From the IMG/VR virus record IMGVR_UViG_3300027977_000007: a stretch of 64,000 nucleotides of DNA. One strand, given 5' to 3'. How positions within the stretch are numbered: the first letter of the stretch is position 1; every line of letters starts with the position of its first letter. The position numbers and the translations under genes are program-made. The notes beneath the pieces are model-generated. The model did no database searches. It was not told the DNA's origin and saw nothing but the letters and a program-made list of their open reading frames with translations. Below are positions 1-64,000 of the stretch, one piece after another. The DNA is from a virus.

Positions 1-3000
1 GACCAAATGCTAAATTTTTAGCACCTAGGGTTTCAAGTGTTGGCCCTTGCCTTGTACACTGGTGAAGGAAAGTTAATCTAGAATTTAAACCCTCTGGTGT
101 CATTGAGTGGAAGCTTGGGTGAAAGTATTTTATCTTTTCCCTGAAGCTATCAAATACAAATTTATCAGTATCGGCTAATTTATCAAAATAATTTGATTCA
201 TCGTATAATTTATTAATTATCTTAGTATTAATACGTCTATTCTGTTGAGGTGCTTGATTAACACCATTAGGTGTTATTGTATCTTGTTGTGCTAATTCAG
301 GACTAAACGCAAATGAAACATCCGACTTTCTATCTAATTTACATTGCTGCTCATCTGAGTTACCATCAACTTTACAACCAGTACCAGTTAGTGCTTTACT
401 AGTTTTTATTACCTTTAATCTATTAGTTTTATTTGATATATTTAAGTTGGCATTTAAGTAATTATAAATGCTTTCTGTTCTTTTTTGCGCTAAGATATCA
501 TTGGTTTCCTTAACACCCTGTGGGCTAGCATATGATTGAATGGTTATAGTACAATATACCCCCTTCGTCTCAAGATAATTTTCTAATGCTGGTAGAAAAG
601 CAGGGTCTGATAAACCGCTGTAAACTGGACCATTTGGGTCTACCTTTAAAGAACCATTAAGACCATAGTTATAACCATCATAATATGTTGAAAAAGTTTC
701 TGGTGATATGGGTCCACCATCTGAATCTTTTTGAGGAGTCACTTGTCCTCTAATTAATCCAATACCAAAACCTGTACCTTTACCATCATTTGAATAATCA
801 ATCTTAGTTGTTCCAACAATAGCGTTACCATTATTAAAATCGTTTTGTAATCCATTTTCATAACCTAAATCAGTTATTGTAAGTATATCATAAACATCAT
901 TTGGGTAATATACACTAAAATTAACTGGTGGTACTTCTGGTTCAATTTCTACCTTTTGTGGAAATAAATTAAGATTATTACCATTTGAACTTTCATTACT
1001 TACCGTTAGCTTATCAGCAAACGCAATTGATGGTTCAACACATCCAGCAACAAATGATGCAACATAGTTATCCTCTGGTCCATTAGTTCCTCTAAATGAA
1101 TTCATGTAGCTAGAATGGTCTACAATAATACTAAATGATAGGTTACCACTTCTTTCGGTATTATTATATGTGTAGATTGGTTCACCCCTACCTATAAATT
1201 TATTTGTTTCCCAATCTACACTTGATGTTTCACTAAATTGGATATTATATGGTGGAAACCACATGATTCTACCTCGTTTACCTGTGGTTAAGTCACCACT
1301 TCCTATTTCAACAGGTGGTAAATCTGCTATATCATCTTGCCAAGCTAAGTTTTCAATTGAAAACATATAATTTTTAGGATTTGTTTTCGTACCCTTTGCT
1401 GGGTCGTTTTGTATATCAGTTGTATATGGAGCTATCTTTGGAAATCCATTATCATCAAGCGTTGAATTAATCGTTTGAAATCTATATGGTACCGTTGCAT
1501 TTAGACCAGATTTTCTAACCATCTTAGATACCGTATCATATCTATTTAACGTAGTCCAGCTTCTACAAAATGTATTTTCAGCGTTAGCACCCTTATCTAC
1601 AACACCATTAGCATTGTAAAGCGACCCACTTAAAACAGCACTACCTTTAGATATCCCATCAGCATTAGCTGTTTGTATTTGACTTGATGTCTGACCCATT
1701 TCACCCTTAACAGAAACAATGCTTTTCATTCCTACGCTATTAAATAGCTTTTGTGTTTTAAACAATAGAGATTTTTTGGTATGTAAATCCTCACCTTCTA
1801 TTAACTCATCAAATTCAGTAGACGCATTTACGGCATCGCCATTACCTGTTGTCCATGTAAACCCAACATCACTAATCTTCCTGTTGTTATATCCTACATT
1901 ACCCCTTGGTCCAGTAAAGGTTTCTTCGGGCGATTTAAAGCCATAATCCGACACCATCTTATCTCTTTGGTATGATATCTCAGGTATTACGTTTTTAGGG
2001 TCGCTAGGTTGCGCTATGAAGTTATAAATCGTAGCCTTGTCCGAATTATAAAATGCATATAGGTTTGGATTGATGGCTTTTTCACCTTTATTGTTTAAAT
2101 AACCTGGTGCGTAACCACTCCTAAATGGCGTATTATCTGGATTATCATATTCTCCAGTACCAATAAGATTAGCATTTGCGTTTGTAATAAGTGCAACAAC
2201 TTGTCCTTTACCTGTATTTTCAATCATTGCATTAGCTCTTTCAATATTACCAGAGCTATACTCAGAGGTAAATATTGAACCAGCATCACTTAAATAACTT
2301 CTAGGTACTGTAAAGCCAAGTATACTAGCGGTATAATCAAATACTTGACCAGCGGTACTTGAAGGTATCGTTATCTTATAATTAGGTCTAAAGCCAGTTG
2401 TACCATTACCCTTAGCAATACTTAACATATTATCTGATACGTTCAAGGCACCTAGGATATTTTGTTGAGTATTAAATGCTGCATTATTGGCTAATGATAA
2501 TGCTAATTGTTGTGCACCAATCATACCTAATTTTGTATCATTGATAGCACCAACAGCACCTAACACTCTTCCAGCTAATGATGACCTAATATCAAAATTA
2601 GTAACGATACCAGCCTTGGCAAAACCAAGTCCTTGGCCATTTAATATGCTACCAATAATATTTGCCGCTTCAACACTTCCGCTATCACCAACATTCAATG
2701 CACCATATTCATCAAGATACCCTTTGATTTGTCTATTGATTTCAACTGGTTGAAGACTAATATAATCAGATACGTCTAGTTGTTTAGATGCATCTAAGTA
2801 TTGATTATAAAGCGTTATTTTTTTCCTAAATTCGGCAAATTCTGTCTTACCTAATAAACCAAAATTACTAACATCTTGCGTAGCACTAATTGGATATGAT
2901 TGAGTACCCTGTGGATAATCTACACTACCAAAAACACCTTGAATTGTTTGGATATCATCAATGTTTAATAATGTTGGTGATATACCATCATCATTCTTGA

Positions 3001-3277
3001 ACTTATTTGGTAGTATTGCGGTATTATAATTGTTTAAGCCTTCAACTTCTAATGGAAGACCAATGGGTATTACGTTACTATTACCATTAATACTAGTTTC
3101 AAGTACAGGTTCACCAATTCTAGGACTACCATTTAACGAAGTTGATAATTGAGGATATCTTGGTGATAAGTTTCTATTTAATAAAAAATCCCTTAAACCA
3201 AGACTAGTTGCAGTATTGGTAATACTATTCTTGGTTAATTGTGTTGGTGCACCAACATTATAAAATGGAAATGGCAT
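1..3277 (-). CDS. Baseplate/tail-tube-initiator-like protein with internal OmpA-like domain (3' end beyond window, >1090 aa)
   Basis: Absent from the ORF track, consistent with no stop in the window. ATG at 3277 (MPFPFYNVGAPTQ...). Spot-checked in-frame segments: MWFPPYNIQFSETSSVDWETNKFIGRGEPIYTYNNTERSGNLSF (contractile-tail tube-initiator-like) and ITIQSYASPQGVKETNDILAQKRTESIYNYL (OmpA-like). Lies directly downstream of tape measure. Confidence 0.7.
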   Translation of the reverse strand, partial: MPFPFYNVGAPTQLTKNSITNTATSLGLRDFLLNRNLSPRYPQLSTSLNGSPRIGEPVLETSINGNSNVIPIGLPLEVEGLNNYNTAILPNKFKNDDGISPTLLNIDDIQTIQGVFGSVDYPQGTQSYPISATQDVSNFGLLGKTEFAEFRKKITLYNQYLDASKQLDVSDYISLQPVEINRQIKGYLDEYGALNVGDSGSVEAANIIGSILNGQGLGFAKAGIVTNFDIRSSLAGRVLGAVGAINDTKLGMIGAQQLALSLANNAAFNTQQNILGALNVSDNMLSIAKGNGTTGFRPNYKITIPSSTAGQVFDYTASILGFTVPRSYLSDAGSIFTSEYSSGNIERANAMIENTGKGQVVALITNANANLIGTGEYDNPDNTPFRSGYAPGYLNNKGEKAINPNLYAFYNSDKATIYNFIAQPSDPKNVIPEISYQRDKMVSDYGFKSPEETFTGPRGNVGYNNRKISDVGFTWTTGNGDAVNASTEFDELIEGEDLHTKKSLLFKTQKLFNSVGMKSIVSVKGEMGQTSSQIQTANADGISKGSAVLSGSLYNANGVVDKGANAENTFCRSWTTLNRYDTVSKMVRKSGLNATVPYRFQTINSTLDDNGFPKIAPYTTDIQNDPAKGTKTNPKNYMFSIENLAWQDDIADLPPVEIGSGDLTTGKRGRIMWFPPYNIQFSETSSVDWETNKFIGRGEPIYTYNNTERSGNLSFSIIVDHSSYMNSFRGTNGPEDNYVASFVAGCVEPSIAFADKLTVSNESSNGNNLNLFPQKVEIEPEVPPVNFSVYYPNDVYDILTITDLGYENGLQNDFNNGNAIVGTTKIDYSNDGKGTGFGIGLIRGQVTPQKDSDGGPISPETFSTYYDGYNYGLNGSLKVDPNGPVYSGLSDPAFLPALENYLETKGVYCTITIQSYASPQGVKETNDILAQKRTESIYNYLNANLNISNKTNRLKVIKTSKALTGTGCKVDGNSDEQQCKLDRKSDVSFAFSPELAQQDTITPNGVNQAPQQNRRINTKIINKLYDESNYFDKLADTDKFVFDSFREKIKYFHPSFHSMTPEGLNSRLTFLHQCTRQGPTLETLGAKNLAFG

Positions 3278-3426
3278 AGTACTTTCTATATAAATACTAT
3301 GATAAGGTAATTTTTACTAAAATAAATGATTAATTATTATTAGTTATACTATATGTATTATACTATTATTTTGTTACTATAGTATTATTATTATATAGTT
3401 AATTACAATTTTTTAACTAATTTATA

Positions 3427-3457
3427 CAAATTTACTACTTTTTTCTGACAAAAACAA
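3427..3457 (-). promoter_or_regulatory. Bacteroidota-type sigmaA promoter firing into a non-coding AT-rich tract
   Basis: Minus strand TTG-N20-TAAATTTG matches the -33 TTG / -7 TAnnTTTG consensus. Confidence 0.6.
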
Positions 3458-3504
3458 GTATTATTTGAAAATAGTTATTAAATAGTTGATTATCAACCAA
3501 ATAA

Positions 3505-5922
3505 TTATCCTTTTTGAACTTGATTAACTGACCTTTGCATTTCAACCTTAATCATTTTGCTAATATCTCGTATGAACATTGGGTCTTTCAATAAATCTAC
3601 ACCCATTGATTGGTTACCTGGTATAGAAATCATTAAGCTTCCATTGATATTTAGGTCTGAAAACACATGCTTTATTATACCAGGTTTAGATTCTGCTTTT
3701 GATGCAAATTTATCAATAGCACCACCCTTTTTCATCGCTATTAAGTCATCTTTATTATCAATCGGTGTTATTTTACCATTTTGAATAATACCTCTACCTT
3801 TATCATAGTTGCTACCTAACTTTGGACCGCTATTTCCAATAATACCATCTCCAATAGGGCTAGTAAAAAAAGCATCTGATGCTGCGTAATCACCAATAAC
3901 CTTACCACCAAAAGCACCTACTCCTGCGCCAATCAAAGCACCAATAGCGGTTCCAAAACCTGGTATAATACTACCAATAGAAGCCCCTAATAATGCCCCA
4001 CCAGCGACACCACCAGCAAGACCACCAGCAATACCAGCAACGTAACCTGTAACCGTATCATCATTACCCATTGCGCTAGAAGCTTTACTTCCAAGCCACA
4101 TACCAACCCCAGTACCTACGGCTGTACCAATCAATGGGCCAGCAATTTTACCAAAACCCTTAGCTAATTCCATGACTCCACCTTTACCTTGTGTAACTGT
4201 ATTAAAACCCAAACCCAATTCAACTCCATAGGCATACCAAGTAGCTGCTTTCGCTAAAGCCCATGTACCAAAAAAACCTATTAATGAAGCAACTGGATTG
4301 TCTAATATAAGACCAGCAATACCTGAAACTAAATTACCAATTTCTTTGGCAAATCCACCAATTTTATCCAACCAACCACCTTGTTTCATTTCCATGGTAA
4401 AACCATCTAGACTAGGTAATAATCTTGTATTTATCGCATCAATAAACGGTAATAATGATTTTTTAAATAAATTAACCGTATTATTAAATGCTTCATCAAA
4501 GGTTCTAGCTTCTTTAGCTAATTCTTTAAGCGTTTTTTCTTCTTTACTTTGCGCTTCTAGGCTAGCTAAGTCCATTTGTGTTATTTGACTGACCAACTTC
4601 TTAACTGGTTTACCGTTAACCATAAATTCAATGTTAGCTTTACCATCTTCAAAAGTTGCAGTGTTCGTAATAAATTCTTGAATTTCTGGGTCACTAACGC
4701 TAAATGATAACTGAGACCTAATCTTAGTATACTTTGCAGCATTTTTACCAGCTGTTACTAGGTCATCATAGGCAACACCAGTTTGTTCGGCAATCTTTCT
4801 AAGCCTATGCATTTCAAGTGCTGATACTTGAAATTCACCTGATTCTTTATTAAAATGTACCGATGATTCAGCTGCCTTACCAAGTTCTTTAGTTAATCCT
4901 TCCATATCATTACGAGCCAAATACATTAAACGAAACGGGTCAGCCATTTGCGCCCAAGCACCACCCATAACTTGCAATTGAGCTGACATATCAACGGCAC
5001 CTTCAATATCAAATAACTTGTCAGCCATACCAGTAATTGAATTCATTTCAATACCCAATTTAGTAGTCGTTTCAGCCATCTTAATCAGGCCCTTAACACC
5101 ACCCTTAAAGCTATACTTATTTAATAGCTTAAAGTTTTGTTGCATGTTCTTAATAATCTCAGATGCATTTAAACCTAATTTAGAACTGGTATTGACTGAT
5201 TCTTCAATCAAGTCTCTAGTCCTTTCAGCTGATATACCCTGCATTTCAAAATCAGCTGCCATCTTTGCAGCACCTTCAGCACCTAAGCCAGTACCCTTAG
5301 CCATCTCACTAATAGCTTCAAGACCCTTACGGCCCAATAGTACTGAACGCCCTAATTCATCACTATAATCAGATTGGTACTTAGCTAATTCTTCGATACC
5401 ATCACCAATCTCTAAGGTACTATTTGCAGCCTCTGTTATATCAAAACGTAACATCTTAGATTGATTGGTCATCAATCCCATGTTAAGACTAGATTGCTTG
5501 ATGGCTTTATCCATCTTAAACAATCCATATGAAGATATTTTATCTAGAGTTTTATTAACGGTATTTGGTATATCAAGTATACCCTTAGCAACCATACCAA
5601 GACCCTTAGCGGATATTAATAAACCTTTATTGGTCTCTTTACTTGCTTCTTGATACCTCTTTATGTTAGCCTTAATTGATTCACCCTCTTTCTTTAGTAA
5701 TTTAATTTTTGCTTCAATTAAATCTATTTCATCTTGAGTTGCTCCAATTTTGTCTTTTTCAAGTTGAAGGATTATTTCATCTTGACGAACCAATTCTTTT
5801 TGTAATGCGGTCATGGTTTTTAAACCAGATAAATAACCCTCTAAGCTATTACCCATTTCAGCCCTAATCCTAGCACTTTCCTTTAATAAATTAATTTGTT
5901 TTTGTAATTCATCATTATCCAT
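3505..5922 (-). CDS. Tail tape measure protein
   Basis: 805 aa, alpha-helical and Ala/Lys/Glu-rich, with a C-terminal glycine-zipper hydrophobic region. Lies between chaperone/tube genes and a baseplate gene. Confidence 0.8.
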   Translation of the reverse strand: MDNDELQKQINLLKESARIRAEMGNSLEGYLSGLKTMTALQKELVRQDEIILQLEKDKIGATQDEIDLIEAKIKLLKKEGESIKANIKRYQEASKETNKGLLISAKGLGMVAKGILDIPNTVNKTLDKISSYGLFKMDKAIKQSSLNMGLMTNQSKMLRFDITEAANSTLEIGDGIEELAKYQSDYSDELGRSVLLGRKGLEAISEMAKGTGLGAEGAAKMAADFEMQGISAERTRDLIEESVNTSSKLGLNASEIIKNMQQNFKLLNKYSFKGGVKGLIKMAETTTKLGIEMNSITGMADKLFDIEGAVDMSAQLQVMGGAWAQMADPFRLMYLARNDMEGLTKELGKAAESSVHFNKESGEFQVSALEMHRLRKIAEQTGVAYDDLVTAGKNAAKYTKIRSQLSFSVSDPEIQEFITNTATFEDGKANIEFMVNGKPVKKLVSQITQMDLASLEAQSKEEKTLKELAKEARTFDEAFNNTVNLFKKSLLPFIDAINTRLLPSLDGFTMEMKQGGWLDKIGGFAKEIGNLVSGIAGLILDNPVASLIGFFGTWALAKAATWYAYGVELGLGFNTVTQGKGGVMELAKGFGKIAGPLIGTAVGTGVGMWLGSKASSAMGNDDTVTGYVAGIAGGLAGGVAGGALLGASIGSIIPGFGTAIGALIGAGVGAFGGKVIGDYAASDAFFTSPIGDGIIGNSGPKLGSNYDKGRGIIQNGKITPIDNKDDLIAMKKGGAIDKFASKAESKPGIIKHVFSDLNINGSLMISIPGNQSMGVDLLKDPMFIRDISKMIKVEMQRSVNQVQKG

Positions 5923-5928
5923 AATATA

Positions 5929-7053
5929 TTAGTTTGTAGATGTTGTTGTATTAGTTGTTGTTGTACCAGATGTGGTATCAGATTTGGTAATAGCAATTGG
6001 TTTATAACCTGGAGAAGCTACACCTCTAATTATTTCAATCCTTATTCTATTTTTTTCTCTGTAAGGTTTATCGTTATTTTTAATTACTAATATACAACTA
6101 AAACCATCTTTTTTCCCCTTTATTGGGTCTTTAATTTCTAATTCAAAAGTTAGACCACTATTTTTACTAACAAGAATAGGGTAATAACCCAGTCTATTAT
6201 CAACCGTTGATTTATATTCTGTTTTTTGTTGTTCGTCAACGTTAAAAATTGTTTTGTTATCTGATACAATGTTTTTAGAGTCTAAAAACATAAAAGTAAT
6301 TTCTTTACCCTCTATGAATTCAGCCTTTAAATAATCAGTATATTTTTTATTATTATATGTACGGAGTAAATTTAAAACGCTATAAATACCCTTACCAACA
6401 GCTCTCTTACCCGTTAATTCAGCAACAAATAGATTTAAAAAACTTGGTTGTGAATAAAATGCTTTTTTTAATAATGGGTCTTTTGATATCATATCATACG
6501 CTATCTTAGCATCATCTAAAATACCCTCCGTACTACCAGTAGTAGTAGTACCAGTAGTAGTATCTGGTGGTGTAACTAAATCTTCCGAGTCATCACCACC
6601 TCCAACGTATGGATGGAAATTAATTATATTATTAAGTTTAATATATTTATTTTTTAGTGTCTTATTACTACCAATAAATTGTAGTGTAAAACTAGAACCG
6701 TCAGTTGTTATAATATTTTTATTTTTAAGGTATATATCAATAGCTTCTTCGTCACCATCAAATTCACCATTACCTAAATTAATATTTATAGCTAAATTAG
6801 TAAATTTTTTTACTAATTTTGCGTTATCTTTTTTAACACTAAAGACATATGTACTATCATCATTTGATACATAACTTAAAACTAATTCGTTGTTACTTTT
6901 TGTGGTTAATACGATATCATCATAATGGTCGACCATCTTAGTTAAATCCAATAATACTTTACCTAACTTAACCATTGTAGTCTTATCATACTTAGACTCA
7001 TTGATATGGTCCTCAATAAGTTTTAATTGTCGTTCATTAATTATTAATTTCAT
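5929..7053 (-). CDS. Hypothetical virion (head-internal-type) protein with Thr-rich tracts
   Basis: Start moved to ATG 7053 (MKLIINERQLKLIEDHINE) because the late motif at 7066-7073 and the terminator at 7084-7108 lie inside the longer ORF call. Confidence 0.6.
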   Translation of the reverse strand: MKLIINERQLKLIEDHINESKYDKTTMVKLGKVLLDLTKMVDHYDDIVLTTKSNNELVLSYVSNDDSTYVFSVKKDNAKLVKKFTNLAININLGNGEFDGDEEAIDIYLKNKNIITTDGSSFTLQFIGSNKTLKNKYIKLNNIINFHPYVGGGDDSEDLVTPPDTTTGTTTTGSTEGILDDAKIAYDMISKDPLLKKAFYSQPSFLNLFVAELTGKRAVGKGIYSVLNLLRTYNNKKYTDYLKAEFIEGKEITFMFLDSKNIVSDNKTIFNVDEQQKTEYKSTVDNRLGYYPILVSKNSGLTFELEIKDPIKGKKDGFSCILVIKNNDKPYREKNRIRIEIIRGVASPGYKPIAITKSDTTSGTTTTNTTTSTN

Positions 7054-7083
7054 GATTCTTTTATTATAAATATTAGTTAAAAT

Positions 7084-7108
7084 AAAAATACCCACAATGT
7101 GGGTATTT
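7084..7108 (-). terminator. Intrinsic terminator
   Basis: AAATACCCAC-AAT-GTGGGTATTT stem with a U-run on the minus strand. Confidence 0.7.
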
Positions 7109-7110
7109 AA

Positions 7111-7389
7111 TTAACTTAATGGTATATCACCGTTTTTAAGTCTTTGCTTCAGTGCGGAACCAGAAACCCTGCTTGTTCTAGAACCCTTACCACTTTTAGT
7201 CGATTGTTGTTCTCTCATTTTTTCTTGATGTTCTTCACGTTCTCTATAATCTTTGGTTAACAACCCTAAAAAGAATCGTCTCTCATATGTTGGCATCATT
7301 AATACATCTGAATAAGTAACACCCTTTAAGTGTTGAAGACAAAGATAAATCTCTTCTAATAATGGTACCTTATAATTAGCGGTTAGGCC
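7111..7389 (-). CDS. Second (frameshifted) segment of tail assembly chaperone, gpGT-like
   Basis: Frame is open from the T7 run at 7390-7396 (GLTANYKVPLLEEIYLCLQHLKGVTYSDVLMMPTYERRFFL...) with no canonical start until 7299. Confidence 0.65.
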   Translation of the reverse strand, partial: GLTANYKVPLLEEIYLCLQHLKGVTYSDVLMMPTYERRFFLGLLTKDYREREEHQEKMREQQSTKSGKGSRTSRVSGSALKQRLKNGDIPLS

Positions 7390-8641
7390 AAAAAAAGTTT
7401 CGGTTAAGGGGAAGAAATGTTGTTATGGACCCACCTCTTGGAGTCCCAATAGTAATATCCAAATCAATACCACTTTCAATCTTATCAATATATTGAGTTA
7501 ATGCCTTAGCATCTTTTATTGTAATGTTGCTAGCAAATTCAGTAATTAAGTTTTTATCCCTTATGCCATCAATTTCAACAAAGGTTTTTTGAAGAATATA
7601 TGTGCTACTATTATTAACTGGTAAATTATTAGCCTTATCCTTAGCTAACATAACCTCAATGTCATCAACATCACCACAAGTTAATAGTTTAAACTTGATT
7701 TGTCTTTTAGATAATGGTAATACAAAATGAAATAATCCTTCTTCATCTGGCTCAGCACCCAACTTTTTATACTTTAAATCATTTAAGTTAATTTCAGTAT
7801 CAAATGGTTGACCATCTTCATCCAATAATGTAACTGGATACATCTCACCATACGCTGTGGCCCTTAAATAAATCATAAGAGCATTCCTGTCACCAATGTG
7901 TAAATCTCTGTACCTTAAATCTGGTTCTAACATTTTTCTATTAAATAGAATAGATAAAAATTGTCCACTTTCAATTAAGTTAGGACTGGTAAGAATATTT
8001 TCATCAGCAGTAGTCATAAATGATACTCTAATGCTAGGTTTCTTATTTCTATATAACTTACCTTCAGATGGTAACGGTACCGTATCTTGTGCTGTATTAT
8101 AGTTTGGTTGATTCAATTCAATTAAATATGAATCAATATTCGGTACTTGTTGTGGTATATTCATAGATTCTTTAGTTGGTTGTTGTGCCGATGGGTTATA
8201 TTGTGGTTGATATGTTGTAGGTTCATATGTTTTAGGTTCGTATGTTTGATTAATTAAACCTTCAGATGCTCTATGGTAATTATCGGTTTGTGTTTGATTA
8301 TTCGATAATGCTGCATCTCTAAGCTTCATTTGTTCTTCAGCTTTTGTTCTTATCGCTAAGACTTCTTGGTCATATCTAGATAATACTGGCCTTGGATTTT
8401 CAGATAGGTTTGGTTCAACAACCGTACCATTGGTCTTAAGCATATTTAATTGTGCTTCGGTTCTAAGTCGCATAGCCTCTACAGCATCTATATGTGTGAC
8501 TGGTGTATCTGTTGGTTGAGCCGCATTAGCATATATTTCATTGGTTGCATTAGCCTTTTCAGCCTCAAACTTTGCTATTCTCGCCCTTTCGTCAGCCTCA
8601 TTTTTTTGAGCTTGGTTTGGTATTACATTTGGTTTTTCCAT
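7376..8641 (-). CDS. Tail assembly chaperone / baseplate hub assembly protein (T4 gp26-like C-terminal part)
   Basis: Motifs VPLPSEGKLY, MTTADENILTSPNL and DLHIGDRNALMIYLRATAYG; ends NFFWPNR. Low-complexity Q/P-rich N-terminal extension. Lies between tube and tape measure. Confidence 0.65.
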   Translation of the reverse strand: MEKPNVIPNQAQKNEADERARIAKFEAEKANATNEIYANAAQPTDTPVTHIDAVEAMRLRTEAQLNMLKTNGTVVEPNLSENPRPVLSRYDQEVLAIRTKAEEQMKLRDAALSNNQTQTDNYHRASEGLINQTYEPKTYEPTTYQPQYNPSAQQPTKESMNIPQQVPNIDSYLIELNQPNYNTAQDTVPLPSEGKLYRNKKPSIRVSFMTTADENILTSPNLIESGQFLSILFNRKMLEPDLRYRDLHIGDRNALMIYLRATAYGEMYPVTLLDEDGQPFDTEINLNDLKYKKLGAEPDEEGLFHFVLPLSKRQIKFKLLTCGDVDDIEVMLAKDKANNLPVNNSSTYILQKTFVEIDGIRDKNLITEFASNITIKDAKALTQYIDKIESGIDLDITIGTPRGGSITTFLPLNRNFFWPNR

Positions 8642-8712
8642 AATTTATTCTTATTCATAAATATATGTCATTAAACTTTTTTTGTAAAGATTATAGCGTT
8701 AATTATAATAAT

Positions 8713-8743
8713 AAAAAATGACCACTAAAATTTAGTGGTCATT
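8713..8743 (-). terminator. Intrinsic terminator
   Basis: AATGACCACTAAA / TTTAGTGGTCATT inverted repeat followed by a U-run on the minus strand. Confidence 0.7.
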
Positions 8744-8746
8744 CTT

Positions 8747-8784
8747 AAAGAATTCTTATAAGTCAATGTTTTGATAGAGTAAAA
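8747..8784. repeat. 38-bp direct repeat, copy 1 (flanks endonuclease)
   Basis: AAAGAATTCTTATAAGTCAATGTTTTGATAGAGTAAAA, identical to 9783-9820. Confidence 0.95.
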
Positions 8785-8865
8785 CAATAAAATTATTATA
8801 ATCTCTTGATAATCAGATAAATAAAATTAATTAAATATTTTTTATTTTTAAAAACTTTAAAATAC

Positions 8866-9753
8866 TTAAATATTTAATTTTAATTGTTTAATAACCCATT
8901 CTGGTCTCTCATTAATATCCTTCTCCCAAAATCTAATTAACATATAATTATTATTAATACACCATTCTTCTTTTCTTTCATCTTGTTTTAAATTACTTAT
9001 CTGTGCTGCATATTTTGGTATTTTAAAGTTAGAATCTGGGTTACAATGCCAATAATCACCGTCAACCTCAATTAATATTTTCTTACCAGAAATTTTAAAA
9101 TCAAACAATGCTTTTAATTCCCTAACGTAGTATTGCGAATAAAAATCAACCTCTTCTATTAAATTTAATTCATTAATAAGAAATTTCTTAAAAGTTTCCT
9201 CAAGTTTTGATTTAACTTGAAACCCATTACTCATAATATACAACATTCTTCTATGAGATTGTTTTTCACGTTCATCTAGATTGGACCACCTAATACTAGC
9301 GGTTTCGCTCAATTTAAGTTTATGTTCATCACTTTTTGGTATACCGCTTAAAGCTTGTGAAATATTATTACCACGCTCTGGGTTACTCATCGTTTTTCTG
9401 GTGTTTTCAGCAACCCTAGGGTCCTCTTTGGTTAAACCATCATTCCATACCTTTAACGTTCCAGCATCGTGCATCTTCTTTTGCGTTTCATGTGATTTTT
9501 TTAGAGCTTCTGGATTATGCCCCCAGTTATTGTTGACTCTAGCAGCATGACCACGAATAAAGTCTCTAAAACCAGCGTCAATACCCAAGTATTTAGGTTT
9601 CTCACCACAACCACATTTACAGATAGGCTCAACACCCTCCAAAACATATTCAATATAAGTTTTTTCAGCATCAACACCATGTTTCTGTTTATTATGTCTC
9701 CTAAGAGAATCCAATGTTTCAAACTCTCTTTCACATTTTTTACATTTTACCAT
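8866..9753 (-). CDS. Free-standing homing endonuclease: C2H2 zinc finger + NUMOD3-like + Vsr/DUF559 (EDxHD-like) nuclease
   Basis: Motifs CKKC...HNKQKH, CKCGCGE, PKSDEHKLKLSE, FDFKISGKKILIEVDGDYWH and LIRFWEKDI. Start set at ATG 9753, downstream of its own promoter. Confidence 0.8.
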   Translation of the reverse strand: MVKCKKCEREFETLDSLRRHNKQKHGVDAEKTYIEYVLEGVEPICKCGCGEKPKYLGIDAGFRDFIRGHAARVNNNWGHNPEALKKSHETQKKMHDAGTLKVWNDGLTKEDPRVAENTRKTMSNPERGNNISQALSGIPKSDEHKLKLSETASIRWSNLDEREKQSHRRMLYIMSNGFQVKSKLEETFKKFLINELNLIEEVDFYSQYYVRELKALFDFKISGKKILIEVDGDYWHCNPDSNFKIPKYAAQISNLKQDERKEEWCINNNYMLIRFWEKDINERPEWVIKQLKLNI

Positions 9754-9760
9754 AAATAAA

Positions 9761-9802
9761 AATTCTTTCAGCAAATATACTGAAAGAATTCTTATAAGTC
9801 AA
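9761..9802 (-). promoter_or_regulatory. Bacteroidota-type promoter of the endonuclease, with the -7 element in a hairpin loop
   Basis: TTG(9802-9800)-N20-TATATTTG(9779-9772). The 8-nt element is bracketed by an 11-bp inverted repeat AATTCTTTCAG/CTGAAAGAATT. Confidence 0.65.
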
Positions 9803-9820
9803 TGTTTTGATAGAGTAAAA
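9783..9820. repeat. 38-bp direct repeat, copy 2
   Basis: Identical to 8747-8784. Confidence 0.95.
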
Positions 9821-9856
9821 TTGAAAAATAAACGTAACTAGTTGATAATCAACCAA

Positions 9857-10345
9857 CTAAAAAAGAAGTATTGCCCTATCGAATCTAAGCGTTGCTGTAA
9901 TATCAGCGATGGCATCATCATCCATTGATAAATCACCAAAACCAACATTTGTAAGCATAGTACCGTCAAGTAACCATTTCTCCACAACAACACCTGTTGG
10001 GTCAAGCATTTCAAGCTCTACAGGTCTCTTATAACCAGCAGCGTAACCTTGACGACCTGTTATAGATTCAGAGTGCAAACGCACCCATTCCATAATAGCT
10101 TGTGTCGCAGATGGGCCAATTGGGTCACGGAATGTAACATCAATTGCTTCCCAAGTAAAACGACCTATAACCCACGTAGATGTATTAAGGAACGGCATTT
10201 CAACTTCATTTTGAGTAATTGAAGGTCTAGAGGCAGATGCTAACCACCATTGTTGTATACCTAAGTCAGCTGGAAAAGTAATTAACCATCGGTTTTTCCT
10301 TTTAGGCTCGTAAGGCAAGGGCATTTTCATTAATAAATCAGCCAT
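9857..10345 (-). CDS. Tail tube protein (T4 gp19-like)
   Basis: Motifs YEPKRKNRW, RPSITQNEVEMPFLN, QAIMEWVRLHSESITGRQGYA, LDPTGVVVEKW and LRFDRAIL. Follows the sheath gene. Confidence 0.9.
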   Translation of the reverse strand: MADLLMKMPLPYEPKRKNRWLITFPADLGIQQWWLASASRPSITQNEVEMPFLNTSTWVIGRFTWEAIDVTFRDPIGPSATQAIMEWVRLHSESITGRQGYAAGYKRPVELEMLDPTGVVVEKWLLDGTMLTNVGFGDLSMDDDAIADITATLRFDRAILLF

Positions 10346-10516
10346 TTTTTTGTTTTTAAAATATTTGTTAGTACCTTTGTGATACTAGTGTTATTGTTTA
10401 ATATAAATATCTAACATTACAAAATAAATCAGAAATAAATTAAATATTTTAAACACAAGGTTATTATAATAATACTTAACATAAAAAAGTGTTATAAAAT
10501 TTTAATAGGTGCTAGT

Positions 10517-10942
10517 TTAAGCCTCAAGATTTAGGTTTTTATCTAAAGCCTCTAAGTTATTAATTGCCTTGGTGCTAATTCTATAACTTGCATTATTTGC
10601 TTTAGCTATTTCATTAAACTTATTAACGATATTCTTTGCATTTTTAGCAAACTTAGTATCTGGATTAACCATACCTTTTTCGGTAAATGATTTAACCAAC
10701 TCCTTAACTTTAGAATCATCTTCTAGTGTTTGTTTTATTTGGTTCATAATATTATCATCACTAATAGCATTTTGACCAATAATTTTATTTTGACCGCTTA
10801 AATTAATACCCAATAATACAGCAACACCTAATACAACATCACCATAACTCTCAGTAATAATGGGTTGATTAGATAAAGCTTCAATTTGTCTATTTAACAA
10901 AATCTTTTTATATTGTGATTCTGTTATTTTAATTTTGGTCAT
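10517..10942 (-). CDS. Hypothetical virion protein with MxKIKITESQY leader
   Basis: ORF with late motif at 10957-10964. Confidence 0.6.
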   Translation of the reverse strand: MTKIKITESQYKKILLNRQIEALSNQPIITESYGDVVLGVAVLLGINLSGQNKIIGQNAISDDNIMNQIKQTLEDDSKVKELVKSFTEKGMVNPDTKFAKNAKNIVNKFNEIAKANNASYRISTKAINNLEALDKNLNLEA

Positions 10943-10976
10943 AAAATTACTTTATAATAAATATGGTTATAAACTA

Positions 10977-10998
10977 AAAAGGCCCCGTAGGGCCTTTT
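10977..10998 (-). terminator. Intrinsic terminator after sheath
   Basis: AAAAGGCCC-CGTA-GGGCCTTTT; UACG tetraloop on the minus strand. Confidence 0.8.
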
Positions 10999-11002
10999 AG
11001 TT

Positions 11003-13861
11003 TTAGATGTTATCGAATGAAGCACCTGTATTTGTAACCACGAATTCTATTTGTATGTATTCTAGACTTCTTGTTGGTTTTAGGAATATTTGACCAGTTA
11101 ATTGGTTTCTATCGATATCCTCTGGGTCACTAGATAATGTAACCCTAAAGTCGGTTAAACCTCTTTCAGTCCTTATATTTGATAATATTGGATTAACTAA
11201 AGCTAAGAACTGATTTCTAACTATTGTGTCATTTTGTTCGAATAGAAGTCTAATAGCCACAGCTGAAATAAGTTTTCTAGCTTGTAATAGAAGTCTTCTA
11301 ACTTGAATTCTATTTAAAGCTGATTCCTTAACTTGTAGTGTTTTATTACCCCAAATCTTAATACCATCAGAATTGAACGTAGCGATTGGGTTAATTCGGT
11401 TTTCATAAAGGGTATCTCTCTCAGCTAAGGTAAGAGATTTTCTAGCTTGTATTGCATCAACATCACCACGTTGAATACCAGCAACAGCGAACCAAGGGAA
11501 TGCAATGTTATCGGTCAAGGCAATGTTTCTAACTACGTCTCTAGTAGGTGGGACGTATATCAATACATTGTTCTCAGCATCGTTGATTTGAACCCATGGC
11601 CAGTAAGTACAAGTGTAGTTACTATCGTATTGGTCAGCAATAATATCAACAGCCTCATCAGCAGTTAATATAGTACCAGATGCAACGTCAGGAGTTGTAA
11701 CAACATAAAGCGAATCGGCTCTATCGTTTTCAACCATATCGATTGTTGCTTCAACCAAGTTTGTGTTATTAGAGGTATCAATACCTGGAGTTGCAAAAAC
11801 GTTAATACTAACAGCTTCTGGGTTTTTAAATGTCCAAATAGCTTCAAGGTAAGCGTAGTAATCTGAATTTATACCTAAATCACCCGAAGTTAATGTTCTA
11901 TTTGCAAACGCACCACTTGTAAGACCAGCTTGACCAGCAGTACCATTGATAATATAGCTGTCTGCGTTGCTTCTAATAGTACGGTACACGTCCCAACCAT
12001 CAAAACCACCATATGGTGCAAATGTAAATTTACGTGCATACAAAAATTCATATGGACCACCAACTAAGCCAGCATCAGTTCTAAACTGAGCGTCACCAGT
12101 GTCAAATAAGAATATTGGACTATAAGTACCACCACTTGCGTTAATAACCTCAAATACGTTATCTATTGTAACACCAGTTGCATCAACATCCATGTGGAAA
12201 CCATTTGTCATACCTGTCCAGATATCTGGGCTAGAGGTTAATGGAACACCCTTATAGTCAAAGAAGTCAGAATCGATACCAACAGTTTCAGATAAACCTA
12301 AGTAATACTTACGTTTATTTTCAAATGTTGAATAGCTAGTCTTATATAATAATGCTGGGTTAACAACACTTGTATTACTGTTGGTTTGGTAGTCACGGAT
12401 TGGGTAACCAATAAAACCAGCTGGGAATGCATCACTAGTGTTGCTAGTGTCATCAACTTCAACAAGAACATAGGCTGATTTAGAAACATACTCACCATCA
12501 AGTGTACCTATTCTTCTACCAATGAAGTTAGCTGAAGTTGGGTCCATAGTACAACGTGAAAAACTTTCAAGTATAACTGGTTGTGCATCAGTGTCATAAA
12601 AACCTCTAATTCTAATATCAAATTCTAAGGTATCTGGCTTAATGTTAACTATTGAAATCTTAAATTGTTCGTTAGCTGCATTACCATCAGAAATAGTCCA
12701 TAATCTAAACAAACGCAATACTTTATTACCACGCAATTCTGAAACAACATATGGTGTAACAGCTGGTTGATATTCTTTTAAATAATCAGAATAATCGGTA
12801 TCATACTGAATAAGACTTTGGTTGATACCTCTAATCTTACCATCAACATTTGCTGTGTTAAATAAATTACCATAAAGTTCTTCTACAAATAATGCAGTAT
12901 TACCATCTTGTGCCGTTCTTCCCAATACCTTAGGAAGATAATTACGTTGCGTTCTATCAAGTGATACTTGGTAGTTAAATAAACCCTGTGTGTTTGAGTT
13001 ACCACTTAGAGCAAATACACCAACAGGATTTGTTGTTGCAGCACTAAATGCTGGATTAAATATAACACCAGTTGCAGCACTTAATTCAAAGTTAGGTAAT
13101 TGTGTAGATACATCTATAGCCCCTCTTGAACGTAACAATGCTACCAATTGGTCTTCAACATCACTATATCCAGTACCAGTATAGGTAACGGTTACACCAG
13201 AAGTAATACCAGTTATATTAACCAACGATGTACCACCAGTATAGTTTGTTTGAGTAACGTAGTTGTTAAATGACACACCACTAAAAGTATTACCAAACTT
13301 ACTAAATATTGGACCAATATTAACTGTTGAACCACTAGTCGCTGAACCTAAGTAAGCTAGACTAGAACCTAGTGTTCCATCATTTATTAACGCTTGAACC
13401 AAGACATCATTAGAAGTTAATGATAAAATACTACCAGTTGGTGACGCTGAATATGATATTAAATAATTAGTACCACCACTATAAGAAATAGTAGATACCG
13501 TACCAGATGTAGATGGGTCAAGGGCCGCATCAATAGTGATACCCCAAGCTTGACCAGCATCATAACCAGAGAAACCTAATACCCTAGTTACAAATAATTG
13601 GTTAGATTGTGATAAATAAGACTTAGCTATGTATGGTAATTCATACTTAGGTGCTCCAGTATCTTTTACCTTGGTTGCGTTTAAGCCACCAAAGAAAGAT
13701 TGGAATTCGCCATAATTACTTATAAATATTGGTTGAAATGCTGGTCCAATTGTGGTTTCACCAACTAAGCCAAGTGTTGTTACACCTACTTGACGAGTAA
13801 TAAATGTTATATCTCTTTCTGATGTATAAACACCTGGACTAACGAAAACTTTTGTTGCCAT
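11003..13861 (-). CDS. Tail sheath protein (T4 gp18-like)
   Basis: N-terminal FVSPGVYTSERD; C-terminal YWPWVQ...VPPT...PWFAVAG...RDTLYENRINPI...IWGNKTLQ...VRRLL...LFEQND...IFLKPTRSLEYI. Confidence 0.95.
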   Translation of the reverse strand: MATKVFVSPGVYTSERDITFITRQVGVTTLGLVGETTIGPAFQPIFISNYGEFQSFFGGLNATKVKDTGAPKYELPYIAKSYLSQSNQLFVTRVLGFSGYDAGQAWGITIDAALDPSTSGTVSTISYSGGTNYLISYSASPTGSILSLTSNDVLVQALINDGTLGSSLAYLGSATSGSTVNIGPIFSKFGNTFSGVSFNNYVTQTNYTGGTSLVNITGITSGVTVTYTGTGYSDVEDQLVALLRSRGAIDVSTQLPNFELSAATGVIFNPAFSAATTNPVGVFALSGNSNTQGLFNYQVSLDRTQRNYLPKVLGRTAQDGNTALFVEELYGNLFNTANVDGKIRGINQSLIQYDTDYSDYLKEYQPAVTPYVVSELRGNKVLRLFRLWTISDGNAANEQFKISIVNIKPDTLEFDIRIRGFYDTDAQPVILESFSRCTMDPTSANFIGRRIGTLDGEYVSKSAYVLVEVDDTSNTSDAFPAGFIGYPIRDYQTNSNTSVVNPALLYKTSYSTFENKRKYYLGLSETVGIDSDFFDYKGVPLTSSPDIWTGMTNGFHMDVDATGVTIDNVFEVINASGGTYSPIFLFDTGDAQFRTDAGLVGGPYEFLYARKFTFAPYGGFDGWDVYRTIRSNADSYIINGTAGQAGLTSGAFANRTLTSGDLGINSDYYAYLEAIWTFKNPEAVSINVFATPGIDTSNNTNLVEATIDMVENDRADSLYVVTTPDVASGTILTADEAVDIIADQYDSNYTCTYWPWVQINDAENNVLIYVPPTRDVVRNIALTDNIAFPWFAVAGIQRGDVDAIQARKSLTLAERDTLYENRINPIATFNSDGIKIWGNKTLQVKESALNRIQVRRLLLQARKLISAVAIRLLFEQNDTIVRNQFLALVNPILSNIRTERGLTDFRVTLSSDPEDIDRNQLTGQIFLKPTRSLEYIQIEFVVTNTGASFDNI

Positions 13862-13941
13862 ATTAGTTGTTTTAGTTTACTTTATTGTTTTGTTTATTAT
13901 AAATATTAGGTTTTACCCAAAAAGAGAATTAGGATAAAATA

Positions 13942-13985
13942 TATATTTGTTTTAGTATGTTTTTTGTCATACTTTCATCATACTT
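13942..13985 (+). promoter_or_regulatory. Promoter -7 element and candidate operator of the RHH gene
   Basis: TATATTTG at 13942-13949, then AGTATG (13954-59), CATACT (13968-73) and CATACT (13979-84). Confidence 0.5.
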
Positions 13986-13997
13986 ATATTAAAAGAT

Positions 13998-14153
13998 ATG
14001 CTTAAGAGAGATAAAAACATTAAAATTACAACAAAAACTCATGAGTTACTAAAAAAACATTGCGAACAGAATGGTCTTAAAATGTTTTCTTTTGTTGAAA
14101 AATTAATACGTGAAGCTTGTATTACCAAGAAAGATTTATACGGTGAAAATTAA
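13998..14153 (+). CDS. Small ribbon-helix-helix DNA-binding protein (51 aa, not in ORF track)
   Basis: MLKRDKNIKITTKTHELLKKHCEQNGLKMFSFVEKLIREACITKKDLYGEN: alternating beta-strand, helix, G-turn, helix pattern. Confidence 0.7.
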   Translation: MLKRDKNIKITTKTHELLKKHCEQNGLKMFSFVEKLIREACITKKDLYGEN

Positions 14154-14326
14154 CCATTATTAGAAGTATAGTTAATACCATCAGCAATTGCAGTAGTCTT
14201 AGTTGTTGCAAATATGCTTGGTAATTGTGCACCTATTAATGATTGATATATTTCCAAAAAAGCATTATGCTCTGCTAGAGTTGGGAAGGTGAGTGTTTCG
14301 TTTCCAAATGTAAATGTATATTCCAT
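14150..14326 (-). CDS. Small hypothetical protein downstream of fibre (58 aa, possible fibre chaperone; not in ORF track)
   Basis: MEYTFTFGNETLTFPTLAEHNAFLEIYQSLIGAQLPSIFATTKTTAIADGINYTSNNG. Stop overlaps the RHH stop (TTAA). Confidence 0.55.
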   Translation of the reverse strand: MEYTFTFGNETLTFPTLAEHNAFLEIYQSLIGAQLPSIFATTKTTAIADGINYTSNNG

Positions 14327-14338
14327 ATTATTTATTTT

Positions 14339-17300
14339 TTATTTTTTTGATATTATAAAGCTTCTTAATGTTGCAGAGGCACCAATGAGAGCTCTCATTG
14401 TTGGGTATATATAGTTATCAACGGTAGTATCAAATGTAGGCGTTCCCATAGCTGTTGTTGTTATGATACCTATGTCAGTATAAGCTGCATCGGCACGAAC
14501 TCTAAGTGTTGTTGAATTACTAAAGTATAAATTCTTTCTTTCTACTTGAATGTATTTTGTCGCAGCACCAGATGTAGCAACAAGCGCCAATAATTGACCA
14601 GTTGCTGGTGATGGTGGTGTATTTGTTGTATAACTCCTAAACCAACAATTTAATAAAGAACCAACTGTGAAGTCAGTTGGGTCCCAAGTGCAGTCAATTT
14701 CAATTATATCACCTGTTGTGAATGTATTTGCTGGTATTAAATAATAACCAAAGGCTGTTTCAGTAGCCGCAGCAAATGCTACTGTAACAGCTCCCCTAAA
14801 GTTAACGATTGGAAGACCAATACCAGTTAGGTTAGAACCATTACCGTAATAAGTAGTCGCACTTATTGTATTTGCAGATAAACCACCTGTAAACGTGGTT
14901 AAACCAGCTACCGTTCCACCTGTAAAGGTGGAACCACCACCAGTACTAAATCCACTAACACTAAATGTTCCACCAGTATTATTTGTAAACTGAGCCGTTC
15001 CAGCTGAATATGTACCACCAGTTACGAATACATCATCTGTCTTAAATCCAGTTACGCTAAATGTTCCACCTGTATTATTCGTAAATACGGACGAACCATT
15101 TGAATACGTACCACCAGTTACAAATACATCATCTGTCTTAAATCCACTAACGCTAAATGTTCCACCTGTGTTATTCGTAAATTCAGCTGTTCCAGCTGAA
15201 TAGGTACCACCAGTAACCCTAATATCTATTGGTAAATTATTATAAGTTGTTGCTGAAACTGTTGTAGCTGTTAGGCCATTACTGTTTGCTATAAAACCAT
15301 TTGATTGGAATGTAGTACCAGATATATAGCCATCGGCTCTAATTAAAGCGGTGGTCGCATTAGCTGTGTTAACAGACTCAAATACGTTAGTTACATTATC
15401 AGCATTACCAGTACCGTTTTTAACACTTAGTCCATCTAGGATTGCGTTAATAACAATTTCTGGTGTTGTTGAATTATCGTATGCCTGTTGAAGCGTAGTT
15501 GTTGATAAACCACCAGTACCACCAAAACTTTCACCAAATTTAGAAACCAGTGTAAATTTAGCATAATCTGTATTAGTTAATGGTTCTCCATCAGTACCAA
15601 TATCATTTCTAACAGAAAGAATACCAATTAATATACCAGTACTCTCAGCATTAGGGTAAGGTATAAATGTCTCTGAGTTTATAGCGGCAACAGCGGCAGT
15701 TAAGTTTGCGTATATTGTTTGACCATATAATACATTAATAACACCAGTCGGATACATATATATCCTTTGATTGGTCGCATCATCAATACCAGAATTACCA
15801 ATACTAGTAATAACACCACCTAAGTCATAATTTCTAGGGTCGATAACAGTAACAGACCCGCTAGTACCACCAGTTTGTGTTCTATAAAAAAATGATGCTG
15901 GTATCTTTGCTGGAATGCTGGCATTATTAGGGCTTAATTGATTATTATGCCAATTAATACCATTACCCCAAAGAGTACCAGCTGAAGTATTAAAACTTAA
16001 ATTAGCTCCATTTGGTGAGGGTATGATACCTTGATTTATCAATTTTATTGGCGACCACAAATCACGCAAAGATGACATCGGTGATACATCATAATCAACG
16101 GTATTATTTATGTTTAATATACTCGTTCTATTTGGGTGATTAACCTTACCCAAAAATATGTTTTCTCTTCGTTGTTGTGGTGTTGGAAATGTTGTTTGTT
16201 GGTATAATGTAGCACCACTGTTTATTAATAAATAAGTAGAGTCTGCTGTTAAAATATTAGTTAATGATATGTTTGTACCACCACTATAATAAAGGTTTTT
16301 TACATCTGGATTTGTTGCGTTTGAATATGTATTATTAACCGACCAACCTCTCATAGGTGCAACATTAATTGTTGTTGATGAAGCGGTAGTAGCACCAGTA
16401 TATTCATACACACCAGTTGATATTGCATTACCTAATAAAATATTAACTTCTTGTTGTGTTAAACTTTGTAATTGGTTTTCATTTTCAATGTTAACATATA
16501 TTTTACCATTTATTGCATCCGAAGTCAAACACCAACCTAATACAGATATTCTAGACGTATAAGCTATTGAGTCTGGGTCATCTGTAATACCACCATCAAT
16601 TGTATCAGATAAAAATAATTCTCGACCTACTATAAGTGTTGAAGTATCTAAATCTCTAACTATACCAAAACTAGTAATAAAACCATATTCATTATTTGGT
16701 ATATTATGTGTTGCCACACCAGAAGATTGAGCTAAACTATCAACAAATGTTGTTCCTAACTTAGACGCATTAGCTAAAGCAACAGTTGGTGTCCCACTAC
16801 TTGAACCAGTAATATGAACTACTTGACCATTATTAATTTGAGCACCACTATTATTATAAATTCTAACTAAATTTTCTTGACCTAAATTAATAGTTACATC
16901 ATTTTGATTTGTTAAAGGTTTATATGATAAAGCATTTTCACTTGAATCATAATACAATGTTCCACCAGTTGGATTTGGAACTGATGGTGATGTTTTAAAG
17001 TTAATATAATCAGTATTAGAGATTGTATTTGCAGTTAAACCACTTATAAAATTAGTTGAACCACTTACCGTACCACCACTTAATGGTAAATAAGCACCAG
17101 AAAAAGCTGGTAGGTTAATATACGTAGTTGCAGATATTGTATTTGCTGATATTCCACCATTAACAGTTAAACCTGAAAAACTATTAACTAAAGTAGTTAT
17201 ATTTGCTTGGTTATTAGTTTGTTGAAGAGTTAATACATTATTACTAAACGTTAATCCAGTAACATATGTATCAGTCTGACCAGTTAAGAATCCACTAACG

Positions 17301-17635
17301 CTAAATGTTCCACCTGTGTTATTCGTAAATTCAGCTGTTCCAGCTGAATATGTACCACCAGTAACCCTAATATCTGTTGGCAAGCCAAGATATGTTGTTG
17401 CACTAAAGGTGTTTGCCGTTAAACCACTTATAAAGTTAGTTGACCCAGATACCGTACCACCTGTGAATGGTGTTGTTAATCCACTAACGCTAAATGTACC
17501 ACCAGAATTATTGGTAAAAATAGCTGTTCCAGATGAATAGGTACCACCAGTTACAAAAATATCTTGTCCATCAACAACATTTGTTTCTATAATAAATGTT
17601 TGATTTATATCATAACCTCTTCCAACTTGTCCCAT
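14339..17635 (-). CDS. Repeat-containing fibre/whisker-type structural protein
   Basis: 1098 aa, Gly/Thr/Ser-rich, with five DxxVTGGTYSxGxxxFTNNxGGTFSVxG repeats and SANTISATTY repeats. Translationally coupled to the gp15-like gene. Confidence 0.75.
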   Translation of the reverse strand: MGQVGRGYDINQTFIIETNVVDGQDIFVTGGTYSSGTAIFTNNSGGTFSVSGLTTPFTGGTVSGSTNFISGLTANTFSATTYLGLPTDIRVTGGTYSAGTAEFTNNTGGTFSVSGFLTGQTDTYVTGLTFSNNVLTLQQTNNQANITTLVNSFSGLTVNGGISANTISATTYINLPAFSGAYLPLSGGTVSGSTNFISGLTANTISNTDYINFKTSPSVPNPTGGTLYYDSSENALSYKPLTNQNDVTINLGQENLVRIYNNSGAQINNGQVVHITGSSSGTPTVALANASKLGTTFVDSLAQSSGVATHNIPNNEYGFITSFGIVRDLDTSTLIVGRELFLSDTIDGGITDDPDSIAYTSRISVLGWCLTSDAINGKIYVNIENENQLQSLTQQEVNILLGNAISTGVYEYTGATTASSTTINVAPMRGWSVNNTYSNATNPDVKNLYYSGGTNISLTNILTADSTYLLINSGATLYQQTTFPTPQQRRENIFLGKVNHPNRTSILNINNTVDYDVSPMSSLRDLWSPIKLINQGIIPSPNGANLSFNTSAGTLWGNGINWHNNQLSPNNASIPAKIPASFFYRTQTGGTSGSVTVIDPRNYDLGGVITSIGNSGIDDATNQRIYMYPTGVINVLYGQTIYANLTAAVAAINSETFIPYPNAESTGILIGILSVRNDIGTDGEPLTNTDYAKFTLVSKFGESFGGTGGLSTTTLQQAYDNSTTPEIVINAILDGLSVKNGTGNADNVTNVFESVNTANATTALIRADGYISGTTFQSNGFIANSNGLTATTVSATTYNNLPIDIRVTGGTYSAGTAEFTNNTGGTFSVSGFKTDDVFVTGGTYSNGSSVFTNNTGGTFSVTGFKTDDVFVTGGTYSAGTAQFTNNTGGTFSVSGFSTGGGSTFTGGTVAGLTTFTGGLSANTISATTYYGNGSNLTGIGLPIVNFRGAVTVAFAAATETAFGYYLIPANTFTTGDIIEIDCTWDPTDFTVGSLLNCWFRSYTTNTPPSPATGQLLALVATSGAATKYIQVERKNLYFSNSTTLRVRADAAYTDIGIITTTAMGTPTFDTTVDNYIYPTMRALIGASATLRSFIISKK
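14949..15227. repeat. Three tandem 96-bp (32-aa) repeats in fibre gene
   Basis: AATCC anchor recurs at 14949, 15045 and 15141. Confidence 0.85.
17289..17375. repeat. 87-bp direct repeat of 15141-15227 (1 mismatch)
   Basis: Direct comparison; the single difference is at 17351 vs 15203. Confidence 0.9.
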
Positions 17636-18693
17636 TATAATGTACTTCCAATTAAGGTTAGTTTACCTAGTGTTGCGGCACCCTTATAAACTTTTATTTT
17701 AATAATATCATTAGCATAAAAAATAATTGCTGTGTTCAATATAGTACCGTCAAAGACAATTGTATTATTTTGAGTAATTATGATTCTACTAATATTTTCT
17801 ATATTTGTTAGTTGTGTAAACTTTAAATCATATAATGCGTTAAAGATAAATTCAGTATTAGACCTTGGTTCCCATATAAAATTATAAACTATTTGGTTAC
17901 CTTTTCTGATTGGTGTTAATATTGCATCGTTAGCTATCAATTTTTCTTCAATTTCGGTAGTCATTAACGTTCTATTGATTGTAGGTATAACTCTAAAATC
18001 ATTTTCATCCAAGATATAACCCATCATTTTAATATCAAATAATTGAACATAAAAACGTCTATTTTCAAAGTCATCAATATTGCTCTCATCACCAATTGAA
18101 TCCAAATGCAATGGCATAGGGTGACCATTAACGTTGATATATGATTGTCTAGAATGAAAAGCTTTTTGTATATTAATATTAAATCGATTTAAATCCTTCA
18201 TGCGATTGGTAAACAATCTAACTTCATATAATATATCTATAGATGTTGGTTGTGGAATTTGATATAAGGTAATACCATGTCTAACACCATCCCAAGTTGG
18301 TATTTTCATATAGGTATAGGTTCGATTTCCTGGTATGTTCCATAACCCAGCTTGGTTTTCACCAACTTGAATATCTGGCTTTCTAACTATGGTTATAAAT
18401 GGCATCTTAATGTTTTTATATTCATCAGTAAATTCCCAAGTCTTGGTGAATTCGGTCCATCGTTGAATTGTTAAGAATATAACAGGTACTTTTTCACCAT
18501 CAATAGTCAAGCCCAACCCAGTATCTGATTTAAAATACTCTAAGAAGGTCTGGTCCATATCCTCAACCAAGACACCTCTAGGTAAAAAGGTTCCGTTATC
18601 AGCAATACCATCTAGAATCTCCTGTCTTCTTGGAGGCCCAATCTTGCTATTAACTATATTAATGTTTGTTCTATATCCTTTTTGCATTCCCAT
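17635..18693 (-). CDS. Tail terminator / sheath-stabilising protein (T4 gp15-like)
   Basis: Motifs EDMDQTF, KVPVIF, QRWTEF, MPFITIVRK and IPQPTSIDILYEV. Lies next to a neck gene. Confidence 0.6.
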   Translation of the reverse strand: MGMQKGYRTNINIVNSKIGPPRRQEILDGIADNGTFLPRGVLVEDMDQTFLEYFKSDTGLGLTIDGEKVPVIFLTIQRWTEFTKTWEFTDEYKNIKMPFITIVRKPDIQVGENQAGLWNIPGNRTYTYMKIPTWDGVRHGITLYQIPQPTSIDILYEVRLFTNRMKDLNRFNINIQKAFHSRQSYINVNGHPMPLHLDSIGDESNIDDFENRRFYVQLFDIKMMGYILDENDFRVIPTINRTLMTTEIEEKLIANDAILTPIRKGNQIVYNFIWEPRSNTEFIFNALYDLKFTQLTNIENISRIIITQNNTIVFDGTILNTAIIFYANDIIKIKVYKGAATLGKLTLIGSTL

Positions 18694-18718
18694 GTCTAAT
18701 CCTTTATTTTAATAAATA

Positions 18719-19240
18719 TTACATACCACGAAACTCAGTCTCATCAATTGGTGCACAAGTAATTGTCCTAAATGCGCCCTTATACCCCATGATAGTATGC
18801 TTATTATCAAAGTTTTTTAATCCATCATTAGCCACGCTATAGTATCTAATACTATTTTCAGTAACCGCATACCCTATATAATCACCAAAGCTAAGTTGAA
18901 CATCCATCTCAGATAGCTGTGCCACATATATACCAAAGGTTAAATTACCATCTTGTAAGTGTCTTGCAGTACCATTTTTATTATATACTTTATTTTCTGG
19001 TTCAGCAAGTATTGGTATAACCTTTAATTCTATTGGTGGTAAAAATCTAATACCGTCTTTGGTTGCCTCACCATAAATATCATCATATTCTGTTTGTTGT
19101 CTATCAACACGGTATAATATTACGGTAAAGTTACCATCACCTTCAATAGCCTCTCTCCCCATATTAACCTCTAAGTCAAAATCGGCACTAGAAAAAAATT
19201 TATTAACCCTAGTTATTGGTATATAACGCTTATTGTCCAT
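18719..19240 (-). CDS. Neck/head-closure protein (T4 gp14-like)
   Basis: Motif pattern VILYRVD...DDIYGE...FLPPIEL...GDYI; late motif upstream. Confidence 0.6.
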   Translation of the reverse strand: MDNKRYIPITRVNKFFSSADFDLEVNMGREAIEGDGNFTVILYRVDRQQTEYDDIYGEATKDGIRFLPPIELKVIPILAEPENKVYNKNGTARHLQDGNLTFGIYVAQLSEMDVQLSFGDYIGYAVTENSIRYYSVANDGLKNFDNKHTIMGYKGAFRTITCAPIDETEFRGM

Positions 19241-19337
19241 GGTTTTATATATAAATATTTATCTTTTACGTAATCTAATGATAAGGCTTGATTTTTTAAA
19301 AAAATAAAGTATATTCATAACAATTAAATTATTAACA

Positions 19338-21179
19338 TTGATTAATTTAAATGACTTAAAAGGCCGTTCAGCAATTGATTTGTTGGAAAAATACGAAGGT
19401 ATTAATCCTTACATATTAAAACTTAAGAATGAATATATTAAAAATAAAAAAATATCTTTAACAGATAATCAGTCAGCCTATATAATAAAGAATAATAGTA
19501 GAGAACCAGAATATCTTAATCGAGTTATTGGCATAACCAAATACCTAGGTGAGGAACTTCAACGCCAACATGGTATATCATTTATACCAGAAAAGATTTT
19601 AATAGAATTTATTCTAGGTGAAAATGACAAATCTTTTCACATATATGGTAAATTAAGTAAAAATCAAAAAGAATCTAAGATGTATTGGATTCCAAAGACA
19701 CAATTGGTTGATGACCCATACTTTGAGGATATAAAGGTAGATGTAGATTTTACCAAATATAATGAGATTCTAGGCAAGTATGGTAAAAAGCTATATCAAC
19801 ACCAAGAAGATGGTGTTAAATTTTTATTATCAAGAAAAAACTGTATATTAGCTGACGATATGGGTTTGGGAAAAACAAACCAAGCAATAATCGGGGCCTT
19901 AGAAAGTGGGGCTAAAAAAATATTAATAGTCTCACCATCTTCAGCCAAGATTAATTGGGAACGAGAAATAAATGTTTTTTGTGATGATACAACTATAATA
20001 GAAGGTAAAAAATGGTCTAAAGCTAAATTTACGATAATAAATTATGATATCCTTAAGAATTTTCATACACTAGATGATGGTAAGAAACCAAAGGATGGTG
20101 AAGAACCAAAGAAATTAAATAGAGAATTAGCAAATGCTGGATTTGATTTGATAATAGTTGACGAAGCACATTATCTAAAAAATAATGATAGTATTAGAGG
20201 TAAGATAATGGTTGAATTAGTTGAAAAACATGGTATTCCAAATGTTTGGCTATTAACTGGTACACCAGTAGCTAATAGACCTATGGATTTCTTTAACCTA
20301 CTTAAGCTTATCAAGTCTAAGTTGGCAGAAAATTGGAAACATTATGCCGTTAGGTATTGTGATGCTAAAAAGATGTATAGAACACTTAAGAATGGTCAGA
20401 AAAAACAAATTTGGATAACAGATGGTGCTTCTAACTTGGATGAGCTATCTACCAAGACCAAAAACATAATTCTTAGGCGATATAAAACCGAAGTATTAGA
20501 TATGCCAGATAAGGTAGTGACACCATCATATTATCGTCTAGACTCTAAGGCTAGAAAAGAATATGATGCCTTATGGGAAGAATATTTAGAAAAACGTATT
20601 CTTGACGGTAAAAAGAATGGTAACATACAAAAAGACCTAGTTGAATTAATACTATTGCGACAATTTATTGCGGCTGCTGCAATACCCTATACTATTGAAA
20701 TGGTTGAAAATGCAATAGAAATGGGTCGTAAGGTAATTATATTTACAAGCTTTACTGAAGAATTAGAAATACTATCACAGCACTTTGGTAAACTATCGGT
20801 AAAGCACAACGGCCCAATGTCCACCACTCAGAAACAAAAATCAGTAGATGAGTTTCAAAATAATCCAAAGGTCAAGGTATTTATTGGTAACATAGATTCA
20901 GCTGGTGTGGCTATAACTCTAACTGAAGCAACTGTTGTGATATTTAATTCATTTTCTTGGGTGACTGGAAATAATGAACAAGCTGAAGACCGTGCATTCC
21001 GTATTGGACAAAAGAATAATGTTAACGTTTATTATCAATTATTTGAAGGAACGATTTCAACTAGAATGTGGGAGACACTTAAGAATAAACAATTAGTTAT
21101 TAGTACAATCTTAGGTGAAAGGAAGGATAAAAATGAAACTGAACTAATAATGGATAACATACTTAATACAGAAGAATAA
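19338..21179 (+). CDS. SNF2-family (HARP/SMARCAL1-like) helicase/ATPase
   Basis: Motifs LYQHQEDG, ILADDMGLGKT, IVDEAH, LLTGTP and QAEDRAFRIGQ. TTG start. Confidence 0.9.
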   Translation: MINLNDLKGRSAIDLLEKYEGINPYILKLKNEYIKNKKISLTDNQSAYIIKNNSREPEYLNRVIGITKYLGEELQRQHGISFIPEKILIEFILGENDKSFHIYGKLSKNQKESKMYWIPKTQLVDDPYFEDIKVDVDFTKYNEILGKYGKKLYQHQEDGVKFLLSRKNCILADDMGLGKTNQAIIGALESGAKKILIVSPSSAKINWEREINVFCDDTTIIEGKKWSKAKFTIINYDILKNFHTLDDGKKPKDGEEPKKLNRELANAGFDLIIVDEAHYLKNNDSIRGKIMVELVEKHGIPNVWLLTGTPVANRPMDFFNLLKLIKSKLAENWKHYAVRYCDAKKMYRTLKNGQKKQIWITDGASNLDELSTKTKNIILRRYKTEVLDMPDKVVTPSYYRLDSKARKEYDALWEEYLEKRILDGKKNGNIQKDLVELILLRQFIAAAAIPYTIEMVENAIEMGRKVIIFTSFTEELEILSQHFGKLSVKHNGPMSTTQKQKSVDEFQNNPKVKVFIGNIDSAGVAITLTEATVVIFNSFSWVTGNNEQAEDRAFRIGQKNNVNVYYQLFEGTISTRMWETLKNKQLVISTILGERKDKNETELIMDNILNTEE

Positions 21180-21190
21180 AATTAATTAAA

Positions 21191-21445
21191 ATGGTTACAA
21201 TATACACGATATCTGAATGCCCGTACTGTACAGAATTAAAAGATATTTTAACGTCTAATGGTATTGAATACATTGATGTTAATGTTGAATTGCCAGAGAA
21301 TGAGGCTACGTATAATAAGATTCATGACTTAACTAAGTCAGACCAAGTTCCGATTATAAGGGTTGGTAATCAATTATTGGTACCAAATGTATCCTTCAAT
21401 ACAATTAAAGATGCTGGCAATATAATTAAAAAATTATTAGGTTAA
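21191..21445 (+). CDS. Glutaredoxin / NrdH-like redoxin
   Basis: CPYC active site and QVP cis-Pro motif; 84 aa. Confidence 0.9.
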   Translation: MVTIYTISECPYCTELKDILTSNGIEYIDVNVELPENEATYNKIHDLTKSDQVPIIRVGNQLLVPNVSFNTIKDAGNIIKKLLG

Positions 21446-21481
21446 TACTATTTTATTGATATTTATAAATAAATAGAAATT

Positions 21482-22621
21482 ATGCCAGTAAGTACAGATG
21501 AAAGAGAAAAACTATTTACGCAATTTAGGCACTCACTTGGTGCACCAACACGTGCCGTTGAATTAACTGATGAACAACTTTGTACACTACTTGAGATATC
21601 AATAGAAGATTACGCTCAATATGTACAAGAATGGTTGATTGAACACCAATGGCAATCATTGTTAGGACAAAGTATTTCAACAACAGATATGTCTTTTGCT
21701 CTTAGTGTTCGAACACTTGATTATGTACAACAATCAACATATGCTTATTCTAAGCAAGTTGGATTACAAACAAATGGTCCATGGGAGTTAAAAAAAGACT
21801 ATGTTGAATTAGAAGCTGGTAGACAAGTTTATCAAATACCAGCTGGTCGTGAGGTTAATGAGGTATTATGGATAACTCCACCACCAACTAGTCAAGCCTT
21901 ATTAGCAAATTTTGGTGGTATTGACTATGGGTTCGGTGGTGGCTTTGCACAAACAGGTGCTGGCGTAAATGGTGGTTCTGGTCTTGGTGCTAGGGGTTAT
22001 TATATAGCTCCAGCATTTGATATATTATTAACCGCTTCTGATATGAACTTAAAAAATAGGATTGTTAGAAGTGAATTGGTGTATAAGATAACTGCTGGAC
22101 CAAATGGTACAAAATTGTTACATTTGTTATCCGTTCCAGGTTCTAAGTTTTCTTTTGGACAAGGTATTGGTGGTCTAGGTAATAACGTAAACATGACAGG
22201 TTCTCATGTTTGGTATTTTTATTATGATACGGTACCTGAAAATATTGACGATTGTTTGAGAGACAATCCAGATATCATCAAGATGCCAAACCAAGTTCCA
22301 TTATCAAAGTTAGATTATTCAGATTTTAATGAACCAACAAAAACACTAATAAGACAATTATTCATTGCTGAAGGTAAAAGAACCCTAGGTAGAGTACGTG
22401 GTAAATTTGGTGGGATTGTAGGGCCACCAGAGGCCGAAAGGACTATGGACTATGATACACTACTAAGTGAGGGTAATGAAGAGCGTAGAGCCGTCTTAGA
22501 ACGCTTAGACACTAGGTTATTAAGATTATCTACAACCAGTCAATTAGAACGAGCAGCTAACGAAGCTGAATATCTAAATAGAGCTTTAAAATTCCAACCA
22601 ATGGGATTCTGGGTATTCTAA
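21482..22621 (+). CDS. Neck / head-tail adaptor protein (T4 gp13-like)
   Basis: Motifs LGAPTRAVELTDEQL and KRTLGRVRGKFGG...MDYDTLLSEG; late motif upstream. Confidence 0.75.
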   Translation: MPVSTDEREKLFTQFRHSLGAPTRAVELTDEQLCTLLEISIEDYAQYVQEWLIEHQWQSLLGQSISTTDMSFALSVRTLDYVQQSTYAYSKQVGLQTNGPWELKKDYVELEAGRQVYQIPAGREVNEVLWITPPPTSQALLANFGGIDYGFGGGFAQTGAGVNGGSGLGARGYYIAPAFDILLTASDMNLKNRIVRSELVYKITAGPNGTKLLHLLSVPGSKFSFGQGIGGLGNNVNMTGSHVWYFYYDTVPENIDDCLRDNPDIIKMPNQVPLSKLDYSDFNEPTKTLIRQLFIAEGKRTLGRVRGKFGGIVGPPEAERTMDYDTLLSEGNEERRAVLERLDTRLLRLSTTSQLERAANEAEYLNRALKFQPMGFWVF

Positions 22622-22657
22622 AAATTAAAAGAGGGGAAATTTCCCCTCTTTTAATTT
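22622..22657. terminator. Bidirectional terminator between convergent neck and polymerase genes
   Basis: AAATTAAAAGAGGGGAA-AT-TTCCCCTCTTTTAATTT. Confidence 0.85.
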
Positions 22658-25600
22658 AAAATGGCCAACCATCGTCAATAACTTCTATTGTTGGTATTAC
22701 AATAGGTTCGTAGTCATCAGGTCTTTCAGCATATGTATCATCAAACTCATCTTCTAAGATAATTGATTCATCATTTTCAGCATCATTTTCAGCATCATCT
22801 TCAACATCATTTTCAGCATCATCCTCAGCATCATTTTCAGCATCATCCTCAGCAACCTTTTTTATTTTATTTGTGTTGATACCTTGATTAGCTTTTTCAC
22901 TTAGCAATTTAGCAACAACAGTTGCATCTACCAATGTTATCTCATCGGTATCTATGTTTATGGTTTCGCCAGACATAACCAATTGCTGATTAGTGTAATC
23001 AAGCCAAGCATCATACCTATCAACGCTTTCATTATTGGTTAGATTATAATAATGATTACGTCTTATAGCATCTTCTTCATATTTAAAGATATCATTTACA
23101 TGTGCTAAAACTTCACCCCATTTTCTAGAAACTAAATTACCTAAGCCATCGGTAGATATATCGGCAATGATAAAGATATCGATAGTTAATAAACCCTTAT
23201 TTGTAACATCGCTAAGTTCTTTAACTTCCAATCTTTTAAATAAATAATCTAATTTATTTTTTTCTTCTTCGATACTTTCAGCTCTAAACTTAGCCATTCT
23301 ATTATGATAATCGGACCTTATAGTGTCCCATTCATCTTGTGTCATATAGTTAGGCAACTTATCAACCTTATCCCAGAACTTAATCTCTTTATCTTCCATA
23401 CGCATAAGGTCAGCGTATGAATCTTGGTCACCAACATTAAACGGCATACCTGAAACCAATTCACATTCTTGCTTTGTGTAAACAGTACGCTCTTTTAATT
23501 TTTCAGTAACAATCTTTGTTTGTTTGTCTTTAGTTTTTATTATAGATAGAAGTATATTTTTTCTTACTTCTGGGTTAAAGCACACCAATAACGGCTTAAC
23601 CTTATTATTAAAGGTCTCTAGGTATTTAGGAACGTTATACTCATCAGTATGCAATTCGGTTTCAATTTCTGCAATCCTATTTTCGATAGCTACCTTATCA
23701 TCATCAGAATCCCCATCAATAGCAAGCAAGGCTTTTTTAAGAAGTTCAAGTTCTTTAATTATTTCGAAGTCATGTTCAACAACAGCTGGGTCAATTAATT
23801 TACAATTTAATTCAGTAACCTTATCCACTGGTGGATAAAAACCATTAGCTGCAAAAAATGCATCCCTTGCTTTCTTGGTCATTTTATTTTTATCAATTGT
23901 TTTCAAATCACCTTGACCTTTTGAATTACCAGTATTAATATAATATAAGGTATCACCTAGTGTTATATTAAGACCACCTAGGATTGCTAATTCCATATGT
24001 GCTTGTTTAGGCATAGGGTTACCAGCCTTATTCTTCATTGAAGCTTTCTTACGATAATCAGATAATGTAGTCTTAACCCTAGATTTATTGGCCATCTTAA
24101 CCAATGGTATTTGATAATTATATATCTTATCAACATATCCATAATAATAGTTAATAAATGACTGTCCATCACCATCTAATAACATACGTATAGCCTTAGC
24201 TAGAAAATCTTCGATAAACACAGGCATCTTCTTAGACTTAATGGAGTTACCGACTAGCTTAATTTTACCATTTATGTCATTTGCATAGTTCTTACGAGCA
24301 AAATTAATGGTTGAACGACAAATGTCGTCAATATCTAATCCCATACGACCTTCCATATAGTTTTCATTAAACTCAGCTAATACAGCATCCAATCCAATTA
24401 ATTCTTTGCCAGCATCCTTGGTTGTTTTCCAATGACTACCTCTAGCGACATATTTAATATCATCGATATTTGATGGGAAAGCAAAGTTAAAGCCATCAGT
24501 ATCACCAACCAAAGGTTTAAAGCCATGCTTTTCAGTAAAATGTCTAACCATAAGTCTTAAGGCTTGTCTACCACGACAAGTTGTTTCTTCAGCTGAATCA
24601 GTATCACCCCAATTAAAGATATATGGTGCACCATATGAACCAAACCATGAGTTGGCTAGGATTTTAAGTGGTAATTGCTTTTTATCGTATAGATTCGATA
24701 GACTTTTATACTCAGCAATCTTAGCTTCCACCTCAGAAATTTCTGAAGGGGTCATATTACTTCTATTTTTCTTTAATTCATCCGATAATTTATTGGCTTT
24801 TTTCTTTTCGCTACCAGTTAAATTTTTAAAGTGGTCCCTAGTATCAACAACATAAGTTAATATACCACGCATTACACCAGATATATCTAAGTCAGGGAAT
24901 ATTCCCCACGTTAATTGAATCTTAGGGTACAATGCAGCATAATCTAACTTAGCTACATCCTTAGCATAACCAATCTCTAATAGCCTTGATAAACCACCAG
25001 TAAATTCACGTTTTTGTTGTGTTTCTGGTATAGCTAACCCATTTTGGTACGACCAAGCAGACATTATTAATTTCCATTGACCAGCAGTACCCATTGTTGA
25101 TGAACGCATGAATGTTGTTGGTAATATCTTAGATATTAAGAATGAAGCTTGGTTAAATAGGTTATCAATTTGCTCTGTTTCCCATAAGTCATCGCATAGA
25201 TAACGTTGGACAATATAAGCACCAGTAGTTATAACATAGTTTGGCTTCAGATTAGCTTTTTCAGTTATCTTATACCAATCACCGTTGGTATTATTAAAGG
25301 CATACTGGTTAACCTTATCGGCCCAAATCAGACTAATCTTATCACCAGCAACATAAACACGGTTTGGCTTTGCTATTTCGGAATACTGAGTGATATATTT
25401 CAATCCCCAACTCTTAATCTCAGAGTTAATAGCCATGGCTCTTCTTACAGCGTGGGATATATCCAAGATATTATAACCATACATATGTGTTTGGTTATAA
25501 TGCTCTATTTCAGAACCCAACTTAAGCGTTGCTGATTTACGTTTAATCTTAGATATTCGATTAAGTGTAATTGCTAGCTCTGTTATATCCATACCAAGCC

Positions 25601-26363
25601 TTTCAGCACGGTCAAATAGATAAGGCCAGTCAAAGTTTTCTGAATTATAACCAGCTATTATATCTGGCTTTATCATATCGATAATTCTAAAGAATTTTGC
25701 GATATTTTCACGCTCACTATCTCGCTTATCCGATAATGTATTACCAATGCTCTCCAAGATATGTTCAATACCTCTATTATCCCTAACACCAATTTGTGTG
25801 ATAGCGTGTTTAGAAGCAAATAATCCTTCAGTTTCTAAGTCAAATTGAAAACGATGTAAGTCAGAGTAATCATCAATACCCTTAAATAATCTCTTACCAG
25901 ATTGTATTAAAAATTGCTCAGTTGGGCTAAACAATATAAACATCTTGTAGTTCTCTTTATCGAAGACATCAATACCGCCATCCTTAAAAAAGCTAATTAG
26001 TCTGTTATATGATTGGCTACACTTAGCAATGAATTTGTAACCATTTTCCATACGTGGCGGTACATACCCCTCATCATTATGGGTTCTTAATTTTTTAATT
26101 GTAACACCGTACTTATCACGAGCTTCAATTATTTTCATTCGATTCCCACCATACATAATCTTAGTTACATCTTCTTTAAACCAAATAAATGGTTCGTAAT
26201 GAGCAACTCGTTGGTATTTAGGTCTTGCTGGGTCATTGATGACCAAGGTAACATTATTCGTATGGTATTCGGATTCAACAGCTACGATATATTTTTCTGG
26301 GTCTGAACCCTGTAAAAATTGTTCAATTTGCTCGTTGGATAGGGTAGTTTTAGTTTGCGCCAT
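22656..26363 (-). CDS. DNA polymerase, family B
   Basis: Exonuclease motifs DLETEG, YNSENFDWPY and YLCDD. Polymerase motifs DYAALYP, KILANSWFG, GDTDG and RKNY. Confidence 0.95.
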   Translation of the reverse strand: MAQTKTTLSNEQIEQFLQGSDPEKYIVAVESEYHTNNVTLVINDPARPKYQRVAHYEPFIWFKEDVTKIMYGGNRMKIIEARDKYGVTIKKLRTHNDEGYVPPRMENGYKFIAKCSQSYNRLISFFKDGGIDVFDKENYKMFILFSPTEQFLIQSGKRLFKGIDDYSDLHRFQFDLETEGLFASKHAITQIGVRDNRGIEHILESIGNTLSDKRDSERENIAKFFRIIDMIKPDIIAGYNSENFDWPYLFDRAERLGMDITELAITLNRISKIKRKSATLKLGSEIEHYNQTHMYGYNILDISHAVRRAMAINSEIKSWGLKYITQYSEIAKPNRVYVAGDKISLIWADKVNQYAFNNTNGDWYKITEKANLKPNYVITTGAYIVQRYLCDDLWETEQIDNLFNQASFLISKILPTTFMRSSTMGTAGQWKLIMSAWSYQNGLAIPETQQKREFTGGLSRLLEIGYAKDVAKLDYAALYPKIQLTWGIFPDLDISGVMRGILTYVVDTRDHFKNLTGSEKKKANKLSDELKKNRSNMTPSEISEVEAKIAEYKSLSNLYDKKQLPLKILANSWFGSYGAPYIFNWGDTDSAEETTCRGRQALRLMVRHFTEKHGFKPLVGDTDGFNFAFPSNIDDIKYVARGSHWKTTKDAGKELIGLDAVLAEFNENYMEGRMGLDIDDICRSTINFARKNYANDINGKIKLVGNSIKSKKMPVFIEDFLAKAIRMLLDGDGQSFINYYYGYVDKIYNYQIPLVKMANKSRVKTTLSDYRKKASMKNKAGNPMPKQAHMELAILGGLNITLGDTLYYINTGNSKGQGDLKTIDKNKMTKKARDAFFAANGFYPPVDKVTELNCKLIDPAVVEHDFEIIKELELLKKALLAIDGDSDDDKVAIENRIAEIETELHTDEYNVPKYLETFNNKVKPLLVCFNPEVRKNILLSIIKTKDKQTKIVTEKLKERTVYTKQECELVSGMPFNVGDQDSYADLMRMEDKEIKFWDKVDKLPNYMTQDEWDTIRSDYHNRMAKFRAESIEEEKNKLDYLFKRLEVKELSDVTNKGLLTIDIFIIADISTDGLGNLVSRKWGEVLAHVNDIFKYEEDAIRRNHYYNLTNNESVDRYDAWLDYTNQQLVMSGETINIDTDEITLVDATVVAKLLSEKANQGINTNKIKKVAEDDAENDAEDDAENDVEDDAENDAENDESIILEDEFDDTYAERPDDYEPIVIPTIEVIDDGWPF
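22771..22854. repeat. 12-bp tandem repeat (7 units) encoding an acidic AE(D/N)D tract of the polymerase
   Basis: TCATTTTCAGCA / TCATCCTCAGCA units; protein AEDDAENDAEDDAENDVEDDAENDAEND. Confidence 0.85.
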
Positions 26364-26376
26364 ATTATTTTTTTTA

Positions 26377-26474
26377 CAAAACTACGTATATTTTTACTAT
26401 TAAACAAGTAGAATGGCTAAATATTTTTTAACTTTGTACGTTACAAAGTTACGAAAAGTTATTGAGATAAACAA
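26377..26474 (-). promoter_or_regulatory. Tandem Bacteroidota-type promoters of DNA polymerase
   Basis: CTACTTGTTTA...CGTAACTTTG (26474-26444) and CTACTTGTTTA...CGTAGTTTTG (26407-26377), both TTG-N20-TAnnTTTG. Confidence 0.75.
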
Positions 26475-26484
26475 GTAGGATTAA

Positions 26485-26856
26485 TTATTTTTTTATACCA
26501 TGGTCAAGTACCGTAACGTACAATGATTCACGTATAGGTACAATCAAGGTACCTGAACCGTCAAGAAACTCAATATCGAACTGTGCTACATATCTACCAG
26601 CCACAGATGTTTCTTTCTCAGTAAACTTATAAATCAAGTAGTATTCCTCACCAACACAACTCGCTGGTGTTACCAGTTGAACACCAGTAGATTTCTTGGC
26701 AATTCTTTTAACACCAGTAACCACATCACTCATGGTAAAATATATATCGGCATTCTGAATCAGCTCAAAAAACTTTTGAAAGTCATTTCGGCCATCACGA
26801 ATAAGTTCCAGTTTTAAAACTGGTAATGTTGAATTTTTGTTTATGAAGAATTCCAT
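26485..26856 (-). CDS. Small virion protein, BppU N-terminal-like (Ig-type) domain
   Basis: Pattern FFINKNSTLP...AGRYVAQFDIEF...GTLIVP; late motif upstream. Confidence 0.5.
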   Translation of the reverse strand: MEFFINKNSTLPVLKLELIRDGRNDFQKFFELIQNADIYFTMSDVVTGVKRIAKKSTGVQLVTPASCVGEEYYLIYKFTEKETSVAGRYVAQFDIEFLDGSGTLIVPIRESLYVTVLDHGIKK

Positions 26857-26881
26857 ATTGTTTATAAATATCTTTAAATAA

Positions 26882-27028
26882 TTATTTAGACAGATAAAGC
26901 TCTAAAAATCTTGCTTGTACATCAGAATCAGTCCATTAATTTATTGTTTCATTGCCATTGATTGTTAAATCATCTGTAAAGGTAGGGTTTGTGTTAACAT
27001 TTAATTGTGAAATTTTTTTATTTGGCAT
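26882..27028 (-). pseudogene. Collapsed remnant of a fibre gene plus the tail of a downstream small gene
   Basis: Late motif, then MPNKKISQLNVNTNPTFTDDLTINGNETIN*WTDSDVQARFLELYLSK* (in-frame TAA at 26936-26938). Confidence 0.55.
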
Positions 27029-27174
27029 ACTTTAATTTAGTTTATAATAAATATATTAAACTAATATAAAACCTAAGAAATAAAAACGTTATTTAAAATT
27101 TATACCCAAACCATTCCATAACCACTTTGCTGCAACAATAAATAAGCGTCTTCTGTCAATATAAAATTGGTGTC

Positions 27175-28980
27175 TTAAATGCCATATCTAGGTGCACCAT
27201 TAACATAATTGTATTGAATATTAGCATAATTTAAATCACAAATATTAAATTTAAATTGTGATATACCACCAATAAAGGTACCACCAAAGTTTTCTTCTAT
27301 TGGTAAACCAGCATCTTTAGCATCTGGTCCATCAAAGGTTTGAGTTTCAATTAACCCCTGACTACCACCACCAATGCTTAAATTAAACGGCACACCAACT
27401 TGTTTTGATTTATATTCATTTAGACGTTTAGCCATATGTTCTGGGAAATCATTTACAACATATTTGAGCTTTGAATTAACATAAAACATTAACTTACCTA
27501 CCCGTTGACCTTTTGTTTCTAGTTCGCAATCAGTTAAATAATTTGTTACGTATCTAATAACAACATAAGACCACTCATTTGATGATACAATCCCTGCTTC
27601 AGAATAACCCTCTTGAATTGTAACGCCACTGGTATATATTCTTTCACCACTAGCATTTGTTGAACAATCACCAGTAACGGTTAACATTCTATAACCAATT
27701 TTTCCATCACTAGTTATCCTAAAACCTAAGGCATTGTCAATAATATCTAATCTGTAATCAACTTCAGTTTGAGGCTTGGTATTACCACTATAAGTCTCGA
27801 TGGTTTTATTACCAAAACCATCGTTAGGATTATCACAACAAGTACTAGCTGAATAAGTTGTACCTCGACCATATATTAAAAACGGATTAGTGTAATCTGA
27901 TATAACTTCAGCACTCTTGGCAACCGAAATACCCTTGCCATCGTAAGTATAAACTGTTTTGGTACCTAACCCATCAATACTGCCATGATAATATGAAGAA
28001 TAATGAGTATCAGTAGTTGTTGTTGTTGTTGTTCCTGTTGTGAATATAAAGCTATCTGTCGCACCAGTAAGTCTACTAGGACTAGCGTCATATGCTCTAC
28101 CATAAATCAAGAATTGATTTGTAATTAACTCTATTTCGATTTGTGGTGGGTCTAGAGGTATTGCGAAGCCATAATCACCAACAATCGAGACATCAGGTTC
28201 TTTTAATACCGTACAAAATGTGGTTACGGTACCAGTACATGCGGTTGTTGTTGCTGAACAAGCACTTAAACAACCAGTATTATTACCCTCAAATTGATTC
28301 CAAAACTTATTTTCGGCACGAGTACCCATATAGAAGAAGAAGCCAGCATTATTTGGATATGTATCATTTAATGTTGTACCAGTACTATCACAAATATCTT
28401 GAGGGTTTAACCAAAATTCGGCTGACCAAGCTTGGTTAACCCTAGTTGGCAATACTTCATAAGTACTTCCATCTATTTTATAATAACCTTGATAAAAACC
28501 ACCACAAAATTGAGTATAGTCACCTTCAGTACCACCAATAACTCGTTCTGTTGGATAAACATATGTATCAGTTGTGCCAGTAACTAAATGCATCATAAAT
28601 CTAGTCTCGCCAGATGGTATAATTAACGTGCTACCAGTCAATGCATCAACCAATGCATCATTTTTATAATCCAATGGGTCTTTTTCAAAGGTAACAAGAC
28701 CATTATCAATACCAGTCAAACCAATAGTATTAAAGGTATAACCAGTATTTACAGCATTATCCCAAGATACCAAGCTATAAATCGTTGAAGCCGTTGTAGC
28801 ACTATTTGGGTATATACTAACATTATCAAAGTCATACCAAACAACGAAACAATCACCAGAAGTTAAACCACCACTGGCTTGTATTGGGGTACTATCATTA
28901 GCTAAAAAGAAATCCCAATAATCGGAATTACTTAGTTTTAAATCTAACTTATTAAAATTAAAATTTTTTATGTTTACCAT
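27175..28980 (-). CDS. Virion structural protein with ConA/LamG-like beta domain
   Basis: Motifs WSAEFWLNP, EWSYVVIRY, LMFYVNSKL and FIGGISQFKF; Cys/Thr-rich inserts. Confidence 0.55.
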   Translation of the reverse strand: MVNIKNFNFNKLDLKLSNSDYWDFFLANDSTPIQASGGLTSGDCFVVWYDFDNVSIYPNSATTASTIYSLVSWDNAVNTGYTFNTIGLTGIDNGLVTFEKDPLDYKNDALVDALTGSTLIIPSGETRFMMHLVTGTTDTYVYPTERVIGGTEGDYTQFCGGFYQGYYKIDGSTYEVLPTRVNQAWSAEFWLNPQDICDSTGTTLNDTYPNNAGFFFYMGTRAENKFWNQFEGNNTGCLSACSATTTACTGTVTTFCTVLKEPDVSIVGDYGFAIPLDPPQIEIELITNQFLIYGRAYDASPSRLTGATDSFIFTTGTTTTTTTDTHYSSYYHGSIDGLGTKTVYTYDGKGISVAKSAEVISDYTNPFLIYGRGTTYSASTCCDNPNDGFGNKTIETYSGNTKPQTEVDYRLDIIDNALGFRITSDGKIGYRMLTVTGDCSTNASGERIYTSGVTIQEGYSEAGIVSSNEWSYVVIRYVTNYLTDCELETKGQRVGKLMFYVNSKLKYVVNDFPEHMAKRLNEYKSKQVGVPFNLSIGGGSQGLIETQTFDGPDAKDAGLPIEENFGGTFIGGISQFKFNICDLNYANIQYNYVNGAPRYGI

Positions 28981-28990
28981 GACTTTTTTG

Positions 28991-30556
28991 TTAAAAACTT
29001 TCTAAGCTACTTCGTTTCCAACCATTAGTAGTCTTAATATATATGTGGTTATCATCCATAGTGATATTACCTACATTACCATATGTATCGTTAGATGATG
29101 TAGGTGTATATGCTGGTATTGATAATGAATTTGGTTTAAAATCATTATTTGTTGTCCAATTACCATCATTATCTATTACTAGGGTTGCTGGTGTATCATT
29201 GTTAATACCATGTAAGACACTAATACCGCCACCAATGGCTGTTTCTTTAGTTCCACCATAGTTTAAATCGATATTATTGTCTTCAGCAATGATACTTTGT
29301 GTTTGTAGGTATGTATTTGTAACATTTGACCCACCACTGTACATTTCTTTTACGGCCTCAACCAATAAAGCGGTTATATCCTTGTACTGAACACCTAAAT
29401 AATTGTCGGAACCACTAGTAAATGTCAATTCTGGTACGATATTATTAACTTCTTGTGCAATAAAACCATATCTAACACCATCACCACCAGCATTTCTATC
29501 TTTCCAGTTATATGTTACGCCTCTAAGGTTAAGAACCTTATCTAAAGCGTTAGTTATAACCATTACATTTTCCTTAAGACGTATATCTGAAGCTTGATTT
29601 ACTACGTTACCGTTAGCATCGACACCAATATCAGTTGCACCTGGTCCAGCACCGATTGTTTTTATGTTTAAGCTATTAACATACGTAAAATTGTTGCTCG
29701 TACCAGTTATATTATCACCCAAAACAATTGAACCATCACCACCAGCTATACTATTTTGACCATGTACGAAGCTAGTTAAGCCACTTGCAATTGATGAATA
29801 ACCACCAGCATGTGAATAACCACCAATTGCATTATTTTGATGACCTTCAGTTAATGAATATTCACCAAGAGCCACTGATTCCCGATTAATTATTGATATA
29901 CCAGTATTAATTGAGCCAGTAGTTGCCGACCAATAACCACTACCAGCTCCAGTAACAGACCATTGACCCTTACCTTCAGTGTTGGCACAAGTCCAAACAT
30001 ACCCCACTTGCGGTGACTTCGTTATTATCAAATCTTCGGTTCTAGTAATACCCACGGTATCAACCCATATTGTACGACCAGAATAATCCAGTCCATTAGC
30101 GCTAATAAATTGTAAAGCATTGGTAAATATCGTTCCACTATATGCCCCAGCACCTAAGTTAGTCATAGATGTTACGAATACATCATAACTAACACCACTA
30201 TAATTGACATAATAATTATAACCGTCAACAGTTGTAGCTGATGTAACACCAACAAAGTACCCATCAACATTTTGTGTTGTAGCACTGTTTGTTGGTGTAA
30301 TAGCGGATAGCGTTGATTGAGCAATACTCATGCTTGGATTAGCCCAAGTAAATACCGTTGTACCAGAATTACCTGAAAATGAACTAACTAAACTTAATTG
30401 GGTTTGAGTAATCGCTGTAGTCGTTAAATCTGGGCCAGTTGTTAGTGCACTATAAGCTACACCAAATATAGTACCACCAGATAATATCGTGAAACTCTCT
30501 GGTGATTGTTTGACTTGTCTATTGTTGGAAAAATCTAATTTTGTTCTAAACGACAT
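28991..30556 (-). CDS. Tail fibre/spike with peptidase S74 intramolecular chaperone domain
   Basis: ASDIRLKEN...ALDKVLNLRGVTYNW...YGFIAQEV...VQYKDITALLVEAVKE, with YadA-head-like repeats upstream. Start moved to ATG 30556 (MSFRTKL), downstream of the late motif. Confidence 0.8.
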   Translation of the reverse strand: MSFRTKLDFSNNRQVKQSPESFTILSGGTIFGVAYSALTTGPDLTTTAITQTQLSLVSSFSGNSGTTVFTWANPSMSIAQSTLSAITPTNSATTQNVDGYFVGVTSATTVDGYNYYVNYSGVSYDVFVTSMTNLGAGAYSGTIFTNALQFISANGLDYSGRTIWVDTVGITRTEDLIITKSPQVGYVWTCANTEGKGQWSVTGAGSGYWSATTGSINTGISIINRESVALGEYSLTEGHQNNAIGGYSHAGGYSSIASGLTSFVHGQNSIAGGDGSIVLGDNITGTSNNFTYVNSLNIKTIGAGPGATDIGVDANGNVVNQASDIRLKENVMVITNALDKVLNLRGVTYNWKDRNAGGDGVRYGFIAQEVNNIVPELTFTSGSDNYLGVQYKDITALLVEAVKEMYSGGSNVTNTYLQTQSIIAEDNNIDLNYGGTKETAIGGGISVLHGINNDTPATLVIDNDGNWTTNNDFKPNSLSIPAYTPTSSNDTYGNVGNITMDDNHIYIKTTNGWKRSSLESF

Positions 30557-30616
30557 TTTGTGTGTTTTCTTATAAATATTCTGTCTTTTGATTATATTTA
30601 TAATAAAAGACAAATT

Positions 30617-31093
30617 ATGGCTACATTTAAAAAGAAAGACATAATGGAATTGGTTGGTGGTGATATTTATTCTAACGGTGGTGATAAGAATACCAACGGT
30701 GACAGCGAAATTGAAACTGGTCCAGTACAGAAATCTTATACTGATAATTCTGATTATGAAAAAGGCCAATCAACGACAACGGATAAAGTTACTAGTCGCT
30801 ATCGACAAGATATACCTTGGTTCGCAACATACTCGTATGGTGGTAGGCGAAGCCTTGGTGGGTTACAAGTATATGAATCCAACACAAGGGTTTTAACTAA
30901 AAATTCAGTTGAAGAAAAGATAGAGGACTTGGTTAAAAAAAGCAAAGCAACAGATATAAACCCAAAAGATTATAATCCTAAATTGGCTAATATCTTAGAT
31001 GAAATAAATGATACCGATTTAACTGAGAAACAACTAGAAGAATTAAAAAAAGCTATAGAAGATAAGGTAATGAAAAAACTTAAAAATCTATAA
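30617..31093 (+). CDS. Hypothetical late protein
   Basis: Start moved to ATG 30617 (MATFKKKD), after the late motif at 30594-30601. Confidence 0.6.
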   Translation: MATFKKKDIMELVGGDIYSNGGDKNTNGDSEIETGPVQKSYTDNSDYEKGQSTTTDKVTSRYRQDIPWFATYSYGGRRSLGGLQVYESNTRVLTKNSVEEKIEDLVKKSKATDINPKDYNPKLANILDEINDTDLTEKQLEELKKAIEDKVMKKLKNL

Positions 31094-31094
31094 T

Positions 31095-31547
31095 ATGGCA
31101 AATCAGAATCTAAAGAATAAAACCTATAATTTAGATGGTGATGAATTTAACTATCAAGCATTGGCTATGCAACAGTCTAGATTAAAAAAAGCACAAGAAA
31201 ATTGTCAAAATGATAATGATTGTGGTGAATTTAATAAATTGGGTGGTGTTTCCAAACTTAATCGTTTAGATACAATAATTGGCAAAGAACAAGATGTTGA
31301 TTATCAAAAGAAAAAAGTTGGAATGGATGCTGGTAGAGAAAACCAATTCATAAAAACCCACGAAAAAGATAAGGATAACGCCAATCCAACAGGCATTGGT
31401 GGTATACCTAAAATAAATAAAGGTTCCATTAATAGAAAAATAATGTCTAATAAGGAAGTATATAATGAAAATTTAGATAAAGAAATATATAACATTAGAT
31501 ATTTAATAGAATATATGAATAATAACAATAAAAAACAAAAACTATAA
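31095..31547 (+). CDS. Hypothetical late protein
   Basis: Tightly coupled ORF in the late operon. Confidence 0.6.
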   Translation: MANQNLKNKTYNLDGDEFNYQALAMQQSRLKKAQENCQNDNDCGEFNKLGGVSKLNRLDTIIGKEQDVDYQKKKVGMDAGRENQFIKTHEKDKDNANPTGIGGIPKINKGSINRKIMSNKEVYNENLDKEIYNIRYLIEYMNNNNKKQKL

Positions 31548-31550
31548 GCT

Positions 31551-31934
31551 ATGCCAGTAGGAAGTCCGTATAATGGTGGGCAGTCACCTTTAGAAGCTGC
31601 TGCTATTGCTCAAAGAGCATTTTTAATACCAGCAAACACATATAATAATGCTGCCGCAGCAAATGAATATAGCGCAACGCACACAAGAGCGCTATCAGAT
31701 ACACTTACGCCAATTTATGGTAAGGGTTCTGGACAATTCTTGGATATCGAAAACTATGCTGGTGTTGGTGGTGAATGGGACGTAAACGGTAACCAATCAA
31801 ACTCTGTTGGTTCAGGTAGAAACCCATTATTAACACTAAATAGTGCTACTTGGGGTTATGGGCCAGCTGGCTTGGGTTACAGTGTTTACGTAAGTCCTAA
31901 TACATCATTAAACATAGGTCAAGTAATTATCTAA
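31551..31934 (+). CDS. Hypothetical structural protein
   Basis: Gly/Asn/Ala-rich ORF in the late operon. Confidence 0.55.
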   Translation: MPVGSPYNGGQSPLEAAAIAQRAFLIPANTYNNAAAANEYSATHTRALSDTLTPIYGKGSGQFLDIENYAGVGGEWDVNGNQSNSVGSGRNPLLTLNSATWGYGPAGLGYSVYVSPNTSLNIGQVII

Positions 31935-31935
31935 T

Positions 31936-32397
31936 ATGAAGCTTTACAATTTATACGAAACAGTTATATTAGAAGAAATTGCTAAAAATCGAAGGATTTT
32001 AAGCGAAGGCGCTAGTATTGATGATGTTAACTCAGCTATTGAGGGTAAGTATAATGTAAATATTCTATACCGTGATAATGTAGATACACCACCAAGCAAG
32101 CGTTATATTCAAGTTTATAACTTAAGTAAAACAAAAGCTGGTAATGATGCGATAAGAGCTTATCAAATTTTTGGTGGTTCTAAGACAACACCAAAAACTG
32201 GTGCGTGGAAGATTTTTAGACTTGACAGAATCGAAGGTTGGTACCCAACAAATATGAAGTGGCAAAAACCAGTATCGGATTTAGATTCTAGTATACCTAA
32301 GTATAATCAAAACGGTGATAGAACTATGTCAACGGTTATAAATAAAGTAAACGTAGCTCAAAAACCAGAATTACAACAACAACAACAAGCATTTTAA
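31936..32397 (+). CDS. Stand-alone WYL-like domain protein
   Basis: VNILY...KRYIQVYNL...IRAYQ...WKIFRLDRI matches the WYL/Sm-like signature. Confidence 0.65.
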   Translation: MKLYNLYETVILEEIAKNRRILSEGASIDDVNSAIEGKYNVNILYRDNVDTPPSKRYIQVYNLSKTKAGNDAIRAYQIFGGSKTTPKTGAWKIFRLDRIEGWYPTNMKWQKPVSDLDSSIPKYNQNGDRTMSTVINKVNVAQKPELQQQQQAF

Positions 32398-32398
32398 T

Positions 32399-32992
32399 AT
32401 GGAACAAACACCACCACCAGTAGATATAAACAAATTAAGGGGTATATTAGGTAAGGCTAAACAAGTCATGCATAAAGTAGAAGACACGAAGCCAATAAAA
32501 TCTTCTCCAAACGGCAATAGTTATGTTACTGAAAACTATGAACAAACAAGCCCTATTTATAGTCCTAATGATGAGCGTGAACCAGTTTATGCAACACCTA
32601 CGCTAGCAGATTACAGACCAACAAATACACAACCAGCTAGCTACTCCAAAGAACAAATAATGGCTTCTAACTTACCTCAAGCTATTAAGGAAGCGATGAT
32701 TAATAAACCAATACCACAACTAAGTGGACCTAATCATACATTCTCATTACACGATATTGGCTCATTAGACCCAGAACCAGTACGACAAAAACCAAGAGTG
32801 AATGAGGGTATTGGTCAGAAGCCTAGTAATATGATTACAATTTCTGAAGGTAGATTGAATGAAATGATAGAAGAAAAAGTTAATGAAGTTCTACAGAGAA
32901 TATTACTTAAAAATATAACAGAACAAACAATTAAGAAGACGGTTACTACGCTCATGAGGGAAGGTAAATTAGTAACCAAAAAGAAAATATAA
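32399..32992 (+). CDS. Hypothetical protein (Pro-rich, possibly head-internal/scaffold-like)
   Basis: Last ORF of the operon, before the terminator. Confidence 0.55.
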   Translation: MEQTPPPVDINKLRGILGKAKQVMHKVEDTKPIKSSPNGNSYVTENYEQTSPIYSPNDEREPVYATPTLADYRPTNTQPASYSKEQIMASNLPQAIKEAMINKPIPQLSGPNHTFSLHDIGSLDPEPVRQKPRVNEGIGQKPSNMITISEGRLNEMIEEKVNEVLQRILLKNITEQTIKKTVTTLMREGKLVTKKKI

Positions 32993-32994
32993 TT

Positions 32995-33020
32995 AAAAAG
33001 GCCAAATTTGGCCTTTTTTT
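32995..33020 (+). terminator. Intrinsic terminator
   Basis: AAAAAGGCCAAA/TTTGGCCTTTTT followed by a T-run. Confidence 0.8.
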
Positions 33021-33068
33021 ATTTACTAATGTTTTGGATTAATTATATTAGGGTATTAAACTAATATA

Positions 33069-34334
33069 ATGAAAAAATTAAGAGTCTTAGTAGTCCCTAG
33101 TGACAGAACTGGCGTTAGCCATTTTCGCAGTACAAACCCACATTTAGCGTTGGAAAATAACTATCCAGATGAGTTTCATGTGGATATTGATTATGAACCA
33201 GAATTAGATAATGATGCTTGGTTAAAACAATATGATATAATTCATTATCATAGAACACTAGGACCATATCAAAATATGAAGGCCCTATTGGCTAGGCTAA
33301 AGGCTTTAAATATAGTTACGATAATGGATATTGATGATTATTGGGAGCCTGGAAAACATCACCCAGCATATGAACTAATTAAATCAAGTGGACTAGACGC
33401 TATGATTAAAGCTAATATAGTATTAGCTGAGAACGTAACAACTACCACACCAATATTTGCTGATGAAATAAAGCCACTGAATAAGAATGTTTTTGTTCTA
33501 CCAAATGCAATTAATCCAAAGGAAGAACAATTTACACCTAAGTTGGAACCTTCAGATAAAATACGTATTGGATGGTTAGGTGGTTCCAGTCATAGATATG
33601 ATTTAGAAATTCTAAACGGCTTGGTATCTAAATTACAAACAGCTGGTCTACTCGATAAGATACAATTTGTATTATGTGGCTTCGATACTAGAGGTTCACA
33701 TACAACCATCGACCCAGTTACGAAACAACAAACCGTTAGACCCATAACACCAAAAGAAAGTGTTTGGTATACATATGAGCGTATCTTCACTGATGACTAT
33801 AGAATAGTTAGTCCAGAGTATAAGGAATATCTAATGAAGTTTACTCAAGAGGAATATCCAAATGTTCATAATGAACCATATCGTAGAGTTTGGACCAAAC
33901 ACATATCAACATATGCGACTAATTATAATCTATTTGATATATCACTAGCACCAATCGAAGAACATATTTTTAATAAATGTAAGAGTCAATTAAAGGTAAT
34001 TGAAGCTGGTTTTCATAATAAAGCAATCATTGCCCAAAACTATGGCCCATATCAAATTGATTTAACCAATGCTATCGAATATGGTGGTGTTTTTAATGAT
34101 GAGGCTACTGGTATCTTGATTGATACGAGCAAGAATCATAGTGATTGGTTTAATGCCATTAAGAAGCTTGTTAAGAACCCAGAAATGATTGGAATTCTAC
34201 AAAATAACCTTTCTACTAAGATTAAGGATATTTATTCAATAGATAACGTTACTAAACAGAGAAAAGAACTGTATCAAAGCTTGGTTAGTGAGATGCAAAG
34301 TAAAAAAGAATTAGAGTATGCAAAAGAAAACTAA
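33069..34334 (+). CDS. Glycosyltransferase, GT-B fold (GT4-like)
   Basis: Motifs DIDDYW, VLPNAI, IGWLGGSSH and DISLAPI...FNKCKSQLKVIEAG. Confidence 0.8.
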   Translation: MKKLRVLVVPSDRTGVSHFRSTNPHLALENNYPDEFHVDIDYEPELDNDAWLKQYDIIHYHRTLGPYQNMKALLARLKALNIVTIMDIDDYWEPGKHHPAYELIKSSGLDAMIKANIVLAENVTTTTPIFADEIKPLNKNVFVLPNAINPKEEQFTPKLEPSDKIRIGWLGGSSHRYDLEILNGLVSKLQTAGLLDKIQFVLCGFDTRGSHTTIDPVTKQQTVRPITPKESVWYTYERIFTDDYRIVSPEYKEYLMKFTQEEYPNVHNEPYRRVWTKHISTYATNYNLFDISLAPIEEHIFNKCKSQLKVIEAGFHNKAIIAQNYGPYQIDLTNAIEYGGVFNDEATGILIDTSKNHSDWFNAIKKLVKNPEMIGILQNNLSTKIKDIYSIDNVTKQRKELYQSLVSEMQSKKELEYAKEN

Positions 34335-34995
34335 AAATAATAATTTTTGGGTAAAGCTATATGTATTTTATCTAAGTATTAAAAGTAGATTTTTTATTGA
34401 ACCTTATCTTAGGTACAAAGAAAATACATCTAAAGCCAAAAAACAAAAGGAATATATACGTGGTTTTAATTCTCTTACTGGTGTAGATTACACTAGAGTA
34501 TTATCTATAATGGATAAAGATAAAAATAGACCAGATAATTATTATGAACATATAAATGAAGAATTAACAAAGCATCGTAAATTGATGCAATCTCAAAAAT
34601 TTAGCTATACACCAAAATTTTATGAGCCAGAGATTATTGACATACATAATGAAAACTTAAATCCAAATGCGCCAAGTCTTTTGGAATTGATATACAAGGA
34701 AGAACTAAATGGTTTAAAACAATTGTATAAACAGGAACGGGACCTTGGGTATCATCCACGAAGTTGTTATGCACCTTCATCTAAAACTGAAGACGTAGCA
34801 ATAAAAGCTGCTAAGGTTGAAAGCTTCAATGATTTAGAAACCAAAATAAATAACATTCTTAAATTGGAACATGAATTATCATATATGTCTAAATTTATAC
34901 CTATAATTGGGGTTGCTGGTACCAAAAATGAGATTAAACCAATTAAAAAAAGTTGGTATAAACCTATGGGTAATTTATTTAAAAATAAATCTTAA
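34318..34995 (+). CDS. Hypothetical protein
   Basis: 225-aa ORF, no family recognised. Confidence 0.45.
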   Translation: MQKKTKNNNFWVKLYVFYLSIKSRFFIEPYLRYKENTSKAKKQKEYIRGFNSLTGVDYTRVLSIMDKDKNRPDNYYEHINEELTKHRKLMQSQKFSYTPKFYEPEIIDIHNENLNPNAPSLLELIYKEELNGLKQLYKQERDLGYHPRSCYAPSSKTEDVAIKAAKVESFNDLETKINNILKLEHELSYMSKFIPIIGVAGTKNEIKPIKKSWYKPMGNLFKNKS

Positions 34996-35002
34996 ATCTG
35001 AC

Positions 35003-35033
35003 TTGTTAGTTTGAAAAATTTGTAGTAGCTTTG
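35003..35033 (+). promoter_or_regulatory. Bacteroidota-type sigmaA promoter
   Basis: TTG-N20-TAGCTTTG, upstream of the HD/dUTPase/IMPDH/GT operon. Confidence 0.7.
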
Positions 35034-35067
35034 TAACTATATAACGAGTTATAATAAAAAAATACAA

Positions 35068-35631
35068 ATGGCATTAGACCAAACTAAGATTGTCGCTAAC
35101 ACAAAGAAATATTTTGATACAGCGATAAAGAACGGGTTCATGAACGATGAACTAATGACCTTCCTAGGTGAAGATTTTATAAAGGCACCAGCCTCATCAA
35201 TGACAGAATATCATAATGCTTTTGAAGGTGGTCTAGTTGACCACCTTTTAAGGGTTGCATCGTATGCTGTTAAAATAAACAATGCCTTACCAGAAGAAGA
35301 TAGAGTTGACCAAACATCTTTATTAAAGGTATGTTTATTACACGGCATTGGTAAAGCAAAGCTATATGTACCATGCAAATCTGAATGGCATCGTAAAAAC
35401 TTAGGTAAGATGTATGAGTTTAATGAGGATATCACATCTATGCGTGTTAGTGAACGTAGTGCTTATTATGTATTATCACATGGTATTACACTAACCGATG
35501 AAGAATATGCCGCTATTTTATTCTTCGATAAGACTGACGACAAGATGTCAGAATACCATAACTCAATGGTTGGCGAATTACTTAAGATGGGTAATGTATT
35601 AGCAATCAAAAACGCTCAAAAAAATAATTAA
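35068..35631 (+). CDS. HD-domain protein (YhaM-like), HD motif degenerate
   Basis: APAS...HNAFEGGLVDHLLRV...LLHGIGK. Confidence 0.7.
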   Translation: MALDQTKIVANTKKYFDTAIKNGFMNDELMTFLGEDFIKAPASSMTEYHNAFEGGLVDHLLRVASYAVKINNALPEEDRVDQTSLLKVCLLHGIGKAKLYVPCKSEWHRKNLGKMYEFNEDITSMRVSERSAYYVLSHGITLTDEEYAAILFFDKTDDKMSEYHNSMVGELLKMGNVLAIKNAQKNN

Positions 35632-36206
35632 TGGATACCATCGAAAAAATGAGGTTAAGAATCCAAGAGATTGCTGACCCAAATAATCCATATTCTCAAG
35701 AAGATTTTGACGTTGAGTTTTCAAGCAAAAATTTTACACATGATACCTCTACTTACAAGATAAGTGTTGGTTTTAAGAATGAATCAGATAACCAAGACCC
35801 AGAATACGCAACCTCTGGGTCTTCTGGTTTTGATTTAAGGGCCAATACCCAAACACCAATCATCCTCAAGGCTGGTAATCGAGCCATTATACCAACAGGT
35901 TTGTATTTTGAACTACCAGATAACTTTGAGTTACAAATACGACCACGCAGCGGTCTAGCCGCTAAGAATGGTGTAACAGTGTTAAACACACCAGGTACCG
36001 TTGACGCTGATTATCGTGGTGAAGTTAAGGTGATTTTAATTAATCTATCCACTGAAGATTTCGTTATAAATCATGGCGATAGAATCGCACAAGGTGTACT
36101 AGCAACCGTAACTAGTAAGAATGTTATTAATTTACTAAAACGAGATAATATCTCATCAAACACTGAACGTGGTTCAGGTGGCTTTGGTTCAACAGGTATA
36201 TCATAA
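35631..36206 (+). CDS. dut: dUTPase (trimeric)
   Basis: Motifs SSGFDL, RPRSGLA, GTVDADYRGE, RIAQ and RGSGGFGSTG. Confidence 0.95.
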   Translation: MDTIEKMRLRIQEIADPNNPYSQEDFDVEFSSKNFTHDTSTYKISVGFKNESDNQDPEYATSGSSGFDLRANTQTPIILKAGNRAIIPTGLYFELPDNFELQIRPRSGLAAKNGVTVLNTPGTVDADYRGEVKVILINLSTEDFVINHGDRIAQGVLATVTSKNVINLLKRDNISSNTERGSGGFGSTGIS

Positions 36207-36222
36207 TAAAAACAAATAATAT

Positions 36223-37218
36223 ATGGAAAAATTAGATTTTGATGACTTATTAATTGAGCCAGCTAGTGCAACATCTATAGAGAGTCGTAAAGCTTGTTGG
36301 TTATACCAAGACGCTGGGTATTTACCCTTGATTACAGCACCAATGGATACTGTAATTGATAATGAAAATATGGGGGTATTTGATGATTTGGATATAATCA
36401 CTTGCTTACCTAGAGGTCTTAAAAACCCAAATGGTTTTGAGTCTTATTCATTAAAGGAATTTAATGATGAATTTCTTAATTCTAATCTTAGAACGAATGG
36501 TAAATACCTAATCGATATAGCTAATGGACATATGACCAGTCTATGTGAAACCATCCAAGTGATTAAAAAACATCACCCTACGATGACTATAATGGCTGGA
36601 AATATTGCTAATCCATCAACGTATATTGCATTATCAAATGCTGGTGCTGATTATGTTAGATGTGGTATTGGAAATGGTGCTGGTTGTTCGACCACATTAC
36701 AAACTGGTGTTGGTTACCCAATGGCCTCGCTTATATCTGAATGTTATGAAGCATCATTGAGCTTAGATAAACCAGCATTAATAGTAGCTGACGGTGGTAT
36801 GCAAAAATACGCTGATATTATTAAAGCCTTAGCGTTAGGTGCTGATTATGTTATGGTTGGTAGTCTTTTTAATAAGGCTATTGAATCTTGTGGTGATAAC
36901 TACTTATGGGGTAAGATTAAGGTGTCACAACATATAGCTGAGTTAGCTTACGCTTCAAAGATACCCGTATATAAAAAATTCCGTGGTATGTCAACCAAAG
37001 AAGTCCAAAAAAAATGGGGCAAGGAAACCTTGACAACTTCAGAAGGTGTTATTAGATTTAGAAAGGTTGAATATACCTTAGCTGGATGGACAAGAAACTT
37101 CAAAGATTATCTAAGTTCTGCTATGAGCTATACCAACTCAGATAATTTATCTTACTTTATTGGTCAAGTAAAATTAAATAGAATAACAAATAACGCATAT
37201 AATAGATTTAAGAAATAA
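36223..37218 (+). CDS. IMP dehydrogenase / GMP reductase family (no CBS domains)
   Basis: Motifs FDDLLI, TAPMDTV, IDIANGH, GIGNGAGCST, VADGG, ALALGAD, FRGMS and SEGV. Confidence 0.85.
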   Translation: MEKLDFDDLLIEPASATSIESRKACWLYQDAGYLPLITAPMDTVIDNENMGVFDDLDIITCLPRGLKNPNGFESYSLKEFNDEFLNSNLRTNGKYLIDIANGHMTSLCETIQVIKKHHPTMTIMAGNIANPSTYIALSNAGADYVRCGIGNGAGCSTTLQTGVGYPMASLISECYEASLSLDKPALIVADGGMQKYADIIKALALGADYVMVGSLFNKAIESCGDNYLWGKIKVSQHIAELAYASKIPVYKKFRGMSTKEVQKKWGKETLTTSEGVIRFRKVEYTLAGWTRNFKDYLSSAMSYTNSDNLSYFIGQVKLNRITNNAYNRFKK

Positions 37219-38861
37219 TGATATCAATAATATACTGCACAAGAGAAACCAATCCAGAACACAAGGCTCATTTAGCTAAGACATGTGGTCTAGATAAACA
37301 TCTTGAAATCATTGAGATAGTTAATAATGGTGAGAGCCTAACAAGTGCGTATAATCGTGGCTTAAAACAAGCCAAGAATGATATCGTTGTTTTTTGTCAC
37401 GATGATTTAAGTATTGAAACTAAGCAATGGGGTACCAAGCTTATTAAGCTATTTAAAAACAATCCAGAATACGGTATAATTGGGGTTGCTGGAACCAAGC
37501 AAGTACCATCAAGTGGAATTTGGTGGGAAAACCCTAGAAAGATGTACGGGCGTGTTTCACACACACATGAGGGTAAGACTTGGTTATCATCTTATTCTGA
37601 TGACTTGGGTCATGAAATTGAAGAAACGGTAATCGTTGATGGTGTATTTTTTGCTATTGATAAATCCAGAATCAAAAAAACCTTTAACGAGGACGTACAA
37701 GGCTTCCATTTTTATGACCTTACCTTTTGTTATGAAAACCATTTGGAGGGCGTTAAGGTGGGTGTTACGACCTTAATACGGATAAATCACAGGTCTATTG
37801 GTGCGACAAATGAAGAATGGGAAAAAAATAGAGCACAATTTAGTGAATCTTTTAAAGAAACCCTACCAAAAGAAATTAAGAGAGTATTACGTAAGGGTGA
37901 AAAATTAAGGGTATTAATTGGTTGTTTAAATTTTACCAATCTAACTGGTTCTGAACTATATGTTTACGAATTGGCTAAGCAATTGGTTAAAGAGGGTTGT
38001 GAGGTAACTATATGTTCAAACATAGGTAAGCCGATGTTAGATATGGTAAAGCCACTTGGTATAAAGCTATATTCACTACAAGAACCACCTAACTATAAGC
38101 TAGGTGATGGTAAATGGTTATTAAAGACACAAAATGGTGATGTTGTATCGCAAGAGAATACATTATATCGTATTGGTAATACCACGTTTGATGTAATGCA
38201 TTTAAATCATAAACCAATAACCGAGCATCTATTAAGGTTATTTCCAGAGGTTCCAGCTATTTGTACAATACATTCTGAGGTTATCGCTTTGGAGGAACCC
38301 GTAGTATCCCCACAAATAAAGAAATACCTAGCAATTAGACCTGAGATTAAGGACCATATAGTTAAGCGATATGGTATAACTGAGGATATTGTTAGCGTTA
38401 TTTACAATCCAATAGATAACACTAAGTTTAAATCAGTACCATCGGTAAAAAAACGAGATAAAAAACGTGTATTATTTGTTGGTACGATTGACTATTTGCG
38501 TAAGAATTCAATCAATAATTTGATACAAAAAACTGCTGATAATAATCAAGAACTCTGGTTGGTTGGTCAATATAACGGTGTTACGGAATCTGAATTAAAT
38601 ATGGGGCCACACGTAAGTTATTTTCCACCAACATCTAGTATTGAAAAATATATACAAGAATGTGATGAAACTGCTGGTATACTATTAGGTAGAACAACCA
38701 TTGAAGGTTGGATGTGTGGTAAGAAAGGGTGGATATATGATGTTGACTCATCTGGTACAATACTTAGCAGTTCATTACATGATGTTCCGACAGATATAGA
38801 TAAATTTTATGCCAATAATGTAGTCAAAGAAATAATAGAAGAATATAAATCAATATTGTAA
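37218..38861 (+). CDS. Bifunctional glycosyltransferase (GT2-like + GT4-like)
   Basis: N-terminal AYNRGL...FCHDD...VDGVF...FHFYD; C-terminal TGSELYVYELA...VIYNPID...GRTTIEG. Confidence 0.75.
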   Translation: MISIIYCTRETNPEHKAHLAKTCGLDKHLEIIEIVNNGESLTSAYNRGLKQAKNDIVVFCHDDLSIETKQWGTKLIKLFKNNPEYGIIGVAGTKQVPSSGIWWENPRKMYGRVSHTHEGKTWLSSYSDDLGHEIEETVIVDGVFFAIDKSRIKKTFNEDVQGFHFYDLTFCYENHLEGVKVGVTTLIRINHRSIGATNEEWEKNRAQFSESFKETLPKEIKRVLRKGEKLRVLIGCLNFTNLTGSELYVYELAKQLVKEGCEVTICSNIGKPMLDMVKPLGIKLYSLQEPPNYKLGDGKWLLKTQNGDVVSQENTLYRIGNTTFDVMHLNHKPITEHLLRLFPEVPAICTIHSEVIALEEPVVSPQIKKYLAIRPEIKDHIVKRYGITEDIVSVIYNPIDNTKFKSVPSVKKRDKKRVLFVGTIDYLRKNSINNLIQKTADNNQELWLVGQYNGVTESELNMGPHVSYFPPTSSIEKYIQECDETAGILLGRTTIEGWMCGKKGWIYDVDSSGTILSSSLHDVPTDIDKFYANNVVKEIIEEYKSIL

Positions 38862-39847
38862 TGAGTAGCATTAAGGAATGGTTACGGAGTAAAGTGGCTT
38901 CAGTATTTATATCATTATCTAACGTAGAGAAGAATACTATAACGCAAGGTTCTGACCAAGTAAGTAATGATACACACTACACTAGAAGGAATACGCAGGG
39001 TACCTTAGCTGATTCGTTAATCAATGGTGAGGTTACCCAAGAAGTACAAAACTTGCGTTGGAGAACCTATAATATATTGAATCAAGTTTCTGGGTATAAG
39101 TCCAAAGTAGTTGGTTATGATGAAGATGGCCTACCAGTAACTGAAATGGTTAAATTAGATGTGAGCAAAGAACTAGATAATATTAAATTAGATACTGCTG
39201 ATTCTTATGTATTAGAGATGGTTGTCGATAATTCTGAAATTACCAACAATACTAATGATATAATGTTTGGTAAACATTTATTGGTATATGATACCCCTAA
39301 GATTATGTTTGGTGAGCTTAACACTAGTGACGATAAAATACCAGAGGCTGTTGAAAAATTTGCGTCACATGGTACAATTAATGACACCGAATACCATGCA
39401 ATTAATAAAACAGAAAAACCATTATTTGTTGGTCGTGACTTTTTTCCTAAGTTTAATATTGAAGATTACACAACCAAATTAAATATTAGAAGAATTGATG
39501 AAGAACATAGACTACTAGAATTTTATGTTAGTAAGTACCCAGATACCCATAGGAAGAACTCTGGGTTATTCATTAAAGAAGTAACAAAGGCAATAGCTAA
39601 TCCAACCCACATTAACTTTTTAGAGATAAAAAATGTATCATTTGTTACTGATAATACGATTGGTGCTAGTAACTACTTAAGATTTACTTATGATATACTT
39701 AAGTTTGACAAGATAGTTGAATTTAATGGCTCTTACGTTATTAAATTTATCGGCAAGGTAAGCATTAATGGGGTAAATATCTTTGAAGAATTTAGGGTTA
39801 CTGAGCTGGATGATAAATATAAAAATAAAGAAACCAAGAATCGATGA
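38861..39847 (+). CDS. Hypothetical protein
   Basis: 328-aa coupled ORF, no family recognised. Confidence 0.55.
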   Translation: MSSIKEWLRSKVASVFISLSNVEKNTITQGSDQVSNDTHYTRRNTQGTLADSLINGEVTQEVQNLRWRTYNILNQVSGYKSKVVGYDEDGLPVTEMVKLDVSKELDNIKLDTADSYVLEMVVDNSEITNNTNDIMFGKHLLVYDTPKIMFGELNTSDDKIPEAVEKFASHGTINDTEYHAINKTEKPLFVGRDFFPKFNIEDYTTKLNIRRIDEEHRLLEFYVSKYPDTHRKNSGLFIKEVTKAIANPTHINFLEIKNVSFVTDNTIGASNYLRFTYDILKFDKIVEFNGSYVIKFIGKVSINGVNIFEEFRVTELDDKYKNKETKNR

Positions 39848-40503
39848 AACTACTAATAAAATTTCCAACTAGAAATAGACCACATAAATTCTTAAAGACT
39901 TTGCACACTTACATGCGTCATCTTTATGATAAAGATACTGAAATAATTGTAAGCTGTGACCTAGATGATACATCAATGTCTGAGTCTTATATAATAGATT
40001 TCGTCAGTCAATACCCAAATGTTAAGTTACATTATAGTAACAATAAATCAAAGATTGAAGCGGTAAATGCTGATTTAACAGATGTTGATTTTGATATTTT
40101 ATTATTGGCTTCTGATGATATGATTCCAATAATACAAGATTTTGATGTAATAATTAAAAATAAAATGATTGAACACTACCCAGATACCGATGGTGTTTTA
40201 TGGTTTAACGATGGTTACCAAGGCAATCGACTAAATACACTCTGTATCTTAGGTAAAAAATACTATGATAGATTTAATTATATTTATAACCCAGAATATA
40301 TTAGTGTATGGTCTGATAATGAATTTATGGATGTTGCCAATATATTAGGTAAACAAACTTACTTTGATGATGTAATTATACAACACCAACATCCAGATTG
40401 GGGTCATGGTACGCACGATGTCATACATACATTAAATAATAAGTATGGAGTACACGATAAAAAAATTTATGAAAATAGGCGAAATAATAATTTTTATTTA
40501 TGA
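39844..40503 (+). CDS. Glycosyltransferase, GT-A/GT2-like
   Basis: Motifs KFPTRNRP, ASDDM, WSDNE and IQHQH. Confidence 0.7.
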   Translation: MKLLIKFPTRNRPHKFLKTLHTYMRHLYDKDTEIIVSCDLDDTSMSESYIIDFVSQYPNVKLHYSNNKSKIEAVNADLTDVDFDILLLASDDMIPIIQDFDVIIKNKMIEHYPDTDGVLWFNDGYQGNRLNTLCILGKKYYDRFNYIYNPEYISVWSDNEFMDVANILGKQTYFDDVIIQHQHPDWGHGTHDVIHTLNNKYGVHDKKIYENRRNNNFYL

Positions 40504-41330
40504 AGACGGCATTCAATACAATGTTAAAAAATGAAGCTAATATACTACCTGTTATATTAGAAATATGGAAAAAATATCCAATAGATTTATTTATATTTTA
40601 TGACGATAATTCAACTGATGAATCGGTTAAATTAATACGTGAAATTTTAGGTGAGGGTAGATATATAGTAATAAATGATAAATTAACCTTTTTTAACGAA
40701 TCACATAATCGACAACGAATGATTGATATCTCTAGAGACAATAACGTTGATATTGTTTTTTCTATTGATTGTGACGAATTGTTGTCAACAACAATTGTGG
40801 ATAACTTTACTAATTTTTTAAAAATCTACAATACACATGATATGTTTTTATTTTGGTATAATAGTGTTAACAATACAATAACTGAATATCGAACAGACCC
40901 ACAATATATAAATAATTATCGAAGTTTTATATTACCGCTGAATAAAACGGGTAACTTAGACACTAGTCAATTTAAATACCACACACCAAGAACACCAAAT
41001 GTTAATTTGCCCAAGATGTACAACAATGATTTTGGTATAATACATTTACAAGCACTTAACACTAAATATTACGCTATAAAACAGTTATGGTATAAACATC
41101 ATGAATTTGTCAATTATGGACATAGTGTTGAATTTATTAATTCAAGATATGATTCGGTTGTTAATAACTTGAATTTTAATGCAAAAAAAATTGACAATAG
41201 ATTAATAGAGGGTATTAATATTGACGTAAATATTTTTGAAGGATTGGAAAATGAAAAAGGTTACCTAAAATTTATTCAGGATAACTACAATGAAAAATTA
41301 ATAACATTTGGTAAAGAATTTTTAATATGA
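40500..41330 (+). CDS. Glycosyltransferase, GT2 family
   Basis: Motifs MLKNEA, YDDNSTDES, IDCDE and IIHL. Confidence 0.75.
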   Translation: MKTAFNTMLKNEANILPVILEIWKKYPIDLFIFYDDNSTDESVKLIREILGEGRYIVINDKLTFFNESHNRQRMIDISRDNNVDIVFSIDCDELLSTTIVDNFTNFLKIYNTHDMFLFWYNSVNNTITEYRTDPQYINNYRSFILPLNKTGNLDTSQFKYHTPRTPNVNLPKMYNNDFGIIHLQALNTKYYAIKQLWYKHHEFVNYGHSVEFINSRYDSVVNNLNFNAKKIDNRLIEGINIDVNIFEGLENEKGYLKFIQDNYNEKLITFGKEFLI

Positions 41331-42070
41331 ATGATTACACGATTGCTATAACTACGTTTTCTAAAAGATATGATTATGTTGTTAAACTTATAAAACAAAT
41401 TAGGTCTCACACTAATAAAACTATTGTCTTATCAATTAATGGTGAGAAAGATGGTATATTTAATGATGATTATCGTAAAAAAATACTTGAGTTATGCTCT
41501 AGTTATGAGAATGTATATCCATCATTTTTTATTGAGACTAGGGGGTTGTCAAAAATGTGGAATTCGTTATTGATTATGTCATATTATGATAATATACTAA
41601 TGTTAAATGATGATATTGAAATATTAGAATCAAACATATTTCAAACCGTTGAAAATCATATTAATTCAGACGCTTATCTTGGATTAACCAAAATTAATAA
41701 TTCATTTTCTCATTTTATCGTTAATAAAACTTTAATGGACCGAATTGGCTATTTTGATGAGCGATTATTAGGGTTTGGTGAGGAAGATGGTGATATAACG
41801 TATCGACTATTAAAAATTGGAATACCTATCATTAATATATCAGTAACTGGGGTTATTAATATTGTGACAAATATTAGACACGACCATATTACGGCTGGTA
41901 TTGGTAAATACTCAAAATTTAATAGGGATTTTATTTATAACTTTAAATATAGTCCAAATATGTCAAGTAATTATCGTGGTATGTTTGACACACCAATGGA
42001 CCAAAAGTTGCCAGATTTACATCAATACCCAACCGAACAATTTTTTCTAGAGAATAAATCTAAACTATAG
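41327..42070 (+). CDS. Glycosyltransferase, GT2 family
   Basis: Motifs GLSKMWN, LNDD and GYFDERLLGFGEEDGD. Confidence 0.75.
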   Translation: MNDYTIAITTFSKRYDYVVKLIKQIRSHTNKTIVLSINGEKDGIFNDDYRKKILELCSSYENVYPSFFIETRGLSKMWNSLLIMSYYDNILMLNDDIEILESNIFQTVENHINSDAYLGLTKINNSFSHFIVNKTLMDRIGYFDERLLGFGEEDGDITYRLLKIGIPIINISVTGVINIVTNIRHDHITAGIGKYSKFNRDFIYNFKYSPNMSSNYRGMFDTPMDQKLPDLHQYPTEQFFLENKSKL

Positions 42071-43284
42071 TGAAAATAATAAATCTAGTTGATATCGATA
42101 TTTATATTAAATTATTAGAACCTGATAATAATAATAGAGATATTAACATATACAAATTATCAAAGGTAATCCCAACTGGGGAATCACTTATATACCCGAA
42201 CCCTTTATTCTATTCAAAACATACCAATAATATATATAACCCTATTAATGAAAATATAATGTCATTAAAAGGTGTTGGTAAATCTAACACATTTAATATT
42301 AATAATTTAGAGTATAAAAAAATAATTGATATACCAGTATTTTTTTTTATTTATAATACTGATAACTATTTTCATTTTATTTATGACACATTACCGTATT
42401 TAATATCATATTTTAAACTTAAAGAAACAATACCAAACTTAAAGTTATTGGTTAATTATCCAAATTCCTCCATGCGACAATTCTATCGATTTGTGAGTGA
42501 CACATTAAATATTTTAGGTATTAGTGAAACGGATTTTATTTTTGTTAATAATAATATTTTATATGATACTGTTTATATTTCTTCATCATACACTCACGGA
42601 ATCGATTCAAATCTTCCACCTAGAAAAGAAATATATGATTTATATAATTTAATGGTTTCTAAAGTTAATTTAGATTATAACACACCAAAAAAAATATACG
42701 TTTCTAGACGAAGCTGGATACATGGCGATACATCTAACATGGGTACTAATTACACTAACAGACGTAAGCTTGATATAGAAAATGAATTAGTCGACCTATT
42801 AGTTAAAAATGATTATACTGAAGTATTTCCAGAGTCACTAACAATGTTAGAAAAAATACATCTATTCTCAAATGCTGAGAAAATAATAGGCCCAATTGGT
42901 GGTGGTCTATGTAATGTTTTATTTTCAAAGAAACAATGTGAATTAATCGCTATAATTTCACCAGAATTTTTTAATGTAAATGAACGATTTACATTTTCAT
43001 TAAATAATGTAAATTTATTTTTATTTGACGATGTTAAACATACTGAGACGACTGACTTCAAATCATTTATGCGAGTTAAATACGGTTCAATAATTGGGGA
43101 AATAATTAATGTTTATGATGATTCAGTTAAATTAGCTTATAATAATGTTTCGATTGCTGGATGGAATAGTGAAACTGAGTATCAAACTATTATAGTCAAA
43201 ACAAAAGATTGTATTAAGTTAGATAATGGGTTAAATTCCCCATGGACATTTGATATAGGTAAATTTAAAGAAAAATTTTTATGA
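42070..43284 (+). CDS. GT61/DUF563-like glycosyltransferase
   Basis: Motifs NYFHFIYDTLP, KKIYVSRR, RKLDIENE and IHLFSNAEKIIGPIGGGLCN. GTG start. Confidence 0.75.
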   Translation: MKIINLVDIDIYIKLLEPDNNNRDINIYKLSKVIPTGESLIYPNPLFYSKHTNNIYNPINENIMSLKGVGKSNTFNINNLEYKKIIDIPVFFFIYNTDNYFHFIYDTLPYLISYFKLKETIPNLKLLVNYPNSSMRQFYRFVSDTLNILGISETDFIFVNNNILYDTVYISSSYTHGIDSNLPPRKEIYDLYNLMVSKVNLDYNTPKKIYVSRRSWIHGDTSNMGTNYTNRRKLDIENELVDLLVKNDYTEVFPESLTMLEKIHLFSNAEKIIGPIGGGLCNVLFSKKQCELIAIISPEFFNVNERFTFSLNNVNLFLFDDVKHTETTDFKSFMRVKYGSIIGEIINVYDDSVKLAYNNVSIAGWNSETEYQTIIVKTKDCIKLDNGLNSPWTFDIGKFKEKFL

Positions 43285-44093
43285 CAAATATTAATTATAT
43301 AGTTTATAGTCACACATCTTATTTGGATATTTTAAATATTCAAACCGATTATTTAAGTGGTCATGGTAATTTGACCCTTTTTATTAATTCTAATAATTTA
43401 TCATTAGATAATTTATATAATAAATATAATAGGGTTATTTTCTATGACGATAGTTTTCAATACGCTAAACGATTATTAGATTGTTTAACCCAAATAGATG
43501 ACGAATATTTTTTATTAATTCACGATATTGATATTGTATTAAATGTGGATGGTGAAATATTAAAAAGTTTTTATGAATTTATGAAATCAAAAAACGTTGA
43601 TAGAGTCGATTTAAAGCAATCGCACAATCTAAACGTATCAAACGTCATAGAAGTGTCTAAAGATGTCTCACCAGCCTTATGGTGCGTTATTAACACTAAT
43701 GAAATTGGTGAGGGTATTTACCTTGTTAAACAAGAAGACCCAAAAGACTTTATATATAACGTCAATCCATCAATCTGGAAGCGTAAATCATTACTACAAT
43801 TATTAAACACATATTCAGAAAAAACGTATAGAACAATTGAGGGTATAGATGTACAAAATTATTGTAAATGTTTTGATGTTTATAAATTATATTCTAAAAA
43901 CGCAATAGAGTGCGGTTATTTTATTTGTTTGGATATTTTTAAATTTTTACATATAAGTCATAGTGGTAAGTTACTAAGACTAACTAACACATTTACAACG
44001 GAGTATAACCAGTCATACGTACCTATTAGTGAAGATTACATTAACATCGTAAATAATTATAATTTAAAAGATTCAAATAAATGGATACATTAG
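43281..44093 (+). CDS. Putative glycosyltransferase-like protein
   Basis: HDID (DxD-like) and YNVNPSIWK; glycan-locus context. Confidence 0.45.
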   Translation: MTNINYIVYSHTSYLDILNIQTDYLSGHGNLTLFINSNNLSLDNLYNKYNRVIFYDDSFQYAKRLLDCLTQIDDEYFLLIHDIDIVLNVDGEILKSFYEFMKSKNVDRVDLKQSHNLNVSNVIEVSKDVSPALWCVINTNEIGEGIYLVKQEDPKDFIYNVNPSIWKRKSLLQLLNTYSEKTYRTIEGIDVQNYCKCFDVYKLYSKNAIECGYFICLDIFKFLHISHSGKLLRLTNTFTTEYNQSYVPISEDYINIVNNYNLKDSNKWIH

Positions 44094-44839
44094 AGAATTA
44101 TAGGGTTTCATTTATAATAGCGCACAAATATTTTAGGGGTTATGAATCACATTTAAAATATTATATAGAACAAATTTTTAATTTGTATAATAACGCCTTT
44201 ATTGTTGTTGTTGACAACAATTCAACGTTTAAAAGTGAGATATTTGATACCTTACCAAATAATAACAACATCGTATTATTAGATAATAATATTGATTGTA
44301 AGTTTGAATTAGGTGCGTATCAGGTAGGTATAAAATATATGATTGATAATAATTTAATACATTTATTCGATTATTATGTATTCACACAAGATAATTTTAT
44401 ATTAAAAAATAAATACAATTTTAATAATTTATTTGACCATAACATAAATGCATGTCAAATAAATAGTTGGAAAAATGATTGGGCCAAAATGGACGTTTGT
44501 GAACCAATTTTAAAAAATATTGGATTGTTTAATAAATTAGACGAGAGTAAACTTTGTTGGTGTAATAGTTTCATCACAAGTAAAAAAGTTGTTAATAAAT
44601 TATATGAATATTTAACCAAAATAGTAATAACTACCAGACATCAAAGTGAGGGTTCTGAACGTTATCTAGGCAGAATTTTATTAGAATTAAATGATGGTCA
44701 CCCAACAATTGATATTGATGGTGATATCGGTGAATTAATTAAAAAATACGATTGTTGGAATGTCACACCAAGGAATGAAATTAATTCATACTTTATTAAA
44801 GTTGTACAACAAAAAAATGAACGAACTATAGATAAATGA
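44081..44839 (+). CDS. Putative glycosyltransferase-like protein
   Basis: Motifs VVVDNNS, FELGAY, FTQD and SERYLG. Confidence 0.5.
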   Translation: MDTLENYRVSFIIAHKYFRGYESHLKYYIEQIFNLYNNAFIVVVDNNSTFKSEIFDTLPNNNNIVLLDNNIDCKFELGAYQVGIKYMIDNNLIHLFDYYVFTQDNFILKNKYNFNNLFDHNINACQINSWKNDWAKMDVCEPILKNIGLFNKLDESKLCWCNSFITSKKVVNKLYEYLTKIVITTRHQSEGSERYLGRILLELNDGHPTIDIDGDIGELIKKYDCWNVTPRNEINSYFIKVVQQKNERTIDK

Positions 44840-45732
44840 TTATTGAAAATATAAATATAGGTAAAATAGGTTATAATATTAATCATGATATACATATAAA
44901 CGAGTATTATATGTATATTGTTAATCTATTTAAGGGATGGTTACACTCACAAGATAAAGCTTTAAATTTAGTAATAGGTAATTATAACTTTAATTTTGGA
45001 AATAATAATAAAATAATAAAAATAGATGTTCAATGTGAACATACATTAGTTAAAGATGGTGGTCGCTCTATAGGTGAACGAATATACGGTCAGGTAAAAC
45101 ATAAAGACGGTAATTATTTAGTTAGAATTGATAAATATGATTATTTAAATTCGTTAGATATTGTAATAGAATATAGTTTACCTAATATGTTTAATATTTT
45201 ATCTAATAAAAAATTTAATGATTACTACACCAAAAATATTTATATTGCCCCTATACTTTATGATATTAATTTTTCTAACTTAAATAAAACTGATATTGTA
45301 ACACTTTTTTCTAAAAACGGTAGTCAACGTAGAGGTAATATTTTAGCTGATATGGTTAAATTAAATATTCCAAATAAAACAATCGAGTCTTGCTTTAGTA
45401 GTCAATGTATATTGGATTTATATGATAGTTGTAGAATTCTGGTAAATGTCCACCAAACAGACCATCATCATACCTTTGAAGAACTTAGGGTATTACCAGC
45501 ATTATTAAATGGTGTTATCATTATTAGTGAAGACGTACCATTAAAAGAAACTATCAAATACAGTGATTATATCATTTGGGTTAATTATGATGAAATTGCC
45601 AATAAAACACTAGAAGTTATGAATAATTATGATTATTATTATAATAAAATTTTTGGTGATGGTGTTTTAAGTTTAATTTTAACTAATTTAAAAGATAATA
45701 ATATAAAAACAATTAATAATATAAAAATATGA
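44836..45732 (+). CDS. Putative glycosyltransferase (GT-B C-terminal-like)
   Basis: ILVNVHQTDHHHTFEELRVLPALLNGVIIISE. Confidence 0.5.
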   Translation: MIIENINIGKIGYNINHDIHINEYYMYIVNLFKGWLHSQDKALNLVIGNYNFNFGNNNKIIKIDVQCEHTLVKDGGRSIGERIYGQVKHKDGNYLVRIDKYDYLNSLDIVIEYSLPNMFNILSNKKFNDYYTKNIYIAPILYDINFSNLNKTDIVTLFSKNGSQRRGNILADMVKLNIPNKTIESCFSSQCILDLYDSCRILVNVHQTDHHHTFEELRVLPALLNGVIIISEDVPLKETIKYSDYIIWVNYDEIANKTLEVMNNYDYYYNKIFGDGVLSLILTNLKDNNIKTINNIKI

Positions 45733-47186
45733 AAGTTGCATTACTTATAGCTGGATATTTAAGAAGTTATAGTGAGAATATAAACTTCATTAAAAAAGAA
45801 ATTATTGACAAATACAAAGATGTCGATGTGTATTTACATATAACAAACAGTGAAAACTCAGAGGATAAATATTTTAATCAAATAGATGATTCAGATATTA
45901 AACGTATTACTTCAGATTTAAATCCTATATCTACAATTATTGAAAAAAATATACACTACACTGATGATAAATTAATGAACAATTTAATAAATCATTGGAG
46001 TAAGTTATATAAATTGAATAGCTTAAAGAAGCTTACTGAAGAGTATAAAGATGAAAAATATGACTTGGTTATTAGATACAGGCCAGACCTTTCAATAAAA
46101 ACTGAAAATATTTTTTATGAGTTTGCTAAAGGTGTTGTTTTTATACCTAAAGATAGTAAGATTGACAAGATACGCTTAACCAAACCAACTGATAAATATC
46201 TTTGCGATGCATTGGCTTTTGGTGATTCAGTTAGTATGGATAACTATTTTAATATATATAAAAATTTAAGTAAATTAATGGCTAACCATGGGGTGGTTTC
46301 TGAGACATTATTATACAAATATCTTAATCTATTTAATATTAACTATAAATTAATCGATATTGAATATAGTTTTTTACTCTCTAAATGTAATGTTTTTGCT
46401 ATTTGTGGTGATTCTGGTTCTGGAAAATCAACACTAAGCAATTTATTAAAAGATACATTTACCGATTCATTCAAATTAGAATGTGATAGATACCATAAAT
46501 GGGAACGAACAAATAGGAATTGGGATACTATAACGCATTTAAACCCAAGAGCTAACTACATAACTAAGATGAATGAGGATATTTTTAACCTTAAAGTTGG
46601 AAATGAAATATTCCAAGTGGATTATAATCATAATAATGGTAAATTTACAGATAAACAATTAATAAACCCAGCTAATAATTTAATTGTTTGTGGCCTACAT
46701 AGTTTATACGGTAAGCATGAATTATTTGATTTGAAAATCTATATGGATACCGATGATAATTTGAAAAAAAAATGGAAAATAATCCGTGATGTTAAAGAAC
46801 GTGGATATACAGTTGAAAAAGTATTAGAAAGTATTGAAAAAAGGTCAGCTGATTTTATCCAATATATAGAGCCACAAAAAGATGCCTCTGATTTAATAAT
46901 AAGATTTTTTACGGTGGAAGAAGTTAACTTTAATGACCTCGATGCTAATCCAAAAATAAGTTTAGAAATCTCAATTAGTAATGTTTTTAATACTGAGAAA
47001 ATACAAGAAATTCTTAAAACTAAAAGTATCTTATTTACTACTAGTTTTAATGACAAATTTACTAAATTTATTTTTTTAGATTATGAAAATATTAATTTTT
47101 TTAGTAGTGTAGAAATACCTATCACTGGTACCTTTTATGATTATATATTATTTTTTATTTTTCAATTAGGGTTTACTAATCAATAA
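45729..47186 (+). CDS. Fusion: putative glycosyltransferase-like domain + phosphoribulokinase/uridine-kinase-family kinase
   Basis: N-terminal VALLIAGYLR...YDLVIRYRPD...DALAFG...SETLL. C-terminal GDSGSGKST, DRYH, LNPRAN, YNHNNG, GLH, IIRDVKERG and YIEPQK (PRK-like). Confidence 0.75.
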   Translation: MKVALLIAGYLRSYSENINFIKKEIIDKYKDVDVYLHITNSENSEDKYFNQIDDSDIKRITSDLNPISTIIEKNIHYTDDKLMNNLINHWSKLYKLNSLKKLTEEYKDEKYDLVIRYRPDLSIKTENIFYEFAKGVVFIPKDSKIDKIRLTKPTDKYLCDALAFGDSVSMDNYFNIYKNLSKLMANHGVVSETLLYKYLNLFNINYKLIDIEYSFLLSKCNVFAICGDSGSGKSTLSNLLKDTFTDSFKLECDRYHKWERTNRNWDTITHLNPRANYITKMNEDIFNLKVGNEIFQVDYNHNNGKFTDKQLINPANNLIVCGLHSLYGKHELFDLKIYMDTDDNLKKKWKIIRDVKERGYTVEKVLESIEKRSADFIQYIEPQKDASDLIIRFFTVEEVNFNDLDANPKISLEISISNVFNTEKIQEILKTKSILFTTSFNDKFTKFIFLDYENINFFSSVEIPITGTFYDYILFFIFQLGFTNQ

Positions 47187-47213
47187 AAAAATATTATTTT
47201 TTTAATAAAAATT

Positions 47214-47939
47214 ATGGATAAACTTAAACAAATAAGCAACGAAAATAAATTAAACGAAATTAGTCAAAATACTTATGACAAGTTTAATAACTTTATTTTT
47301 TCGGAGGATATAAAATTAACTGGTAAACTTTTACATAGATTTGAATACTTTTTAAAAATAAAAGATTTACCAGGTGATATAGTAGAAATTGGTGTATTTA
47401 AGGGTTCTGGGGTGGCTAGTTTTATGAAATTTATTGAGATTTACTGCCCAAATTCGAATAAAAAGGTTGTTGGTTTTGATATTTTCGATACGTTTGAGGC
47501 TAAGGAAATTCTTAATAAAGATGGTGATTTAGATAAAGACAATATGACTATTGTTTATGATAGAGTTGACTCAAAAGACTTAACGCTAGAAGCTGTTACT
47601 AACCAAATAATTAAAACCAAAATTACTACCGATAAATTTAAATTAATTAAAGGAGATGTTCAAGATACGATACCTAAATTTTTAGAGGAAAACTTAGGCT
47701 TTAGAATATCTTTATTATATATTGACGTTGATTTAGATAGGCCCACATATTATTCATTAAAATACCTTTGGGATAGAATACTTCCTGGTGGTTATATACT
47801 TTTTGATGAGTATGAATACCATAAATTTAGCGAAAGTGCTGGTGTTGAGCGTTTCTTAAAAGAAATGGGTATTGAATACAACCTTAAATCAACTAACTGG
47901 GTCGCCCCAACAGCCTTTATGCTTAAGAAAGGATTCTAA
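47214..47939 (+). CDS. TylF/MycF-family sugar O-methyltransferase-like protein
   Basis: Motifs LPGDIVEIGVFKG, VGFDIF, LIKGDV, YIDVDL and PGGYILFDEY. Confidence 0.8.
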   Translation: MDKLKQISNENKLNEISQNTYDKFNNFIFSEDIKLTGKLLHRFEYFLKIKDLPGDIVEIGVFKGSGVASFMKFIEIYCPNSNKKVVGFDIFDTFEAKEILNKDGDLDKDNMTIVYDRVDSKDLTLEAVTNQIIKTKITTDKFKLIKGDVQDTIPKFLEENLGFRISLLYIDVDLDRPTYYSLKYLWDRILPGGYILFDEYEYHKFSESAGVERFLKEMGIEYNLKSTNWVAPTAFMLKKGF

Positions 47940-48598
47940 TGGAGCAATTATTAATTTTAGCCAAACAAGTGTCAAAATACTGTGTTGGTATGGAAGGCAA
48001 TATTTCAATGAAAACTGAAGATGGTTTAATAATTAAAGCCAGTGGTTCTAAGTTAGCTAATTTAAGTTTAAACGACTTAGTTCATTATAATTTAAATGGT
48101 GTTCAAATCTCCAACTTAAGAAAGAAAGGTAGTATGGAGTTAAATTTTCACAAATATTTATTGAGTTTTAATGATATTAATTTTGTATCACATACACACC
48201 CAACAAACACTGTTAAAATTTTATCAACTGAGGTTTGTAACCTTTTCTCGTCAAATAGATTATTCCCAGACCAAGTAATTTTCAATGGTGCCAAATCATG
48301 TTTAGTACCGTATGCAAATCCAGGAAAAAACTTAACTAATTTGATTATGAAAGAAGTTGATTTATACATTAATACTGAAAATTGTTTCCCCAAACTCATT
48401 TTACTTAAAAACCATGGTATTATTACTTGTGGTAAAACAATAGATGAATGTGTAATGTCAACCGATATTTGCGATAAAGCCGCTGAGATATTTATTGGAG
48501 CTAAGACACTAGGGGAGGTTAACTATTTAAGTAGTGATGCGATTAAAGAATTATTAGAAGATAATAATGAAAAATATAGACAAGATTTATTAAAATGA
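47939..48598 (+). CDS. Class II aldolase/adducin family (AraD/FucA-like epimerase or aldolase)
   Basis: Motifs EGNIS, IKASG, SME..FH, HTHP and LKNHG (Zn ligands). Confidence 0.85.
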   Translation: MEQLLILAKQVSKYCVGMEGNISMKTEDGLIIKASGSKLANLSLNDLVHYNLNGVQISNLRKKGSMELNFHKYLLSFNDINFVSHTHPTNTVKILSTEVCNLFSSNRLFPDQVIFNGAKSCLVPYANPGKNLTNLIMKEVDLYINTENCFPKLILLKNHGIITCGKTIDECVMSTDICDKAAEIFIGAKTLGEVNYLSSDAIKELLEDNNEKYRQDLLK

Positions 48599-48888
48599 GG
48601 ATAATATACGTTGATATAGATGAAACAATCTGTGAAACACCAGAACCAAGAAATTATAATAATGCAAAACCAATACAAGTTAATATTGATAAAATAAATA
48701 AATTATATGATGAAGGTCATACTATTGTTTATTGGACTGCTCGTGGTAGCCGAACACAAATTAACTGGTATGATTTAACTAAGAAACAATTAAATGAATG
48801 GGGTGCTAAGCATCATGAATTAAATGTTACTAAACCTTATTATGATTTATTTATTGATGATAAAACACTTAGAATAGAAGAAATATGA
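48595..48888 (+). CDS. Capless HAD phosphatase (BcbF/EcbF-like)
   Basis: Motifs DIDETIC, WTARG and KP..DLFIDDK. Confidence 0.8.
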   Translation: MRIIYVDIDETICETPEPRNYNNAKPIQVNIDKINKLYDEGHTIVYWTARGSRTQINWYDLTKKQLNEWGAKHHELNVTKPYYDLFIDDKTLRIEEI

Positions 48889-49346
48889 AATTAATATCAC
48901 ATAGAGGTAATATTATCGGCCCTAATCCGATTAGAGAAAATTCACCGTCATATATTGATACTGCAATATCTGCTGGATATGAGGTTGAAGTGGATATAAA
49001 TTTTACAAACGGTAAATTTTATCTAGGTCATGACACACCAGATTATGAAATTAGTGAAAGGTGGATTGCATCTCGTAAAGATAAATTATGGTTTCATTGT
49101 AAAAATCTAGAAGCAGCCACTAAAATTAGTGTCTTAGGGGATGGCTATAAATTCTTTTGTCATACTTCAGACCCATTTGTTTTAACTAGTAATAAATATG
49201 TTTGGGTCCATGATTTAAATATGAATTTATGTGATAGGTGTATAATACCTCTTCTTAATGCCAACGATATTAAAAACTATAATGGTAAAATAATTTATGC
49301 TGTATGTACTGATTACATAACACTATTAAAATACAAATTAAAATAA
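48885..49346 (+). CDS. Glycerophosphodiester-phosphodiesterase-like protein (BcbG-like)
   Basis: Motifs ISHRGN, EN, VEVD, LGHD, WFHCKN and VCTDY. Confidence 0.7.
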   Translation: MKLISHRGNIIGPNPIRENSPSYIDTAISAGYEVEVDINFTNGKFYLGHDTPDYEISERWIASRKDKLWFHCKNLEAATKISVLGDGYKFFCHTSDPFVLTSNKYVWVHDLNMNLCDRCIIPLLNANDIKNYNGKIIYAVCTDYITLLKYKLK

Positions 49347-49355
49347 AAAATAAAT

Positions 49356-50000
49356 ATGTTTAATAATACAAACCCAGAAACAAATGGAGAAAGAAGATTC
49401 TTCAACTCAATTAAACAAAATTGTACATTGATATTCGATGTTGGTGCTAGTGATGATTCAATATTTCTTAATGATAAAATAGAGATTCATTATTTTGAAC
49501 CTTTAAAACGTAATTTAGATAATTTAAAATTAAAAGAAAATAAAAATATAAACCCAAAATTTAATTATTTTGGGTTAAGTGATATAGAAGAAACTCTTAA
49601 ATATTATGATAATCATGGTTCATTAATAAATAGGAGTGAAAAGTTTAGTAGAACACCTAGTTATTATTCTGGTATTGATGTCTTAGTGAAAAGAGCTGAT
49701 GAATATGTGAATAATAATAACATTACTAAAATAAGTTTTCTTAAATTAGATGTTGAAGGATATGAATTAAAAGTATTAAAAGGTTTTGGTGATAAATTAA
49801 AAATAGTAGACTATATTCAATTTGAATATGGTTCTGGAACAGCTGATGCTGATTGTACAATGCTTGAGTTAATTAATTATTTAAAAGGGTTTGGTTTTAC
49901 TGATTTTTCGTATTTAAGTGACGATGGGTTAGTACCGATAAATGATTTTTCAGACCATTGGTCTTTTTGTAATATAATGTGTGTTAATTCAAAAAAATAA
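49356..50000 (+). CDS. FkbM-family methyltransferase
   Basis: Motifs IFDVGA, FEP, LKLDVEGYELKVLKG and IQFEY. Confidence 0.85.
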   Translation: MFNNTNPETNGERRFFNSIKQNCTLIFDVGASDDSIFLNDKIEIHYFEPLKRNLDNLKLKENKNINPKFNYFGLSDIEETLKYYDNHGSLINRSEKFSRTPSYYSGIDVLVKRADEYVNNNNITKISFLKLDVEGYELKVLKGFGDKLKIVDYIQFEYGSGTADADCTMLELINYLKGFGFTDFSYLSDDGLVPINDFSDHWSFCNIMCVNSKK

Positions 50001-51085
50001 TGATAATAGATAATATTATATTTAAAAGTCGATTAGATAAATATTTTAATGGTGAATTTAATTTACACTCAGAACCAATGTTGACATTGGTTCCAAATAT
50101 AACAATATATGATGACTATAAATCTAAAAGTGAGGTTAAGTCATTTAATGATGTTAAATTTAGAATTGAACCAGAAGGACCACAATCTTTTACAGTTCAT
50201 CAAATAGGTGTTTGTGGTAATCAAATAATAAATATAACACATAAAATGTTGTCTTATTTCACATTAGTAAATAATAATTGGACATATGGGCATAATGAAA
50301 TAAATAAAATTTACAATAATATACAAAATTCATCTATATTTGAGATGGTTGATGAAGAAGTTTTTCAGTTTTTTGATTGTTTTCCATACGCACCAGTACA
50401 TAATCTAGACGATACATACAACTTATTATATTCTTATGTAAAAAGTGGGTTGACATGTAAATTATTAGTCTTGAAAACAGATAATTATTATTATAATCAA
50501 ACTATTAATTCACTTAAAGAATATTTTAATCTTGAATATTTTTATTTAGAACCACATAAAAATTATAAATTTAAAAAATTTAACTGCGTTAGACAATATC
50601 ATTGGATTCAAAATGACGCATTAAGTTTTATACATGATAATTACATAAAAAAAATATGTAATAAAATAATAGATAAACCAACATATGATAATATATGTTT
50701 AATAAAAACTGTTCACCCAACTAACACATCAACTGTTGATACCTTTAATATCACAAATAATTTTTCTAATATTTTAAAAGAAAAAAATATTTTTAATTTA
50801 GATAATATTAGAGATGATTTAGAATATAAAATATATCTTGTAAATAATGCTAAAAATATTATAATATCGTATTTATCCCCATTCAATGTTAATATTCATA
50901 AACATTGTGTTAAAACAGATGATAAGAATTTTATAATATTAAACGGTGGTTACGGTGGTTCAATAATACCACATTTTACTAAATTATTAGATAACAAATA
51001 TAATTTTTACGGTAGAGAAATTAACGGTGTTTTAATAGATAACAAAATATCCTTGGATGATTTGAATTCCTTTATAAATTTTTAA
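50000..51085 (+). CDS. Hypothetical glycan-locus protein (possibly divergent GT61-like)
   Basis: Weak motifs PVHNLDD and KIYLVNNAKNII; locus context. Confidence 0.4.
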   Translation: MIIDNIIFKSRLDKYFNGEFNLHSEPMLTLVPNITIYDDYKSKSEVKSFNDVKFRIEPEGPQSFTVHQIGVCGNQIINITHKMLSYFTLVNNNWTYGHNEINKIYNNIQNSSIFEMVDEEVFQFFDCFPYAPVHNLDDTYNLLYSYVKSGLTCKLLVLKTDNYYYNQTINSLKEYFNLEYFYLEPHKNYKFKKFNCVRQYHWIQNDALSFIHDNYIKKICNKIIDKPTYDNICLIKTVHPTNTSTVDTFNITNNFSNILKEKNIFNLDNIRDDLEYKIYLVNNAKNIIISYLSPFNVNIHKHCVKTDDKNFIILNGGYGGSIIPHFTKLLDNKYNFYGREINGVLIDNKISLDDLNSFINF

Positions 51086-51087
51086 TA

Positions 51088-52653
51088 ATGAAAAAACCAC
51101 AATTAATAATTCCAATGTCTGGAATTGGTAAACGTTTTATAGATGCTGGGTACGATGTACCAAAGCCCTTAATTGAAGTTGATGGTATACCAATAATAGA
51201 GCACGTTGTTAATCTATTCGATAGACCAGACGATGTAATTTTCATATGTAACGAAGTACACTTAATAGATACCAACATGATTGAGATACTTAAACGTATT
51301 TCACCTAATTGTAAAATATATCCAGTCCCAAATGCAAATAGACGTGGGCCAGTGGATGCTGTTACCCAGATTTTTGATAAAATAGATGATGATAAAGAAA
51401 TTATTTTTAGCTATTGTGATTATGGTACCGAATGGGATTATAAAAAATTCCTAAAGGAAACTAGAGAAAATAATTCAGATGGCGCAATACCATGTTACAC
51501 TGGATTTCATCCGCATATGTTAGGTAATGATAATTATGCTTTTGTTAAGTGTGATGGTAATCGAGCGTTGGATATTCAAGAAAAGAAACCATTTACAAAC
51601 GATAAAATGAGTGAACGTGCGTCAAATGGTACTTACTACTTTAAAAATGGTAAAATTGTTAAAAAATACTTTAAAGAATTAATTGATAAAAATATTAATA
51701 TTAATGGAGAATATTATATTAGTTTAGTTTATAAATTATTAATAAACGATAATAAACTAGTTACAACATTTTTAATAGATAAGATGTTACAATGGGGTAC
51801 ACCATATGATTTGGAAAACTATAATACATGGTTAGATTATTTCATAAGTGTTAAAAATGAACAACCAAAAATAGAAAATCCAGCAAATACAACACTTATA
51901 CTACCAATGGCTGGTAAGGGTAGTAGGTTTAATGAAGATGGTTACGAACTACCTAAACCAATGTTAGATGTCATGGGTAAACCAATGATTATTCAAGCGG
52001 TTAATTGTTTGCCGAAGTCAGAAAAAAGTATTTTTATTTGTTTAGATGAACACATAAAAAAATTTAGTATTGATACCATACTAATCGATACCTACAAAAA
52101 CACTAATATTGTCTCAATAAAAGAGACAACTGAAGGTCAAGCTTGTACATGTGATATAGGTATAAAAACACATAATGTTAACCTAGAAAATCCAATAATG
52201 ATTTCAGCCTGTGATAATGGTGTATATTATGATACTAAAGAATATTTAAAACTAATTGAAGATGACAGCATTGATGTAATTGTTTGGTCATTTAGAAATA
52301 ATCAAGCTAGTAAAGTAAATCCAAATGCGTATGCTTGGTTAGATGTTGATGACGAAGGAATTATAAAACATGTATCGTGTAAGAATTTTATATATGATAA
52401 CCCATTAACTACCCACGCAATAATTGGTACTATGTTTTTTAGAAAGGGTAAATATTTTATTGATGGTTTTAACGCTAATCTAATGGAAAATGTTAGAACA
52501 AACGGTGAATTTTATGTTGATGATGTTTTAAACCAAAATATAAAAGCTGGTTTAAAAGTTAAAGTTTTTGAGGTAAAACACTACATTTGTTGGGGTACAC
52601 CTAATGACTATAAAACGTATAACTATTGGAATGAGCACTTTAATTTATTTTAA
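51088..52653 (+). CDS. Tandem two-domain sugar nucleotidyltransferase-like protein (BcbE/KfoE-like)
   Basis: Two domains: IIPMSGIGKRF..PKPLI..EKK..NGEYY..WGTP and ILPMAGKGSRF..PKPML..NGEFYV..WGTP. Confidence 0.85.
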   Translation: MKKPQLIIPMSGIGKRFIDAGYDVPKPLIEVDGIPIIEHVVNLFDRPDDVIFICNEVHLIDTNMIEILKRISPNCKIYPVPNANRRGPVDAVTQIFDKIDDDKEIIFSYCDYGTEWDYKKFLKETRENNSDGAIPCYTGFHPHMLGNDNYAFVKCDGNRALDIQEKKPFTNDKMSERASNGTYYFKNGKIVKKYFKELIDKNININGEYYISLVYKLLINDNKLVTTFLIDKMLQWGTPYDLENYNTWLDYFISVKNEQPKIENPANTTLILPMAGKGSRFNEDGYELPKPMLDVMGKPMIIQAVNCLPKSEKSIFICLDEHIKKFSIDTILIDTYKNTNIVSIKETTEGQACTCDIGIKTHNVNLENPIMISACDNGVYYDTKEYLKLIEDDSIDVIVWSFRNNQASKVNPNAYAWLDVDDEGIIKHVSCKNFIYDNPLTTHAIIGTMFFRKGKYFIDGFNANLMENVRTNGEFYVDDVLNQNIKAGLKVKVFEVKHYICWGTPNDYKTYNYWNEHFNLF

Positions 52654-52725
52654 AATTAAAAAACTATTAACAAACTAGACTCATGACTATTATAAAATAA
52701 TGCGATATTTATTATTAAACAATTT

Positions 52726-53571
52726 ATGCAAAAAAAACCAGTCGCTAGGCGTACTACATCAACCACTGAAACACCTAAAAGAACTAGGACCAAAGTAAGT
52801 ACTGATAAAAATGTGGATATTATATCATTGATAAAGTTAGATATCAAGCATAAAAACGAAACACAAAAAAAGCTCTCCTTATCGATTAAAGAAAATGATG
52901 TTACCGTATGTACAGGTTCCGCTGGTACTGGTAAGACATACATCAGCGTTTTTGAAGCATTATTATTATTAAAAAACAACTCAGACACGTATCGTGAAAT
53001 AAAGTTGGTCAAATCAATAACACAATTAAAGAATGAAGACATCGGTACACTACCAGGTGATGCGGTAGAAAAAATGAAATTCCATATGATGTCTTACCTT
53101 GATGCATTTTATAAGCTAATAGGTGAAGAATTAACCACCAAGCTTATCGATGCTGGGTACATTAAATTTGAGGTATTTGGGGCCATTAGAGGTAGGTCAT
53201 TTAGCAATGCGATAATTCTAGTAGATGAGTTCCAAAACATAAGCCATGATAACGCTAAGACGTTCCTAACTAGGTTTGGTGATAATACCAAGATTATCAT
53301 ATTAGGTGATAGCGGTCAAATAGATATTCGAAATAAGAACGAAAGCTCATTAGAGCGATTATCTAAAAGGGTTCAACTTAAACCCATTGATGGTGTTGGT
53401 GTTGTAGAATTTAGCGATGCCGATATAGTTAGACATAGATTAACTAGTTATTTTATTGATATATTTGATGAGTCGGATAACGTTAAACCAATCAACAAGC
53501 CAAAGGTAGAAAATACCCCAAAATCAAATAAAGATTCTTTTTTTGTTCGTGGCTTAGATTTTTTTAGATAA
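52726..53571 (+). CDS. phoH: PhoH-family ATPase
   Basis: Motifs GSAGTGKT, IGTLPG, IRGRSF, LVDEFQN, TRFG, GDSGQID and DIVRH. Confidence 0.9.
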   Translation: MQKKPVARRTTSTTETPKRTRTKVSTDKNVDIISLIKLDIKHKNETQKKLSLSIKENDVTVCTGSAGTGKTYISVFEALLLLKNNSDTYREIKLVKSITQLKNEDIGTLPGDAVEKMKFHMMSYLDAFYKLIGEELTTKLIDAGYIKFEVFGAIRGRSFSNAIILVDEFQNISHDNAKTFLTRFGDNTKIIILGDSGQIDIRNKNESSLERLSKRVQLKPIDGVGVVEFSDADIVRHRLTSYFIDIFDESDNVKPINKPKVENTPKSNKDSFFVRGLDFFR

Positions 53572-53620
53572 AATACAATCTTTTACTTTACTTATCATAT
53601 TCCTTTATTAAGTTTGGAAT

Positions 53621-54229
53621 ATGAAAATAAATATATCACTAAATGAGGTATTAAGGGACTTTATCAGTCAATTTATTTATACCTATGATAAGTATATAAG
53701 TCAAATTGATATTAAAGCAAACGATGTAACTAGTTTTGACTTATTAGATACTTTTAAATTTGAGTCTATTGATAGACTAAATAGCTTCCTATATCTAGAG
53801 GCACCATTAGAAATTTTTGGTCATGCTGACCAAACATATAATGGATTAATGAATGAGTTCAATCAATTTTTAATGGATATAGAAGACGATGGTGACCATC
53901 AAATATCATTGGTCAGTCGTGAAGTTAATAAAGCCATTCCAGCAACATTATTTTTCTTGTCTAAGACTGGTTGCCGTGCATCAAATATTTCATTTGTTAA
54001 AAAACATGAAGATGAATGGAATTATACTGATGTATTAATTACGGCCAACCCAAAAAGCCTAGCAGCTAAGCCAGATGGTAAGATAAGTGTTAAGGTTAAA
54101 ACACCGTATAACACTGATGCTAATGCTGACTACGAGATAGAATCAATCTTAGATTTTATCAATGATGAAGAACTTAGGGATAAAATCCTAACAAAAATAA
54201 TAACAACAACTTACGAAGAAATTAACTAA
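53621..54229 (+). CDS. 5'(3')-deoxyribonucleotidase-like HAD protein, degenerate
   Basis: N-terminal INISLNEVLRDF (normally DxDGVL), C-terminal PYN. TAAGTTTG -7 element at 53609-53616. Confidence 0.5.
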   Translation: MKINISLNEVLRDFISQFIYTYDKYISQIDIKANDVTSFDLLDTFKFESIDRLNSFLYLEAPLEIFGHADQTYNGLMNEFNQFLMDIEDDGDHQISLVSREVNKAIPATLFFLSKTGCRASNISFVKKHEDEWNYTDVLITANPKSLAAKPDGKISVKVKTPYNTDANADYEIESILDFINDEELRDKILTKIITTTYEEIN

Positions 54230-54230
54230 T

Positions 54231-54590
54231 ATGATAGATTTCGGTGGAATTATCTACTATCTTGATTTAGATGAATTATCTAAATTTACAACGATTAACC
54301 CAAACGGTGAAGAATACCGTGTTACAACTAAGACCAAAACAAAACACTATAATGGTGGTGATGTTCATTATTATGATGTAATTGAAACCAAAACCCCAAA
54401 GGTTACAGAAGTAGATATAACAAAATATGAGTTTATACGGATGATGATTGAGACCTTATTAGATGGGATTTATGAAGAAGAAGAAACTGACCTAGGTGCA
54501 GATAGGGCTTTATCAAAAAAACCACTAGCTTATCAATTAGCATTTAATACCCTATACCATTATAATATTTTAAAAGAAAAAGAACTTTAA
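54231..54590 (+). CDS. Hypothetical protein
   Basis: Coupled ORF. Confidence 0.55.
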   Translation: MIDFGGIIYYLDLDELSKFTTINPNGEEYRVTTKTKTKHYNGGDVHYYDVIETKTPKVTEVDITKYEFIRMMIETLLDGIYEEEETDLGADRALSKKPLAYQLAFNTLYHYNILKEKEL

Positions 54591-54594
54591 TACA

Positions 54595-55758
54595 ATGCAA
54601 TCAAACAAAAAACAATTTGAAGACCAATTACAACAAGGTAAAAATGTAATTGAAAAACTAGGTAATAAGGATTTTACAATCTATTACTTTACCTTAGATA
54701 CAAAGGGTAATCCAACAGCTGGTATTGCTAATATTTATGAACATGTAAAAATGTTAAACGAATTAGGTTATAAGGCTGTGATTTTGCATGAGAAAAATGA
54801 CTACAAGTTAGTCGGTGACGAAAATAGTTATGGTATTAAAGAATGGTTGGGTGAGGAATACGCTATGCTACCTCACGCATCAATCGAAAAACAAGAACTT
54901 AATATTGGCCCAGCTGATATTATTGTTATACCAGAAATCTTTGCTAATATCATGGACCAGATTAAAGCCTTCCCATGTAAGAAAGTGGTTTTATCACAAA
55001 GCTACAATTATTTGTTGGAATTATTACCACTGGGTAAAAGATGGAATGTGGACTACGGTTTCTATGACGTTATTACAACAAGTGTAAAGCAAGCTAGATA
55101 CCTAACTACACTATTCCCATCAATTAGGACACATATCGTACCTGTGTCGATTGCAGACTACTTTAAACCTAATGTCAAGCCTAAGCAACCTATCGTATCA
55201 ATTCTATCTAGAAACCAAAATGATGCGGCTAAGATTGTTAAGGCATTTTACTTAGAATATCCAATTTACAAATGGGTTACATTTAAAGAACTTAGAGGCT
55301 TACCTAAAAAACAATTTGCTGAGCAATTAAGCAAATCTTGTCTAGCGGTATGGGTTGATGACGAAGCTGGCTTCGGCACATTCCCATTGGAAGCAATGGA
55401 ATCAAATACACCAGTAATCGGTAAGATACCTAATATGGTTCCAGAATGGATGGAAGGAACTGACGGTGATGGTCAACCAGTTATCAAAAATAATGGCGTT
55501 TGGACCAACACAACAATTAATCTTCCAGAATTAATTGCAACTTATATGAAGCTATGGTTTGAGGATTCAATTCCTAGTGACCTACTTAATAGTATAGAAA
55601 GCTCTAAGGGTCAATACACTACTGAGATGCAAAAAGAAAAGCTTGCGTTGGTTTACCAAACACTAGTTGATAATAGAGTATCAGAAATGACTCAAATTGT
55701 GGATAGCTTAGCATCACAATTGGTAGAAATTGCTGAAGAAACAACAAAAAATGCATAA
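54595..55758 (+). CDS. Glycosyltransferase, GT-B fold
   Basis: Motifs AGIANIYEH, IVIPEI and AGFGTFPLEAM. Confidence 0.7.
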   Translation: MQSNKKQFEDQLQQGKNVIEKLGNKDFTIYYFTLDTKGNPTAGIANIYEHVKMLNELGYKAVILHEKNDYKLVGDENSYGIKEWLGEEYAMLPHASIEKQELNIGPADIIVIPEIFANIMDQIKAFPCKKVVLSQSYNYLLELLPLGKRWNVDYGFYDVITTSVKQARYLTTLFPSIRTHIVPVSIADYFKPNVKPKQPIVSILSRNQNDAAKIVKAFYLEYPIYKWVTFKELRGLPKKQFAEQLSKSCLAVWVDDEAGFGTFPLEAMESNTPVIGKIPNMVPEWMEGTDGDGQPVIKNNGVWTNTTINLPELIATYMKLWFEDSIPSDLLNSIESSKGQYTTEMQKEKLALVYQTLVDNRVSEMTQIVDSLASQLVEIAEETTKNA

Positions 55759-55782
55759 AAATAATACAATAAAATATACAAA

Positions 55783-56574
55783 ATGTCTAATATATCAATA
55801 ATAATTCCAGTTCACGAATTGGATGAAACAACAAAGGTAACATTAACAAATGCAATTACTAGCGTTAAAGAGCAAGTAGTAAGACCATCAGAACTAATTA
55901 TTGTAGTTCCGAAGGGAAGTGATGCAGCATCATATATTAAAGATTATGACTTTGGCGATTTAGCTACATCAGTAGTAATTGCTGAAAATGAAGGTGCTAC
56001 AGATTTTGCAACACAATTTAATTATGGTGTTAAGGTAGCTAAATCAGAATGGGTTAGTCTATTGGAATATGATGATGAATTAGCTAAGATATGGCTTAAG
56101 AATGTTGTGGAATATCGTACAGCATATCCAGATGTTGCCATCTTTATGCCAATCGTTGTAGACGTGGACCAAAACAATCAATTTAACGGCTTTACAAACG
56201 AAGCTGTATGGGCGCAAAACTTTTCAGATGAGTTAGGTATCTTAGATAATAACGCTTTGTTAATGTACCAAAACTTTAACGTTGATGGATTTGTAATGAA
56301 AAAATCAACATATGAAGAATTTGGCGGTTTCAAAAGCAATATACCGCTAACATTCATTTATGAATTCTTGCTTCGTATGACGTTCTTATCTCTTAAGACA
56401 ATGGTTATACCTAAATTTGGTTACAAACATGTTAACTTAAGACCTAATTCATTATTTTCTAATTATAAAAATACTCTATCTCCATTAGATGCAAAATGGT
56501 GGTTGGCTCAAGCTAAAAAAGAATATTTCTTTGTTAAAGATAGAGTGATAACAAAAGTACAAGAAACTGTATAA
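55783..56574 (+). CDS. Glycosyltransferase, GT2 family
   Basis: Motifs ISIIIPV, NYGV..AKSEWVSLLEYDD and GGF...YEFLLR. Confidence 0.75.
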   Translation: MSNISIIIPVHELDETTKVTLTNAITSVKEQVVRPSELIIVVPKGSDAASYIKDYDFGDLATSVVIAENEGATDFATQFNYGVKVAKSEWVSLLEYDDELAKIWLKNVVEYRTAYPDVAIFMPIVVDVDQNNQFNGFTNEAVWAQNFSDELGILDNNALLMYQNFNVDGFVMKKSTYEEFGGFKSNIPLTFIYEFLLRMTFLSLKTMVIPKFGYKHVNLRPNSLFSNYKNTLSPLDAKWWLAQAKKEYFFVKDRVITKVQETV

Positions 56575-57299
56575 TGATTAAAAGAGGACGCAAAAGAAAA
56601 AATGACATGTATTTTGGTCCAGAAGAAGAAGAAGCAGTTATTAGATTTTTAGAATCAACAAACGAAACAGAAAGGAATCAGATTTTTAATAAATGGCTTA
56701 AAGGGCCATTTGATAAAATGGTCGAATCAATAATTAGAAAGTACAAGTTATATAGAAAGGATATTAGTTTTGAGGAATTACATAGTGATACCGTTTCTTT
56801 TCTAGCAACAAAGGTACATAAGTTCGAAAGTGGTCGGGGTAAAAAAGCTTATTCGTATTTTGGTACAATTTGTAAGCGTTATATTATAGGTTTATTAATC
56901 AAGGATGATAAATACCTAAAACATACCGCATCGTATGATGATATTTCAGAAGATTTAGCAGAACGTAGTGAACTAACCTATGTTATTGATACTGACCATT
57001 TTTTAATGGATGAATTCATTAAAAAAGTTGTCGTTGGCATTCAAGAAGAACTTGAGAATGAAAATTTACCAGCTAAGAAAAGACTTAATGAAAATGAACG
57101 TAAGGTTGGTCATGCATTAATTGAAATATTAGAACATTGGGAAATAATATTTGATGGTGAAGATAGCGGTTCTAAATATAATAAGAACTCAGTATTGGAA
57201 ACGATGCGTAACTATACCAACCTATCAACAAAGGATATTAGGATAGCTATGAAGCGATATAAACAACTCTATGACCTGTTAAAGAATCATATTTTATAG
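56574..57299 (+). CDS. Phage sigma factor, T4 gp55-like (late transcription)
   Basis: Region-2-like KVHKFESGRGKKAYSYFGTICKRY; N-terminal YF motif. Confidence 0.65.
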   Translation: MIKRGRKRKNDMYFGPEEEEAVIRFLESTNETERNQIFNKWLKGPFDKMVESIIRKYKLYRKDISFEELHSDTVSFLATKVHKFESGRGKKAYSYFGTICKRYIIGLLIKDDKYLKHTASYDDISEDLAERSELTYVIDTDHFLMDEFIKKVVVGIQEELENENLPAKKRLNENERKVGHALIEILEHWEIIFDGEDSGSKYNKNSVLETMRNYTNLSTKDIRIAMKRYKQLYDLLKNHIL

Positions 57300-57347
57300 A
57301 TTCCAAATAAAACGTAGGTTTAAGATATTTATAATAAAGACAAATCG

Positions 57348-57740
57348 ATGCCACGTAAACAAAAACAAGATATAAAAATCAATAGTGATGATTCACTATC
57401 TGGTTTAATGCAAGAAACATACAATGATGCTTGCTTGCAAATAAACGATGCTCAACGCACGATAAATGAATTAACGGTAAGCGCAATAGCTACAGATATT
57501 GATGACCTGACAAAGGTTGCCAAAGAAAAGGCTGGCCTATTAAAGGTTAAGGATTCTGCGATACGAATAAAATTAGAAATCGCAAAATTACAAAGCGATA
57601 TAATTAAAAATCGTGGTGATGTGGATTCAGTTATATCTGAACGAAATCAAGGTGCACCTTCACTTTCTGACTTTAATTCCTTAAGGGAAATGTTAAAGAA
57701 GGGTAAAGAAAATAATGACGATTCTTTTGATATGGATTAA
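57348..57740 (+). CDS. Hypothetical helical late protein
   Basis: Late motif at 57325-57332; coiled-coil-like sequence. Confidence 0.55.
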   Translation: MPRKQKQDIKINSDDSLSGLMQETYNDACLQINDAQRTINELTVSAIATDIDDLTKVAKEKAGLLKVKDSAIRIKLEIAKLQSDIIKNRGDVDSVISERNQGAPSLSDFNSLREMLKKGKENNDDSFDMD

Positions 57741-57742
57741 TA

Positions 57743-59179
57743 ATGAGCATAGTTGAGAAAAAGAAAAAAGTATTTGGTAATATCGCTGCGATAAAAACGC
57801 TAACCCAAGGTATGCCAAAGCTTAATTTAAGCTCATCGTTTTCATCCATTAATAATAGTGGTGATGCCATTACATTCTTAACGGATTTAATCAAATCGTT
57901 GATTGGTTTTGAAGCCTTGGTAGAGGCTGTTGTTGATATTATAACCCATTCTTTACCAAAGGTTGAGCGTGAGGTTAAAAAAGCACTAAAGTTAGAACTT
58001 AAGACCATTGTTAGTTGTGGTGTTGACCCAAGCTTACCATCATGGGTCAAATCAACAGCTATGTCATCAACTACAAATAACCTAGTTATTGAATTAAAAA
58101 AGGTAGACTTTGCAAATATATTACGTACTGACCCAAATTCGGTAGCTGGTAAGTTGATATATAATGACATTACAACACCATTAACCGCTAGCACCGATTT
58201 TAATACATTCTTATACGGTGTCATTCAAGATGAGGGTCGTGTATATACTTGGAAAGATATCCTAAGCATACGATTTGATGCGGTTGGAACCATTAATAGA
58301 CCTAATAATTCCCTAACTATTAGTGCAGCACTACCATATGATACTAAGACTCTAACGGACCTTAACAATGACTTTATAGATAGCCTAGTATTATTTAATA
58401 GTGAAAATATTATAAATAAGATAATGGATATCATATACGGTTCAGTATCTAGCTTTATTGGTAAATCATTGAAACAACTTGAGAATGAAGTTAAGATAAA
58501 CGATATCGTTGATAAGATGGTTAATAACGTTAATGTTGGTTCTTTACCAGATTCAGCATTTTCATTTACCAAAGAGGAAACATATAAGCAACAAAATACA
58601 GCGGCAGACCTTAAAAAGGGTGTGACGGAACTAAAGAACTCAACAACAATCCCATCTAGTGTACCAATTGGTGACCTAACTAATTTTACACAAAATATTC
58701 TTGCGGTTCAAACAACGATAGAAAAGAAGGATGTCATTAAAACTGGCCTTAATAATATGGCTACGTCTAGTGTAGGTAATGTTTCAGATGAAACTGACAA
58801 GAATTCTGGTAAATTAAATTTTATTCAAAGAATAATAGAAACCCTAATCAAATCAGTTGTGAATATTGTTCTATCACCAAAGGTAATTATGGTATTTATA
58901 CTTAACTATAAGATAGTATATGGGCCAAGTGCAACGTTTACAGATGGTGTTGATTTTATCAAGAAAAATAAAAATTTAATGACCCGAATTATGAAGGTTA
59001 TTGGTGGGGAAATAATCAAGGTATTATTGGCAATTGCTCTAAAAGAAATTAGCGTATTAGTGGCTAAAGCAATGGCTAGAAAACAAAAAGAAAAAGCTGT
59101 ACTTAAATTGGCTCAATTACAGAGTCTTGTTGGTATACCAGCAGATACAATAAAAAACTTAATTGATAACTTATTATAA
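57743..59179 (+). CDS. Hypothetical structural protein
   Basis: 478-aa ORF in the late operon that contains the spike gene. Confidence 0.55.
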   Translation: MSIVEKKKKVFGNIAAIKTLTQGMPKLNLSSSFSSINNSGDAITFLTDLIKSLIGFEALVEAVVDIITHSLPKVEREVKKALKLELKTIVSCGVDPSLPSWVKSTAMSSTTNNLVIELKKVDFANILRTDPNSVAGKLIYNDITTPLTASTDFNTFLYGVIQDEGRVYTWKDILSIRFDAVGTINRPNNSLTISAALPYDTKTLTDLNNDFIDSLVLFNSENIINKIMDIIYGSVSSFIGKSLKQLENEVKINDIVDKMVNNVNVGSLPDSAFSFTKEETYKQQNTAADLKKGVTELKNSTTIPSSVPIGDLTNFTQNILAVQTTIEKKDVIKTGLNNMATSSVGNVSDETDKNSGKLNFIQRIIETLIKSVVNIVLSPKVIMVFILNYKIVYGPSATFTDGVDFIKKNKNLMTRIMKVIGGEIIKVLLAIALKEISVLVAKAMARKQKEKAVLKLAQLQSLVGIPADTIKNLIDNLL

Positions 59180-59610
59180 TGGCAGAAGAAAAACCAATAC
59201 CAAGTTCAGGATTTAACATTTCATCGGTTAACGGATTGCTAAATGTAATATTAAGTGCGTTTAAGATACCAGACACACCAGTAGAACCACTACCACCACC
59301 ATTAGTCATGGTAGGTGCTAAATTGAGAACTGGACTCTCACCACAGACAATAGCGGCCAATATAATTAGCAAGCAATCTAATTCTGGTAGAGTTGTTGGT
59401 GATGTGTTTGCAGATGGGCCAAATGTAGAAGAAGCTATGGAGTTAATCAGGGTACAAGAAATTATCAACGCAATACTTAACGATGCTAAGGTAGATGTAG
59501 TTATACCGCCTGGGATTGCTGTAACTACCGTTGGTGCTAGTCCATTAGGACCAGTAGTATCACAAGGCGTAACAATAACAATGGGTATCGGTGACGGTAT
59601 TATACGTTAA
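59179..59610 (+). CDS. Putative baseplate spike-associated protein
   Basis: C-terminal AKVDVVIPPGIAVTTVG...GIGDGII; lies near the spike gene. Confidence 0.4.
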   Translation: MAEEKPIPSSGFNISSVNGLLNVILSAFKIPDTPVEPLPPPLVMVGAKLRTGLSPQTIAANIISKQSNSGRVVGDVFADGPNVEEAMELIRVQEIINAILNDAKVDVVIPPGIAVTTVGASPLGPVVSQGVTITMGIGDGIIR

Positions 59611-59621
59611 ATTTATAAACA

Positions 59622-59804
59622 ATGAATGATTTAGAATCAAAATCAAATAATGACATTTTATTAGAAATAAAACAAATCGAGGCTGACCATGAGGCATTAA
59701 AGCTAACTATGTTGAAAGACTTAGATAGGCTTTTTGAATTGGAAGCTAGATTCGAACGTGCAAATCAAATAATATTAAATAGATTAAAAGGTACTAATGC
59801 TTAA
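59622..59804 (+). CDS. Small coiled-coil hypothetical protein
   Basis: 60-aa ORF in operon. Confidence 0.5.
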   Translation: MNDLESKSNNDILLEIKQIEADHEALKLTMLKDLDRLFELEARFERANQIILNRLKGTNA

Positions 59805-60798
59805 TAGTTCATCAAAATCATATAGAGAAAATGGTAACCTATACGCTAATACAAGTATAACACAAAATATAAAGTATGGTGTTGTAAAAGCATTAGAAAA
59901 TGAAGGTGGCCCATTGGTTAACAAAGGCTTAGGACGCATCAAGGTGTTCCTAAAGGGTTCTATCGTTACTGGTGGTGATGATGGTACCGCAGAAGCGGAT
60001 TTGCCATGGTGTTTTCCATTGTTACCCAAGCACCTATCGGTTCAACCTAAGATTGGTGAGGTTGTGCTTGTTATGGTATTTAACAATAATCGTCAACATG
60101 CTGATAGATTGTATATAGGTCCAATCATTTCACAACTACCATTATTAAATAAAGACCCGTATGAGTTCTCAGCACTGGCTGGATTTACCTTTGGTCCAGC
60201 TGAACCTAACGTAAACCCAAGTCAAATAACTGAGTTAAATGGTGTATTCCCAAATCCTTCAGATGTATCGATACAAGGCAGATACAATACCGATATTACA
60301 CAAAAGGATAACGAAATTATTATAAGAGCTGGTAAATTTGAAACAGTAACGCCAACGCCTAATAATCCTTATCAAATTAGATTTAATAGCGCAACTCAAG
60401 GATATATTCAAATAAAAAATGATGTTATAACCGTACAGAGTTCTGATAAAACACAACAAAAGAAAGGTACAATAACAAATATTGTATCAAATAAGATTAA
60501 CTTATTGACTCATGTTGATGGTAGTCCACGGTTTAATTTAACTAATCAAGATAATTTAATTAGTGATGAAGAACAAGACCTAATCAATCAAACGGCCCAT
60601 CAACTACCATTTGGTGATGTTCTATTAGAATATTTATTATTGTTAAAAGATGCTTTGTTTCTACACGTACATAATGGTAATGGTAATCCAGCAACGGATT
60701 TAACCGTATCAGGTAATAAACAAGCGCTAGCTGTATTCAAATCTAAAGCAAACCAATTAGAACAATCGATGCTATCAAAAAATATTAGAATAAACTAA
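59797..60798 (+). CDS. Baseplate central spike (gp5/gpV-like OB fold)
   Basis: LGRIKV...LPWCFPLLP...PKIGEVVLV; C-terminal HVH (HxH metal-binding tip motif). Confidence 0.75.
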   Translation: MLNSSSKSYRENGNLYANTSITQNIKYGVVKALENEGGPLVNKGLGRIKVFLKGSIVTGGDDGTAEADLPWCFPLLPKHLSVQPKIGEVVLVMVFNNNRQHADRLYIGPIISQLPLLNKDPYEFSALAGFTFGPAEPNVNPSQITELNGVFPNPSDVSIQGRYNTDITQKDNEIIIRAGKFETVTPTPNNPYQIRFNSATQGYIQIKNDVITVQSSDKTQQKKGTITNIVSNKINLLTHVDGSPRFNLTNQDNLISDEEQDLINQTAHQLPFGDVLLEYLLLLKDALFLHVHNGNGNPATDLTVSGNKQALAVFKSKANQLEQSMLSKNIRIN

Positions 60799-60828
60799 TT
60801 TTTTTGATATTTATATATAAAAGAAATT

Positions 60829-62235
60829 ATGGTTATTAGAACCTTTTTTGATAAGAATAATACTATCGTTAGTAATAGAAATGTTAATACTGGTCTAAAC
60901 CCAGTAACTGAATTATTTTATGGTGGTTCTATAGGTGAACAAACATATAGCCGATTTTTGTTTCATTTTGATGAAACAAGATTAAAAGCATTATATACTG
61001 GTGGCACTTATACTGACTTAACTAAGCTAAGACATACGCTTAGAATGACCAATACTGGTTCGTTTGATACTGAATTGCTTAATACATCAGTTGCTGGTAA
61101 ACGTAGAACATCATCATTTGACCTTATCTTATTTAAGATACAACAACCTTGGGATAATGGTGTTGGTTATGATTATGAAATACCATTATTAGTAAATGGT
61201 GAATCAGCATACTATAACGGCCCATCAAATTGGGTAGAAGCACAAACAGGTATTTCTTGGTCTGGTGGTACTGGCGTATATTCTGGTAGTCCTTCTGGCA
61301 TAACCGTAACAACCCAACACTTCGATAAGGGTAATGAAAATATTGAAATGGACGTTACCGACTATGTAAATGGCCTATTAACAGGTAATACCAATAATGG
61401 TCTAGGTATTGCTTTCGATAGAGGTTACGAAGAATTAAATACTATAACCCCACAATATGTTGGTTTCTTTACCAATAACACTCAAACGTTCTATGAACCA
61501 TTTATTGAAACAATATATGATAACTATATAACTGATGATAGAAATAATTTCTTTTTAGATAAGCCAAATAAACTTTACCTATATGTAAATATAGCTGGTA
61601 ACCCAACTAACCTAGATGCTAAACCAAGCGTAAATATCTATAATTATAATAATGTATTGGTTAGCGCTTTTACCTCTTCAAATGTAAATCATGTAACGCT
61701 TGGTGTATATTCTATAGATTTAACCATACCAACTAATTCAAGCAACGTAGAGACGATGTATTCAGACGTGTGGACTGGTATTACCATTAATGGTGTGAAC
61801 AGGGCTAATATTAGCTTAAACTTCGTTGTAAAGGATTCTATGGGTTATTATAGTATAGGTGATAACTTCATGCTGCCACAAAAGGTAGCCGTTAACATTT
61901 CTGGTATACAAAATAAAGAACGCATTAAGCGTGGTGATGTACGTAAGGTTATCGTATCAGCTAGAATACCCTATACCGTAGAACAAACACAAAATATTTC
62001 AGGTCTTAAGTATCGCTTATATGTTACCGAAGGTACCAGTCAATTAACCGTAATTGATTGGGAATCAATTGAAATGGCAAATAATTATTATTATTTCTTA
62101 TTGGATACTGAAAGTCTAATCCCTAATACTTATTATATTGATGTTCAATCAACAACTGGACAAGAAGTTACAACACTTAAAAATGTACTTCAATTTGATA
62201 TCATTAGTCAAGTAGAATTAAGAGGACGTTTATAA
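60829..62235 (+). CDS. Virion structural protein (beta-rich)
   Basis: Late motif at 60807-60814; SRFLFHFD, WDNGVGYD, MDVTDYV and FYEPFIE pattern. Confidence 0.55.
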   Translation: MVIRTFFDKNNTIVSNRNVNTGLNPVTELFYGGSIGEQTYSRFLFHFDETRLKALYTGGTYTDLTKLRHTLRMTNTGSFDTELLNTSVAGKRRTSSFDLILFKIQQPWDNGVGYDYEIPLLVNGESAYYNGPSNWVEAQTGISWSGGTGVYSGSPSGITVTTQHFDKGNENIEMDVTDYVNGLLTGNTNNGLGIAFDRGYEELNTITPQYVGFFTNNTQTFYEPFIETIYDNYITDDRNNFFLDKPNKLYLYVNIAGNPTNLDAKPSVNIYNYNNVLVSAFTSSNVNHVTLGVYSIDLTIPTNSSNVETMYSDVWTGITINGVNRANISLNFVVKDSMGYYSIGDNFMLPQKVAVNISGIQNKERIKRGDVRKVIVSARIPYTVEQTQNISGLKYRLYVTEGTSQLTVIDWESIEMANNYYYFLLDTESLIPNTYYIDVQSTTGQEVTTLKNVLQFDIISQVELRGRL

Positions 62236-62236
62236 T

Positions 62237-62542
62237 ATGAAAGAGCAAATAAAAAACCTATTAAGAGAAGGATTACTTCAAAATAAAGGATTAGAAACAG
62301 CTTGCAATACAATGAGCGTGGCATCATATAAAGAAGGTATTGCTTTAATTATTAGTGCTATTGGTACACCAGAGCAAAATCCATCAATGTGGAAGCGTAT
62401 CGAGCGACCAATTAAAAACTGGCGAGATGCGGATAAATTAATTAGTCATGAAATTAAAACCAAGCGTATGTCTGGTGATTCAATGGTTGATGAGTCTAAT
62501 ACTTGGTGGTCTGCTGTTCAATCAACTATTTGTCCTAAATAA
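62237..62542 (+). CDS. Hypothetical protein with MKxxIKxLLRE leader
   Basis: Coupled ORF. Confidence 0.55.
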   Translation: MKEQIKNLLREGLLQNKGLETACNTMSVASYKEGIALIISAIGTPEQNPSMWKRIERPIKNWRDADKLISHEIKTKRMSGDSMVDESNTWWSAVQSTICPK

Positions 62543-62556
62543 TTTTTTTGATTTAC

Positions 62557-62588
62557 TTGACAATTATTAATTTTATTAGTATATTTAT
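62557..62588 (+). promoter_or_regulatory. Composite promoter (host-type -33/-7 spacing overlapping the late motif)
   Basis: TTG(62557-59)-N20-TATATTTA(62580-87), overlapping ATATTTAT at 62581-62588. Confidence 0.6.
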
Positions 62589-62591
62589 CAT

Positions 62592-62692
62592 TACATTAGC
62601 TCAAGTATCAGTCCCGACCAATAAAATGGTTTAGAGTTGTTAACGCAACAAAGGTATTGGTACAATAACAATAAATTAAAAAGTTAATAAAC
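62592..62692 (+). ncRNA. Candidate structured 5' leader RNA
   Basis: 100-nt leader with several hand-identified stems and 15-nt complementarity to the 3' UTR. Confidence 0.5.
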
Positions 62693-63523
62693 ATGACACA
62701 AAAAATGATGGCACCTAATGTGCCAACGGCAAATATTGCTGTAAACAAATCTCGTATTAAATTATACGACAAGAATGTAGAAGTACCAACTTACTACTTG
62801 AAAAAAGGCCAAGAATTTCAAATTGAATTGGCAAACATGACTACCGATGTAGTCTTAGCAAAAATAATACTTAATGGTAAATCTTTATCTCAAGGTGGTC
62901 TGGTATTAAACCCAGGTCAGAGAGTCTTCTTGGACAGATACTTAGACGTAGCCAAAAAGTTCTTATTTGATACGTATGATGTGTCAAATACACAAGAAGT
63001 TAAAGATGCTATTAGAGATAATGGTGATATTAAGGTAGAATTCTATCGAGAAAATATCAACACCTATCAATCACCAATCGTTATTAGACCACTTGATTAC
63101 ACTTATCATCCTGATATTATAAGATATAATACTTATACATCAAATACTTATTGTGCCTCACAACCAGTGTTTGGTCGACCAAACACTAATGATAACACCA
63201 CACTAACAAGTACCTTAGGGGGTTATTCGTCTGGTCAGATTTTAACTTCGGCTTTATCAGCTAATAACTCACCACTTAGAGGGGTGTCAAAATCACTTGA
63301 AACTGGACGAGTTGAAAAGGGTTCTGACTCCAATCAAGAATTAACATCGGTTAATAAATCATTCTATTATCTACCATTCCATACGGTAACGTATAAACTA
63401 TTACCAATATCGCAAAAGATTAATACCCTTGAGGATATTAATGTAAAAAGATATTGCACATCTTGCGGTGCTAAGGTCGGTAAAACTGATAGGTTTTGCA
63501 GTCAGTGTGGGGCCAAAGCGTAA
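62693..63523 (+). CDS. Hypothetical protein with C-terminal zinc ribbon
   Basis: Beta-rich N-terminal domain, low-complexity linker, then CTSCG...FCSQCG. Confidence 0.7.
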   Translation: MTQKMMAPNVPTANIAVNKSRIKLYDKNVEVPTYYLKKGQEFQIELANMTTDVVLAKIILNGKSLSQGGLVLNPGQRVFLDRYLDVAKKFLFDTYDVSNTQEVKDAIRDNGDIKVEFYRENINTYQSPIVIRPLDYTYHPDIIRYNTYTSNTYCASQPVFGRPNTNDNTTLTSTLGGYSSGQILTSALSANNSPLRGVSKSLETGRVEKGSDSNQELTSVNKSFYYLPFHTVTYKLLPISQKINTLEDINVKRYCTSCGAKVGKTDRFCSQCGAKA

Positions 63524-63547
63524 ATAAAATAACTTGAGTTAATGTAT

Positions 63548-63576
63548 AAAAAAAAGGAGCATAATGCTCCTTTTTT
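63548..63576. terminator. Bidirectional terminator
   Basis: AAAAAAGGAGC-ATAAT-GCTCCTTTTTT between convergent genes. Confidence 0.85.
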
Positions 63577-64000
63577 ATTTGCTTATAATTTGTTGTATGT
63601 CATCAAAACTAACTGAATCATTTATATACCAGAATCTATCAGCATCTCTAAAAGTATCTTCACCATCAAAACCATTTCCTAAGATATAATTAGATGACCT
63701 AAATAAATACAAATCTTGACTATTATTATCCTTATGGTGCCATGCTATGTCAGTAATCTCATCTAGGGCTTTATTAAATGTTTCTTCATTATTAAAACCG
63801 TAACCACTTAAACCCCACTCTGGGTCAGAATTCCACATTCCACTAACAGGGTCTTCTTTTGGTTCACTTTCTAAATACACACCTTTAGATTTTCTTTCTT
63901 CATAATCAGCCATTGCTTCCTCATAGGTATCGTACCAAGCTTGCATATGTCCACTAAAATTACGTTCTATATCATTTTCTGGTGAATCAGTCCAACGTAA
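63575..64000 (-). CDS. Hypothetical protein, 5' end beyond window
   Basis: Frame stays open upstream of 63946 to the window end (LRWTDSPENDIERNFSGHMQAW...). Confidence 0.55.
   Translation of the reverse strand, partial: LRWTDSPENDIERNFSGHMQAWYDTYEEAMADYEERKSKGVYLESEPKEDPVSGMWNSDPEWGLSGYGFNNEETFNKALDEITDIAWHHKDNNSQDLYLFRSSNYILGNGFDGEDTFRDADRFWYINDSVSFDDIQQIISK

Follow-up and report, generated by a model that had tools for sequence, protein, structure and literature searches.

The ompA mRNA is an example of a bacterial message stabilized by a 5′-terminal stem-loop, and in Staphylococcus aureus the 3′ UTR of icaR pairs with the Shine-Dalgarno (SD) sequence, which blocks translation and invites RNase III. 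The pairing of the icaR 3′ UTR with its own 5′ UTR is named in the study of the Bacillus subtilis hbs mRNA by Braun, Durand and Condon (2017; PMC5737220), in which a 14-nt duplex linking the 5′ UTR with the 3′ UTR, located just upstream of the terminator, limits cleavage by RNases. Pairing over long distances is also a feature of type I toxin-antitoxin mRNAs, among them hok of plasmid R1, with its tac/fbi fold-back, and aapA of Helicobacter pylori, and metastable 5′ structures have been proposed for the nascent RNA in these systems (PMC9841398).

Here we analyze a 64,000-nucleotide stretch of viral DNA (hereafter the window) from IMG/VR record IMGVR_UViG_3300027977_000007, whose source genome is a 142-kb fragment that is ~42% complete. 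Near one end of the window, the message of a zinc-ribbon gene is predicted to be closed by a helix, P0, which joins its first transcribed nucleotides to the sequence directly before its terminator and abuts a three-way-junction leader (Table 1). Judged by sequence comparison, this monocistronic phage mRNA has a conserved RNA architecture that acts in cis, and we regard it as almost certain that the RNA structure around the gene is real and under selection.

The likeness to hbs lies in a duplex of ~14 nt, mostly A/U, that joins the 5′ UTR to sequence just upstream of an intrinsic terminator, and in a short monocistronic mRNA with a highly structured leader; in hbs, this duplex modulates RNase access (PMC5737220). 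The 5′ partner in hbs is located within the leader, however, after hairpin hp2 and over an RNase Y site, whereas here it is the extreme 5′ end. Moreover, hbs depends on a very strong SD while the phage message has none, and the hbs duplex has neither demonstrated covariation across hundreds of lineages nor an abutting three-way junction. As a long-range pairing of mRNA ends, P0 works like the pairing in hok and is comparable to that in aapA, and the first-pass annotation of this locus had drawn the analogy to these toxin mRNAs. The analogy fails on two points: the SD is sequestered in the closed form of hok, whereas the start region here is predicted to be 65% unpaired with P0 formed, and hok encodes a small membrane toxin of about 50 aa, whereas the gene here encodes a 276-aa protein conserved in a phage clade. 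The toxin systems may also differ in their antisense RNA, as no conserved one was found here among minus-strand terminator-like hairpins at 80 loci, and the phage message gives no sign of activation by 3′ trimming. The contrast to icaR is one of partner, since the 3′ UTR here pairs with the 5′ terminus and not with the ribosome-binding site. Stabilizers of the ompA type also have a paired 5′ terminus with almost no overhang, and phage clades lacking P0 use a local 5′-terminal helix, P1; in P0, however, the partner strand is ~950 nt away and stacked on the terminator, so that both ends are tied together. The phage element resembles the long-range pairings of hbs and hok and is a member of neither system.

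Transcription unit and end-to-end helix in the window

The sequence between 62557 and 62585 forms a sigma-70-like promoter with 11 of 12 matches, the top score within 59000-64000, and the promoter box is kept in homologous loci. From this promoter and from the −7-type box alike, the transcript is predicted to start at ~62592. The zinc-ribbon gene is the last of a 32-kb co-directional block and constitutes a single-gene unit that faces a convergent gene ending at 63575; the two genes have the terminator in common, and its stem differs by compensatory substitutions in close relatives. These features bear out the self-contained single-gene unit proposed in the first-pass annotation, in which the 5′ arm of the pairing begins where transcription is expected to start and the 3′ arm extends to just before the terminator.

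Table 1 Features of the zinc-ribbon gene transcription unit (positions are those of the window).
Feature	Position	Strand	Description
Promoter	62557-62587	+	−35 hexamer 62557-62562, 17-nt spacer, −10 hexamer 62580-62585, then −7-type box to 62587
P0 5′ strand	62592-62606	+	First 15 nt of the predicted transcript
Three-way-junction leader	62605-62663	+	Single-sequence fold and consensus fold of 67 leaders
P1	62605-62612 with 62656-62663, plus 62614-62615 with 62653-62654	+	
P2	62616-62620 with 62627-62631	+	
P3	62636-62640 with 62645-62649	+	
Unstructured A-rich initiation region	62664-62708	+	Start codon 62693; no Shine-Dalgarno sequence
CDS, 276 aa	62693-63523	+	Conserved N-terminal beta-sandwich, variable linker, conserved C-terminal segment, C4 zinc ribbon
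Two adjacent hairpins	62709-62725, 62726-62742	+	Within codons 6-17; −15.2 kcal/mol, z −3.9
P0 3′ strand	63532-63546	+	Begins 8 nt past the stop codon; ends 3 nt before the terminator stem
Terminator	63550-63576	both	Intrinsic, bidirectional, 12 pairs; A run pairs with U tail

Many genes of the window have a −7-type box just 10-25 nt before the ATG, and compared with these short distances the 100-nt leader of the zinc-ribbon gene is exceptional. Two further observations concern the surroundings of this unit. In the promoters of seven loci other than the window (L077, L079, L094, L103, L107, L047 and L062), the spacer between the −35 and −10 hexamers often contains an inverted repeat of 6-7 nt that starts within the −35 hexamer. 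From locus to locus the sequence of this repeat covaries, suggestive of an operator at which a DNA-binding regulator acts. Close relatives also encode a 149-aa ART-PolyVal (ADP-ribosyltransferase-like) protein between genes for 468-aa and 101-aa products (L063:829-1278, L066:2095-2544), and this gene is missing from the window at the corresponding site, 62235-62237.

An inverted-repeat search of the window recovered the two arms of P0 as 15-nt sequences that are 93% complementary and 925 nt apart, in agreement with the 15-bp complementarity noted in the first-pass annotation. On plus-strand RNA the arms form 14 Watson-Crick pairs and one G·U pair (G62599 opposite T63539), and neither arm recurs in the window at fewer than three mismatches. 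P0 is present in both the minimum-free-energy (MFE) and the centroid fold of the window's 991-nt transcript (62592-63582). This transcript is predicted to be 60 kcal/mol more stable than shuffles, with a z-score of about −6 to −7 (−6.9 and −6.0); seven other 1-kb segments of the window have z-scores of −0.4 to −2.5, and the coding region alone has z-scores of −1.2 to −4.3 in eight relatives. The score of the window's P0 was reached by 0.2% of shuffled-flank trials, and in a scan that combined ~750 promoter-like with 110 terminator-like sites of the 142-kb genome P0 ranked first, with five other pairs scoring at least 24. The second-best pair (22654-24133, minus strand, 14 nt) was rejected as a chance match, its putative promoter being located within an open reading frame (22656-26363). 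Taken from one genome alone, P0 is borderline against chance, and the evidence at this level is suggestive; we consider P0 solid because of the comparative evidence from homologous loci.

Conservation of the helix across homologous loci

At least 1298 relatives of the zinc-ribbon protein are found in public metagenomes and 328 in IMG/VR, many of them on contigs of 100-377 kb. The named relatives (Lak megaphages of Prevotella, huge phages of 460-735 kb) are 29-37% identical, and a DNA search of named phages returned short patches only. Neighboring genes in close relatives include one for a Gp23-type capsid protein. Few genes of the window have an SD-like motif (3 of 50), and the upstream regions are A-rich (52% A, 15% G+C), from which we infer that the host is probably Bacteroidota-type. 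Three further matches (L158, L159 and L160), one of them on a 103-kb contig, come from prokaryote metagenome bins labeled Methanobacterium, Polynucleobacter and a third bin; these look like phage contigs binned with unrelated organisms, and the labels are implausible and carry no host information.

Within the protein, the N-terminal 125 residues are predicted to form a conserved beta-sandwich (pLDDT about 80), residues 126-217 a disordered and variable linker rich in Ser/Thr/Asn, and residues 254-275 match Zn_Ribbon_1 (PF13240) at 29.9 bits against a gathering cut-off of 25, with all four cysteines invariant in 22 sequences. Searches for function gave no PHROGs match, no PDB fold match and no PDB sequence-profile match, while Atlas returned only unnamed phage clusters and BFVD only uncharacterized viral proteins. 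The description of the product as an uncharacterized zinc-ribbon protein stands, as its function could not be read from any family, fold or solved relative.

We compared 80 distinct homologous flank pairs using a helix threshold score of at least 24. In 63 of the 80 loci (unweighted by phylogeny), versus 6% of shuffles, a P0-like helix of 10-15 bp reaches this threshold, and its arms have constant positions, ~100 nt upstream of the start codon and 4-16 nt past the stop codon. Of the 53 loci with a callable promoter, 35 place the beginning of the helix 5-7 nt past the −10 hexamer, and the spacing at the other end is likewise conserved, with 0-5 nt between the end of the 3′ arm and the terminator fold. 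When full-length transcripts of ~1 kb each were folded, P0 was part of the minimum-energy structure in 59 of 63, and its mean duplex energy was −14.4 kcal/mol.

This geometry is maintained across arms that differ in sequence. There are 48 distinct arm pairs, many of which have a common six-base palindromic core while several are unrelated in sequence; a repeat search confirmed this lack of sequence relationship for ten diverse loci, one of them from a 462-kb huge phage. Separate MAFFT alignments of the flanks combined with an all-against-all column scan were dropped, as they were swamped by A/T-rich chance pairing; long-range covariation was instead evaluated with custom scripts in which each locus was treated in its own register with slide controls, together with permutation of the partners. 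Twelve helix columns were 92.3% paired in register, compared with 29-37% when the arms were slid by 1-3 nt, and compensatory changes on both sides were identified in nine of the twelve (e.g., 26 A-U versus 17 G-C). The central four bases of P0 show no variation across the arm pairs. Permuting the 3′ partners gave a complementarity of 1548 ± 34 against the observed 2104, which was reached in none of 10,000 permutations; together with the slide controls, this rules out a chance match. The RNA-level selection on a 5′-3′ panhandle that had been proposed from the window's sequence was in this way tested by covariation in homologous flanks and found.

In close relatives whose proteins are 87-97% identical, the leader (101 nt) retains 97-100% identity and the sequence from stop codon to terminator matches at 25-26 of its 26 nt, yet identity at four-fold degenerate sites is only 74-90%. 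In two of these close relatives the G·U pair has shifted to the neighboring position with the 3′ arm unchanged, and the adjoining leader has invariant G·U pairs on the plus strand; both observations support the earlier argument that the wobble in the window reflects pairing of RNA.

A DNA-level explanation must nevertheless be weighed, as inverted repeats flanking a gene also covary if a single protein recognizes both. In this scenario the arms would be the ends of a mobile or invertible cassette, or paired protein sites, with no role in RNA. Under mismatch-blind scoring, the helices contain G(5′)·U(3′) 14 times compared with 5-6 mismatches of the A/C type; the latter do exist, and the excess of wobbles leans toward plus-strand RNA while not being decisive alone. 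The arms, however, are always within the transcription unit, at its start and just before its terminator, and the gene has retained its neighborhood in each of three close relatives. A single non-enzymatic open reading frame lies between the arms, and it encodes no recombinase or transposase. Two further points concern the sequences beside the arms: the adjoining three-way junction is unambiguously plus-strand RNA, given its invariant G·U pairs, and clades lacking P0 carry a longer 5′-terminal P1 instead. We therefore leave only a very slight residual chance to DNA repeats and continue with P0 as an RNA helix.

Of the 17 loci below the threshold, three have a helix of 10 bp that narrowly misses the cut-off, and two retain a relic 3′ arm. 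In five others (L092, L099, L111, L112 and L130), inserted DNA of 870-1200 nt separates the stop codon from the 3′ arm, and the arm together with its original terminator now lies that much further downstream; the L092 insertion (L092:2344-3213) includes an opposite-strand gene for a 260-aa homing endonuclease of the LAGLIDADG type, and this gene has a hairpin of its own. These insertions indicate that the pairing is not indispensable in the short term. In the clades without P0 (LR756504, Lak), P1 as read by eye is longer, 9-10 bp, and begins at the 5′ end, which points to pairing of the 5′ end as the constant feature.

The leader junction and the start region

Consensus folding of 67 aligned non-redundant leaders with RNAalifold produced a three-way junction, the P1 helix of which abuts P0. 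In this consensus 96.3% of cells are paired, compared with 36-47% when slid, compensatory changes are present in 15 of 18 pairs, and none of 500 shuffles reached the observed value for any of five measures. The invariant G·U pairs of the leader function on the plus strand alone. The window's leader folds by itself into the same junction (z −3.3). An alternative fold (62617-62623 with 62655-62661) was rejected, as 55.2% of its cells were paired versus 54.2% in shuffles and no covariation was detected. A covariance model built from the leader finds a single copy in the 142-kb genome (E 2e-16), on this gene, and also matches the leaders of LR756504 (1.5e-9), LR756500 (7.8e-8) and, weakly, LR756508 (0.023). 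A search of Rfam 15 in permissive E-value mode returned nothing on the plus strand of 62592-62692 and sub-threshold matches on the terminator only, and we found no paper describing this end-paired phage mRNA element in the literature searched. Its earlier characterization as undescribed agrees with both results.

The strands at the junction are nearly invariant while the stems covary, and the same is true of the central four bases of P0 within its helix. Invariance of the helix core, together with conservation at the junction, suggests that a factor recognizes these nucleotides; simple end protection would not call for one. One candidate is the encoded protein: the junction stacked on P0 could serve as an operator, possibly for the zinc-ribbon protein itself, with autoregulation or assembly of an RNA-protein particle as the purpose. 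The junction occurs once in the 142-kb genome, always on this gene and also in very distant relatives, and the C-terminus of the protein is a C4 zinc ribbon, a common nucleic-acid-binding module. The protein has no recognizable RNA-binding fold, however, and P2 and P3 lack conserved loop sequences, and we consider a protein-binding platform of this kind unlikely as the main role.

Downstream of the junction, the initiation region is predicted to be open. Windows from −30 to +23 around the start codon have a mean MFE of ~−0.3 kcal/mol and z-scores of at least 0 across the 80 loci. From approximately +17 onward this is followed by the early coding hairpins, which most loci possess, with mean z-scores of −2.3 to −2.9 for windows within +6 to +53 in the 80 loci; 82% of these loci have an MFE of −6 kcal/mol or lower at +18 to +53, and beyond +90 z is ~0. 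The stem sequences of these hairpins differ between loci and are located in a poorly conserved part of the protein. Because they come after the A-rich start region, the plus-strand hairpins look like minus-strand terminators in 31 of the 80 loci.

The start region includes a conserved box of 7 nt (62683-62689) similar to the core of the 3′ arm, and weak pairing of this box with the 5′ arm is possible. One may postulate a scenario in which this box takes part in a translation switch that senses completeness, in effect the logic of hok in reverse, such that only full-length messages are translated. While the 3′ arm has not yet been made, or after it has been lost by 3′ decay, the start-proximal box or the 5′ strand of P1 would be the partner of the 5′ arm; once the 3′ arm took over the 5′ arm, the start region would become free and the junction complete. 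The box resembles the 3′ arm in several arm classes, and over 16 arm classes the cognate duplexes between 5′ arm and start region outperform permuted ones (21 of 20,000 permutations), although these classes are not phylogenetically independent. In the window, the MFE structure of the leader alone pairs 62595-62601 with the box, a pairing that is absent from the centroid, and the distance of 4-16 nt between stop codon and 3′ arm means that a terminating ribosome would touch P0. These duplexes are weak, however, with a mean of −4.6 kcal/mol compared with −2.7 for shuffles, and modeled accessibility of the start region hardly moves when the 3′ UTR is added (0.60 to 0.65; 31 loci more open, 10 less). 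In 78% of cells a local 5′ hairpin that would compete with P0 and P1 could form, with covariation no different from that in shuffles. Such a switch is conceivable but rather improbable on this balance.

End protection and what the pairing may mean

From the observed structures, covariation and geometry, we infer stabilization of the full-length message as the main role of the pairing, a reading in which our confidence is about even. The first 10-15 transcribed nucleotides would pair with the 3′ UTR directly before the terminator, and P0 would abut the terminator hairpin, with its A run paired to the 3′ U tail, on one side and P1 of the leader on the other. As P0 sits between terminator and P1, both RNA ends would be buried in a single, nearly continuous helical stack, leaving the A-rich initiation region, which has no SD, open between the junction and the two early coding hairpins. 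The stack would shield the complete transcript from RNases that require a free 5′ or 3′ end, and a gene with a host-type promoter, which the phage may later shut off, would in this way have a long-lived message.

The same stack could be read in the opposite direction, as a stem that RNase III cuts on both strands, thereby trimming or inactivating the message. Classic substrates of this enzyme have just such a layout, a whole transcript closed by a long-range helix, as in the stems flanking rRNA precursors, and stacking on the terminator and P1 could provide more than 20 contiguous pairs. P0 alone is only 10-15 bp, however, which is shorter than typical substrates (~20 bp or more, continuous), and cutting would take away both protective ends; a processing stem is in our view very improbable. 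No gene for RNase III (PF14622) or for RNA ligases (PF09414, PF09511) was found in the 142-kb fragment, which is uninformative given that the fragment represents ~42% of the genome.

A further variant begins from the same geometry as end protection. The 5′ end with its triphosphate would meet the paired 3′ U tail at a nick in a continuous helix, producing a closed-loop mRNA in which this handle licenses only complete transcripts. This would bring the stop codon, ~10 nt away from P0, alongside the start region, ~30 nt past the junction, an arrangement that could return terminating ribosomes to the start or act as a substrate for end-joining into circular RNA. We regard licensing through a closed loop as quite unlikely.

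In a large clade of large, uncultured phages that includes relatives of the Lak megaphages of the gut, dozens of compensatory changes accompany the conserved pairing of mRNA ends, whereas none of the earlier examples of end pairing rests on broad phylogenetic covariation. The pairing here is joined to a new three-way-junction RNA family. It provides a natural, evolution-validated model for tying both ends of an mRNA together, for message stabilization or licensing in hosts that initiate translation without Shine-Dalgarno pairing, and for continued expression of a phage gene with an early promoter. In addition, it singles out an uncharacterized, strongly conserved protein for which the phage takes unusual care over dosage.
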